The position numbers and the translations under genes were made by a program. The notes beneath the pieces are model-generated. The model was not told where the DNA came from and did not search any database. It was given only the letters and a program-made list of their open reading frames with translations. A stretch of DNA of 44,709 nt from a virus. Positions 1-44,709 of this stretch are shown piece by piece (positions within the stretch are counted from its first letter, which is position 1; every line of letters starts with the position of its first letter). The stretch lies in UHGV virus genome UHGV-0231863; one strand, written 5' to 3'.

Positions 1-2
1 TA

Positions 3-116
3 CCCGTGCGCGGTGTTGTAGAGGCGGATGAGCTGGTTGCGACCCAACCGGACAACGAAGAAGCGCACAACAACGGCGGTGGCACTAAGCGTCGTCGCCG
101 TAAGTCTGAGGAATAG
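3..116 (+). CDS. partial CDS (3' end only), unknown product
   Basis: Frame open from the window edge to a stop near 114-116; basic C-terminal tail KRRRRKSEE; start lies outside the window. Confidence 0.3.
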   Translation, partial: PVRGVVEADELVATQPDNEEAHNNGGGTKRRRRKSEE

Positions 117-171
117 TAATATCTGGCGTAGTCGGTATAATGAATCCATCCTCCATTGAAAAGGGTGAATC

Positions 172-921
172 ATGAACTACGCCAAAATCTATGAACAGTT
201 AATATCGAACGCAAAAATCAATCCGTTTAGTGGATATACCGAAAAACATCACATAGTCCCGAAATGCATGGGTGGTGGAGATACTTTTGACAATATTGTA
301 TCTTTGAGCGCTAGACAGCATTTTATTGCGCATTGGCTTCTCTATAAGATACACGGGACTAAAGAACTAGCTTTCGCCTGGAGGGTTATGTGTATTAACC
401 CTAAAAACAATCAAAGGTCAAAAGTTACCTCACATTCCTTTAAGTTGGCGAAAGAGGCTTGGGCTATAGAGATGTCCATGTTGAATACTGGTGTTAAATT
501 TTCTGATAAACGTATAGAAAATCTCAGACAAGCACATCTAGGGCAAAAGGCGTGGAATAAAGGAATTGCTACCGGGGAAACTGCAAGTAGAAAAGCCAGA
601 ATAGAGCATTACATGGCAAACCCACAACGATGTGTAACATGCGACCAGCCGATCCCCTACCGTTTTAAATCACGAGCGCGTAAATATTGCTGCAAGAAAT
701 GCCAGTTCGCGGACCCAAATAGAATCGTTGGCAAGGTTAATAGAAAACCTAACTCCGGAAGTTTTAAGAAGGGCCATACGTTAAAGGGCGAGACTGTCAA
801 GAAAATTTCAGATAAACTTACTGGAATGAAACGCCCGCGCGGGGTATGCCCACATTGCGGAACCGAAGGGGCGCTATCTCTTCTAAAGAGGTGGCACTTT
901 GATAACTGTAAGAAGGGGTGA
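172..921 (+). CDS. HNH homing endonuclease with NUMOD-like DNA-binding repeats
   Basis: ATG at 172; HNH core EKHHIVPK...N...ARQHFIAH; C-terminal repeated SDKxxxxLxxxK modules and Cys pairs; visibly AT-rich compared with flanking structural genes. Confidence 0.85.
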   Translation: MNYAKIYEQLISNAKINPFSGYTEKHHIVPKCMGGGDTFDNIVSLSARQHFIAHWLLYKIHGTKELAFAWRVMCINPKNNQRSKVTSHSFKLAKEAWAIEMSMLNTGVKFSDKRIENLRQAHLGQKAWNKGIATGETASRKARIEHYMANPQRCVTCDQPIPYRFKSRARKYCCKKCQFADPNRIVGKVNRKPNSGSFKKGHTLKGETVKKISDKLTGMKRPRGVCPHCGTEGALSLLKRWHFDNCKKG

Positions 922-924
922 AAA

Positions 925-1437
925 GTGTCCTTAACCGTAGAAACAGGTCAAATTATAGAAGGGGCCGATTCGTACATCTCACTGGCTGACGCCCGCGCGT
1001 TAGCGGCTAATTACGGTCTTGAGTTACCTGCCGACGACACTGACGCCGAAGTAGCTCTGCGCAATGGTGCTACTTATGTTGGGCTTGCAGAACCTCAGAT
1101 GTGCGGGCGTCGCGTATCCGCTGAACAGTCTCTGGCGTATCCTCGCACTGGCGTTACGTTAAACGGGTTCCCCGTAGCTAACAACGTCATCCCGAAGCAG
1201 GTAATTCTTGCGCAGGTAATTGCTGCTGTTACCTATGGCGCGGGTACTGAGGTGCGGGCTAACTCAGACGGGCGTTCCGTGCAGACTGAGCGTGTTGAGG
1301 GTGCGGTGACAGTGACCTACTTCAACAACGGCAACAGCGGGGCTACAACTGCTATTACCGCTGCGGACGACGCTTTACGCCCGTTACTGTGTGGCGGTCT
1401 TAACAACGGCTTCTCATTTAATGTGTACCGGGGTTAA
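925..1437 (+). CDS. putative head-tail adaptor/connector protein
   Basis: Follows head genes; N-terminal ADSYISLADA motif reminiscent of gp6-like adaptors; translationally coupled to neighbours. Confidence 0.4.
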   Translation: MSLTVETGQIIEGADSYISLADARALAANYGLELPADDTDAEVALRNGATYVGLAEPQMCGRRVSAEQSLAYPRTGVTLNGFPVANNVIPKQVILAQVIAAVTYGAGTEVRANSDGRSVQTERVEGAVTVTYFNNGNSGATTAITAADDALRPLLCGGLNNGFSFNVYRG

Positions 1438-1439
1438 AA

Positions 1440-2054
1440 ATGGCGAAGACTAAAACAGAGATATTTACGCTAATCGGGTCCGAGCTACCTGACAGCACGA
1501 CCGGGAAAATTACACCAGCTAAATTGCGTGGCGTACTTACGCAGATGGCCGACTCGCCTATTTACACCACTCCTGGGGTGAAAGAGGTCGAAGTTCTCCG
1601 CGCTGCGTCGACCATAGCGCAAGCGCCGACCGCGGTAGATACAGCATTGCAATTAACTTTCGGCTCCGCTAAGGGAAGTGCATCTGACCCGGTAATGATT
1701 AATGCCGCAGGGCTTGTTACATTCAACACTGCGGGCAACTACACCGTTCGCATCAAGTTACAGGCGGGGCGTACTGGCGCTAGTGGGACATCAATCCTGC
1801 TATCACGTATTTTAGTAAACGGTGCTCAGTACGGCTCTCCCGCAGCAACTAAGCTGGTAAGCGCGGACGTGACCATCCCGATTGAATCCCGCGTCGTTAT
1901 TAACCCCGCAGCAGGCCAGACGTTTGCCGTTCAGATTATGCGGGATGGTGCCGGAAGCAACTTCGGCGGCGTGTACCCACAAGCCGCTACCGTAACAGCA
2001 TGGGGCACAGCACCGTCCGCGCTACTGGTTATTTCGAGACTGGAGGCCGCTTGA
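1440..2054 (+). CDS. hypothetical virion structural protein
   Basis: 204-aa ORF in the head-to-tail junction block, coupled to neighbours; no recognisable motif. Confidence 0.4.
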   Translation: MAKTKTEIFTLIGSELPDSTTGKITPAKLRGVLTQMADSPIYTTPGVKEVEVLRAASTIAQAPTAVDTALQLTFGSAKGSASDPVMINAAGLVTFNTAGNYTVRIKLQAGRTGASGTSILLSRILVNGAQYGSPAATKLVSADVTIPIESRVVINPAAGQTFAVQIMRDGAGSNFGGVYPQAATVTAWGTAPSALLVISRLEAA

Positions 2055-2148
2055 TGAATAAGTTCACATGTGGTGTAGTTTTTGGTTTTCTTACCGCGGT
2101 AGTCTTGCATAGTTACGGTGTTCTTTTGACGCTGCAAGAGGTGCTAAA

Positions 2149-2508
2149 ATGAGCACCGCTTTCAGTAAACGTATGCAAGGCGTGGGTACGCGCCTGCTAA
2201 CCAAATTCGGTAGCACGGTATCTCTGATTCGCGCTGGTTCAAAAGTATGGGATGAAGTTCTCGGTGAGTACGTCTGGTCTGCGGATGAAGTGTTGCCGTT
2301 GAAGGCCGTTCCGGTTCCGGTAAACGCGGGACTGGTAAACGGTACGACGATTCAGGCTGGCGACATGATTGTTAAAGCCGATTACAGCGTCGTTCCGAAG
2401 ATGGAAGACAAGGTGCAATTCGGCGGCGAGCAATGGTCCATCGTAGCTATTGAGAAGAAGATGGTTAACGATGACGTCGTGGCGTACTTTATTCAGGTGA
2501 GAAAATGA
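2149..2508 (+). CDS. putative head closure / neck protein
   Basis: 119-aa ORF with 4-nt overlap onto next gene; position in neck module. Confidence 0.35.
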   Translation: MSTAFSKRMQGVGTRLLTKFGSTVSLIRAGSKVWDEVLGEYVWSADEVLPLKAVPVPVNAGLVNGTTIQAGDMIVKADYSVVPKMEDKVQFGGEQWSIVAIEKKMVNDDVVAYFIQVRK

Positions 2509-2900
2509 GTTTCGCGCTCGATGTCTCTAAGTTCGTGGAAAAGGCGAAGAAGAACCCTGAGAAGGTGATGCGTCAGGTGTCTATCAAGCTGTTTTCCGCT
2601 ATTATAAAGGCGAGTCCGGTAGACACGGGCCGCTTTCGTATGAACTGGATGGCATCTGGCGGTACTCCTGCTTCCGGGATTACGGACGCTACGGATAAAT
2701 CAGGAAACACAGCAACCGGAAACGCTACGAGTTTCGTGCTGAAAGCCGCTGACTGGCATGAGTTCACGCTGACAAATAATCTGCCGTATGCGCAACGGCT
2801 GGAGTATGGTTGGTCGCAACAGGCGCCAGCCGGGGTTGTCAGGACTAATGTGTCTCGCTTCCAGCAACTCATTAACGAAGAAGCCAACAAGGTGAAATGA
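2505..2900 (+). CDS. HK97 gp10-like head-tail joining protein
   Basis: LPYAQRLEYGW motif typical of HK97 gp10 family; overlapping stop/start with neighbours. Confidence 0.5.
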   Translation: MSFALDVSKFVEKAKKNPEKVMRQVSIKLFSAIIKASPVDTGRFRMNWMASGGTPASGITDATDKSGNTATGNATSFVLKAADWHEFTLTNNLPYAQRLEYGWSQQAPAGVVRTNVSRFQQLINEEANKVK

Positions 2901-3313
2901 TGGGCTACTTTGAGGACTTAACAAAAGCGTTCGATGTTCCGCTGGTAGCCTTCGGAACCGCCAACGGCATCAAGGTCGCGCTTGAAAACATCGACGCGCC
3001 GACGTCAACCGATACGCCATATCTGGCAAGTTACATGTTACTGGCGGATACCGAGCAAGCAGATTTGTTCTTCACGGAACAACGCGCGGGTGTTTATCAG
3101 GTCGACATTAACTACGCATCGGTGAAAGGTAGCGCGCCAATCAATAAAATGGCAGACTTACTTAACACGGCATTCAAAGCAGGTAAGTCATTTTCTCGTA
3201 ACGACATCTGCGCCGAGGTTCAATCGGTTAGCCTGGGGCCGCTGATTGTAGAAAACGGATGGGCCAAACGACCATTGTCAATTAACTTTATTGCATTCAC
3301 CAAGAGGCTGTGA
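2897..3313 (+). CDS. putative tail terminator / tail completion protein
   Basis: 138-aa ORF immediately upstream of the major tail protein candidate. Confidence 0.35.
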   Translation: MMGYFEDLTKAFDVPLVAFGTANGIKVALENIDAPTSTDTPYLASYMLLADTEQADLFFTEQRAGVYQVDINYASVKGSAPINKMADLLNTAFKAGKSFSRNDICAEVQSVSLGPLIVENGWAKRPLSINFIAFTKRL

Positions 3314-4482
3314 ATATGGCTACAACTCCTTTTAAGGGCGCGAATACTGCGCAATTCTATGTGGCAGAAACTACCCCTGGCGTAACACCGACTAACCCGG
3401 TCTGGTCGCCATTGCGTAACACAGGTGGCGTTCCTGCCATTACCCGCGACACGCTGACCTCCAACGAACTGGACGGCAGCCGTGAAACTACGTCAATCCG
3501 CACCGGTAACAAGCAGGTTAGCGGAGAATACGCTATTGAGCTTAGCTCGAAAAGCCAGGACGACTGGCTGGCGGGTGCTTTAGGCTCTACATGGCAATCC
3601 GGTAGTTCTCTGACCGGGCTATCAATTACCGTCACGCCTGCAGGCAAGACCTTTACCCGTGCCGAAGGTAGCTTTATTTCTGACGGCGTTGAAGTGGGCG
3701 ACCTGATTGCGTTTACCGACTTAACCGGTGACAACGCAAAACCGTTTATCGTAACTGCAGTAGAGGCGCTGGTAGTGACCGGGGCGGGTATCCAGCATAC
3801 CCTGACCACAGAGACAGTAACTACCGCCGCTAAGACAGGGGATAAACTGGAAACGGGAAGCCGGTGCAAGACGTTCTCTATTCTCACCTGGTACAAAGGC
3901 CAGTGCGGCGGGACTGACGCGTACACACTAACCAAAGGCGTGGAAGTTTCTGGTTTTACCATCGAACAGGCTGTTAACGCTATGGTAACTGGCAGCTTCC
4001 CGTTCATCGGTCGCAGTCAGGAGATTCTCACCACGCGGCCGTCTGGTTCTGATTTCTCCTCTGTTACGTTTGGTGACGAGCCATTCTCCTCGGTCGATGT
4101 TTCTGTGTTCGACGGTTCTACGCCGTTGCGTTGCGACAGCCTGACCATCACCAACGACAACAGCGCGTCCGCACAGTTCGAACTCGGCAACACTAACGTA
4201 GCGTTTGTGGAGCGTAGCCGAGCAGCTAACACCTTCTCCATCTCCGGTAAGCTGTACGACATGGCGATGATTCAGAAGTTTATCAACGAGCAGCAGGTGG
4301 AGATTAACTCTATTCTGGCTGGGGTAAACGGGGCTATGTCTTTCAGTTTGAAACGTGCAGAACTTACGGCGGTTACACCTGAGATTGGAGGACCTGAGTC
4401 AATCACTCAGTCTATTGAAGGTCAGGCTACTGGCAACCAGTACCAGTCGTCTATTGTTATTCAGCGTATCACATACGCATAA
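3310..4482 (+). CDS. major tail protein (putative)
   Basis: 390-aa Thr/Ser/Gly-rich beta-type protein, last gene of neck block, followed by a strong terminator. Confidence 0.5.
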   Translation: MNMATTPFKGANTAQFYVAETTPGVTPTNPVWSPLRNTGGVPAITRDTLTSNELDGSRETTSIRTGNKQVSGEYAIELSSKSQDDWLAGALGSTWQSGSSLTGLSITVTPAGKTFTRAEGSFISDGVEVGDLIAFTDLTGDNAKPFIVTAVEALVVTGAGIQHTLTTETVTTAAKTGDKLETGSRCKTFSILTWYKGQCGGTDAYTLTKGVEVSGFTIEQAVNAMVTGSFPFIGRSQEILTTRPSGSDFSSVTFGDEPFSSVDVSVFDGSTPLRCDSLTITNDNSASAQFELGNTNVAFVERSRAANTFSISGKLYDMAMIQKFINEQQVEINSILAGVNGAMSFSLKRAELTAVTPEIGGPESITQSIEGQATGNQYQSSIVIQRITYA

Positions 4483-4486
4483 AACT

Positions 4487-4510
4487 AAGGCCCCGTTTGG
4501 GGCCTTTTTC
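4487..4510. terminator. bidirectional intrinsic terminator
   Basis: AAGGCCCC-gttt-GGGGCCTT hairpin flanked by A-run and T-run at a strand switch. Confidence 0.7.
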
Positions 4511-5065
4511 TTACAAACCTAATCTTAAAGCAATGCCTATAGCGTTCGATTTAACGTAACCCGGTATGATGTAGGTGTCATAATCTTTTACACCATCAAT
4601 ATCGTACAGGTAACCGCGGCTGTCCCCTTCAAACGTATGGCCGTCTCTGTGCAAGCGGACGATTCTCACATCATGCCCCGCGGCAACGATAGGGGCTACT
4701 TCGCTGGCGAACCCGCCATCAGACACCACAAAAACTTCGTCGCCGTCGGGCAAGTTTCCGGCAAGATACTTACCGAAATAATCATTACCGAATACCGGTT
4801 TAATGAATTGCTCGGAAATGGCAATCATGAACTGACGCCGAGACAACCCGTTAAGGAAACCCTCTGGCTTTTCTTTCCGCGCCCGGTCGTCGTAGCCGTC
4901 GAGAAACTCGCGGTAAGCATCCTGGCCTAACGCAGCCATAGCAATATTGAACATCGGATTCTTGAAACTGGCGACACCCTTCGCAAAGCCCATTTCTACC
5001 AGCGCCCTAGCAAGTGTGTCTTTCCCGCAGCCCGCAGGACCATTAAGAATAATTACCTTAGCCAT
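4511..5065 (-). CDS. dNMP kinase-like P-loop kinase
   Basis: Walker A GPAGCGKDT at N-terminus; later VSDGGF...HDVRIVRLHRDG block resembles T4 gp1-type deoxynucleoside monophosphate kinases. Confidence 0.55.
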   Translation of the reverse strand: MAKVIILNGPAGCGKDTLARALVEMGFAKGVASFKNPMFNIAMAALGQDAYREFLDGYDDRARKEKPEGFLNGLSRRQFMIAISEQFIKPVFGNDYFGKYLAGNLPDGDEVFVVSDGGFASEVAPIVAAGHDVRIVRLHRDGHTFEGDSRGYLYDIDGVKDYDTYIIPGYVKSNAIGIALRLGL

Positions 5066-5550
5066 TATTTATCACTCCCATGTGGTTTTAAGTGTGTAGA
5101 GTTCCCGTTACAGTCGTATTCAGTAACTGCGTGAGTGGTTATGCCGAGTTCGCGGAAATGCTTTATTACCGCTGGAGAGTCGTCGAATGCACACAAGATT
5201 CTCTCCGGCCCAATAGCACGCAACACCTCTTCTTTAATTACGATGTCTTTTCTGTTGTCGTGTTTGCTGCGCATGATTAACTGATAAAATTCTACGCGGT
5301 GGCGCTGCAACCACATTCTGGTTTCTTTTTCCGCGTCATCACTACGGCCTGTTAAGATAATAACGGCATAGCGACGATTAAGGGCGTTACACAGTTCGAT
5401 GTTATCTTTAATGGGTGCATCGTCTTTGCACGCCATGTTAAATGGTTTCCACGCCCAGGTTTCGCCGTAGTTATCTTTCGGCAGCAGGTGTAAACGATGA
5501 GTACCATCTGCCAATGTCCCGTCTAAATCGAAAATCACAATATCTTTCAT
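5065..5550 (-). CDS. HAD-superfamily phosphatase (nucleotidase / polynucleotide 3'-phosphatase-like)
   Basis: HAD motif I FDLDGTL at residues 7-13; start overlaps stop of the kinase gene. Confidence 0.6.
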   Translation of the reverse strand: MKDIVIFDLDGTLADGTHRLHLLPKDNYGETWAWKPFNMACKDDAPIKDNIELCNALNRRYAVIILTGRSDDAEKETRMWLQRHRVEFYQLIMRSKHDNRKDIVIKEEVLRAIGPERILCAFDDSPAVIKHFRELGITTHAVTEYDCNGNSTHLKPHGSDK

Positions 5551-6677
5551 CCAAGCATCTCCGGTGAAATAGTTAAACGTGCGACCTCGCCATATTCGGC
5601 GCTATAAGTAATTACGTTTGCACTGCGGCCCGACATCCACCCACCGCGGGAGGCATATGCATCTTTAGCCGCGAGAGTGCGGTGTTGCTCAACAATCATG
5701 TTACGGCTTTCTACAATCTTTTGGTGGTGCAGGTGACCCACGTGGGCGTAGCTGTAAACACTCTCGCCGAACGCTTTGCGGAACTTGGCGATCATAACCG
5801 GTTCGATAGCGTCGAATCGTGCTTTATGCCCATGATGGAAGAACAGCGTCGTTTTGCCGTGTTGCACCATCTTGTAAACATCCGGCGACGTATCGACGAA
5901 CACACGCGGCTCATTGTCGTACAGCGTACTAAACATCTCAGCTAACCAAATCATTCCGCTTTCGTCGTGGTTACCTTGCACGATAAGCAAGCGAACATTT
6001 TTATGTTTAACGAGAGCCATATCAATGACACGGCGGACCATACGAATCATGTAGCGTACAAGTTTCTGATAGCGGGTGTCAGCGTCAAGAACATGACCAC
6101 TGGCAGGTGTAACGGCGTCCAGACTATCGAAATGCGCAAGGTCGCCCAGCAGATTAATAACTCCTGTTCCGGCATCCGGTGCTTTCTGGAACGCTGCGTC
6201 GAACCAGCAGGAGAACAGGTCTTCCGCAATCTTCATGTCCCAGTCGTCGCCGCTCTCGTCAGCCCAGGCCAGCATACCGAGATGGAAATCAGACACAGTG
6301 TAAAGGTTGAGTAGCTTGTCGTCTCGTTTGGCGCGAACGGCTTTAACAGGTGCAACTGGTGTAATCTCCGACTTCATGCCTTCGATTACGGCTTTCATCA
6401 ATTCAACCTGACGTTCGGCATCGGTGTCGGTCTTAACCCATTGCAACTTGGTGTTGCCAAACTCATCCACCAGTGATGACGTTCCTTTAATCTTGTAGCC
6501 GTCCGGTACAAGGTAACTAACGTCACGCCCGTGGCCTACACCTTTCTTAGCCAGCTTCGCTTTACGGATACGAATAACGCGGTCGGAGATGCCGTATTTA
6601 CGGGCGATGTCGATATTCTTCATACCGGCGTTCAATTCTTCCTGTAACTGTTCGTCGGTTATTTTCTTCCTGGCCAT
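5547..6677 (-). CDS. calcineurin-like metallophosphoesterase with N-terminal HTH
   Basis: N-terminal HTH (IARKYGISDRVIRIRK) then phosphoesterase motifs DFHLG, GDLAHFD, GNHD, HHGH, GHLHH. Confidence 0.65.
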   Translation of the reverse strand: MARKKITDEQLQEELNAGMKNIDIARKYGISDRVIRIRKAKLAKKGVGHGRDVSYLVPDGYKIKGTSSLVDEFGNTKLQWVKTDTDAERQVELMKAVIEGMKSEITPVAPVKAVRAKRDDKLLNLYTVSDFHLGMLAWADESGDDWDMKIAEDLFSCWFDAAFQKAPDAGTGVINLLGDLAHFDSLDAVTPASGHVLDADTRYQKLVRYMIRMVRRVIDMALVKHKNVRLLIVQGNHDESGMIWLAEMFSTLYDNEPRVFVDTSPDVYKMVQHGKTTLFFHHGHKARFDAIEPVMIAKFRKAFGESVYSYAHVGHLHHQKIVESRNMIVEQHRTLAAKDAYASRGGWMSGRSANVITYSAEYGEVARLTISPEMLG

Positions 6678-6714
6678 GCTTATTCCTCGTGTTTAGGATT
6701 TGTCCTATACTAGC

Positions 6715-6921
6715 TCACTTCTCTTTGACATTCGAGTTGCACGCCCAGATTAAGATAAATACCCACGGCAGCAGAACCCAACCAAGAAACAGATTAGCCA
6801 TGAATATCGCTAACTTCGCTTTATGGTTACGGAAGTACGCAACCAGGAAAGGCGCGAAATAAGCGAGCAGTGCAAACAGAATTAAGGAAACTGGTAAACT
6901 GGACATTTTAAACCCCTTCAT
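6715..6921 (-). CDS. superinfection-immunity-like small membrane protein (Imm family)
   Basis: 68 aa, two predicted TM helices, NLFLGWVLLPWVFILIWA motif; own promoter upstream. Confidence 0.5.
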   Translation of the reverse strand: MKGFKMSSLPVSLILFALLAYFAPFLVAYFRNHKAKLAIFMANLFLGWVLLPWVFILIWACNSNVKEK

Positions 6922-6936
6922 TGTTGGTGTAAGTGA

Positions 6937-6965
6937 ATAGTACCCTATTATATTGGGGTGTGCAA
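6937..6965 (-). promoter_or_regulatory. promoter TTGCAC-17-TACTAT with AATAG-N4-CTATT operator (6936-6949)
   Basis: Minus strand CTTGCACACcccaatataatagggTACTATTCAC upstream of Imm-like gene; near-identical to cassettes at 28984 and 30284. Confidence 0.55.
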
Positions 6966-7073
6966 GTAATGTGATAGAATAAGTTTGCGCCTAGTGTCGC
7001 ACACGAAAAGCGGGTGGTTCCCGTCTGGCGCATTTATCGTTAACCTGTAACCTCTTAACCAAAGGATTAAAGA

Positions 7074-7490
7074 ATGAAACTTTCTGATTTTTATTTCGAA
7101 GAGAAAGCACTGGTAGGCAAGAAGATGCCCATTCTGCTGCCAAACGGCGAAGACTCCGGTGAATGGCTTAACGTTGTAAGTCCCGATGCGGATGTCGCCG
7201 TTAAAGCGGGGCGTGCTTTCATTATTGCGTACCGTCGCGGGTTGGCGCGTTTCGAAGAACTGGAAAAAGCCGCCAAAGAATCCGGCGACTATACTGAATA
7301 TAACCTGGCTATTAACGAACTGGCGGAAGACCTCAACCGGCAACTCGCGGCAGAAGTCGCAAACGGCTGGAGCTTTGATGAGCCTTTCTCTAAAGAAGCA
7401 TTTAACAAATTGCTGGACCAGTTCAAGGCATTAGGCACACAGGTAGCAGCGTTCCATAACGCTGAGCGCAAAGCATTACAGGAAAAGTAG
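7074..7490 (+). CDS. tail assembly chaperone (G-like)
   Basis: 138-aa acidic protein immediately upstream of the tape measure gene; downstream ORF is in the -1 frame. Confidence 0.5.
   Translation: MKLSDFYFEEKALVGKKMPILLPNGEDSGEWLNVVSPDADVAVKAGRAFIIAYRRGLARFEELEKAAKESGDYTEYNLAINELAEDLNRQLAAEVANGWSFDEPFSKEAFNKLLDQFKALGTQVAAFHNAERKALQEK
7481..7487 (+). other. candidate -1 programmed ribosomal frameshift site (GGAAAAG)
   Basis: Heptamer ending in AAAAG just before the stop of the upstream chaperone ORF; -1 frame is open from here to 7855. Confidence 0.35.
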
Positions 7491-7522
7491 ACGCGCTGTA
7501 CAGGTTCGCCACCTATGAGTTT

Positions 7523-7855
7523 GTGGATAAGCATAAAATCAGAGAGTTTGATTCTATAGCCGACGGACACGAACAGGCGCTTATCGCGATGGGTGTAATC
7601 GATAAGAAAAAACGTGCAGCGCGACGGGGTGGGCCAGAATGCCCGCCCCTTTTTATATCCACCTTCGAGACGTACTGCGACATTAAGTTTACGCGACACG
7701 TGCGCGAGGACGCTGTAGTATTGTTCGCAAGAGAATCCGTTACGTGGCAAGACCTGAAAGCCTATCTCGATGTTACGCAAAAACAGCTTAGCCTGTTCGA
7801 GATAGACATTATCATGGGCTTAGAAGCAATCTTTGAAGGTAGAAATCATGGCTGA
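7523..7855 (+). CDS. tail assembly chaperone extension (GT-like, -1 frame)
   Basis: ORF in the -1 frame relative to 7074..7490, open from ~7466; ends overlapping the tape measure start. Confidence 0.4.
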   Translation: MDKHKIREFDSIADGHEQALIAMGVIDKKKRAARRGGPECPPLFISTFETYCDIKFTRHVREDAVVLFARESVTWQDLKAYLDVTQKQLSLFEIDIIMGLEAIFEGRNHG

Positions 7856-10121
7856 TACCGCTAGCTTGATCGTACGAGTATCATCGACCGGCGTCGATAA
7901 AACCACATCACAACTGAACGGGCTTACCAAAGCCGCGGGGGCCGCCGCCGCTGCCGTTGTCAGTCTGGAAACTGCCAAACAGGTGTTCAGTGCGCTGGTG
8001 GACTCCCAGCGCAACTTCGATAAGCTGAACTCCGGCCTCATCACAATGACCGGGAGCGCCGAGAACGCTGCTAAGGCATTCAGCGTCCTGCAACAGTTCG
8101 CAAAAGAAACTCCGTATGGCCTCAATCAGGCGGTAGAGGGGTTTACCAAGCTCGTGGCGCTAGGTCTTAACCCCAGCAAAGAGGCGTTAATATCCTACGG
8201 CAACACCGCCGCAGCTATGGGCAAAGACCTTAACCAAATGATTGAGGCAGTTGCCGACGCCAGTACATTTGAATTTGAGCGCTTAAAAGAGTTCGGTATC
8301 AAGTCTTCCCAACAGGCGGATACAGTTTCGTTTACGTTCCGTGGCGTAACGACCACGGTTAAAAAGAACTCCGAAGAGATTCAGAAATACCTGCTAAATA
8401 TCGGTAACACTGATTTCGCCGGAGCGATGGAGACGCGCTCGAAGACCTTAGATGGTCAGTTATCTAGCCTGGCGGACTCCTTCGATGGTCTTGTTCTTGC
8501 GGTAGCGCAATCCGGTTTTGGCGACGCGGTAGGCGAACAAGCGGCAACAGCGGAAGATGCTATCACCGCACTCACCGACGCCATCGCGTCCAATGAGATC
8601 TCCGCCACGCTCCAGGATTGGGTGACACTGTTCAATGAGTCGTTCAAGTTTATTTCTGATGCCCTGAATGACCTGGCATTCGATACCGAGGACAAATCCG
8701 TTGATATGTCCGACTCGCTGGGGGATATACCGGATGCCATCCGTGAGTGGTTGCCGGATATCCAGCAGACATTCCACGAGGTTATTGCGTGGTTCCAGCG
8801 CATTGACGACTACGCGGTAGCGTTAGGCCAGACCCTTGCTGATGTGTTTGACCCGAGCAAAACGTCGGCGCTCACATTTAAAAAACTGACTGCAGAGGCT
8901 GATGCCGCATACGACGCCAGTATAAAACGTGCAGAGGCCGAATCCCAAGCCATTACCGACAGGTCTAAGCAGCGTAAGAAAGAAATTGAGGAACAGCGCA
9001 AGCAGTACGACGAGCGTAAGAAGCAAGAAATTGACTTAGCCAGCCTTGTTAATAAAAAGGGCGGAACTGGTGGGGTGGGGACAACCGACGATAAAGCAGC
9101 AAAAGCCGCCGCCAAGAAAGCAGAGCAATTGCGGAATCAGGCGCAAGATTACCTCGACACTTTGGCCCGTCAGAACAACGACGAGTTAAAGGCTATCGAC
9201 GCGCAGGAACAGCAGAAACTGGCTAAGGCAAAAGAGTTCTACAGCCAGGGCGCGTTGTCCCTGAAAGAATATGAACAAGCTAAAACAGCTATCGTCCTCG
9301 AAGCCGGGCAAAAACGACAAGATGAACTGGATAAACGCCAGAAAGAAGCCCAGGAAAAGCAGCAGAAAGGTGACGACTTCATGGCTCAGATTATGGGTCA
9401 GAACGCTACTGAGCTTGAGCTTCTCGACATCCAGGAACAGCAGAAACTGGCGGTAGCGGATAAGTACCGCGAGCAGGGTTTGATTAGCGAGAAGCAGTAT
9501 CAGGCCGCTCTTAACGCCATCAACGAGCAATACGCAACCAAACGTGCCGATGCAACGGCAACGGCCTTTGGTAACATGGCCTCAAACATCGGGTCTGCGT
9601 TGGGTGAGGCTTCTGGCGCGTACAAGGCATTCGCTATCGTACAGGCCACTATCGCCACGTACACCGCAGCTATTGAGGCGTACAAGTCAACGGCAGCTAT
9701 CCCTGTAGTTGGCCCGTTCCTGGCCCCTGTAGCCGCTGCCGCTGCCGTTGGTGCAGGTATGGCGCAGGTTTCCGCTATCCGGTCCGCGCGTGAACAGGGC
9801 GGACAGTTATCCGCAGGGCAGGCTTCCACCATCGCAGAACGCGGTAAACCAGAAGTTATTATGCCGGCTGGCGCATCTCGTGTTCGCACAGCACAGCAGA
9901 TGAAAGAAATTATGGGGCAAAACGGGTCTTCTTCCGGCCCGTCTAATGTTACTATCGTAAACAACACGAGTTCTCAAATCGGCAACGTATCCACTGAGCA
10001 AGATGATGAAGGCCGTTTGCGAATCATCATCGAGGAGCATGTGGCTGCCTCTTTGCAGAACAGCAACAGCAAGATTAGCAAGGCCCGCAAAGCCACAAGA
10101 AATGCGCCGGGGTTTAAATAA
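7848..10121 (+). CDS. tail tape measure protein
   Basis: ~758 aa from ATG 7848; long coiled-coil Ala/Gln/Lys/Glu-rich centre; follows chaperone pair. Confidence 0.85.
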   Translation: MADTASLIVRVSSTGVDKTTSQLNGLTKAAGAAAAAVVSLETAKQVFSALVDSQRNFDKLNSGLITMTGSAENAAKAFSVLQQFAKETPYGLNQAVEGFTKLVALGLNPSKEALISYGNTAAAMGKDLNQMIEAVADASTFEFERLKEFGIKSSQQADTVSFTFRGVTTTVKKNSEEIQKYLLNIGNTDFAGAMETRSKTLDGQLSSLADSFDGLVLAVAQSGFGDAVGEQAATAEDAITALTDAIASNEISATLQDWVTLFNESFKFISDALNDLAFDTEDKSVDMSDSLGDIPDAIREWLPDIQQTFHEVIAWFQRIDDYAVALGQTLADVFDPSKTSALTFKKLTAEADAAYDASIKRAEAESQAITDRSKQRKKEIEEQRKQYDERKKQEIDLASLVNKKGGTGGVGTTDDKAAKAAAKKAEQLRNQAQDYLDTLARQNNDELKAIDAQEQQKLAKAKEFYSQGALSLKEYEQAKTAIVLEAGQKRQDELDKRQKEAQEKQQKGDDFMAQIMGQNATELELLDIQEQQKLAVADKYREQGLISEKQYQAALNAINEQYATKRADATATAFGNMASNIGSALGEASGAYKAFAIVQATIATYTAAIEAYKSTAAIPVVGPFLAPVAAAAAVGAGMAQVSAIRSAREQGGQLSAGQASTIAERGKPEVIMPAGASRVRTAQQMKEIMGQNGSSSGPSNVTIVNNTSSQIGNVSTEQDDEGRLRIIIEEHVAASLQNSNSKISKARKATRNAPGFK

Positions 10122-10621
10122 TGAGCGACTTATATTTCCCACGTAGCCTTAAGCCAATTGTATCGAAAGGCTACTCAATGACCAGACGTAACAACGTCTG
10201 GAGTGTAGATTTAGCCGGTGGCGGGGTGCGTCAGGGCCGTGACACGTATTACGACGTGTTCCCTGTTAGCGTAACCCTGATTACATCCGCAATGGGTCGA
10301 CAGGCGTTTCTGTCGTTCCTCGAAAAAGTAGACGGCGGTGCGTCAAGTTTCTGGATGGCGCACGACTTCGGCATGGGCATCGAAGATTATCAGGTAACCA
10401 TTACGTCCACTATCGCCGAGTCCACCGAAGACGGGATTAACTGGACAATCACCTTCACGGCAACCGCCGAGAAATCGCCGTTCCAGGACCTTGAGAACCA
10501 GTGCCTGATTAACAATCTGCCAGATTTGTACGGTTGCTATGGTGACGGGCTGGGGTGTTTCCTTAAAGCCTACGGAACTGCACAATCAACGTTTCCACGA
10601 ATTTGGGACCCGATGCAATGA
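10121..10621 (+). CDS. minor tail protein (gpM-like position)
   Basis: First ORF after tape measure, start overlaps its stop. Confidence 0.45.
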   Translation: MSDLYFPRSLKPIVSKGYSMTRRNNVWSVDLAGGGVRQGRDTYYDVFPVSVTLITSAMGRQAFLSFLEKVDGGASSFWMAHDFGMGIEDYQVTITSTIAESTEDGINWTITFTATAEKSPFQDLENQCLINNLPDLYGCYGDGLGCFLKAYGTAQSTFPRIWDPMQ

Positions 10622-11133
10622 GTCAGGAATCAGTAGAAGCAGCCTATCGCCATAAGCTGGCCTCAAATCCCGACGGCGAGATGGACTACATCACGTTGCA
10701 AATCAGTCACCCGTTGCTATCGAAGACGTACTATCTTGTGCGCGGGCTGCAGGAACTTACGGCAACACTGGAGACGGGCGAAACAATCACGTTCGAACCT
10801 ACCCCGATGGAGGCGTCGGGTGCCGCTAACAACAGTGATATGGACCAGACGACCTCGTTTACTTTACCGGATATTCTCAATCAACTGGATGATGAGATGG
10901 ATAAAATCCCGATGAGTAACACCGAGTTGCCGAAGTTCGTCTTCCGCCGTTATGTCAGCACCGACCTGTCTTATCCCGCTGACGGTCCTGTCGTGTACGA
11001 GTTGCAGGCCATCAACCAGGAGAAAGGCGAGTTCTCTGCGGATGTTGGTACGCCTATGCTGAACCAACGAAGCACTGGTATACTGATGACACCTAAAGAG
11101 ATACCGTTATTACGCGGCCTGTTGACCACATGA
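10603..11133 (+). CDS. minor tail protein (gpL-like position)
   Basis: Second post-tape-measure ORF, overlapping neighbours. Confidence 0.45.
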   Translation: MGPDAMSQESVEAAYRHKLASNPDGEMDYITLQISHPLLSKTYYLVRGLQELTATLETGETITFEPTPMEASGAANNSDMDQTTSFTLPDILNQLDDEMDKIPMSNTELPKFVFRRYVSTDLSYPADGPVVYELQAINQEKGEFSADVGTPMLNQRSTGILMTPKEIPLLRGLLTT

Positions 11134-11495
11134 ATATTAACGACTACACGGGAATACCTTACGACTTTCGCAAACGCAATTGCTGGCATCACGTGCGCAT
11201 TGTACGTGCGGACGCCGGGTTAGAAACCCCGGCTTTCGATGTTACAAGCCCAACGGCAATTAACGACGCGTTTGACGAAGGGCATCGCAACACGAAGGGG
11301 CTTACAAAAATTGATAAGCCTGAAAACTTCTGTGCGGTGCTTATGGGGTATCGCCGTGGTGGTCGTATCGTGTGGCATGCAGGAGTATACTTCGACGGGA
11401 TGGTTAGCCATTGCGAGCTTGCTTCCCGTCAGGTACGGCTTGACAGGCTGGCGGACCTCAGAGACACGTACACGGAGATTGAATTTTGGCGATAA
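11130..11495 (+). CDS. tail assembly protein (gpK-like position)
   Basis: 121-aa ORF with conserved Cys/His residues (NCWHH), third post-tape-measure gene. Confidence 0.4.
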   Translation: MNINDYTGIPYDFRKRNCWHHVRIVRADAGLETPAFDVTSPTAINDAFDEGHRNTKGLTKIDKPENFCAVLMGYRRGGRIVWHAGVYFDGMVSHCELASRQVRLDRLADLRDTYTEIEFWR

Positions 11496-14041
11496 TCCTG
11501 CACTACACGCGAAACGCTGATGGCGCTTTTGACCGTACAAAACACGTCGGGATGCCGATGGAGTTTGTCGTTAACCGTATCCCGGACGGCGTGCCGGTGC
11601 GCGTCTACCTGGGCGAGATTGGCGATGATACTGATGTCACCGACGACTTCGACGCGCTTAAAGATGAAGACGCTGTGTACCACATTATTGAGGGTGCGGG
11701 TAGCGGGGCGCTCGGTGCGGTTAGTAAGGTGTTTGGTTTTATCCTTAAGCCAATCGCCAAGTTGTTTGGCCTGAACACGGACGCCAACGCCAACTACACG
11801 GCGACTAACAACCAGACAACATCGCCAAATAACAGCCTCACAGACCGCTCAAACAAACCACGCCCTTACGAGCGCTCCTATGACATCTGCGGGACTGTGC
11901 AGACAATCCCTAATGACCTGATGCAGACGTATAAGGCGTTCAACTCCACTGGTGCTTTGCTGGAGTATTCGTACTATGACGCAGGGCGCGGACATCTGCA
12001 TATTGAGGCTGATGGCGTCACAGAGGGCGACACCCTGATAAGCGACATCACAGGTTCATCGGTTGCCGTATATGCGCCGTATACGTCACCGAACAACACC
12101 GCATCTCCGCAACTACAAATCGGCGACGTCATTGACCAGAAACTCTATGTGACATACTCCAACGACGACGTTGACGGTATTGTGCTGAAAGCGCCAAACG
12201 ACATCGGAGCTAACCCAAGCGCCGACGGCACAGCTAAACGTATTTCAAACACTGGCTACATCTATGATCCGTCAGGCGACTCTGCTTTTTCTGAGTTTCT
12301 TAGTGTTGGTGATGTCGCAGTGTTGAGCAATTTCGACGTTAAGGACGTCACTAACCTGAACGGCTCGTTTGAAGTTTTATACGTCGACGACTTTGAGGTT
12401 CGGTTGTACGTCGGGGATATAGGTAACTGGGGCAACCTTAATAACGGAGAGACTTACGCACTTACAGAGCGTTCGGATACGTTTATAGGCCCAAGCAACA
12501 CCTATCACGTATCTCTTACGGACTGGTATTACATGGTGCGCGGAGAGGTTGACCGGGTACTTGCTAACGTTGCCGGGCAGAACGGCCTCTACAAATACGA
12601 CGGAGGCTATAACCGCACCAGTGTAACGGTGGAACTCCAGTACCAGATGATTGATTCTCAGCGTAACCCGTTGAGCGATATTTACACGGTACAGGCCACA
12701 ATTACAGGCAACAATACGGATTACGTCGGTACGTCTATCTACGGGCAATTGCCGACCGCGTCCCGTTTCCGCGCCCGTATGCGTCGTGTAACTAATTTCG
12801 ATAAAGACTACAACGGTACGGTAAGCGACGAGATAACATTCATTAACCTGTATGGGCAGTCTCTGGACACCACTCCACACTACGGCAACAGAACTACCGT
12901 ACATTGCACCCGTAAACAGACGCCGCGTGCCGCCAGCATAGACAACCCGGAACTGCGCATGATTGCAACCGAGATGTGTTACAAATACCTCGGCAATGGG
13001 GTATTCGATACAGTAATGACACCGAACACGCAAGCCGTACAATCTCTAATTCGACTGGCGCGCGACCCCGCAGTAGGCAATCTGGAACTGACAACGGCAA
13101 ACATGGACAAGTTACTTGCTGTGCAGGAAGAAATTGAGTCCTATTTCGGAAGTGAATTAGCAGGGCAATTCTGCTACACGTTCGACGACTATGACACAAC
13201 CATGCAGGACATCGTCCAGACCATAGCGGAAGCCGTTTTCTGTACTGCGTACCGTAAAGGTGCGGATATTATGCTGCGATTCGACCGTCCTGTCGCGGGG
13301 CCTGAAATGGTGTTCACCCACCGCAGCAAAACTACCGGTACCGAGAAATGGACCCGCACGTTCAACGATTCGACAACCTACGATAGCCTGTCGTTCTCAT
13401 ACATCGACCCGGATACTAACGTACAGGAAACGATTTACATCCCGGAAGAACTCGGGGCAAATACAGAGGAATACGAATCGAAGGGCGTACGTAACTATCA
13501 GCAGGCGTATTGGCTGGCGTGGCGTCGCTATCAGCGCAATGCGTTAAGTAAAGTTGTCGTAGAGTTTGAAGCTACCGAAGAAGGTGCGCTCGCTACTCCA
13601 GGCGGTGTAATCAGCGTAGTTAAAGGCTCGCGTATTGCGCCACAGGACGGCTATGTTGCTGCCGTTAATGGGCTTACGCTGGCACTGTCACAGCCGGTTA
13701 CGTTTACTCCGGGTGATGACCACTCCATCATCCTCAAGAAGCGCGATGGCTCTGTACAGAGTATCTCCGTTATCAAAGGAAGCCACGACCGCGAAGTGAT
13801 TATGCTCTCCGCGCCGGAAGAAGCAATCTACACGGGGAATAGCGCACTAAAAACTGAGTTTTCATTCGGCAACGAAGCAAGGCATAATGCTCAGAAGATA
13901 GTTGTTTCTTCAATCGACCCTGGCGACGACCGCACGGTCAAGATTACTGGCTACAACTATGACGACGGATTCTACAAATACGACGGCGTCGCGCCATACG
14001 GCAGCGGTTTCTCCGACGGATTCAGCAATGGTTTTAATTAA
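11486..14041 (+). CDS. tail tip / central fibre protein (gpJ-like)
   Basis: 851-aa protein closing the tail-tip block. Confidence 0.5.
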   Translation: MAIILHYTRNADGAFDRTKHVGMPMEFVVNRIPDGVPVRVYLGEIGDDTDVTDDFDALKDEDAVYHIIEGAGSGALGAVSKVFGFILKPIAKLFGLNTDANANYTATNNQTTSPNNSLTDRSNKPRPYERSYDICGTVQTIPNDLMQTYKAFNSTGALLEYSYYDAGRGHLHIEADGVTEGDTLISDITGSSVAVYAPYTSPNNTASPQLQIGDVIDQKLYVTYSNDDVDGIVLKAPNDIGANPSADGTAKRISNTGYIYDPSGDSAFSEFLSVGDVAVLSNFDVKDVTNLNGSFEVLYVDDFEVRLYVGDIGNWGNLNNGETYALTERSDTFIGPSNTYHVSLTDWYYMVRGEVDRVLANVAGQNGLYKYDGGYNRTSVTVELQYQMIDSQRNPLSDIYTVQATITGNNTDYVGTSIYGQLPTASRFRARMRRVTNFDKDYNGTVSDEITFINLYGQSLDTTPHYGNRTTVHCTRKQTPRAASIDNPELRMIATEMCYKYLGNGVFDTVMTPNTQAVQSLIRLARDPAVGNLELTTANMDKLLAVQEEIESYFGSELAGQFCYTFDDYDTTMQDIVQTIAEAVFCTAYRKGADIMLRFDRPVAGPEMVFTHRSKTTGTEKWTRTFNDSTTYDSLSFSYIDPDTNVQETIYIPEELGANTEEYESKGVRNYQQAYWLAWRRYQRNALSKVVVEFEATEEGALATPGGVISVVKGSRIAPQDGYVAAVNGLTLALSQPVTFTPGDDHSIILKKRDGSVQSISVIKGSHDREVIMLSAPEEAIYTGNSALKTEFSFGNEARHNAQKIVVSSIDPGDDRTVKITGYNYDDGFYKYDGVAPYGSGFSDGFSNGFN

Positions 14042-14053
14042 AGAGGACTCTAT

Positions 14054-17008
14054 ATGTCAAGCGGATGCGGTGACGTTTTAAGCCTGGCGGATTTACAAAC
14101 CGCCAAGAAACATCAGATTTTCGAGGCCGAGGTTATCACTGGCAAATCCGGCGGTGTCGCCGGTGGTGCCGATATTGATTACGCGACAAATCAGGTTACT
14201 GGACAGACCCAGAAGACGTTACCTGCCGTGTTGCGTGATGCTGGTTTTAAACTGGCAGATTTTGATTTCACGTCAGGCGGTACACTATCCGCTAACGACC
14301 GAAACACCGCAGTTTTGTGGCCGTCGTCCTCTGGCGGTGACGGGGATTGGTACTATTGGTTGGGTGCTCTACCAAAAATTATCCCGGCGTCATCTTCTCC
14401 GCAGTCCACCGGTGGCGTGGCAGATGGGGCGTGGCAGCCTGTCGGGTCGGTCATACTGCGGCAGCAAATATCTGATGTAAACGGTGCAATTCTGTACCCA
14501 GATTTACATGTGGCGCGATGGAAGGACGAATACGACCCGCGCGCATGGGGCGCCGTGGGCGACGGCGTAACTGATGATACTCAATCTATTTTTAATGTAT
14601 TAGCAGCTTCCCCCAACAATTGGATTATAGACGGCAGGGGTTTGACTTATAAAGTTTCCCAATTACCTGACATTAGTAAATTTAAGAATGCTGCATTCGT
14701 TTACGAGCGCGTAGCCGGGCAACCGCTTACTTATGTAGCTGATGGCTTCTTTAACGGCTCACTAACTAAGGTGACGGATACCCCGTTCTACAACGCATGG
14801 ACGCAGGATAAAACTTTCGTCTACGACCATGTTATTTACGCCCCGTTTATGGCGGGCGAACGACATGGTGTTCAAAACTTACATGTAGCTTGGGTTCGCT
14901 CTGGAGACGACGGGCAGACTTGGTCAATGCCTGAGTGGTTGACTCCAATCCATGCTGACTATAATGCTAGTGTTTCTACGGACAGAGTTAACTACCACTG
15001 CATGAGCATGGGTACGTGCGGCAACCGATTATATGCAGTTATAGAAACCCGCTACTTATCTAATATGCAGATGAAGAAGGCAGAACTTTGGTCACGCCCA
15101 ATGCCGTATTTTAGACACCCAACCGGCGGAATAACTATTAGTTCTGGCTCCACTACTGCTACCATTGTCATAGAAAATCATGGCCTAAAAGCAGGAGATG
15201 CGGTTAACTTCTCTAATACATCGGCAACCGGCGTATCGGGTAATATGACGGTTGCGTCTATAATTAACCGAAATACGTTCACTGTTACGCTCTCAAGCCC
15301 TGCGGGCTCCACCATAAACAATGCGGGGGTTACCTGGAACTTCGCAACGCGATTCTGGGACAGCCCATGGGAAATTACCGAATTGCCGGGGGTGGCATAC
15401 TCCACTAACGCTGATTTGTGTGTCACGGAGACACATAGTTTTGCGGTTATAGATGATGCTAACTACACTATCGCTGTCGGCTATCACAACGGCGATGTGT
15501 CTCCTCGGCGTCTCGGTGTCTTGTATTTTAGTAACGTGTATGACAATCCAGGCGTATTCGTTCGTCGCACTGTCGCTCAGGCATACGCTGATAACGCTTC
15601 TGAGCCGTGTGTGAAAAGTTATGGCGGTGTGCTCTACCTTACCACACGCGGCACATTACCTACTTCCCCCGGCTCTACACTGGCGATGAGCACCGATTCT
15701 GGGCAAAACTGGAGCTACTTGCGATTCCCGAACAATGTACATCACTCCAATCTTCCGTTCGCTAAAGTAGGTGACTATCTCTACATCTTTGGTACAGAAC
15801 GTGCATTTGGTGAGTGGGAAGGTGGCGAGCCGGACAGCCGCTATGAAGGTTCGTATCCGAGGACCTTTATGTGCAAAGTCGATGTGTCGTCCTGGCCTTC
15901 ATCTTTAGATGATGTTCAGTGGTTTAATATTACCGACCAAATATACCAGGGCCATATCGTTAACACTGCCGTCGGCGTCGGCTCTGTCTGTGTTAAAGAT
16001 GGCTGGTTGTACTATATCTTTGGAGGGGAAGACTTCTTCTCTCCCTGGAGCATCGGGGATAACAGTGCGAGGTTATGGTACAAACATGATGGGCACCCGG
16101 CTGACTTATATAGCTACCGGATAAAGATTGAAGACCACCCGTATGTATCACGTGATTTCAAATACGGAGCAACTCCTAACCGTACAATACCTGTCGCCAT
16201 GGGGGTAGATGGTGTACGCCATGTAGAAGCACCTTTAACGTTTGACAATGATGTAAGCGTGTACTCCCTGCATGTAACTGGTCTGGAATACGATGGCACA
16301 CAACAGTCTGCCGTGCGTGCACGGTTTGATGGTGATTACGGGCTGATTTCAAAAACAGTCCCCACTAAAACCCCATCGGGTCAAAGACTGATAGTTAGCG
16401 GTGGTGATGGTGCATCCCGTTCCGATGGTGCGTTGCTGCAACTGTACGGGGCAAACAATGCAACACCTAACAGGGCTATTATGTATGCGTCAGGAGGCTT
16501 CTACTCATACAACAATTTCCTTCCTTACTTAGACTCGCAAGTGTCTTTAGGTTCGGCGGGTAATAGGTGGACTACGGTGTACGCTACCACCGGTACGATA
16601 AACACGTCTGATGGTACACTTAAGACGAACAAAGAGGAAATTGAGGGACAACTCCTTACCGCATGGGAGGATATACATGTAATATCTTTTAAGTGGCTTG
16701 AAAGCCTAGCAATCAAGGGTGACACTGCAAGGATACACTTCGGTGTGATAGCCCAAGATGTGCGAGACATCTTGGTCAACCATGGGCTTATGGAGGAGGG
16801 TTCTACAGACTGTAAATATGCTTTCTTGTGCTACGACTCAATTGAAGCTACGTATGATATTGATGAAGATGGTCAGACTGTACAAGTACCCCCTCCCGGC
16901 GGCAGATGGGGGGTTAGGGCGGACCAGATGTTCTTCATAGAGATTGCGTATCAGCGTAAGAAGATGCGCGAGTTCGAGAAGAGGCTGGCAGCGCTAGAAG
17001 CCAAATAA
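14054..17008 (+). CDS. tailspike with sialidase-type (Asp-box) domain and C-terminal intramolecular chaperone
   Basis: GAVGDGVTDDT entry motif; two Asp-boxes SGDDGQTW and STDSGQNW; C-terminal SDGTLKTNKEEIEG auto-cleaving chaperone motif; central part AT-rich. Confidence 0.75.
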   Translation: MSSGCGDVLSLADLQTAKKHQIFEAEVITGKSGGVAGGADIDYATNQVTGQTQKTLPAVLRDAGFKLADFDFTSGGTLSANDRNTAVLWPSSSGGDGDWYYWLGALPKIIPASSSPQSTGGVADGAWQPVGSVILRQQISDVNGAILYPDLHVARWKDEYDPRAWGAVGDGVTDDTQSIFNVLAASPNNWIIDGRGLTYKVSQLPDISKFKNAAFVYERVAGQPLTYVADGFFNGSLTKVTDTPFYNAWTQDKTFVYDHVIYAPFMAGERHGVQNLHVAWVRSGDDGQTWSMPEWLTPIHADYNASVSTDRVNYHCMSMGTCGNRLYAVIETRYLSNMQMKKAELWSRPMPYFRHPTGGITISSGSTTATIVIENHGLKAGDAVNFSNTSATGVSGNMTVASIINRNTFTVTLSSPAGSTINNAGVTWNFATRFWDSPWEITELPGVAYSTNADLCVTETHSFAVIDDANYTIAVGYHNGDVSPRRLGVLYFSNVYDNPGVFVRRTVAQAYADNASEPCVKSYGGVLYLTTRGTLPTSPGSTLAMSTDSGQNWSYLRFPNNVHHSNLPFAKVGDYLYIFGTERAFGEWEGGEPDSRYEGSYPRTFMCKVDVSSWPSSLDDVQWFNITDQIYQGHIVNTAVGVGSVCVKDGWLYYIFGGEDFFSPWSIGDNSARLWYKHDGHPADLYSYRIKIEDHPYVSRDFKYGATPNRTIPVAMGVDGVRHVEAPLTFDNDVSVYSLHVTGLEYDGTQQSAVRARFDGDYGLISKTVPTKTPSGQRLIVSGGDGASRSDGALLQLYGANNATPNRAIMYASGGFYSYNNFLPYLDSQVSLGSAGNRWTTVYATTGTINTSDGTLKTNKEEIEGQLLTAWEDIHVISFKWLESLAIKGDTARIHFGVIAQDVRDILVNHGLMEEGSTDCKYAFLCYDSIEATYDIDEDGQTVQVPPPGGRWGVRADQMFFIEIAYQRKKMREFEKRLAALEAK

Positions 17009-17012
17009 AACT

Positions 17013-17036
17013 AAGGCCCCTTTCGGGGCCTTTTCT
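17013..17036. terminator. bidirectional intrinsic terminator
   Basis: AAGGCCCC-tttc-GGGGCCTT + TTTCT between convergent tailspike and leftward operon. Confidence 0.7.
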
Positions 17037-17240
17037 CTACTCTTCTGATAACTTCTCCAGTACAAACGCCAGTTGTGCATTAGCGGCGTCTCTTTGCTGC
17101 CGTAGTCGTAGAACCTCTTCTTCTAGTTCCTTGATACGTTTTATTTCTCGCTTTAACTGCATAGCAAGAAGTTGCTCGCGGGCATTAAGAGCAGATTTTA
17201 CCAATTCGTTGCAGGCGTCAATATCAAACTCATTATTCAT
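17037..17240 (-). CDS. small coiled-coil protein
   Basis: 67 aa, heptad-rich; last gene of leftward operon. Confidence 0.4.
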   Translation of the reverse strand: MNNEFDIDACNELVKSALNAREQLLAMQLKREIKRIKELEEEVLRLRQQRDAANAQLAFVLEKLSEE

Positions 17241-18661
17241 TTCTTACCTCGTCTCTTCATGTAATTAAGCAACTCTTCCTGGACCGATTTCTTCTCGTCA
17301 GTACGCGAGGCAACAACCTCGTCCAGCGTGTCTTTAGCAACGATGTGATAGAGGAACACTGGTCGCTCGTGGCCCGCCTGCTTCTGGCGCACCGGGCCTA
17401 TACGCTCGACAACCTGCAAATAGTGCTCAAGGTTCCAGCCTTGCGAAATAAACGCCAGATGATGTCCGCCGTCCTGTAAATTCAAACCATGGCCGGCTGA
17501 CGCGGGGTGCACGCATAGGATTTCGATTTCGCCACGGTTCCACGCTTCCATCTGCTTATTGCCCTTCGCGCCTTTTGCAAAAGCCTGCGCCTGCGGGAAG
17601 CGCTTGAGGATGCGCTCCAGTTCGTGCTTGAACTGATAGGCGACTAGTAACGGCGCACCCTGCAACTCCTCGGCAATGGACGCCAGCGCGTCCAGTTTCG
17701 TGTCGTGTACTTTCTCCCAGTCTTTGGTTGCTTCGCCGTCTGGCCCAGATACATATACGGCACCGGACGCAATTTGCAAGCACTTCGACGTCTTCGCCGC
17801 AGCGTTAGCAGCTTCCACTTCCCCGCTCTCAAGTTCCGCGAATAACTTCTCCTCCATATCGATGTACGCCTGACGTGCTTTCTTCGGCAGGTCGATTTCA
17901 ACCGTAACAATAATCGGCGCTTCACACCCGAACCACTCAGCGGCGTCAATAGTGAGACTAATGTCTTTCATCTTCTGATGAATCTCATTATCCGCACCCG
18001 GTCGTGCGTGATACTCCCGCGCCATCGCGGATTTCCCTTTCTGTACCGAGTTAAACCAGCGGTCTGTGAATGCCGTGTACGAAGAACCAAGGCGCTCGCC
18101 AGCGTCGATAAACCAGTTCTGCCCCCACAAGTCCTTGAGGCCGTTCGGCGACGGTGTGCCTGTCAGGTTAATGAAACGCTTAACCTTTCCGAACGCCACT
18201 TTGCTTAGCGCCTTAGCCCGTTTGCTTCCTCCAGAACGGCTACGGAAAGATTTAAGCTTCGTGCTCTCATCGGCAACGATAACGGTAAAAGGCCAGTCGT
18301 CTTTGCCGTAGTAGTCAATCAGCCACTCGATAACTTCGTAGTTGGTACACACCACGTTAGCATCTGACTCCAGCGCCGCGATACGGCGCTTCTCTGAACC
18401 TGTCGCGTCTACGACACGCAGACATGGGAAATTCCATTTCTCTTGTTCTGCGGGCCACGTACCGGACGCAACACGTAAAGGGGCCAGAATTAACACTCGG
18501 TCGTCGTCATTAAGTTGCCCATTACGGAACAGTCGATTGAGAACCCACAACGTTGACCCCGACTTACCGCTGCCCATGCTCGCCCAGATATTGCAGCGAT
18601 GGTGCCGCAGCATGAACGAAGTCATGAGCTTCTGGTATTCGCGCCTTTGAAACTTACTCAT
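17237..18661 (-). CDS. SF2 DNA helicase (SNF2/DEAD-like)
   Basis: Walker A GSGKSGST, motif II VIVADESTKLK, C-terminal helicase block. Confidence 0.75.
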   Translation of the reverse strand: MSKFQRREYQKLMTSFMLRHHRCNIWASMGSGKSGSTLWVLNRLFRNGQLNDDDRVLILAPLRVASGTWPAEQEKWNFPCLRVVDATGSEKRRIAALESDANVVCTNYEVIEWLIDYYGKDDWPFTVIVADESTKLKSFRSRSGGSKRAKALSKVAFGKVKRFINLTGTPSPNGLKDLWGQNWFIDAGERLGSSYTAFTDRWFNSVQKGKSAMAREYHARPGADNEIHQKMKDISLTIDAAEWFGCEAPIIVTVEIDLPKKARQAYIDMEEKLFAELESGEVEAANAAAKTSKCLQIASGAVYVSGPDGEATKDWEKVHDTKLDALASIAEELQGAPLLVAYQFKHELERILKRFPQAQAFAKGAKGNKQMEAWNRGEIEILCVHPASAGHGLNLQDGGHHLAFISQGWNLEHYLQVVERIGPVRQKQAGHERPVFLYHIVAKDTLDEVVASRTDEKKSVQEELLNYMKRRGKK

Positions 18662-19478
18662 TTACCGCCCCCATGAATGCCTTTATAAATTCAGCGGCTA
18701 CTTGCGGGACGATGGCATTGCCGTAACCGCGCAATCGTCCCACTCTTGCGGGTATCCCATTAGCCAGCGGGAATGCGCCGGGTTCAACCGGCCGGAACTT
18801 TCCATCACGGCATCCGAGCCAGTCAGCATCTGACCAGAAGCCGTGGTGCGGGTTGGTTGACTCGCTTTCAATCCCTGCTCTGTTGAGTAGTCCAGCCTGT
18901 CGAATGTTCTGTCCCTCCCGTCCGTGCGAATCACTGTCTCTCCGCTCCCTCTGAAGTCGTTCGCTGTCGGTGTAGGCCAGTTCGTGCGCGCCAAAGAAGA
19001 GTCGTTCTCTTTTGTGCGGTGCGCCGACGCTACAAGCTGGGAGTACAGCAAACCCGACGGCGTAGTCTTCTCCTTCCAGGTGAGCTTGTAAATCGCACAT
19101 CCACGATTTTGCAATTGCTGCCGCAACCTGCTCCCCAAAGATGACTGGAGGGCGGCACTCGCTGATGAGGTCGAGGAAGACCGGCGCGAGGTGTCTCGGG
19201 TCGAACTGTCCGAGTTGTTTTCCTGCCGTGCTAAACGGTTGGCAAGGCGGGCTTCCCGTCCAGAGAGGCGTATCCTCCGAAACTCCCGCAAGTCTGAGCG
19301 CGAGAGGCCAGCCGCCGATACCAGCGAAAAAATGACACTGGGTGAACCCGTCAAGGTCTTCTGGCTTAACTTCGGTAATGCTTCTTTCATCTACAACTCC
19401 AAAAGGTATGTGACCCTGTTTTATCAACTCACGCAGCCACGCGGCTGCGCCTTTATCCCATTCATTGTAATAGTTCAT
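18654..19478 (-). CDS. DNA (cytosine-5)-methyltransferase
   Basis: Motif I FFAGIGGW, motif [10 protein letters not shown], motif [12 protein letters not shown], motif [11 protein letters not shown]. Confidence 0.85.
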
Positions 19479-19666
19479 TTCGCCACCAGAACTAACTCTT
19501 TACGCCCGAACGCCGTAACGTTACCGGTTACATCTTCGATAACCAGTTTACCGTTTGACTCGACGTACACCGTATCAACGGCAACAGGGTGGCGGGTCTT
19601 AACGTTGAAAATCATATCGCCGGGTACGATCTCGCGTGCTGGTTTGCGGTCATATTCGTGTTTCAT
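19475..19666 (-). CDS. hypothetical protein
   Basis: 63-aa ORF with AAGGA SD; internal promoter just upstream. Confidence 0.4.
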   Translation of the reverse strand: MKHEYDRKPAREIVPGDMIFNVKTRHPVAVDTVYVESNGKLVIEDVTGNVTAFGRKELVLVAK

Positions 19667-19696
19667 TTCTCAATTCCTTATATTGTTGGTGTATGA

Positions 19697-19981
19697 CTAA
19701 CTATAATAGTTCGCTATTAGGTCGTCAACCTGTTTAAACGAACCAACGACAAAAACATTCGCACCACGTTTACGCATACGCTCGTGCTCACGTAACTGGT
19801 GTGGGTCTGGCTTCGTGTTTTCGTCTTTCTTAACCTCGACGAACAAGACGATGCCGACGGGTAGAATTACCAGCAGGTCTGGGGCGCCGGAACGCCCCTC
19901 GTAGGAGAGTTTGCGAACGAGGCCGCCAAGGGCCTCTAATCGGTCTTTTGCGTATTTCTGTACGCGGCCCTCTTTAGTCAT
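19697..19981 (-). CDS. VRR-NUC domain nuclease
   Basis: GAPDLLVI...VEVK...Q motif pattern of the PD-(D/E)XK VRR-NUC family; start taken at internal Met of the track ORF. Confidence 0.7.
   Translation of the reverse strand: MTKEGRVQKYAKDRLEALGGLVRKLSYEGRSGAPDLLVILPVGIVLFVEVKKDENTKPDPHQLREHERMRKRGANVFVVGSFKQVDDLIANYYS
19700..19728 (-). promoter_or_regulatory. promoter TTGACG-17-TATAGT with operator AATAGttcgCTATT (19705-19718)
   Basis: Read on minus strand; overlaps 3' end of VRR-NUC gene, upstream of 19475..19666. Confidence 0.5.
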
Positions 19982-20130
19982 GAGCGTAGATCCCAAGTAA
20001 GGAAAGCCCCTCCTAGAACGGCGACACCGACAAACTTAAAGAACAGGCCGTAACAGAACATCGCGGCTATTCCCGCACCGAGTAACAGCGCGAGCATGGT
20101 TACTATCGTCCAAAATACAAACATTGTCAT
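19978..20130 (-). CDS. small membrane protein (approximate coordinates)
   Basis: ~50-codon hydrophobic ORF read by eye; stop overlaps VRR-NUC start. Confidence 0.3.
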   Translation of the reverse strand: MTMFVFWTIVTMLALLLGAGIAAMFCYGLFFKFVGVAVLGGAFLTWDLRS

Positions 20131-20212
20131 AATACGCACCCCTCACGTTTCGTATGTTCAATACCACAGCGCGGGCAGATTCGACAGTCTTCTTCATAAA
20201 ACCAGTAAATTT

Positions 20213-20344
20213 TCATTCCAGCACCCACAGATAAATTGCGATGAACATGCCCAATATGGCAACCATCATGACGTATTGACCCTCGTGACAGTAAACACCG
20301 GCGGCGAATCCAGCCAGTACCGCGATAATCAGTTTACTTAGCAT
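20213..20344 (-). CDS. small membrane protein (approximate coordinates)
   Basis: ~43-codon hydrophobic ORF overlapping the polymerase stop; a further ~30-codon Cys-containing ORF (~20124..20216) lies between the two. Confidence 0.3.
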   Translation of the reverse strand: MLSKLIIAVLAGFAAGVYCHEGQYVMMVAILGMFIAIYLWVLE

Positions 20345-22514
20345 AACGCTTCATCTCCGCACCTTCTGCTACAAGAGGGAAGCCTTCTGCCCACTCAGGC
20401 AACGCACACATTAATTTCTCCAGTTCATCTACATTGTATTCCGGTAAATCTGGTGTCTCGCAGATAATCTCATCGTGTACGTGAAGAACAATCGGGTAGC
20501 CGTTTGCTTCGACGTTCAGCAGTGCATTAGCCAACAAATCACGGCACAGCGCCTGAGTGCAGTTTTCCACCAGTTTACCAGAGTAGGTGTACTGGAAGCC
20601 CCACTGACGGGTTAACTGGTTTTCGCCCTGGTACTTGATGCGCACGTTGGTAGACACCTTCCCGTCTTCGTCTGTCTCTTTCGACACGCTTAGCCCAACA
20701 CCCGGATAAGACATAACGCGGCCCGACGGCAACGTCATCCGCAACCACCAACCGGCGACTTTGTTGCCGTTGTTGTCCGTTTCTACGTTGCGCGAAAACT
20801 TAACTCCCCGCGGCCCTGCGGTGAACTCTTTGCCCGGATTGCGGATAGCTGCCATAGCTGCGTCTTCAATATCCCGCCAGAAAGCTACTGTTTCCGGGTG
20901 TGACTCACGCCACATACGCTTGATAGCGTCGCAGGTACGCCACACTTTCTTATCAAGAATATAAGATGGTCGGTCATCATTTTCACCTGGACGTGGCGGT
21001 CGCTTGGCTTCCTGAATACGCGCCCACTCATATCCACGTGCGGTAGCAGCCCAGATGTGGTCGGGGAAAGTCCCGTCCATTGTTTTTGTCATATCAACAA
21101 GGTCAAGGCCGAGGTTCTTGGCGAACTGTACGAATGCGCCGACACCACCCGCGTAGCCAAGTCCAAGTTCGCATGCCTTACCAATCTGGCGTAAGTCTTT
21201 ACGTTCTTTCTTAATGTAATCCGGCCCCATGCCGAACATCTTGCCTGCGGTTACGCAGTAAATATCCAGCCCGGCACGGAACGTATCAAGCGCGGTTTCT
21301 TCGCCAGCCAGCCACGCCAAACCCCGGCCTTCAACGTTCGAGTAGTCGGCGACGACAAACTTATGTCCGGCTTCCGGGATAATGCAGCTGCGAACCGTAG
21401 ATGCCGTTAGCTTGGCTACATCAAAACGGCGATGTGCTCGGCCCTTAAGTAATGCTGAAATACCTTTATCCAGTTCATCATCGTGATAGTACCCACGCGC
21501 CAGGTTCTGCGGCTGGAAGCCTTTACCCGCAAATCGTAACGTACGTTTAGCTCCACCATACTGGATGCAACCGCGACGGCGGTCGTCAGACGAGCGGCCT
21601 AACAGCAGCGGGTTATATTTCGTTGACGCAGTGGATGCCGCCCCGAGGCGCATTTCTATAATCGTGCGGGCGTCGTCCGGTAAATCATCGTCAGCAAGCA
21701 GGTCGTTAAGCGTAGACTTCTGCGCGTTGTGGATGCGATGCGCAGGCGCCAGTTCACGCAGAATCGGCAGGAAGTCCTTACCTGTAAGCGAGCCGCCGTA
21801 TTTACGTTGGGCTTCTTCCTGTAACTGTGCCTTGTGTTTCTCCACAGCTTCAATTGCGGCTTCCGCCAGCGCAACGTCGACCTTAAACCCGCGGTCGTTA
21901 ATTAACTGGTCCAGTTCCAGTACACGGTCTTCGAACTCGGAGTTACCCCAACGCGGCAACTTATGGAACACTTCACGCATCGCGGTGATGTCGCTAACGG
22001 CGTACTTGATGAACAGCGCCCACTCATCCGGGTGCGTTTCAGCAGTGTAGCGGCGAATTTTGTAGTTCTTCGGCGTCGGTTTAGAGAAACGCTGAATAAG
22101 CGCTTTGCCTCGTTTGTCTTTCGCGTTGTCTGCAGACACGCCAAGCACTTCGCACAATGCGTCGAGTGAACCCGGCAGCGCGTGACGAAACGCCCAAATC
22201 ATCGTATCAATGGTGTTGCTTACGGGAATATCAAAGCCCCAGCAGTGTTTCATGATGAGCCTGTCGAACATTGAGCCGTTGTGCCATACCATCTTAATGC
22301 GACTATTTGGTTTCACCAGACGGCGTAACGCGCGGTGCAAATCCCCCGGCATGTCGCTGCCGTCTGTGCAATCCCATACCCGCACAGGCTCGTCGTCAAA
22401 AGCATATGTACAAATAAGGACTTCGGTAGTTGGATGCTCAGCGTAAGCGTAGGAACCAACTTTCTTCAAATCGGCTTCGGAGAATGTTTCAAAGTCTAAG
22501 AACAGGTAACTCAT
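20334..22514 (-). CDS. family A DNA polymerase (Pol I-like, with 3'-5' exonuclease)
   Basis: N-terminal exo motif LFLDFETFS; pol motif A VVADYSNVE, motif B RQIGKACELGLGYAGG, motif C HVHDEII. Confidence 0.9.
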   Translation of the reverse strand: MSYLFLDFETFSEADLKKVGSYAYAEHPTTEVLICTYAFDDEPVRVWDCTDGSDMPGDLHRALRRLVKPNSRIKMVWHNGSMFDRLIMKHCWGFDIPVSNTIDTMIWAFRHALPGSLDALCEVLGVSADNAKDKRGKALIQRFSKPTPKNYKIRRYTAETHPDEWALFIKYAVSDITAMREVFHKLPRWGNSEFEDRVLELDQLINDRGFKVDVALAEAAIEAVEKHKAQLQEEAQRKYGGSLTGKDFLPILRELAPAHRIHNAQKSTLNDLLADDDLPDDARTIIEMRLGAASTASTKYNPLLLGRSSDDRRRGCIQYGGAKRTLRFAGKGFQPQNLARGYYHDDELDKGISALLKGRAHRRFDVAKLTASTVRSCIIPEAGHKFVVADYSNVEGRGLAWLAGEETALDTFRAGLDIYCVTAGKMFGMGPDYIKKERKDLRQIGKACELGLGYAGGVGAFVQFAKNLGLDLVDMTKTMDGTFPDHIWAATARGYEWARIQEAKRPPRPGENDDRPSYILDKKVWRTCDAIKRMWRESHPETVAFWRDIEDAAMAAIRNPGKEFTAGPRGVKFSRNVETDNNGNKVAGWWLRMTLPSGRVMSYPGVGLSVSKETDEDGKVSTNVRIKYQGENQLTRQWGFQYTYSGKLVENCTQALCRDLLANALLNVEANGYPIVLHVHDEIICETPDLPEYNVDELEKLMCALPEWAEGFPLVAEGAEMKRYAK

Positions 22515-22534
22515 TATTTTCGACCCTTAGTAAA

Positions 22535-22554
22535 AAGGCCCAATGAAGGGCCTT
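22535..22554 (-). terminator. intra-operon hairpin (attenuator-like)
   Basis: AAGGCCC-aatgaa-GGGCCTT between SSB-like gene and polymerase. Confidence 0.35.
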
Positions 22555-22573
22555 AGTTAAATTGATTCAGATA

Positions 22574-23200
22574 TTAACGGCGACGACGTTCGCGGCGCGG
22601 TGCTTCATCCTCTTCATCGTCTTCAAGGTCATCGACGCTTGCGGCTACTTTAGAACCGCCAAACGCTTTACCTTCACCAACGTATTTAATAGCCAGCAGG
22701 TTAACGCCGAGGACTTTGTATTTCTGGCTGAACCAGATTTCAACGCTTACGTTAGCGACGCAGCCGCTGTAAACCTGTTCACCTTCAATCTGTTCGCCGT
22801 CTACATTGAAGTCCTGTTCTACCTGAGTCTCGCCTTTTTTAGAGGTTACAATCAGTGGCTGTTTCTGTGCCTTCGCCTTGAAGTAGAAGCCTTCCGGGAA
22901 GTCTTCAAACGGATTGTCGCGCTCGGCAATGTCTTTAATCGCACATTTATCCATGTGCTTACCTTCGCCGTAGTTGGACTTCATCCACTTCTCAGCGGCA
23001 GCTGCGCCCAACGCTTCTTCAACCACAGCGTAAACGGTGTCGTAGAGCGCGTCGATTTGTGCGTGGTCAGACGGCAGGATGATAGTCGCGCTGTACTGGC
23101 CTTTAGTGATTGAGCCATCATCGTTTTCACGGTCTTTTTCGCGTTCGAATACGTTAACCCATGCAGTGTTTACTTTACGCAGATTCAGTTTAATACCCAT
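22574..23200 (-). CDS. putative ssDNA-binding protein (DUF2815-like, acidic C-terminal tail)
   Basis: Acidic C-terminal tail DDLEDDEEDE typical of phage SSBs; sits next to a Cas4-like nuclease. Confidence 0.4.
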   Translation of the reverse strand: MGIKLNLRKVNTAWVNVFEREKDRENDDGSITKGQYSATIILPSDHAQIDALYDTVYAVVEEALGAAAAEKWMKSNYGEGKHMDKCAIKDIAERDNPFEDFPEGFYFKAKAQKQPLIVTSKKGETQVEQDFNVDGEQIEGEQVYSGCVANVSVEIWFSQKYKVLGVNLLAIKYVGEGKAFGGSKVAASVDDLEDDEEDEAPRRERRRR

Positions 23201-23253
23201 CGTGATTTCTCGCTTTTCAGTTTACTCCGGGAACTGCCCGGCCAGTGATTAGA

Positions 23254-23282
23254 ACTATAATAGCTAGCTATTCAGGTGTCAA
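23254..23282 (-). promoter_or_regulatory. promoter TTGACA-17-TATAGT with perfect 14-bp palindrome AATAGCTAGCTATT (23259-23272)
   Basis: Minus strand, intergenic between nuclease and SSB-like genes. Confidence 0.6.
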
Positions 23283-23286
23283 CACT

Positions 23287-24537
23287 TTATTCCGAATCTT
23301 CTTCACTAACCTGATTCCACTCAGGACGTTTGTCGTCTGCCGTTGCGACACATGGTGCGCCTGGCTTACGGGTAATAAACGGCTCAAGCGCTGCCATCTC
23401 ATCCGCAGAAAGAACTTTTGCTGCCTCCGTAGGGGACATCAATACCTCTTTTTTGAGAATGTCGCCGTGTGACACTTCAATCGCATCGGCATCTTTCCAC
23501 GCACGATTGCCCGGGCGACCTTCTACCAGTTTGTACCCTGGCACTTTCTTACCGGAATGCAATGCGGCGGACATCGCTTTCTCAACCTTGTCGATGTGCT
23601 GGCGTAACAGCGGCAACTTCTCATACTCAACTACGAGTTGCTCCGTCGTCAGTTCCAGCACAAAGTCGTCTTCAAGTTCTTCCGCCAGTACAGAATTAAC
23701 CGTCTTTGTACGCGCGGCACACTGTTCAGAGAACCGGCACCACTGGCAACCATCGACCGACGGTTTAAAGTCCGACGCTTTCAGGTTCTTCTTTCCACGG
23801 AAATAAGCATCAAGCGCTAACAGTGCCCGTTTCTGTGCGAACTTAGCGAACAGTTCCAGACCTTCGACCGAGATGTCCCACTCTGACGCACCCCCCGCGT
23901 ACGGCTGGAAGATGACCAGGCGCACTACTGTGATGTTATAACGTCTCTTGAGTCGGCGATAAACACCGAGAGCGTAAAGCATAAGCTGCTTGTTTTCTTT
24001 CGCTTCGACGCGATGCCGTCCTGTTTTCAGGTCACCAATAATGAGCATGTGCTCGTCGGTGTTTGCCAGTTCCTGTACGGCAACAAGGTCAGCAGTTCCG
24101 AACGTTTCAACGCCTTCGTAGCCTGGGTGCAACACCTCAGTAAGATTGACGCGCATTTCCAGCTTAGCGTAAGTCGCTACGTCGATAATCGCTTTGCAGT
24201 AGTCGGTGTACTTGCGCACCTGCTCAATCATGTCCGCCGTAATCAGTACCGCGCCTTTCATTGGGCTGATTAGCGCCTTAATCTGGCCTTTACCTTCATC
24301 CAGCACGTAAGCGCCGACTTCACGCTCTAATGGCAGAGCAGTGCCTTTGATGTACTGGTTAAGGTGCATCTCCGCTATGGTGTGGCATGCAGTCCCTGTA
24401 ACGGCGGCTTTACCAGACGTGTTGGGAATATCTTTCTCACAGGCCAGTGATGCACTGCACGCCAGCCACTTTTTAGCGCCAGACGGCGACAGTAAGGCGT
24501 GCACATCGTTATTGCCGCCGCGTTCCTTTAAAATCAT
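23287..24537 (-). CDS. PD-(D/E)XK exonuclease, Cas4/RecB-like (DUF2800-like)
   Basis: N-terminal LSPSGAKKWLACSAS, central IGDLKTG nuclease core, C-terminal Cys cluster CQWCRFSEQC. Confidence 0.7.
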   Translation of the reverse strand: MILKERGGNNDVHALLSPSGAKKWLACSASLACEKDIPNTSGKAAVTGTACHTIAEMHLNQYIKGTALPLEREVGAYVLDEGKGQIKALISPMKGAVLITADMIEQVRKYTDYCKAIIDVATYAKLEMRVNLTEVLHPGYEGVETFGTADLVAVQELANTDEHMLIIGDLKTGRHRVEAKENKQLMLYALGVYRRLKRRYNITVVRLVIFQPYAGGASEWDISVEGLELFAKFAQKRALLALDAYFRGKKNLKASDFKPSVDGCQWCRFSEQCAARTKTVNSVLAEELEDDFVLELTTEQLVVEYEKLPLLRQHIDKVEKAMSAALHSGKKVPGYKLVEGRPGNRAWKDADAIEVSHGDILKKEVLMSPTEAAKVLSADEMAALEPFITRKPGAPCVATADDKRPEWNQVSEEDSE

Positions 24538-24806
24538 ACCCTGCTCTCCCACTGGTCAATTAAATGTCGTGTCTTATGGTCGCAGTGCATAGCCCAGCCA
24601 TACATCGACTCGAAGACGTAAAAGTCCGGTTTGGCGAAAGTCGTGCGCTTAATATGTGACACGTGGCAGCCTATGTCTTTAGGCCGTGGCACTTTGCCTA
24701 AGTACGCCATATCTTCCATCTGGTGTGCACCGGACGGCGCACGCAATAACCATAGTGCCTCTGTGTTATCCCGCCGGTCAACGGCGCGGTATAGTTGGTA
24801 AATCAT
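24534..24806 (-). CDS. hypothetical protein
   Basis: 90-aa ORF with GAGGG SD; overlaps downstream start. Confidence 0.4.
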   Translation of the reverse strand: MIYQLYRAVDRRDNTEALWLLRAPSGAHQMEDMAYLGKVPRPKDIGCHVSHIKRTTFAKPDFYVFESMYGWAMHCDHKTRHLIDQWESRV

Positions 24807-24826
24807 AATCCCGACCCTCAGTTAAA

Positions 24827-24842
24827 GCGGCCCGAAGGCCGC
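24827..24842 (-). terminator. intra-operon UUCG-tetraloop hairpin
   Basis: GCGGCC-cgaa-GGCCGC on plus strand (UUCG loop on the transcribed strand). Confidence 0.3.
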
Positions 24843-24849
24843 GGGATAG

Positions 24850-25371
24850 TTATTCTTCTTCGAAATACTTGTTCTTGATTGCTGTCAGGCGCTCCAGATA
24901 CTCAGCCAGGTCTTCGTCTTTAATCGCTGCAATCTTCATCTTCTTACCGGTAAACTCTTCCAGCAGTTCGTCAGAATCGTCGCACGCGGCATCGCTTGGG
25001 CCTTCGTTAATCGCATCGTCGATAGCCTGAATCTGGTCGCGCAGAGACTGGTAATCGACTTCTTCTTTCTCTTCTTCCGGCTCTGGCGTTGGTTCCTCTA
25101 CTTTGTCCTTACGCGGCTTGCGCTTCGGCTTCTCTTCTTCTGCTGGTTTAGTGTCGACGATGTCTTCACCTTCAACCGGGATTTCTTTCGCCTTCTCGAC
25201 TTCTTCAAGTGCTTTAGCCAGTTCTTTTTTAACTGTCTCTACCCCAGTTACCGCGACGTCAACAGTCAATTCACCTACAGATTTGCTAGTCGGTTGTTTC
25301 ACACTGTTTGCAGCAATCAGTTCGTGGGCGACTACGAAACGTTCCAGTAATACCAAGAATTTCTCTAACAT
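24850..25371 (-). CDS. acidic low-complexity protein
   Basis: 173 aa, Glu/Lys/Pro-rich centre and acidic C-terminus; first gene downstream of the 25402-25431 promoter. Confidence 0.45.
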   Translation of the reverse strand: MLEKFLVLLERFVVAHELIAANSVKQPTSKSVGELTVDVAVTGVETVKKELAKALEEVEKAKEIPVEGEDIVDTKPAEEEKPKRKPRKDKVEEPTPEPEEEKEEVDYQSLRDQIQAIDDAINEGPSDAACDDSDELLEEFTGKKMKIAAIKDEDLAEYLERLTAIKNKYFEEE

Positions 25372-25401
25372 TTGTTTCTCTCCTCTCGTTTGGTATGTGT
25401 T

Positions 25402-25431
25402 AACTATAATAGCGAACTATTCACGTTGTCA
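25402..25431 (-). promoter_or_regulatory. promoter TTGACA-18-TATAGT with operator AATAGcgaaCTATT (25407-25420)
   Basis: Minus strand, divergent from XRE regulator gene; second degenerate operator AATATggtaCTATT at 25452-25465. Confidence 0.6.
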
Positions 25432-25496
25432 ATGGGCTTTTCTAAAATAATTAATATGGTACTATTCACATATCAACTGACTAAGGAGTAATTGGC

Positions 25497-25712
25497 ATGC
25501 AACCATCTGAACTAGGTATCCGTGTAGAGCAACGCCGTAAAGAACTCGGTATCTCCCAGCGCCATCTGGCTGTCCTGGCCGGTGTTTCCCAAGGCGCGAT
25601 TAACCAGCTGGCACTTGGGGTAACTCAGGACGTCCGCCCAGCGACGCTGTTTAAACTGGCGGAAGTGCTGCAAGTAGACGCCAAGTGGCTGGCGTTGGGT
25701 GAAGGGGCTTAA
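25497..25712 (+). CDS. XRE-family HTH transcriptional regulator (Cro/CI-like)
   Basis: HTH LGISQRHLAVLAGVSQGAINQLALG; divergently placed in the leftward operon next to operator palindromes. Confidence 0.8.
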   Translation: MQPSELGIRVEQRRKELGISQRHLAVLAGVSQGAINQLALGVTQDVRPATLFKLAEVLQVDAKWLALGEGA

Positions 25713-25728
25713 CGCCCCTTTATTTTTA
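25702..25728. terminator. terminator hairpin after XRE gene / end of primase gene
   Basis: AAGGGG-cttaacg-CCCCTT then TATTTTT. Confidence 0.5.
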
Positions 25729-25729
25729 C

Positions 25730-27991
25730 CTATTCCAAATCCTCCTCTGTCACTGTCAGCATTTCATTCGGTTCGTATATTGTCTTAGGAATTTTGTTGT
25801 CGTTTATACCCCACGGCAACCTGTATTGCTTAGGGATGGGCCTGTTGTTGTTATCCAGCCCAGAGACGATAACCCCCGCCTCGTGCATCTCTTCCAGTTT
25901 CTTTCGAAGGTCGTTATTAGCGTTAATCGGTACGCCGTAACTATCTTCTTTCGCCGCTTTGACGATAGCTGACATAGAGAACCCTCGCTTGTCGTCGCCT
26001 TGCTCCTGCAATTTACCTAATGCGTAAATAACCGTAGCCTCTTTGGAATCCAGTTTCTCGAACTGGCCTACCTTTTCTTTAACGGCTTCCTTCTGTTCGT
26101 CAGTCATACCTTCTACTTTCTTCACAAAGACAGAGAAGGCGTTGAAGTTGACAAAGACATCAATATGCGGATTTCCCGCGTCAAAATCGCGCACATCATC
26201 ACTGCTATACCCTTCCGGAAGCCCCATGAAGTTGTGAGTTGGTTCTTTCTTTTCCGGCGGCTCCGCTATCTGAATCTTCTGTATTACGAATCCTCTGGCT
26301 TTCTGCCGTTCTCCATTTCGGTTCTTTATGTGATACAGGTTTATCTCTAAGTTATTGTCGTTGTCTGGTTTATGCAGGAACATCCCGTTATCGATGGAGT
26401 TGTGAAAATCACTTCCACCCTTCGGCATCATGCCGTTTTCAGACGGCACAGTTTCGTCGATGTTTTTAGTCGGGTGCACCATAGCGCCTACCGCAGCGTT
26501 AAGCGTCGACGCTATTTCGTTAAGCGCCTGCGCCGCTTCTTTCATCGACCTGTTGTCGTTCTCGTCGAAGCCAGGTATGCAAGTTTGTAGGGTATCAAAC
26601 GTAACCTTTACAATTTTCTCTTCACCGGCGACACGGCGCATCATTCTCACCGCCTGGCGGCGCCATGCTTCATCAAGTAAATTACACCCATCCGCAACAC
26701 AATCGATAATGTGCAAGCGGTCCAGGCTATCGCCGAGGGCAATCTGTAGAGATTTTTTATGTCGCTCGAACGACTGTGCGCCTTCACCGGCGAAGATAAA
26801 TGCGTGACCTTCTGCGACCTCAGCACCACCGAACGCATATCTTTTTTCGGCGGCGATAGCAGCGTCAATCGCCATACTAAATGTTGACTTACCAGTGTGG
26901 GACTTTGCGCAAATGTAGAACGATTCGTTGGTCTGCATAAGGCCGTCTACTACGGGGTAAGCAGGTTCTTTTTCTACTTCCGGCTCGTCTTCGAGGTCTT
27001 CAAGCGTACAAGTTACAGGCTCCTCGTTCTCTGTGCGGTGCAGTTCTTCAATCTCTTCGTCCGGTAAGTCAGGCAAAGCCGCACGAATGCTGTTAATACT
27101 GATAGGTTGCTTGTCTATGTTAAGCTCGTCGGGCAGGCCGCACATACGCAAGGCCAAATGTTGCCGACGGTTAAGCTCGGTACAAGCGCCGTTGTTTGTG
27201 TGCTGGCACACGAAGCGCACCTCTTTACCGTCAAGCATGATGCTGGTGGAGCCTTTGCCTGTATGCAGATGTTCGTTCGGACACGGTACTTCGTACCCAC
27301 GACCTGACGGCAGCGCATCAAGACCCAACTCCGCTTCGCAAAAATACGCTATGTCGGCATTCAGCCCACGCTCATCGGCGGCAAGTGTCTTAGCTTCACG
27401 TTTACGCAGACCCATCTCTTCGGCTTTCTTGATGTACCGCTCAGCACGGATAACACGCCCTTCTGTGACCGTTATCTTCGACTCTTTATGGGGAAGGTAG
27501 ATAAGACGGTTGCCGTCTTCCGTGCAGTGGTCGCGCAATGCTTCATCTATTTCTAACTCGGCACAAATAGCACGTTGCACCATCCACGCATCGTTAGAGT
27601 TAAACGGCGTGCGAGCCGGAACCAGAACGCGGAAGGCGTAATCCCCGTTTTTGCACGCGTGCCGGTGTGACGCCGTTGTATGCAGAATGTTGAAGAACGG
27701 CGCATTCTTAAATTTGCGTGTCAGGTTGCGGTACTGAGTACGGTTGAGATGGTCAAAGTCGAACTTAACCACACTGTCTTCCAGAATCGCGTTCTTACGG
27801 CGACCACCAACAGGTGCGATAGCTTTCTGTTTAATCTTGGCGGCGTCGTACTCTTCCTTAGTCCACGACGGGTCCACGGATAAACGCTTCGATGTATCAC
27901 AGACATACTCTACGAACTGCTCCAGCGGCATTTCACGCGCTACAGGGTTTTTATCGAATGTGTTACGCAGCGTTGCAAAAACAATATTCAT
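25730..27991 (-). CDS. primase-helicase / replication initiation protein
   Basis: 753 aa; central P-loop CAKSHTGKST (RecA/DnaB-like ATPase); N-terminal region with His/Cys clusters consistent with a primase domain. Confidence 0.65.
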   Translation of the reverse strand: MNIVFATLRNTFDKNPVAREMPLEQFVEYVCDTSKRLSVDPSWTKEEYDAAKIKQKAIAPVGGRRKNAILEDSVVKFDFDHLNRTQYRNLTRKFKNAPFFNILHTTASHRHACKNGDYAFRVLVPARTPFNSNDAWMVQRAICAELEIDEALRDHCTEDGNRLIYLPHKESKITVTEGRVIRAERYIKKAEEMGLRKREAKTLAADERGLNADIAYFCEAELGLDALPSGRGYEVPCPNEHLHTGKGSTSIMLDGKEVRFVCQHTNNGACTELNRRQHLALRMCGLPDELNIDKQPISINSIRAALPDLPDEEIEELHRTENEEPVTCTLEDLEDEPEVEKEPAYPVVDGLMQTNESFYICAKSHTGKSTFSMAIDAAIAAEKRYAFGGAEVAEGHAFIFAGEGAQSFERHKKSLQIALGDSLDRLHIIDCVADGCNLLDEAWRRQAVRMMRRVAGEEKIVKVTFDTLQTCIPGFDENDNRSMKEAAQALNEIASTLNAAVGAMVHPTKNIDETVPSENGMMPKGGSDFHNSIDNGMFLHKPDNDNNLEINLYHIKNRNGERQKARGFVIQKIQIAEPPEKKEPTHNFMGLPEGYSSDDVRDFDAGNPHIDVFVNFNAFSVFVKKVEGMTDEQKEAVKEKVGQFEKLDSKEATVIYALGKLQEQGDDKRGFSMSAIVKAAKEDSYGVPINANNDLRKKLEEMHEAGVIVSGLDNNNRPIPKQYRLPWGINDNKIPKTIYEPNEMLTVTEEDLE

Positions 27992-28116
27992 TTCTTTTTC
28001 TCCGCACGTTCTAAGGCTTCCTGCATACGGCGCATTGCGCGGTTCATCTTTACCGGTGCGAAGAAATCAGCGCCGTGTTTCTGGCGGCGTAGCTGTGGAA
28101 CTATTAACTTCGTCAT
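27988..28116 (-). CDS. small basic protein (approximate coordinates)
   Basis: ~42-codon ORF with AGGA SD whose stop overlaps the primase start. Confidence 0.3.
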   Translation of the reverse strand: MTKLIVPQLRRQKHGADFFAPVKMNRAMRRMQEALERAEKKK

Positions 28117-28166
28117 TGTATAATCCTTGTGCTTACTTTGATGATTTATGCTTCGGCCCCGACGTT

Positions 28167-28400
28167 CTAGCGTTGGGGTTTCTTTTGTCTACGCACCGCA
28201 TTAACCCACTCTCCTTCGCTACGGTAAAAACTGCAATCAAGGATATCCTCTATAGAAAATTTAACTATTTTAGTGGGTCCACAAAAGTTATAAGGGAAAA
28301 GTTCTACATAACACCCATCGTCGGTTATATTTGACGCAATCTTGAAATAATATTTAATGCTGCCGTCTTCGCGGAAGCTACAACCCATACGCCCAATCAT
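28167..28400 (-). CDS. hypothetical protein
   Basis: 77-aa ORF between AlpA-like gene and primase. Confidence 0.4.
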   Translation of the reverse strand: MIGRMGCSFREDGSIKYYFKIASNITDDGCYVELFPYNFCGPTKIVKFSIEDILDCSFYRSEGEWVNAVRRQKKPQR

Positions 28401-28579
28401 TTCACGTTCTCCTTAATCCACTCTTCAACTTTATTACGGTCGAATGTTCCCGGTAAACGGCGACCCATAACCTTAATACAGCAATCCGGGAATTTACCAC
28501 TGCGCAACCAGTTATTAATTGTCTGACGCGTCACCCCGATACGCTCGGCTACTTCATTCTGTGTCATGTAATGTTGCAT
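28397..28579 (-). CDS. AlpA/Xis-like winged-helix DNA-binding protein
   Basis: MTQNEVAERIGVTRQTINNWLRSGKFP; AGGAG SD before internal ATG at 28579; first gene of the leftward operon. Confidence 0.6.
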   Translation of the reverse strand: MQHYMTQNEVAERIGVTRQTINNWLRSGKFPDCCIKVMGRRLPGTFDRNKVEEWIKENVK

Positions 28580-28610
28580 TTTTAAATCTCCTGTTTGTTT
28601 GGTGAAGCCA

Positions 28611-28639
28611 AGTATAGGATAGCGGGAATGTAAAAGCAA
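28611..28639 (-). promoter_or_regulatory. promoter TTGCTT-17-TATACT for leftward operon (AlpA-like gene first)
   Basis: Read on minus strand; ~30 nt upstream of the AGGAG SD. Confidence 0.45.
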
Positions 28640-28686
28640 CCAAAACACCACACAAAGTTACTAAGATACAAAAGATGCTACCGGTA

Positions 28687-28715
28687 TTGACTTTTACTTA
28701 AAAATATGGTAAGCT
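28687..28715 (+). promoter_or_regulatory. promoter TTGACT-17-TAAGCT (copy 1 of duplicated cassette) with palindrome AAGCTCAGcCTGAGCTT
   Basis: Plus strand; palindrome 28711-28727 overlaps -10; followed by identical 38-mer shared with 41272-41309. Confidence 0.45.
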
Positions 28716-28718
28716 CAG

Positions 28719-28756
28719 CCTGAGCTTGTGAAGTATGAACAAGCGACCGCGGCGCG
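28719..28756 (+). repeat. 38-nt block identical to 41272-41309 (copy 1)
   Basis: CCTGAGCTTGTGAAGTATGAACAAGCGACCGCGGCGCG; contains hairpin GCTTGT-gaagtatga-ACAAGC and ATG of micro-ORF MNKRPRR. Confidence 0.85.
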
Positions 28757-28901
28757 CGGCGGGCGAAACGAGCACGTGTAGCGTGTGGAGTGAGGCTCGC
28801 TGGCGCGTTTGGGAGGCCCAAAGTCTATTGTAATTCCCGCCTAAATATCTAAGTTACTGATTTGCCGTTGGTTATATCCGCAAGCTCACTCACTCACTCT
28901 T

Positions 28902-28938
28902 GGTGCCTTCGGCACCACGTTCGTTTCGTTTCGCTTGC
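28902..28938 (+). terminator. UUCG-tetraloop hairpin plus U-rich tract
   Basis: GGTGCC-ttcg-GGCACC followed by ACGTTCGTTTCGTTTCGCTT; preceded by (CTCA)x3. Confidence 0.45.
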
Positions 28939-28983
28939 TACCCCATTAAACGAAAGAATCACAACGGCAACGTAACTATTCTC

Positions 28984-29012
28984 TTGCACACACCAACATA
29001 ATAGGATACTAT
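28984..29012 (+). promoter_or_regulatory. promoter TTGCAC-17-TACTAT with operator AATAGgataCTATT (29000-29013)
   Basis: CTTGCACACaccaacataataggaTACTATTCAC then conserved AAACGAGA leader and GGAG SD. Confidence 0.55.
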
Positions 29013-29046
29013 TCACTTATCGAAACGAGACAGAGGAGTGAGGGCT

Positions 29047-29244
29047 ATGTTTAAACGTGGTCAGTTGGTTAAATACTCCGACGATAAACACGGCATAATT
29101 GAATTAAAATCTGCTTTATTTCCAGGAAAGTACGTAGTTACCGTGCAAAATGTGAGAGGAGTAAATTCACAAATATACGTAGCGGAGGAGAACTTAAAAC
29201 TCATCGGCAACAATTTTAAATTTAAAGGGGGGAGGGTGAAGTGA
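29047..29244 (+). CDS. hypothetical early protein
   Basis: ATG with GGAG SD downstream of conserved promoter cassette; stop overlaps next start. Confidence 0.45.
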   Translation: MFKRGQLVKYSDDKHGIIELKSALFPGKYVVTVQNVRGVNSQIYVAEENLKLIGNNFKFKGGRVK

Positions 29245-29444
29245 TGGAAGAATTATTTGAAGAACTGAAACATCATGATTTCGAGGAAATATATTTCGTA
29301 GCTGAACGCTACGAGGTGCATCTGGCGGACGGTATAACGGTTATTACATCTACCAGCGAGCGAATGTTAAATAGCTTACGAGCAATACGAACGGCATCGA
29401 ATCATGATGCTTGTGCCGACGACGCTGAGGGAGGTTGCCGTTAA
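29244..29444 (+). CDS. hypothetical early protein
   Basis: Acidic 66-aa ORF, TGATG / TAATG coupling to neighbours. Confidence 0.45.
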   Translation: MEELFEELKHHDFEEIYFVAERYEVHLADGITVITSTSERMLNSLRAIRTASNHDACADDAEGGCR

Positions 29445-29623
29445 TGCGAATCCGTATAACTGACCGCAGGCTTATCCGTATAACTGACCGCAGGCTTATA
29501 GATTTCGGTATCTCGGTAGGTGATGTTTTTCCGGCGTTCAGAATCAACCATTATGGTTTTATGATTGAGTACAAAGGGTCGTTATTGTTCGTGTATCGGG
29601 ATGAATGTGAGGTTCTGGTATGA
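29444..29623 (+). CDS. hypothetical early protein containing tandem IRITDRRL repeat
   Basis: 59-aa ORF; includes the perfect 24-bp tandem duplication. Confidence 0.4.
   Translation: MRIRITDRRLIRITDRRLIDFGISVGDVFPAFRINHYGFMIEYKGSLLFVYRDECEVLV
29450..29497 (+). repeat. perfect 24-bp tandem duplication (2 copies)
   Basis: ATCCGTATAACTGACCGCAGGCTT repeated head-to-tail; encodes IRITDRRL twice in frame. Confidence 0.9.
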
Positions 29624-29775
29624 GAGAAGCATTTGAACGGTGGGCTGTGGTCGAGGGTCTGCCGGTTAACAAGGGTTCAAAGAAAGAGTACCTGAACGTT
29701 AAGACGCGTCTCGCGTGGCGGGCGTGGAAAGCTGGTGTGCAATCCTTGATTGAAAGAGGTGTGAGGTATGGGTGA
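29620..29775 (+). CDS. hypothetical early protein
   Basis: 51-codon ORF read by eye, ATGA-type overlaps at both ends. Confidence 0.35.
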   Translation: MREAFERWAVVEGLPVNKGSKKEYLNVKTRLAWRAWKAGVQSLIERGVRYG

Positions 29776-29968
29776 GTGGATTAAGTGTAGTGAGATGCTG
29801 CCGGGTAATGGGTATACGGATAAAGAGTTCCTGGTGTATGAAACGTTAAATAACGCAGTTCAGCACGATTATTACATAGTTCCTGATGACGGGAGAAAGC
29901 CTTTCTGGAATCACTACGATAATTACGTGACGCACTGGATGCCGTTACCCGAGCCGCCAGAAGTGTGA
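29768..29968 (+). CDS. DUF551-like small phage protein
   Basis: C-terminal THWMPLPEPP motif. Confidence 0.5.
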   Translation: MGEWIKCSEMLPGNGYTDKEFLVYETLNNAVQHDYYIVPDDGRKPFWNHYDNYVTHWMPLPEPPEV

Positions 29969-30035
29969 TGTTCAATAGTTTGGGATTTTACTGAGTGACT
30001 TACGCTGCTACACAGCAGCGTACAACTTTAACTTA

Positions 30036-30059
30036 GTGTCGTCAAAAGGCGACACTTTC
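30036..30059 (+). terminator. terminator-like hairpin
   Basis: GTGTCG-tcaaaagg-CGACAC + TTT; preceded by 9-bp-arm inverted repeat TACGCTGCT-acac-AGCAGCGTA (~30001-30022). Confidence 0.4.
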
Positions 30060-30102
30060 ATCAAACGCAACAATCGAAGCGACTATTGCAGGAGATGCAA
30101 CA

Positions 30103-30276
30103 ATGATTACTAAAGAACAGGCTGAACGACTAATCACGTTAATCGACACGATGGTTGATGCGAAAACCGATTTAGCAACGGCGACAGAGGAATCCGCTAC
30201 CTGGTCGCTTGAAGAAAGAGAGGCAGAAGCGGAAAGGGAGTTACTGGCGTTCATCGACTCTATAACACACCAATAA
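30103..30276 (+). CDS. hypothetical early protein (approximate coordinates)
   Basis: 57-codon ORF with AGGAG SD; opposite-strand track ORF 30042..30254 is low-complexity and judged spurious. Confidence 0.4.
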   Translation: MITKEQAERLITLIDTMVDAKTDLATATEESATWSLEEREAEAERELLAFIDSITHQ

Positions 30277-30283
30277 AATTTAC

Positions 30284-30312
30284 TTGCACACTAAGATAGA
30301 ATAGGCTACTAT
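30284..30312 (+). promoter_or_regulatory. promoter TTGCAC-17-TACTAT with operator AATAGgctaCTATT (30300-30313)
   Basis: CTTGCACACtaagatagaataggcTACTATTCAT then AAACGAGAGGAGAG leader. Confidence 0.55.
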
Positions 30313-30342
30313 TCATTTACACAAACGAGAGGAGAGACAGAG

Positions 30343-30480
30343 ATGGGCTGGTACGGTAGCTGGACTTTAGGCGAACCGGTAGACGCTTACGAAATAATTA
30401 GTAGCACTTCGGTGTGTGACGGCGACACTAAATCGCTGCTAGTCGGGGTGGATGAGAAAAGGGGTGAAGCTGATGAGTAA
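30343..30480 (+). CDS. hypothetical early protein
   Basis: 45-codon ORF directly downstream of promoter cassette at 30284-30312; stop overlaps next start. Confidence 0.35.
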   Translation: MGWYGSWTLGEPVDAYEIISSTSVCDGDTKSLLVGVDEKRGEADE

Positions 30481-31018
30481 CAAAAACGAAATATTCGAGT
30501 ACCTGATCGACCAGCTACGGCAGCAGGTAAATAACAGCCGGAGCGAAGACCTGGCTCATGAGGTGCAGTCACTTAAGAATCAGTTACGTGATGCTTCGGC
30601 GCAGATTAAGGAGTTGCGGGAAGACAACATTAAGAAATCTGAGCACATATCGCACCTGACATGGCAAGTTAAGGAGTTGCATCTGGCATTGGCCGAGGCT
30701 ACTGGTGACGTGGAGGCATACAAACTTATCCGCAAAGGTGCGTACGGTTCGGAGCAATCTGGTTGCCGAAAAGAAGATACGCAGGAATGTGACCACAATT
30801 GGATTATCGCTCCAGGATTGTTTATCGCCGAAGGCCACAAGGACAACGTGCCCGGTAGCCGGTTTTGCTGCGAATGCGGCAAGCGTGAGTGGGACGGACT
30901 TGAGTATGGGGCAACAGCCTGTACACAGGAGTGCAAACACAGTTTCTATTATGTAATAACAGATGGCTCAGCGCCGTTCGGTACGAAAGTATGTAAAACG
31001 TGCGGGGAATACTTCTGA
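30473..31018 (+). CDS. coiled-coil protein with C-terminal Cys-rich (zinc-binding-like) domain
   Basis: N-terminal heptad region; C-terminal CDHNW, CCECGK, CTQEC, CKTCGEYF. Confidence 0.5.
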   Translation: MSNKNEIFEYLIDQLRQQVNNSRSEDLAHEVQSLKNQLRDASAQIKELREDNIKKSEHISHLTWQVKELHLALAEATGDVEAYKLIRKGAYGSEQSGCRKEDTQECDHNWIIAPGLFIAEGHKDNVPGSRFCCECGKREWDGLEYGATACTQECKHSFYYVITDGSAPFGTKVCKTCGEYF

Positions 31019-31221
31019 TGACCAGCATCTTATTTATCTGGGTACTGTCGGCGGGCAAGATGCAACTAGCGGCATCGGAAACGTTTTATTCGACGGAGGC
31101 GTGCCAGTCCGCGGCACGCGCCGCAGAGAACGCACACTTCCTGTTTCAGGGCGACAAGCCCAACGATTCAGAGGTACGCGCTATCTGCTCACCTAAGCGA
31201 CTTGGCAATCAGGAGAAATAA
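31018..31221 (+). CDS. small protein with signal-peptide-like N-terminus
   Basis: Hydrophobic N-terminus MTSILFIWVLSAGKMQLAAS; TGATG coupling. Confidence 0.35.
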   Translation: MTSILFIWVLSAGKMQLAASETFYSTEACQSAARAAENAHFLFQGDKPNDSEVRAICSPKRLGNQEK

Positions 31222-31514
31222 TGTCGTTAGCAACTGACATCCTGAAACGAAGCGGCCTTGCGCCGCTGTCGCCGAGAGCTAAAACACGGGTATACAAGCG
31301 CCACCGTAACGCTCTGTACCCTGAGATTCAGGCCAGACGTAAAGCTATCCGCGCCTGTGGATTCCAGAACGGGAAGGCCGTGAATCTCGGTGAGTTCAAA
31401 ACACAGGAACGTGCAGCTATAGCTAATCGGTTATTTAATTACTGGAAATCGCTTGGATACGATGATATTCCAACGAAACCCCAGAGACGACAATACATCT
31501 GGAGACATAAATAA
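31221..31514 (+). CDS. hypothetical basic protein
   Basis: 97-aa Arg/Lys-rich ORF. Confidence 0.45.
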   Translation: MSLATDILKRSGLAPLSPRAKTRVYKRHRNALYPEIQARRKAIRACGFQNGKAVNLGEFKTQERAAIANRLFNYWKSLGYDDIPTKPQRRQYIWRHK

Positions 31515-31589
31515 ACCGTTATTAGGATAATTCCTAACCGTGCTATCCTCCAGTTACTGCATACTTAATACGCACCTGGAGGATTCATC

Positions 31590-31898
31590 TTGGATAAATT
31601 TACTGAAACAGTTACAGGCTGGCTTCTCGCTGCCGCACTGGTCGGTGGATTGGTCGGGCTAAGACAACATAAAAAGTCTATATCCGGGCCGATTGACGGA
31701 CTGGTATTTCTTCTCACCGGCTTCGCGTGTGCTATTTTCGGTGCACCTCTTGCCGCTCAATGGTTCGGTATTACCGGTGAGCGTGAGATAGCTGGCCTCG
31801 GATTCATCATTGCCATTCTCTGGATGCCTATCTATTCCCGCCTTTCTGGCATCGTATCGGGTGGCGATATTGCCCGCCCAGGAGGACCGCATGACTGA
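31590..31898 (+). CDS. holin (putative)
   Basis: 102 aa with three hydrophobic helices, directly upstream of endolysin. Confidence 0.55.
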   Translation: MDKFTETVTGWLLAAALVGGLVGLRQHKKSISGPIDGLVFLLTGFACAIFGAPLAAQWFGITGEREIAGLGFIIAILWMPIYSRLSGIVSGGDIARPGGPHD

Positions 31899-32163
31899 GC
31901 TATTCTGGTTTGTCACAATGCTTTCAATGGGCGCTTCGTCCCTGTTCAACGTGTATAATGAACGCGTGGACGACGGGCTGTTCGGGCGTGTTCTCTATAT
32001 CCTGACTGCTATCGTCTGTGCCGCCGGATGTATTCACCTGTTACAGGGCAGCATGTCGCCTACGCTGCCTGAGACATTAATCACATTAGTCGCGCTGCGC
32101 CAGATTCGCCAGGCGTGGCTGTCATACGGAGGGCATAAGCGTGTCTCGAAATATTTCAGATAA
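31891..32163 (+). CDS. membrane protein (second holin / antiholin-like)
   Basis: ~90 aa from internal ATG, two TM helices, overlaps holin end and endolysin start. Confidence 0.4.
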   Translation: MTELFWFVTMLSMGASSLFNVYNERVDDGLFGRVLYILTAIVCAAGCIHLLQGSMSPTLPETLITLVALRQIRQAWLSYGGHKRVSKYFR

Positions 32164-32626
32164 TGGATTGCATTTTACCGCCGCGTTCGAGGGATTCCGC
32201 GGAACTGCGTATCGCGCTACGCCGAACGAGAAGTACCTGACTATTGGTTATGGTCACTACGGGCCAGACGTAACACCAGGTAAGACCATCACGCCAGGGC
32301 AAGGCCTCCTGTTACTGAATCGCGATATGGCTAAGGCCGTAGCTGCGGTCGATGCAGCAGCACACCATTCGCTGACACAGGCACAGTTCGACGCTGTGTG
32401 CGACCTGGTCTATAACGCGGGTGCTGGTGTGATAGCAGCTACTACCGGAACCGGTAAGGCGCTGCGTTCGGGTGATACTGCAACACTGCGGGCTAAGCTG
32501 GCGCTGTTCATCAACCAGAACGGCAAACCGTTACTTGGCCTGCGTCGCCGTACCGCAGGACGTCTGGCATTGTTCGACGGTAAACCGTGGCAGGAGGCTG
32601 AGGCAATCGGTAGGGCGGTTAAATGA
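32141..32626 (+). CDS. endolysin, GH24 lysozyme-like
   Basis: AAFEGFRGTAYRATPNEKYLTIGYGH motif characteristic of T4-type lysozymes; apparent GTG start. Confidence 0.8.
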   Translation: MSRNISDNGLHFTAAFEGFRGTAYRATPNEKYLTIGYGHYGPDVTPGKTITPGQGLLLLNRDMAKAVAAVDAAAHHSLTQAQFDAVCDLVYNAGAGVIAATTGTGKALRSGDTATLRAKLALFINQNGKPLLGLRRRTAGRLALFDGKPWQEAEAIGRAVK

Positions 32627-32755
32627 TGGACGAATACGAAGGCGTTTAGTAAACTTATCCCTACGCTGTTTGTGCTTGCATACTAAGCCCCGGTAAACCC
32701 GAAGCAGCAGCCCAAGCGGTGGAGACTGCGTAGGGTTCAAGGGCTTATGACCGAA

Positions 32756-32784
32756 ACCCGGACCGCGAATCCGGGTTTTATTTT
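32756..32784 (+). terminator. intrinsic terminator after lysis cassette (first of two)
   Basis: ACCCGGA-ccgcgaa-TCCGGGT + TTTATTTT. Confidence 0.65.
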
Positions 32785-32859
32785 ACCAATTGACACCTAA
32801 GACTAATCCGACGATACTTAAATCACCTCCTGTTCCATCCCTCTGCTCTCCAGTTCTAT

Positions 32860-32890
32860 CCCGGCACTGACCCAGCCGGGATTTTTTTTT
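32860..32890 (+). terminator. intrinsic terminator (second of two)
   Basis: CCCGGC-actgaccca-GCCGGG + A T9. Confidence 0.7.
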
Positions 32891-32912
32891 ATCTGTTTTC
32901 TGTAATGACTAG

Positions 32913-32941
32913 TTGACTATTACCTTAGACCCTATTATATT
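32913..32941 (+). promoter_or_regulatory. promoter TTGACT-17-TATATT
   Basis: Follows two tandem terminators; leader contains ACAACGAGA and GGAG SD. Confidence 0.45.
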
Positions 32942-32974
32942 TACTCCATCGACAACGAGAACGGAGTAGAGAAA

Positions 32975-33124
32975 ATGAAAATCACAGACATCGAAGCATT
33001 CAAAGACGCACAACTGATGGCACGCATCGCCGTTAGTAACCTGAGCAACAGCATTCCAGCGGACGCGTTCTGGTTCGCTGCGATGCAGACACTTAAAGCA
33101 GCTTATGCAGGAGAGAAGAAATGA
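32975..33124 (+). CDS. hypothetical early protein
   Basis: 49-codon ORF following promoter 32913-32941 and GGAG SD. Confidence 0.35.
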   Translation: MKITDIEAFKDAQLMARIAVSNLSNSIPADAFWFAAMQTLKAAYAGEKK

Positions 33125-33279
33125 GCGAACAAGGCCCAGTAAGCCAGCCGTTACGAGTAGGCCGTAAAGTCAGCCACACCCCGTTCCCGCCACGCGAGGA
33201 ACTGATGAAACGCAACAGTTTCCCGGGGCCGGACAAGAACAAGTATCTCAATCGCATGTGGGGGGAGCGTAAAGAATGA
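33121..33279 (+). CDS. hypothetical early protein
   Basis: 52-codon ORF, ATGA overlaps at both ends. Confidence 0.35.
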   Translation: MSEQGPVSQPLRVGRKVSHTPFPPREELMKRNSFPGPDKNKYLNRMWGERKE

Positions 33280-33461
33280 CTGACCGTGAATACGAAAAGA
33301 TGATGGTAGAGGCTGTTAACGGCGGCGTAGACATCGGTCACGTGATGCACGTCCTGAATACTAAAATCGCAGTAGCTGAGCAGATGGTTGAGTCGCTTTA
33401 CGAGACACGCCGTGAACTGATTAACCGCTTCAACCTGAACAAGGGTGATACCAATGCCTAA
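33276..33461 (+). CDS. hypothetical early protein
   Basis: 61-aa track ORF, coupled. Confidence 0.4.
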   Translation: MTDREYEKMMVEAVNGGVDIGHVMHVLNTKIAVAEQMVESLYETRRELINRFNLNKGDTNA

Positions 33462-33702
33462 AATCACAATCGCATCACTCGAACGCCGTATTATGGTGCT
33501 CGAGTCAGAGAAACAGACGTTAGGCGGGCAACTGTCGATTAACGGTGAGTACCAGTTAGCCGCATTTAAGGTTCTTCTCATGTTGTTGAGAGGAGAAGAG
33601 GAAAAGATGAACGCCTGCGAGCATGATTACCGCCTGCATTTAGTTGATGGGGAGCATCGAGTCACATGCTTAAAATGCGGTAAAGCGTATGAAAGCGCCT
33701 GA
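33454..33702 (+). CDS. hypothetical protein with C-terminal zinc-ribbon-like Cys/His pairs
   Basis: CEHDYRLH...CLKCGKAY. Confidence 0.4.
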   Translation: MPKITIASLERRIMVLESEKQTLGGQLSINGEYQLAAFKVLLMLLRGEEEKMNACEHDYRLHLVDGEHRVTCLKCGKAYESA

Positions 33703-33871
33703 ACCCGTAGTTATCGATGGCGTCCTGTGGAAACCATACTCGGTTAACCACATCGACGCCGACGGGAAGAAGTTCAGCTTCTACATTTTTGCAATTAGCC
33801 GTGAGCACGCCGCTTGTGTGGTCGACGATATACGAGAAACGGCGTGGCTCGGTGATGAGATAGTGGGGTGA
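33689..33871 (+). CDS. hypothetical early protein
   Basis: 60-aa track ORF. Confidence 0.35.
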   Translation: MKAPEPVVIDGVLWKPYSVNHIDADGKKFSFYIFAISREHAACVVDDIRETAWLGDEIVG

Positions 33872-33873
33872 AT

Positions 33874-34044
33874 ATGTTCAGTGACATCAACGCAGCAATC
33901 GAAGAGGCAATCTGGCGTCGTTACAACGGCGAGCAACAACGGCACTTTTGCCTGGTGCAACGCGGAAACATGATTGCTGTGGTACAGGACCGCGATAACA
34001 AATATCCGAATGCGATGTGGACAACGAGGAATTTCTTAGGATGA
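33874..34044 (+). CDS. hypothetical early protein
   Basis: 56-codon ORF read by eye; stop overlaps next start. Confidence 0.35.
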   Translation: MFSDINAAIEEAIWRRYNGEQQRHFCLVQRGNMIAVVQDRDNKYPNAMWTTRNFLG

Positions 34045-34277
34045 TTACCAGCATTCCAAACCTGATTAAAGAATACGGCACGATGGCTGAGACATGCCGA
34101 CAAACCGGCATCAACGAAATGACGATTGCCAAGTACAGCAAAGACGTTAACTGCGAGCGCCATGTAATTTATAACAACCGTCTGATGACGCACGTTAAGA
34201 CAAGCCCGGTGTTATTCACGCGCCGGGGTATCACTAAAACGGAGCAACGTATCGCTAAAGAGGAGAGTGGGGAATGA
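34041..34277 (+). CDS. hypothetical early protein
   Basis: Internal ATG of track ORF 34017..34277. Confidence 0.4.
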   Translation: MITSIPNLIKEYGTMAETCRQTGINEMTIAKYSKDVNCERHVIYNNRLMTHVKTSPVLFTRRGITKTEQRIAKEESGE

Positions 34278-34432
34278 TTAGTATTCTGGAGTTCATCGAC
34301 AACCAAGTTTGGTACGAGCCCGAGTTAAATAAGTATTCAGTTAATGGGAAAATATTTCGGCGCAAAGGCCAGGCAGAGCGTTACGCAGCTAAACTATACC
34401 GTCAGCTTGTCAAGGATGGTTTCTTCAAATGA
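34274..34432 (+). CDS. hypothetical early protein
   Basis: 52-codon ORF with GGAGAG SD, ATGA overlap. Confidence 0.35.
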   Translation: MISILEFIDNQVWYEPELNKYSVNGKIFRRKGQAERYAAKLYRQLVKDGFFK

Positions 34433-34533
34433 GACTACTAATCATCCCTAACGCCCGGGCCATTCCCGTAGCTAACGACCATTACGGCGGCGACGGTAAA
34501 AGAGCACCACGCCACGGCCTATACAACTGATAC

Positions 34534-34557
34534 AAGCCCTCTACCGAGGGCTTTTCT
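34534..34557 (+). terminator. intrinsic terminator before terminase genes
   Basis: AAGCCCTC-tacc-GAGGGCTT + TTCT. Confidence 0.55.
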
Positions 34558-34651
34558 GTACATCCTGCCCAATCACCTTATATAATCCATTTAGACGCGT
34601 AGGGCGCGTCTGGTGCGCTCTGATGGTCAGACGCATATGCAAGGGGATTAT

Positions 34652-35197
34652 ATGAAGCTGAAACTCAAGCAGCCATCGCCAGAGGTGGTGCAAGCTGCAC
34701 ATGAAGAAGCTGTTAGCGCAAACCGCCGACGTAAACGACCGCGTGGGAAACAGAGCCTTTATCAATCGTCCAGTAATTCCGCCACGTTGTGGGACCCGGA
34801 CTATTGCGACGCGTTAATCGAGTTCTTCGACCGTACGTCGTGGGAACTTGTGCCTACGTCCAAGGGTGACGAACGTCCGCTGATTCAGGATAAACCGCCG
34901 TCACTGGCCCGCTTCGCCTTACACATCGGCGTAACTATCCCGATTATTAAGCTGTGGCTGCGTGAGATTCCCGCATTTGCAGAAGCCTATGAAACAGCAC
35001 AGGCGCTGGAAGAGGCATATTTCACTGAGACAGGGGCCGCGGGTATCTCTGCTACGTTCGCCGCAGCTAAACTGGGCCTCGGTAAAGAGAAACCAGTCGA
35101 ATCCACCGAAGAAACGGCACCGACTGAGATTATTTTTAGTGTTGCAGAGCCTGTAGGTAAAATTGTAACAACGAATATGGGTGAGGTAGAGGAATGA
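34652..35197 (+). CDS. terminase small subunit (putative)
   Basis: ATG with AAGGGG SD; basic N-terminus; immediately upstream of and overlapping the large terminase. Confidence 0.55.
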   Translation: MKLKLKQPSPEVVQAAHEEAVSANRRRKRPRGKQSLYQSSSNSATLWDPDYCDALIEFFDRTSWELVPTSKGDERPLIQDKPPSLARFALHIGVTIPIIKLWLREIPAFAEAYETAQALEEAYFTETGAAGISATFAAAKLGLGKEKPVESTEETAPTEIIFSVAEPVGKIVTTNMGEVEE

Positions 35198-36444
35198 GTA
35201 TTCAGCTATCCGCACCGCAGGCACTGTTCCTGAATTGCGATAACAAATACAAAGCCTATGTCGGCGGCTTCGGCAGCGGAAAGACATTTGTTGGCTGCCT
35301 TGACCTGCTTACGTTTATGCTCAAGCATCCAGGTACGCGCCTGGGTTACTTCGGCCCGACATACCCGGCTATCCGTGACATCTTCTACCCGACATTTGAG
35401 GAAGCCGCTAACCTGCTCGGCCTCGATGTGCTGGTTAAATCTGGCGACAAAGAAGTCGTGGTTACTCGCGGTAAGACGGTGCTCGGTACAGTTATCTGCC
35501 GTTCTATGGATAACCCAGGCTCGATAGTCGGCTTCAAAATCGCTGCTGCGGTCGTGGATGAGCTTGATGTATTGAGCCGTGAGAAAGCTGAGTTGGCGTG
35601 GAACAAAATAGTCGCCCGTATGCGTCTGGTTATCCCCGGCGTAACTAACCACATCTCTGTCACCACGACACCGGAAGGGTTCAAGTTCGTCTACGCCAAG
35701 TTCAAAGAGAACCCGACGCCGAGTTACTCGATGGTGCAGGCTTCTACACACGAGAACGCGCGATTCCTGCCGCCTGACTACATTAGCTCACTGACCGAGA
35801 CTTACCCCGCGCAACTGATTAACGCGTACCTGAACGGTGAGTTCGTTAACCTGACATCCGGCAGCGTGTATTATGCGTATGACCGTCGCAAGCACCGCAG
35901 CAAAGAGACAATTCAACCGGGCGATACACTGTACATCGGGCAGGACTTCAACGTTACGAAGAACGCCAGCGCCGTGTATGTGCAACGTAAAGACGGCTGG
36001 CACGCGGTGGCAGAACTGAAAGGTCTGTTTGATACGCCGGACACCGTGCGTGTAATTACTGAGAAGTGGAAGTCGCAGGGCCACCGCATAGTCGTTTACC
36101 CGGACGCCAGCGGCAAGAACCGCAAGACCAACTCGGCGTCCATCTCTGACATCGCCCTACTCCAGCAGGCCGGTTTCGATGTACGGGCTAAATCCGCCAA
36201 CCCACCAGTTAAAGACCGTGTTTTAGCCGTGAATACCGCGCTGGAAAAAGGTAAGCTGTGGGTTAACGACCACTTATGCCCGGAGATAGCCAAGACGCTG
36301 GAGCAACAGGCGTACGACGACAACGGAGAGCCAGCTAAAGACGGCATCATTGACCATATGGCGGATGCGCTTGGCTATCCTGTAGTTTACGAGATGCCGG
36401 TGGTTAAACCAGTAATCAACATCCCGGTGACTTTCGCACTTTAA
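35194..36444 (+). CDS. terminase large subunit
   Basis: Walker A YVGGFGSGKTFVG near N-terminus; C-terminal nuclease-type acidic residues; size 416 aa. Confidence 0.9.
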   Translation: MSIQLSAPQALFLNCDNKYKAYVGGFGSGKTFVGCLDLLTFMLKHPGTRLGYFGPTYPAIRDIFYPTFEEAANLLGLDVLVKSGDKEVVVTRGKTVLGTVICRSMDNPGSIVGFKIAAAVVDELDVLSREKAELAWNKIVARMRLVIPGVTNHISVTTTPEGFKFVYAKFKENPTPSYSMVQASTHENARFLPPDYISSLTETYPAQLINAYLNGEFVNLTSGSVYYAYDRRKHRSKETIQPGDTLYIGQDFNVTKNASAVYVQRKDGWHAVAELKGLFDTPDTVRVITEKWKSQGHRIVVYPDASGKNRKTNSASISDIALLQQAGFDVRAKSANPPVKDRVLAVNTALEKGKLWVNDHLCPEIAKTLEQQAYDDNGEPAKDGIIDHMADALGYPVVYEMPVVKPVINIPVTFAL

Positions 36445-36456
36445 GAGGATTATTCA

Positions 36457-37926
36457 ATGTTAACTATGAACGGTCAGAATCAGGGTGTTAAGACAAAACA
36501 CCGGGAATGGCTGCATCACTTCGATAAATGGCAGAAGGTGCGCCACGCACTGGAGGGTGACCTTATCCGCTATCTGCGAAACGTCGGGAAGAACGAGCCG
36601 GACCCAACTTATGCAGCCCAGCGCCAGGAAGAATACGAGAACGGCGCTATCTGCTACAATTTCACCAAGCGTACCCTGTCGGGTATGGTTGGCTCGGTAA
36701 TGCGAAAAGACCCGGAGCAGATTATTCCACGTGAACTGGAATACCTGTTACGCAATGCCGATGGCTCGGGTGTCGGCCTGTGGCAGCACGCGCAGGATAC
36801 GCTGATGGAGATTGACTCGGTGGGTCGTGGCGGTTTACTGGTGGATGCGCCGGAGACAGCGGCAGCGACGGCAGCCGAACAGAACGCCGGATTATTAAAC
36901 CCGGTCATCGCATTCTATACCGCAGAGAACATCATCAACTGGCGACTCACTCGCGTAGGCTCTGTTAACCGCGTTACGATGGTAGTGCTGCGTGAGGTAT
37001 GGGAATATTCAGAACCTCGAGCCGAGTTTGAAACCAAGTTTGGGGAACAATACCGCGTTCTCGACTTGATTGACGGGCGCTACCGTCAGCGCATATACCG
37101 ATTCGATGCGGAAGGCGGCGCGCAAGACGAAGTAATAGAAATCTTCCCGGAACTGGGCGAACAGTTGCGCGGCAAAATCCCGTTCACGTTCATCGGGGCC
37201 AGCAACAACGACGCGACGGTTGATGACGCGCCTTTGCTGCCGTTAGCTGAGCTTAATATCGGGCATTTTCGCAACAGCGCAGACAATGAGGAATCTAGCT
37301 TCGTTGTAGGCCAGCCCACTCTGTTCATCGCCCCCGGTGAGAACATGAGCATGGTACAATGGAAAGAAGCCAACCCTCGCGGAGTGCGTATGGGGTCACG
37401 TTCTGGCCATAACATCGGTTACGGCGGCAATGCGTTTCTGGTCCAGGCCGGTGAGAACAACCTAGCCAAGCAGAACATGTTGGATAAAGAGAACCAGGCC
37501 ATCCAGATTGGGGCGCAGCTTATCACCCCGACGCAGCAAATCACCGCGGAATCGGCCCGCCTGCAACGCGGAGCGGATACGTCTGTTATGGCGACAATCG
37601 CACGTAACGTAAGCATGGCGTATACCGATGCGTTGCGCTGGGTCGCGGGTATGCTTGGGATTAGCGACAGCACTGAAATTGAGTTCAAACTGAACATGGA
37701 GTTCTTCCTGCAACCGATGACAGCTCAGGACCGTTCTCAGTGGATGGCGGATATTAACGCTGGCTTGTTACCAGCTACTGCTTACTACGCCGCGCTGCGT
37801 AAGGCTGGCGTAACCGACTGGACCGATGAGGACATTCAGAACGCTATTGAGGACGCACCGCTGCCGTTGGGTGTAAATACTCAGGTAGCGGGGGATATTC
37901 CGCAGTCGGCGCAACAACAGGAGTAG
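36457..37926 (+). CDS. portal protein
   Basis: 489-aa protein directly after terminase, acidic C-terminus. Confidence 0.8.
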   Translation: MLTMNGQNQGVKTKHREWLHHFDKWQKVRHALEGDLIRYLRNVGKNEPDPTYAAQRQEEYENGAICYNFTKRTLSGMVGSVMRKDPEQIIPRELEYLLRNADGSGVGLWQHAQDTLMEIDSVGRGGLLVDAPETAAATAAEQNAGLLNPVIAFYTAENIINWRLTRVGSVNRVTMVVLREVWEYSEPRAEFETKFGEQYRVLDLIDGRYRQRIYRFDAEGGAQDEVIEIFPELGEQLRGKIPFTFIGASNNDATVDDAPLLPLAELNIGHFRNSADNEESSFVVGQPTLFIAPGENMSMVQWKEANPRGVRMGSRSGHNIGYGGNAFLVQAGENNLAKQNMLDKENQAIQIGAQLITPTQQITAESARLQRGADTSVMATIARNVSMAYTDALRWVAGMLGISDSTEIEFKLNMEFFLQPMTAQDRSQWMADINAGLLPATAYYAALRKAGVTDWTDEDIQNAIEDAPLPLGVNTQVAGDIPQSAQQQE

Positions 37927-37931
37927 ATAGA

Positions 37932-37955
37932 AAGGCCCCGCTAGGGGCCTTAGCT
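37932..37955. terminator. bidirectional terminator-like hairpin
   Basis: AAGGCCCC-gcta-GGGGCCTT between convergent portal and KilA-N genes; same stem as 4487 and 17013. Confidence 0.55.
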
Positions 37956-38609
37956 TTAACGTATATTAGCCGCACATTTACGCACAACCCGAGGTATCGC
38001 CTCTTTCAGTTCACCCCATGTATTAACGGCCTCCATGTCAAGAAGTGTCACCAGAGCTTTCTGGATGTCACTTCGCAACTGATTGGTCTTCGCATCCTGA
38101 GAGTCCCATGTATCGAAACCCGTTACGTCGCGGATATCTACGGATTCCTTTACCGCTTTAGCCACCTGTATGAAGTGTCCACTGTGGCCAATTCTTCCCT
38201 CCGTGCGCTCAATCATTCGACTAACGGCAGCGTTAAGCTCGACAAAGCTCACCGCGCCAATGTTTCGTAGTTCTACCTGCCGTTGTGTGATAAAGCGGTC
38301 GATAACGAGGAAATGGAAATAGGCGCTGTATTGCTCAGCAATATATACTGCCAGATGGAGACATGCAAAGGTGCGACCGTTTCGGCCTTTCGTCGCCCTT
38401 ATGGCATTCTCGATTCCGAGTTGTTTTTCGCATTCCTCCTTGAAAATCTTGAAGCCATCCGTTGACATGACCTGGCGAAGCTCTCTTGTCCCCATGCCGT
38501 TGTCTAAACGCCAACGGTTCATCTGGTCAACCAGCTCGTTTACGTTAATAAAGTTTTCACGGTCAAAAGTGATTTCTCCATAAGGGAACTCTAATGTTTG
38601 CAGTTTCAT
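37956..38609 (-). CDS. KilA-N domain protein (antirepressor-like regulator)
   Basis: GRNGRTFACLHLAVYIAEQYSAYFHFLV resembles the KilA-N/APSES core; lone minus-strand gene inside the head module with own promoter and AGGAG SD. Confidence 0.5.
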   Translation of the reverse strand: MKLQTLEFPYGEITFDRENFINVNELVDQMNRWRLDNGMGTRELRQVMSTDGFKIFKEECEKQLGIENAIRATKGRNGRTFACLHLAVYIAEQYSAYFHFLVIDRFITQRQVELRNIGAVSFVELNAAVSRMIERTEGRIGHSGHFIQVAKAVKESVDIRDVTGFDTWDSQDAKTNQLRSDIQKALVTLLDMEAVNTWGELKEAIPRVVRKCAANIR

Positions 38610-38637
38610 GCGTATTTCTCCTGTTTAAGTGTACGTT

Positions 38638-38665
38638 TAAATTCTACATTTGAATGTAGAATTTA
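38638..38665. promoter_or_regulatory. 28-bp palindrome (13-bp perfect arms)
   Basis: TAAATTCTACATT tg AATGTAGAATTTA in the divergent region between KilA-N and head morphogenesis genes. Confidence 0.6.
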
Positions 38666-38670
38666 ATCAA
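38641..38670 (-). promoter_or_regulatory. promoter TTGATT-18-TAGAAT for KilA-N gene, overlapped by 28-bp palindrome
   Basis: Minus strand; palindrome TAAATTCTACATT-tg-AATGTAGAATTTA at 38638-38665. Confidence 0.45.
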
Positions 38671-38751
38671 GCTCTTTTTAACCTTAAATGCGTATGATTA
38701 TGCCAATACGTTACCGACTGATATGATTGTCATATCGAAACAGGAGGGTAT

Positions 38752-40689
38752 ATGAGCTTACTGACATCTCTAATCAGCCACCAGATTTGGCTGCAACGCG
38801 CCGCATCCGGTGAAGTAAAAGACCTCGCACCATTCATTCAGGAAATGCGGGACGAAATCAAACGGCAGGTGCTGCTATTCGGCGACGACGGCCGCAGCAC
38901 CGCACGGCTGAATAAACTGTTACGTGACCTTGAAGAAGCTCTGACGGGGCTCACAGGTGACTGGCAAACAAAGCTGACAGAAGACCTTAAGGAACTGGCG
39001 GCGTATGAGGCTGAGTGGAACGTAAAGACACTGGCCACCAACGTTAACGCGGAATTTGTTACGCCTACCGCCGAGCAAGTGTGGGCCGCTGCCGAGTTTC
39101 AGCCGCTATCGTTAAGTGACAAGCCTGTTGATTTCACTAAGCTAATGTCAGGCTGGGGTGAAACCGAAGTCGCGCGCCTTGTGACCGGCGTTAAGATGGG
39201 CTTTGTACAAGGCCAGACAACACGGCAGATTGTTAAGAATGTCGTAGGCGCTGGTGGGCTGGCGGACATCTCTGAGCGTAACGCAGCTACGGTAATACGC
39301 ACCGCGCTGTCTCATGTATCCAACGAAGCCCGTAACGAGACGTACCGCCAGAACGATGACATCATCGAGAAATACGAGTGGGTGTCGACGCTGGACAGCC
39401 GTACCAGTACAACGTGTTTCACGGCTGAAACAGAATTAGCGCCCATCGCGGGGATGGACGCGGTAATGCGCGGACTCTATTCAGGAAAAATCCTTACCAT
39501 CGAACTTTCCAACGGCGAGAAGTTCAGTGGCACCCCGAAACACCCTGTACTCACGCAATACGGATGGACTCCGCTTGATGAACTCGACCCAACTAAGCAT
39601 GTCTTGTATACCACTGTTGACAAAGTGACTGTGCTCGAAACAGTGAAGAACATAAACATGCCAGCCAGAGCGGATTATATTTTTAATACGCTCGCTGATT
39701 TCCCCATCAGGAAAATGGTAAGCACGAGTCCCGCGGCAACAGATTTCTATGGCGATGGAGTGGGACTCAATGGCAAAATCGACATTGTACGGGCCGATTG
39801 CAAACTGCGGAACTACGTCCATGCCAGCGGAATTAAACAATTCAAAAGCGAGGGTTTCAGTCTTATTCATAGCGCCGCTTTGCTGTCGGACGATAGCTCT
39901 GGCGATTTTCTCCTCCGGGGTGAATGTCCTGTGAGTGTGCCCGCGCTTAGCGAGGCCAAGTGTTTTGACCATAGAATAGAAAACTGTTTTGCTTACTTGG
40001 GTCCTTCTTATGCACTCAATAGGCGGGACGCCGGACTCGAACAATTCTATAGCCCTTTTTTGATTCAAAATGGTGTCGTTAGAAACCCAACCACGGGGTC
40101 GATCATGCATGAGTCCGAGCTTCTTGAGAAATGTTGTTACCGTGGTGGTAGTGACGCCGTAATTCTTGGCTATGATGCTGGCGGGAGTGCCATCTCGGTA
40201 CAAAGAACAAATATCATCCGCATAAGCGTCGAGTTTAGAACGTGCCATGTTTATACCCTCTCTAGTAGTCAAGGATATTATACAGCAGGTAGTGCGATAG
40301 TCAAGAATTGCAGGGCCAGAGACGGGATGACGTGGGAAATCGGTAAAGGGCCGATGCCTCCGGCCCATTTTGGGTGCAGAAGCACCACTGCGCCTGTAAT
40401 CAGTTCGGAGTTCGACTTCCTCGATAAAGGCGCAAAACGCGCGGCTAAGGGTGCGGACGGCGGTATGCAGGTAAGTGCGGACACCACCTATTACGAGTTC
40501 CTGAAACAACAACCGGCATGGTTTCAGGACCAGGCGCTTGGTCCTGTTCGCGGTAAGATTTTCCGCAACAGCGGTATATCACCAGAGGAGTTTCGCGTAA
40601 TATCTGTAGATGGTTTCGGGAATCCGCTCACGCTTAAGCAGATGGCGGAACTCGATAAACGTGTTGCTGATTATCTGAAAGGGGAATAA
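38752..40689 (+). CDS. head morphogenesis protein (Mu F / SPP1 gp7-like) interrupted by an intein
   Basis: Extein junction reconstitutes DSRTSTT|CRARDGMTW...PPAHFGCRSTT, matching the D-x-R-x-R...H...G...CRC-type Mu F motif; 298 in-frame codons are inserted. Confidence 0.8.
   Translation: MSLLTSLISHQIWLQRAASGEVKDLAPFIQEMRDEIKRQVLLFGDDGRSTARLNKLLRDLEEALTGLTGDWQTKLTEDLKELAAYEAEWNVKTLATNVNAEFVTPTAEQVWAAAEFQPLSLSDKPVDFTKLMSGWGETEVARLVTGVKMGFVQGQTTRQIVKNVVGAGGLADISERNAATVIRTALSHVSNEARNETYRQNDDIIEKYEWVSTLDSRTSTTCFTAETELAPIAGMDAVMRGLYSGKILTIELSNGEKFSGTPKHPVLTQYGWTPLDELDPTKHVLYTTVDKVTVLETVKNINMPARADYIFNTLADFPIRKMVSTSPAATDFYGDGVGLNGKIDIVRADCKLRNYVHASGIKQFKSEGFSLIHSAALLSDDSSGDFLLRGECPVSVPALSEAKCFDHRIENCFAYLGPSYALNRRDAGLEQFYSPFLIQNGVVRNPTTGSIMHESELLEKCCYRGGSDAVILGYDAGGSAISVQRTNIIRISVEFRTCHVYTLSSSQGYYTAGSAIVKNCRARDGMTWEIGKGPMPPAHFGCRSTTAPVISSEFDFLDKGAKRAAKGADGGMQVSADTTYYEFLKQQPAWFQDQALGPVRGKIFRNSGISPEEFRVISVDGFGNPLTLKQMAELDKRVADYLKGE
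39481..40248 (-). CDS. antisense-nested gene: tandem HTH + DUF559/Vsr-like endonuclease-fold protein
   Basis: Minus-strand ORF from ATG 40248 (antisense to His499 codon) with GAGGG SD and TTGACT-16-TATAAT promoter; IIAKNYGVTTTTVTTFLKKLGL and IECIRRTQVSKTVFYSMVKTLGL HTH-like; QFAIGPYNVDFAIESHSIAIEI...GWHVYVL matches DUF559 pattern. Confidence 0.55.
   Translation of the reverse strand: MARSKLDAYADDICSLYRDGTPASIIAKNYGVTTTTVTTFLKKLGLMHDRPRGWVSNDTILNQKRAIELFESGVPPIECIRRTQVSKTVFYSMVKTLGLAKRGHTHRTFTPEEKIARAIVRQQSGAMNKTETLAFELFNSAGMDVVPQFAIGPYNVDFAIESHSIAIEICCRGTRAYHFPDGEISERIKNIIRSGWHVYVLHCFEHSHFVNSGIQDMLSWVEFIKRSPSVLREYRVFRGATELLAVGKFDGKDFS
40277..40304 (-). promoter_or_regulatory. sigma70-type promoter TTGACT-16-TATAAT for the antisense intein-nested gene
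   Basis: Minus strand reads TTGACTatcgcactacctgctgTATAAT, then GAGGG SD and ATG; lies within the intein C-terminal coding region. Confidence 0.55.
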
Positions 40690-41150
40690 TGATGGGCTTT
40701 TTCAAAGTAACTGACGTACCGTCACGCCGCGTAGTCCAGTACGCCCGCGTGTCTGGCTCTGGCGAGAACGTGGTGTTTATTGAAGACGAAAGTGTACTCG
40801 GAACACCAGTTGACGATATGCCGTTTGCGGACAAGACCGGTATTGCGCTGCCAGCGGCAGGTATGCTTTATGAGATTCAGTACCTGGCGGATGCCGGTGA
40901 TGTGTATTTCTCCGTACAACCGCAGGACGCTGAACTGGCAGACGGCAGCGCAAATATCGCTGTCGAAGTTAAGGCGGGCAAAGCACCATATGCGCTGACC
41001 TGGTACAAAGACGGGAAGGAAGTGGTAAACGCCCCGGAAGAGGCTCTGTCTCTGACGGTTAACGCAGTTGGTGAATACTTCGTTAAAGTCACTGATGCCG
41101 ATGGTATAGAGGCCGTAAGTAAAGCAGCGAAGGTTACTAAGCCAGAATAA
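40689..41150 (+). CDS. Ig-like domain virion protein
   Basis: C-terminal YALTWYKDGKEV...GEYFVKVTD pattern typical of Ig-like phage surface domains. Confidence 0.45.
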   Translation: MMGFFKVTDVPSRRVVQYARVSGSGENVVFIEDESVLGTPVDDMPFADKTGIALPAAGMLYEIQYLADAGDVYFSVQPQDAELADGSANIAVEVKAGKAPYALTWYKDGKEVVNAPEEALSLTVNAVGEYFVKVTDADGIEAVSKAAKVTKPE

Positions 41151-41154
41151 ACTG

Positions 41155-41176
41155 AAGCCCCGAAAGGGGCTTTTTA
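41155..41176 (+). terminator. intrinsic terminator
   Basis: AAGCCCC-gaaa-GGGGCTT + TTTAG. Confidence 0.6.
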
Positions 41177-41225
41177 GTGCCTGTGACTATTCCAGTTATT
41201 CCACTCAATTGTAAATGTTGGAATA

Positions 41226-41268
41226 AACTATTCGAATAGTTGACTTTTCACCAAAAATGTGCTAAGCT
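41226..41268 (+). promoter_or_regulatory. promoter TTGACT-17-TAAGCT (copy 2 of duplicated cassette) preceded by 16-bp palindrome AACTATTCGAATAGTT
   Basis: Palindrome 41226-41241 abuts -35 at 41240-41245; -10 at 41263-41268. Confidence 0.45.
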
Positions 41269-41271
41269 CCA

Positions 41272-41309
41272 CCTGAGCTTGTGAAGTATGAACAAGCGAC
41301 CGCGGCGCG
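41272..41309 (+). repeat. 38-nt block identical to 28719-28756 (copy 2)
   Basis: Same 38-mer downstream of homologous promoter; flanks diverge immediately afterwards. Confidence 0.85.
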
Positions 41310-41493
41310 GGCAGGTAACGGAGCGGGACGTAAGTCCTGAGTGTAGTTACGCTGACGCGTTCGGAAGGGCCATACCCTATTGCTTGTGTAAAAAGTAACT
41401 GGTTTACTGAGATTACGCCGTTTCTATGTTTAAATGATAAGGACTAGCGCCCCGCTTTAAGGCGGGGCTTTACTTATCGAGAAAGGGGGAAAC

Positions 41494-41880
41494 ATGAATC
41501 TTAAAGCAACTGTCGTAGCGGGGGCATGTTTCATCATCCTGGCTTACGCACACGGCATCTACCAGTATCGCAGCGGCTGGAACGAAGGCCGGGCGAATCT
41601 CGTTTCGCAGCAACAGCAGAAAGCACAGGCTGAGTTAGCGAAGAAAACACAACGGCAGCAGCAGGATGAATCAAAGGCCGCAGCCGCTGACAACGAAGGC
41701 AAGACGAAATCAGAGGTAATCACCCGTGAAGTCGTTAAGTACATTAAAACGCCTGGTCGCAGCGTGTGCACTTTTGACCCTGAGCGCGTGCAGCTCAAGT
41801 CCCGCGCCGTCGCAAACGCCAATTCCATCCCCGGATACGACGATGATGCAGCCGCCGTGCAAACTGGCGCCGCCAAGTAG
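41494..41880 (+). CDS. Rz: i-spanin (Rz-like)
   Basis: N-terminal TM helix then Gln/Ala-rich coiled coil; overlaps an out-of-frame lipoprotein ORF. Confidence 0.6.
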   Translation: MNLKATVVAGACFIILAYAHGIYQYRSGWNEGRANLVSQQQQKAQAELAKKTQRQQQDESKAAAADNEGKTKSEVITREVVKYIKTPGRSVCTFDPERVQLKSRAVANANSIPGYDDDAAAVQTGAAK

Positions 41881-41989
41881 CGACGCTGACGAGGATTTAG
41901 CTACCGACGTCCGGAACGCCGAATGCGCACGGCAACTGCGCCTGAAAGTATTCCAGTTGCAGGATTATGTGAGGAATATTCTGGAATAG
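41726..41989 (+). CDS. Rz1: o-spanin (Rz1-like lipoprotein)
   Basis: +1-frame ORF inside Rz; lipobox LTLSAC, Pro-rich mature region; apparent GTG start. Confidence 0.55.
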   Translation: MKSLSTLKRLVAACALLTLSACSSSPAPSQTPIPSPDTTMMQPPCKLAPPSSDADEDLATDVRNAECARQLRLKVFQLQDYVRNILE

Positions 41990-42018
41990 TTGCCTTGCAT
42001 GTTGGAATAATTTATTCT
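41990..42018 (+). promoter_or_regulatory. possible promoter TTGCCT-17-TATTCT upstream of scaffold/capsid genes
   Basis: Weak match; shares upstream ATGTTGGAATAA with region at 41213. Confidence 0.25.
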
Positions 42019-42071
42019 TGACATGTAAATCCGGGTGGCCCGGGTTCCAACGTCCAGGGGACATACTGACT

Positions 42072-42773
42072 ATGAATCGTTTTTTACGTTATCCGTTCCA
42101 GGAAGAAGCTGGAGCAGAAGATAAATCAGGCGGCGGTGACGCACCTAAAATGTACACAGCCGAAGAAGTGCAGGCGCTGATTGAGAAAGAAGTCGCCGGG
42201 CTTAAGGCTAACCAGGAAGCATTGCTGAACGAGAAGAAAGAAGCCGCTCGTAAAGCAAAAGAGGCCGAAGAAGAGCGGCAGCGTGCACACCAGGAGGCCC
42301 TGAAAGCCGCCGGTAAGATGGACGAGTTCGAAAAGACGATTCGTAGCCAGTATGACCCGGTGTTAGCCGAGAAAGATGGTCGCATCTCCAGAATGGCAGA
42401 GCGCATCCTCGGCAGCGAACGCAAAGCGGTGTTAGGTTCTTTCGCGGGTGACTTCATTACCCCGGAAGCAGTAGACATTCTCGCGCCGTTCGTTAAGACT
42501 GAGTTTGAAGGTGATGATGTGGTTACTAAGTTTGTCGGCGCGGATGGCAACGTAGTCACAACTGACCCGGAACAGTTCCGCAAATACCTGCGCGAACATA
42601 AAGCGTTTTCGCATTTGATTAAAGCAAATGCAGCTTCCGGCGGCGGGGCTTCCGGTAGCAAAGGCGGCGGGGCCGCACCAGCGTTTAAAGACATGAGTGA
42701 AGCAGAGCGTTTAGCCCTGTATAAATCGAACCCTGCCGAATTTGAACGGCAACTTAAAGCCCTGAGGAAATAA
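42072..42773 (+). CDS. scaffolding protein (putative)
   Basis: Internal ATG of track ORF; highly charged Ala/Glu/Lys coiled-coil protein immediately upstream of capsid gene. Confidence 0.6.
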   Translation: MNRFLRYPFQEEAGAEDKSGGGDAPKMYTAEEVQALIEKEVAGLKANQEALLNEKKEAARKAKEAEEERQRAHQEALKAAGKMDEFEKTIRSQYDPVLAEKDGRISRMAERILGSERKAVLGSFAGDFITPEAVDILAPFVKTEFEGDDVVTKFVGADGNVVTTDPEQFRKYLREHKAFSHLIKANAASGGGASGSKGGGAAPAFKDMSEAERLALYKSNPAEFERQLKALRK

Positions 42774-42775
42774 TA

Positions 42776-43825
42776 ATGGCAATTACCACTATCGGCGATA
42801 TCGTAACTGGCAACATCCCGGTCCTGGCGTCTTATATGACCGAGGACCCGGTAGAAAAAACCGCGTTCTTCCAGTCTGGTATTCTGACCCCGACTCCGTA
42901 CGCTGCCGAGATTGCTCGCGGTCCGTCCAACGTCGCCAACATTCCTTTCTGGAAAGCGATTGATACTTCTATCGAGCCTAACTACTCGAACGATGTTTAT
43001 CAGGACATCGCTACCCCGCGTAATGTGCAAACCGGTGAGATGATGGCCCGCGTTGCGTACCTGAACGAAGGTTTCGGTCAGGCGGACCTGACTGTCGAAC
43101 TGACCAGCCAGAACCCTCTGCAATCCGTAGCGTCCCGTCTGGATAACTTCTGGCAGCGTCAGGCACAACGCCGTCTGATTGCTACCGCGCTCGGTCTGTA
43201 CAACGACAACGTAGCTGCTACCGATGCTTACCATACGCAGAACGATATGGTTATCGACGTGTCCGCTACTCTGGGCTTCGACGCAGGTGCGTTCATCGAC
43301 GCCACTCAGACTATGGGCGATGCTCTGATGGGTAACGGTGGTGAGGTGCTGGGCGCTATCGCGATGCACAGTTTCGTTTATGCACAGGCGCGTAAGCAGC
43401 AGCTTATCGACTTCATTCGCGACGCTGACAACAACACCATGTTTGCTAGCTACCAGGGCTACCGTGTGATTGTTGACGACAGCATGACTGTAGTTGGTAC
43501 TGGTCCAAGCCGTAAGTTCATCTCCATCATCTTTGGCAACGGTGCCATCGGTTATGGTGAAGGCAACCCGTCCAACCCGCTGGAATACGAACGTGAAGCG
43601 TCCCGCGGCAATGGTGGCGGCGTTGAAACCCTGTGGACCCGTAAGACCTGGTTGCTGCACCCACTGGGCTACAGCTTCACCAGCGCGGTAATCACCGGCA
43701 ACGGCACCGAGACTGTAGCCCGCTCCGCTTCCTGGCAGGACCTGGCGAACGCCTCCAACTGGAACCGTGTGGTTGACCGTAAGCATGTACCGATTGCCTT
43801 CCTGGTAACTGGTGTCGGGGCTTAA
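42776..43825 (+). CDS. major capsid protein
   Basis: 349 aa following scaffold, strong hairpin immediately downstream; composition typical of capsid proteins. Confidence 0.8.
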   Translation: MAITTIGDIVTGNIPVLASYMTEDPVEKTAFFQSGILTPTPYAAEIARGPSNVANIPFWKAIDTSIEPNYSNDVYQDIATPRNVQTGEMMARVAYLNEGFGQADLTVELTSQNPLQSVASRLDNFWQRQAQRRLIATALGLYNDNVAATDAYHTQNDMVIDVSATLGFDAGAFIDATQTMGDALMGNGGEVLGAIAMHSFVYAQARKQQLIDFIRDADNNTMFASYQGYRVIVDDSMTVVGTGPSRKFISIIFGNGAIGYGEGNPSNPLEYEREASRGNGGGVETLWTRKTWLLHPLGYSFTSAVITGNGTETVARSASWQDLANASNWNRVVDRKHVPIAFLVTGVGA

Positions 43826-43842
43826 GGTTAAGATATAATCGA

Positions 43843-43868
43843 GAGGGACTTCGGTCCCTCTTTTCATT
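43843..43868 (+). terminator. hairpin/terminator after major capsid gene
   Basis: GAGGGAC-ttcg-GTCCCTC + TTTTCATTT. Confidence 0.6.
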
Positions 43869-43884
43869 TACTAAGAGGTAAATT

Positions 43885-44256
43885 ATGGCTAAGACCGGAA
43901 AAGGCTTGCCTCGCAGCCTTCAGAATGTCGACTTTAGCGACCTGGATATCAGCGTAGGATGGGAAGAAGTAACTGGCAAACCTGCGGTAATCGCCTCGGG
44001 GGCGACCCAAGAGGCGGCACGTACCGCTATTGGTGCGGGTACGTCAAGCCTTGTGATCGGAACAACTTCGACTACCGCGATGGCCGGGAATAAGTTCGTT
44101 CAGGGCACTGCGGTTACAGACGTCGGCTCACAGACCGTTACCGGTGAAGAGGCCACCGCGGTCGCTACGTCCGCACAGACCGCGGTTAACGCGGTAGGCA
44201 CTAAACTAAACCAACTTCTGGCGCAGCTTCGTGCCGCTAAAATCATCGCATCCTGA
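43885..44256 (+). CDS. hypothetical head-associated protein
   Basis: 123-aa Thr/Ala/Gly-rich ORF after capsid gene. Confidence 0.45.
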   Translation: MAKTGKGLPRSLQNVDFSDLDISVGWEEVTGKPAVIASGATQEAARTAIGAGTSSLVIGTTSTTAMAGNKFVQGTAVTDVGSQTVTGEEATAVATSAQTAVNAVGTKLNQLLAQLRAAKIIAS

Positions 44257-44267
44257 GGAGATTAAAA

Positions 44268-44609
44268 ATGGTTGATGTAATCAAACGTCGTGTTACCGGT
44301 GTGTCCGCCGATACCGTAGGTGCTAAAATCTATATGGCAAATATCGCACCTGCGTCTTTTTCTACTGCGCTTGACGCTACCACTACCAAGTCTACTGGGC
44401 GGACGATGGCTCTGACCGTAGTTGTAGCTGGTGGACTCGAGCCGTACTCTTACCAGTGGTACAAAGATAACAACGCTATCCCAGGCGCTACCGCCGCCAC
44501 CTACGAGAAAACTTCGCTCGCTACTACCGATTCCGGTACGTATAAAGTGGTTGTCCACGATGTATACGGTAATATTATCTCCAGCAGCACCGTAGCAACT
44601 GTAGCTTAA
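44268..44609 (+). CDS. Ig-like domain protein (possible capsid decoration)
   Basis: YSYQWYKDNNAIPG...GTYKVVVHD Ig-like pattern, paralogous in style to 40689..41150. Confidence 0.5.
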   Translation: MVDVIKRRVTGVSADTVGAKIYMANIAPASFSTALDATTTKSTGRTMALTVVVAGGLEPYSYQWYKDNNAIPGATAATYEKTSLATTDSGTYKVVVHDVYGNIISSSTVATVA

Positions 44610-44614
44610 TACCG

Positions 44615-44630
44615 CGGCCCTTCGGGGCCG
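44615..44630 (+). terminator. UUCG-tetraloop hairpin (no T-run)
   Basis: CGGCCC-ttcg-GGGCCG. Confidence 0.3.
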
Positions 44631-44645
44631 TAATAAGGAAAGGTC

Positions 44646-44709
44646 ATGGCAGATAATTATGTAATCCGCGAAAAGTACACCCACGTTGATATGGTTGATG
44701 GTCAGGTGA
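44646..44709 (+). CDS. partial CDS (5' end only), unknown
   Basis: ATG after AAGGAAAGG SD; runs off window edge. Confidence 0.3.
   Translation, partial: MADNYVIREKYTHVDMVDGQV

Follow-up and report, generated by a model that had tools for sequence, protein, structure and literature searches.

A conserved promoter and a covarying leader RNA in front of the spanin genes of Kagunavirus and related phages: a possible attenuation or antitermination cassette of the late operon

The window, that is, the whole 44,709-nucleotide stretch of UHGV virus genome UHGV-0231863 analyzed here, is a complete, circularly permuted Kagunavirus genome (Guernseyvirinae). The region under study shows 93–98% identity to phages such as K1G and vB-Eco-KMB36, and the gene order was taken from the open reading frames and from the annotations of these phages (Table 1). 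On the upstream side, a GC hairpin with a T-run closes the terminase–portal–Hoc block; it is a member of a four-copy family (D1) sited at the ends of gene blocks, and its minus-strand version was flagged by a terminator scan. As this terminator-like hairpin ends the upstream block, the genes downstream of it need a promoter of their own. The original prediction had placed in front of the spanin genes the second copy of a duplicated promoter–leader cassette, with a palindrome, a promoter, a 38-mer, a 36-codon open reading frame and a hairpin just before Rz, and all of these elements were found where it had put them. The published transcriptome of Kagunavirus K1B4 reports expression per gene, too coarse a scale to resolve the leader.

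Table 1. Positions of the leader region in front of Rz, its neighbours and its related sites in the window.
Feature	Position	Strand or direction	Description
Replication block	17.2–28.6 kb	leftward	
Rightward block	from 28.7 kb	rightward	small early genes, holins, endolysin, terminase, portal, head-morphogenesis protein, Hoc-like protein
Copy 1 of the cassette	28687–28917	+	promoter 28687–28715, 38-mer, diverged P2–P4 hairpin to ~28811, (CTCA)n run, 3' hairpin
3' hairpin of copy 1	28901–28917	+	GGUGCC-UUCG-GGCACC; ends at ~+196
GC hairpin with T-run	41146–41175		AAGCCCCGAAAGGGGCTTTTT; closes the terminase–portal–Hoc block
YTATTC(C/G) heptamer cluster	41187–41239		candidate regulator-binding array: CTATTCC 41187, TTATTCC 41196, inverted GGAATAA 41220, CTATTCG 41228, inverted CGAATAG 41233
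Perfect 16-bp palindrome	41226–41241		AACTATTCGAATAGTT; overlaps the first two bases of the -35
Sigma70-type promoter	41240–41268	+	-35 TTGACT 41240–41245, 17-nt spacer, TG 41260–41261, -10 TAAGCT 41263–41268
38-mer	41272–41309	+	identical to 28719–28756; spans the predicted start site, stem I and the 5' strand of P2
Stem I, 5'-terminal hairpin	41277–41297	+	GCUUGU-GAAGUAUGA-ACAAGC; starts at ~+3, ends at ~+23
Micro-ORF	41288–41398	+	MNKRPRRGQ..., 36 codons; judged not a gene
Irregular hairpin P2–P3–P4	41300–41364	+	65 nt, ~+26 to +90; internal loops conserved
Single-stranded junction	41365–41385	+	AAGGGCC...CUAUUG; conserved
Linker (3' module)	41386–41448	+	AU-rich, C-poor; words ..AGUAACUG.. 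and GAUU.CGCCGU common to copy 1 and Jersey leaders
GC hairpin and tail	41449–41477	+	GCCCCGC-UUUAAG-GCGGGGC (41449–41468) and tail UUUACUUAU; terminator-like; ends at ~+194
Shine-Dalgarno and ATG of i-spanin Rz	41481–41496	+	AAGGGGGA; ATG at 41494
Rz/Rz1, scaffold, major capsid and tail genes	downstream of the leader region		
Sister promoter, upstream of the scaffold gene	41977–42018	+	dyad TATTC-TG-GAATA 41977–41988, -35 TTGCCT 41990–41995, 17-nt spacer, -10 TATTCT 42013–42018

The leader occurs upstream of the spanin genes in ~450 related phages, and in all clades it is located in front of Rz. The K-type leader is present in 181 phage records, 180 of them at 95–99% identity, which is above the 80–94% of the neighbouring spanin–scaffold DNA in the same phages; in S119 the leader has 98.1% identity and the flanking DNA 82.8%, and in SETP13 the values are 97.7 and 80.0%. 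This set includes 65 Salmonella phages whose spanin–scaffold DNA is only 80–88% identical to that of the window. With blastn, 43 more match places than records were obtained, and the Jersey-type leader was found in 269 records, once in each. More distant leaders lie at the same position in Shemara, phiEap-2 and the Serratia phages, and these have in common the style of the P3–P4 hairpin and a GGAAGGG junction word, the most widely conserved element across the clades.

The -35, TG and -10 elements of the promoter are invariant across the relatives, and the spacer varies. An equivalent layout stands in Jersey (TWGACT-17-TGtTACGCT) and in phiEap-2 (TGGACT-17-TGaTAACCT), so that the promoter of the original prediction is kept in front of Rz in three clades. 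Its -10 is weak, with three of six consensus positions, which is why a simple promoter scan missed it, and transcription is predicted to start at ~41275–41276, 41275 being 7 nt past the -10. The TTGMCT-N17-TAnnCT format occurs three times in the window, where 0.16 would be expected. One of these is the sister promoter upstream of the scaffold gene, whose dyad adjoins its -35 and is kept in Jersey; the 13-mer GAATAGTTGMCTT has exact matches only at 41234 and 41984, i.e., in the leader promoter and the scaffold promoter. The scaffold promoter can add transcription of the genes further downstream. Around the predicted start of the leader, TGAGCT at -1 to +5 is a near-repeat of the K-type -10, without the essential A at position 2, and in the Jersey type an exact repeat of the -10 (TACGCT-acc-TACGCT) spans the start site.

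The palindrome consists of two abutting inverted CTATTC words, which are the last two of the cluster of five heptamers, and it is centred at -41.5 relative to the predicted start. Although it is the sole perfect 16-bp palindrome of the window, shuffled genomes had a mean of 0.73 such palindromes and at least one in 53% of cases, so that the palindrome alone is not significant; CTATT-N2-AATAG, which occurs once in the window, was found at least once in 4 of 100 shuffles. The cluster is a different matter: the window total of 23 YTATTC(C/G) heptamers is not enriched, but five of them fall within the 53 bp from 41187 to 41239, which is not expected by chance. The palindrome is kept in K-type leaders save for occasional single changes. 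The 269 Jersey-type phages lack it and have CTTTATTCAAAAAGT in its place; Jersey itself retains the first four heptamers. In Enterobacter phage phiEap-2 the heptamer array is larger and runs into the promoter. The regulatory role that the original prediction gave to the palindrome is consistent with the TATTC cluster, the -41.5 centre and the sister dyad, and it is plausibly a regulator site of the late promoters, but it is not a universal feature of the leader promoter, as the Jersey type shows.

The original prediction also took the palindrome as a further use of the specificity of an early operator. The early motif itself, AATAG-N4-CTATT, is real (6 sites against 0.05 expected), with the correction that the sites sit in the spacer and -10 of two classes of sigma70 promoters, TTGACA-N4-AATAGnnnnCTAT-TATAGT (leftward) and TTGCAC-N10-AATAGGnTACTATTCA. 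The pentamers are shared with the palindrome, but there they have the opposite orientation and a spacing of 2 nt (0 nt when read as TATTC/GAATA), and the half-sites are 7 bp apart from centre to centre against 9 bp in the early sites. Because of this difference in orientation and spacing, identical binding of both arrangements by one rigid dimer would be unlikely. Pentamers related to the dyads of the late promoters lie inside early promoters.

Among known regulatory sites, class II activator sites such as those of CRP or FNR are centred at -41.5, and phage regulators such as phi29 p4 act both as activators and as repressors. The arrangement seen here is similar in that a dyad at -41.5/-42.5 adjoins the -35 of two promoters with a non-consensus -10. 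It differs in that the -35 is already near consensus and that the dyad is absent from the Jersey-type leader promoter; moreover, the dyad is a candidate site, with a half-site orientation unlike that of the early sites. The sole DNA-binding protein recognised among the early open reading frames, at 28397–28579 on the minus strand and divergent from copy 1, is an HTH_17 protein of 60 aa, for which a PDB sequence search gave weak, generic HTH matches only. The other early products include a Cys-rich protein of 188 aa (30452–31018). Against Pfam and PHROGs, the 19 early open reading frames matched only HTH_17, DUF551, DUF7438 and PHROGs of unknown function.

The main feature of the region, which the original prediction missed, is a covarying structured leader RNA that comprises stem I, the P2–P3–P4 hairpin and the GC hairpin before Rz; in other respects its interpretation is partly supported. 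Stem I is 100% paired, with one change from U-A to U-G, and the Jersey type has a different small hairpin, ACGC-UUUC-AGCGU, in its position. It is followed by the irregular hairpin, in which P2 is CCG.GGCGCG/CGCGUU.CGG, P3 is CAGGUAAC/GUUAC.CUG and P4 is CGGGAC-GUAA-GUCCUG, and the single-sequence minimum free energy (MFE) folds of seven variants agree on stem I and P2–P3–P4. With 30 distinct K-type sequences aligned by MAFFT, 94.4% of the cells were paired, compared with 29–41% with slid partners, and five pairs changed on both sides. When the Jersey type was included, 13 of 29 pairs changed on both sides, with 0 of 500 shuffles as high and 27–45% in slid controls, in an alignment that was guided by the model and hence leans towards it, and with covariation drawn from few clades of closely related phages. 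As several of the pairs are G-U, the structure fits the plus strand only. The closing helix P2 is not evident in phiEap-2 or Shemara. In the Serratia phages Otaku and Smarc3, the apparent closing helix takes in the putative -10.

A search of the whole window against Rfam gave no match at the gathering threshold, sensitive scans of both leaders gave only chance-level matches (E 0.9–9), and ARAGORN found no tRNA and no tmRNA. An additional pairing between the 5' end and the stretch between the GC hairpin and the Shine-Dalgarno sequence was proposed by RNAalifold, with 99% pairing and 5 of 10 pairs differing between K and Jersey types. We regard this long-range pairing as tentative, since it is drawn from two lineages and is energetically weak: it was not present in the MFE folds, and its duplex energy against shuffles was significant in the K type only (0.010; 0.08–0.49 in other clades), a comparison confounded by the arms of the GC hairpin. 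A riboswitch-type alternative pairing of the 3' module with P3 was considered and dropped; the K2 and K1 candidates involved opposite strands.

The micro-ORF of the original prediction is indeed present in the window, but it does not hold as a gene: in five relatives (L003, L005, L009, L013 and L055) it is frameshifted or shortened to 9 or 17 codons, and the Jersey type lacks it. Its ATG is in the loop of stem I and has no spaced Shine-Dalgarno sequence, and the reading frames of the two copies of the leader share only MNKRPRR and then diverge completely, with the RNA pairing kept. Judged from its sequence and its variation, the leader is a non-coding structured RNA of ~200 bases and not a gene. 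In related phages it is often annotated as a hypothetical protein.

At the 3' end of the leader, the GC hairpin (GCCCCGC-TTTAAG-GCGGGGC in the DNA) is followed by TTTACTTAT and, as predicted, lies just before Rz, at a distance of 25 nt. With an 8-bp stem, seven GC pairs and six U in 9 nt, it is the best terminator-like site of the region, and its stem covaries across relatives (GCCCCGC/GCGGGGC, GCCCGGC/GCCGGGC, GCCCUGC/GCAGGGC and GCCCGAC/GUCGGGC, with CG/GC/UA and GC/AU exchanges). The gap of 25 nt has no room for a promoter and another terminator-like hairpin lies just ahead of the cassette, so transcription from the leader promoter through the leader is the evident route to the spanin genes, and the K-type leader appears to be arranged as a promoter-proximal attenuator. 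Across clades the U-run is not conserved: it is poor in Shemara and in the 269 phages of the Jersey type (UUAGCGUAU). No comparable hairpin was found in Serratia phage Otaku, so what is conserved in the hairpin may be a role other than termination.

The duplication claimed by the original prediction was confirmed, with 89% identity over 70 nt between 28687–28756 and 41240–41309 and with the identical 38-mer within it. The duplicated segment begins exactly at the -35, the identity peaks from -10 to +45, and a weaker homology extends for ~170 nt. Copy 1 scores 98 bits with the RNA covariance model, has no upstream TATTC sites, and is followed by a second promoter at ~28986–29013. Both copies end in a GC hairpin at ~+195 although their linkers differ, and hairpins of the P2–P4 type occur only at these two places in the genome. 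The order of the copies had to be reversed: copy 1 is present only in a subset of Kagunaviruses, and the complete K1G and Jersey genomes have the late copy only, with a different leader at the early-right promoter, so that "copy 2" is the ancestral and universal one. Copy 1 appears to be a later transfer of the promoter and the 5' RNA module to the head of the other rightward operon. Identical P3/P4 alleles were seen in certain variants of copy 1 and of copy 2 (L009 and L022), so the copies may have exchanged sequence.

Considering these results, we have proposed a tentative model in which the region would be an attenuation or antitermination cassette of the late operon (spanin, scaffold, capsid and tail genes), with a cis-acting RNA that modifies read-through, comparable in its working to HK022 put or lambda PR'-tR'. 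This is the reading that we prefer, though with modest confidence. The sigma70 RNA polymerase of the host would start at ~41275 from the extended -10 promoter, and the TATTC-type repeats, including the palindrome, at the upstream edge of the promoter would offer a possible binding site to a phage regulator. Over its first ~90 nt the transcript would fold into the 5'-terminal hairpin and the long irregular hairpin, and ~80 nt further on the GC hairpin with its short U-run would act as an attenuator just before the ribosome-binding site of Rz. As HK022 put does, the 5' module of two hairpins would act in cis on the polymerase that transcribes it, and would set the number of polymerases that pass the leader hairpin and later terminators within the late operon, for example the one at 43841 after the capsid gene. 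A module that acts in cis would also explain why the promoter and the 5' module behave as a portable unit, copied to the head of the other rightward operon. A device made of RNA only would give no timing unless the promoter were regulated as well.

The closest known likeness is found in HK022, where putL starts at ~+3, forms two stem-loops with a weak -10-like NANNAT word, and comes with a similar second copy, so that each phage has one behind each of two promoters (PMC9378689). Like putL and putR, the leader is a promoter-proximal nascent RNA that starts a few nucleotides from +1, has two bulged stem-loops with a weak -10-like word in stem I (AAGTAT, 41284–41289, ~+10 to +15, in the loop), and exists as two related copies heading two long operons with terminators downstream (PMC9378689). 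The start at +3, the NANNAT word in the first loop and the two copies at operon heads match putL/putR and thus favour a cis-acting RNA; AAGTAT as a pause signal is what we infer from this word. There are differences: put has 74 nt and belongs to a lambdoid phage, the 5' RNA module of the leader has ~90 nt and belongs to a virulent siphophage, and, unlike in HK022, two copies are present only in a subset of relatives. With R1, the covariance model of the leader RNA, no match up to an E value of 10 was found in the 25.5–36 kb of HK022 that hold putL, located by means of the primers of PMC9378689, and the expected position of putR, in what is a one-way test. A decamer common to putL and copy 1, GCGCGGCGGG, was judged to be a chance match in GC-rich stems. 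A stronger form of the model, which we think doubtful, is that the 5' module forms a second put-like family of RNAs, with no relation to HK022 put, that binds its own polymerase and makes it resistant to terminators, that is carried by several hundred virulent Guernseyvirinae phages, and that moves with the promoter between operon heads.

Late genes can also be reached by protein-mediated antitermination, for which the PR'–tR' layout of lambda is the familiar example. Under an explanation of the lambda Q, 21Q or AlpA type, an early phage protein would bind at or near the promoter, be loaded onto the polymerase at a sigma-dependent, promoter-proximal pause, and take it past the leader hairpin and on to the late genes; loading would then occur at the identical segment from -35 to +45. 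We consider this rather unlikely, even though it would supply the timing and much of the K-type layout agrees with it: as in Pseudomonas aeruginosa PalpB-tB, a sigma70 promoter and a -10-like initially transcribed word are followed by a ~190-nt leader, a putative weak intrinsic terminator within ~200 nt, and lysis or morphogenesis genes, and tB of the alp system is also weak and NusA-dependent (PMC9371919). The lambda PR'-qut-6S RNA-tR' region has this arrangement as well. AAGTAT in the K type, TGAGCT at -1 to +5, the exact -10 repeat of the Jersey type and the peak of identity between the copies from -10 to +45 could all fit such a protein-loading model, yet TGAGCT lacks the A that is essential at position 2. 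Homologues of Q, 21Q, 82Q, N and AlpA were not found among the 19 early open reading frames with Pfam and PHROGs, although Q families are diverse and this absence is no proof, and the 60-aa HTH_17 protein is much smaller than AlpA or Q. In addition, the DNA site of Q/AlpA systems is between -35 and -10, whereas the candidate site here is upstream of the -35 and is lacking in copy 1. These systems need no covarying structured RNA, and the selection for the P2–P4 structure would be left unexplained.

The transcripts of T7, early and late, are processed at RNase III hairpins, and the region resembles these in having, within an untranslated leader, an irregular hairpin with internal loops and about two helical turns. 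The long hairpin (~23 bp in all) might then be an RNase III or RNase E site, with the 5' hairpin and the GC hairpin before Rz protecting the ends of the late mRNA. This processing or stability element seems to us an unlikely account as a whole, but several observations agree with it, namely the conserved internal loops, the 5'-terminal hairpin at +3, the long untranslated leader with its C-poor linker, and the conservation of the GC hairpin without its U-tract, as would be expected of a protective stem more than of a terminator. The possible pairing of the 5' end with the stretch before the Shine-Dalgarno sequence would also fit, but it is the weak two-lineage pairing described above. Unlike the many sites of T7, only two such hairpins occur per genome and they are always promoter-proximal, and the extreme conservation of unpaired bases, with loops and linker nearly identical across 180 phages, exceeds what a stability element would be expected to need.

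A trans-acting small RNA and a leader-peptide attenuator are less likely than the explanations above. A stand-alone phage RNA of ~195 nt, acting in trans on a host or phage target and with read-through into Rz as an incidental event, would account for the separate promoter, the terminator-like 3' hairpin, the strong conservation along the whole length, the second, diverged copy and the lack of coding potential; we nevertheless find it improbable, because, without a promoter between hairpin and Rz, expression of the late genes requires read-through, most relatives have a tail that makes a poor terminator, the unit stands before Rz in all clades, and no target was identified. Control of hairpin formation by translation of the micro-ORF is highly improbable, for although the frame is open in both copies of the window and MNKRPRR is common to them, it is broken in five relatives and missing in the Jersey type, diverges after residue 7 where the RNA pairing is kept, has no spaced Shine-Dalgarno sequence and ends 50 nt before the hairpin.

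Members of the Guernseyvirinae (Kagunavirus, Jerseyvirus and relatives) rank among the most frequent phage isolates for therapy and biocontrol against Escherichia coli and Salmonella. Three elements are defined here for them: a structured RNA, so far unannotated, at the head of the late operon in ~450 sequenced genomes, a distinct promoter class (TTGMCT-N17-TAnnCT), and a repeat motif of TATTC type at a pair of late promoters. Should the RNA itself act on the polymerase, HK022 put would be the only earlier phage example, and if a protein is needed instead, the cassette would mark the place where a new Q-like factor could be sought; either way, it could provide a compact and portable promoter–leader unit for the engineering of these phages. 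In a degenerate-pattern scan of metagenomes and genomes, the matches listed were mostly chance, GC-rich ones, and among them the model filter left only Kagunavirus-like contigs and one contig of a "Bacillota" MAG that was probably mis-binned.

Both leaders, that of copy 1 at the head of the early-right operon and the late one upstream of the spanin gene Rz, are followed by the 9-mer ACTTATCGA (29016-29024 and 41470-41478, respectively), which in each case lies just 5' of the Shine-Dalgarno sequence that serves the first post-leader gene. The word is kept at both leaders despite the divergence between it and the shared 38-mer, and it is partly complementary to the leader 5' end. Sigma70-type promoters carrying an AATAG-N4-CTATT palindrome inside the spacer and -10 fall into two families. 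One such promoter (approximately 28986-29013) sits downstream of the copy 1 leader and ahead of the first early-right gene, and the early-right operon therefore has tandem promoters. A (CTCA)n tetranucleotide run (28885-28900) was also observed in the copy 1 leader, immediately 5' of its hairpin; its copy number is variable, with three units here versus six in another Kagunavirus (L006, 4168 onward).

Many GenBank records label the leader as "hypothetical protein," including gp08 of phage Jersey (L064, 7265-7456). The annotated ORF of Jersey gp08 starts upstream of the -10, and these calls over the leader are therefore probably spurious. A copy-1-type leader was also detected (2130-2251, 106 bits) on a 6.2-kb contig (L261) binned as a Bacillota MAG, which is probably a mis-binned Kagunavirus fragment.

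At the upstream edge of the late leader promoter, a leftward promoter-like site overlaps the TATTC repeats, and Jersey has a matching layout, TTTACA-18-TGgAATAAT. The predicted direction of firing of this site is into the hairpin at 41155-41172. Four similar GC hairpins, of the GGCCCC-N4-GGGGCC type, are located at the ends of gene blocks, where they are probably bidirectional terminators. At 41949-42071, GGAATA/TATTC words (ATTCCAGTT, GGAATATTCTGGAATAG, and GGAATAATTTATTC) form a second cluster, which overlaps the Rz1 3' end as well as a promoter-like sequence, and this region is kept in Jersey.

The early 188-aa protein, whose PHROG has no assigned function, is a candidate zinc-binding regulator. 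The annotation of a close relative places an intein within the head-morphogenesis gene.

Coordinates and layout of the features in the window
Feature	Position	Strand or direction	Remarks
AATAG-N4-CTATT promoters	19705, 23259, 25408	leftward	
AATAG-N4-CTATT promoters, others	6936, 29000, 30300		
Early 188-aa protein	30452-31018		N-terminal coiled-coil-like part; Cys-rich C-terminus (CCECG, CKTCG)
Promoter-like TTTACA-18-TGgAATAGT	41186-41215	minus, leftward	overlaps TATTC repeats
GC hairpin family	4479-4508, 17005-17034, 37924-37953, 41146-41175		
Head-morphogenesis gene	38752-40689	+	~300 codons longer than counterpart in the relative K1G
343-aa ORF	39481-40512	-	inside head-morphogenesis gene, opposite strand
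Promoter-like TTGCCT-17-TATTCT			overlapped by GGAATA/TATTC cluster
Hairpin CCGGG-UGG-CCCGG			3' of GGAATA/TATTC cluster, 5' of scaffold ATG at 42072
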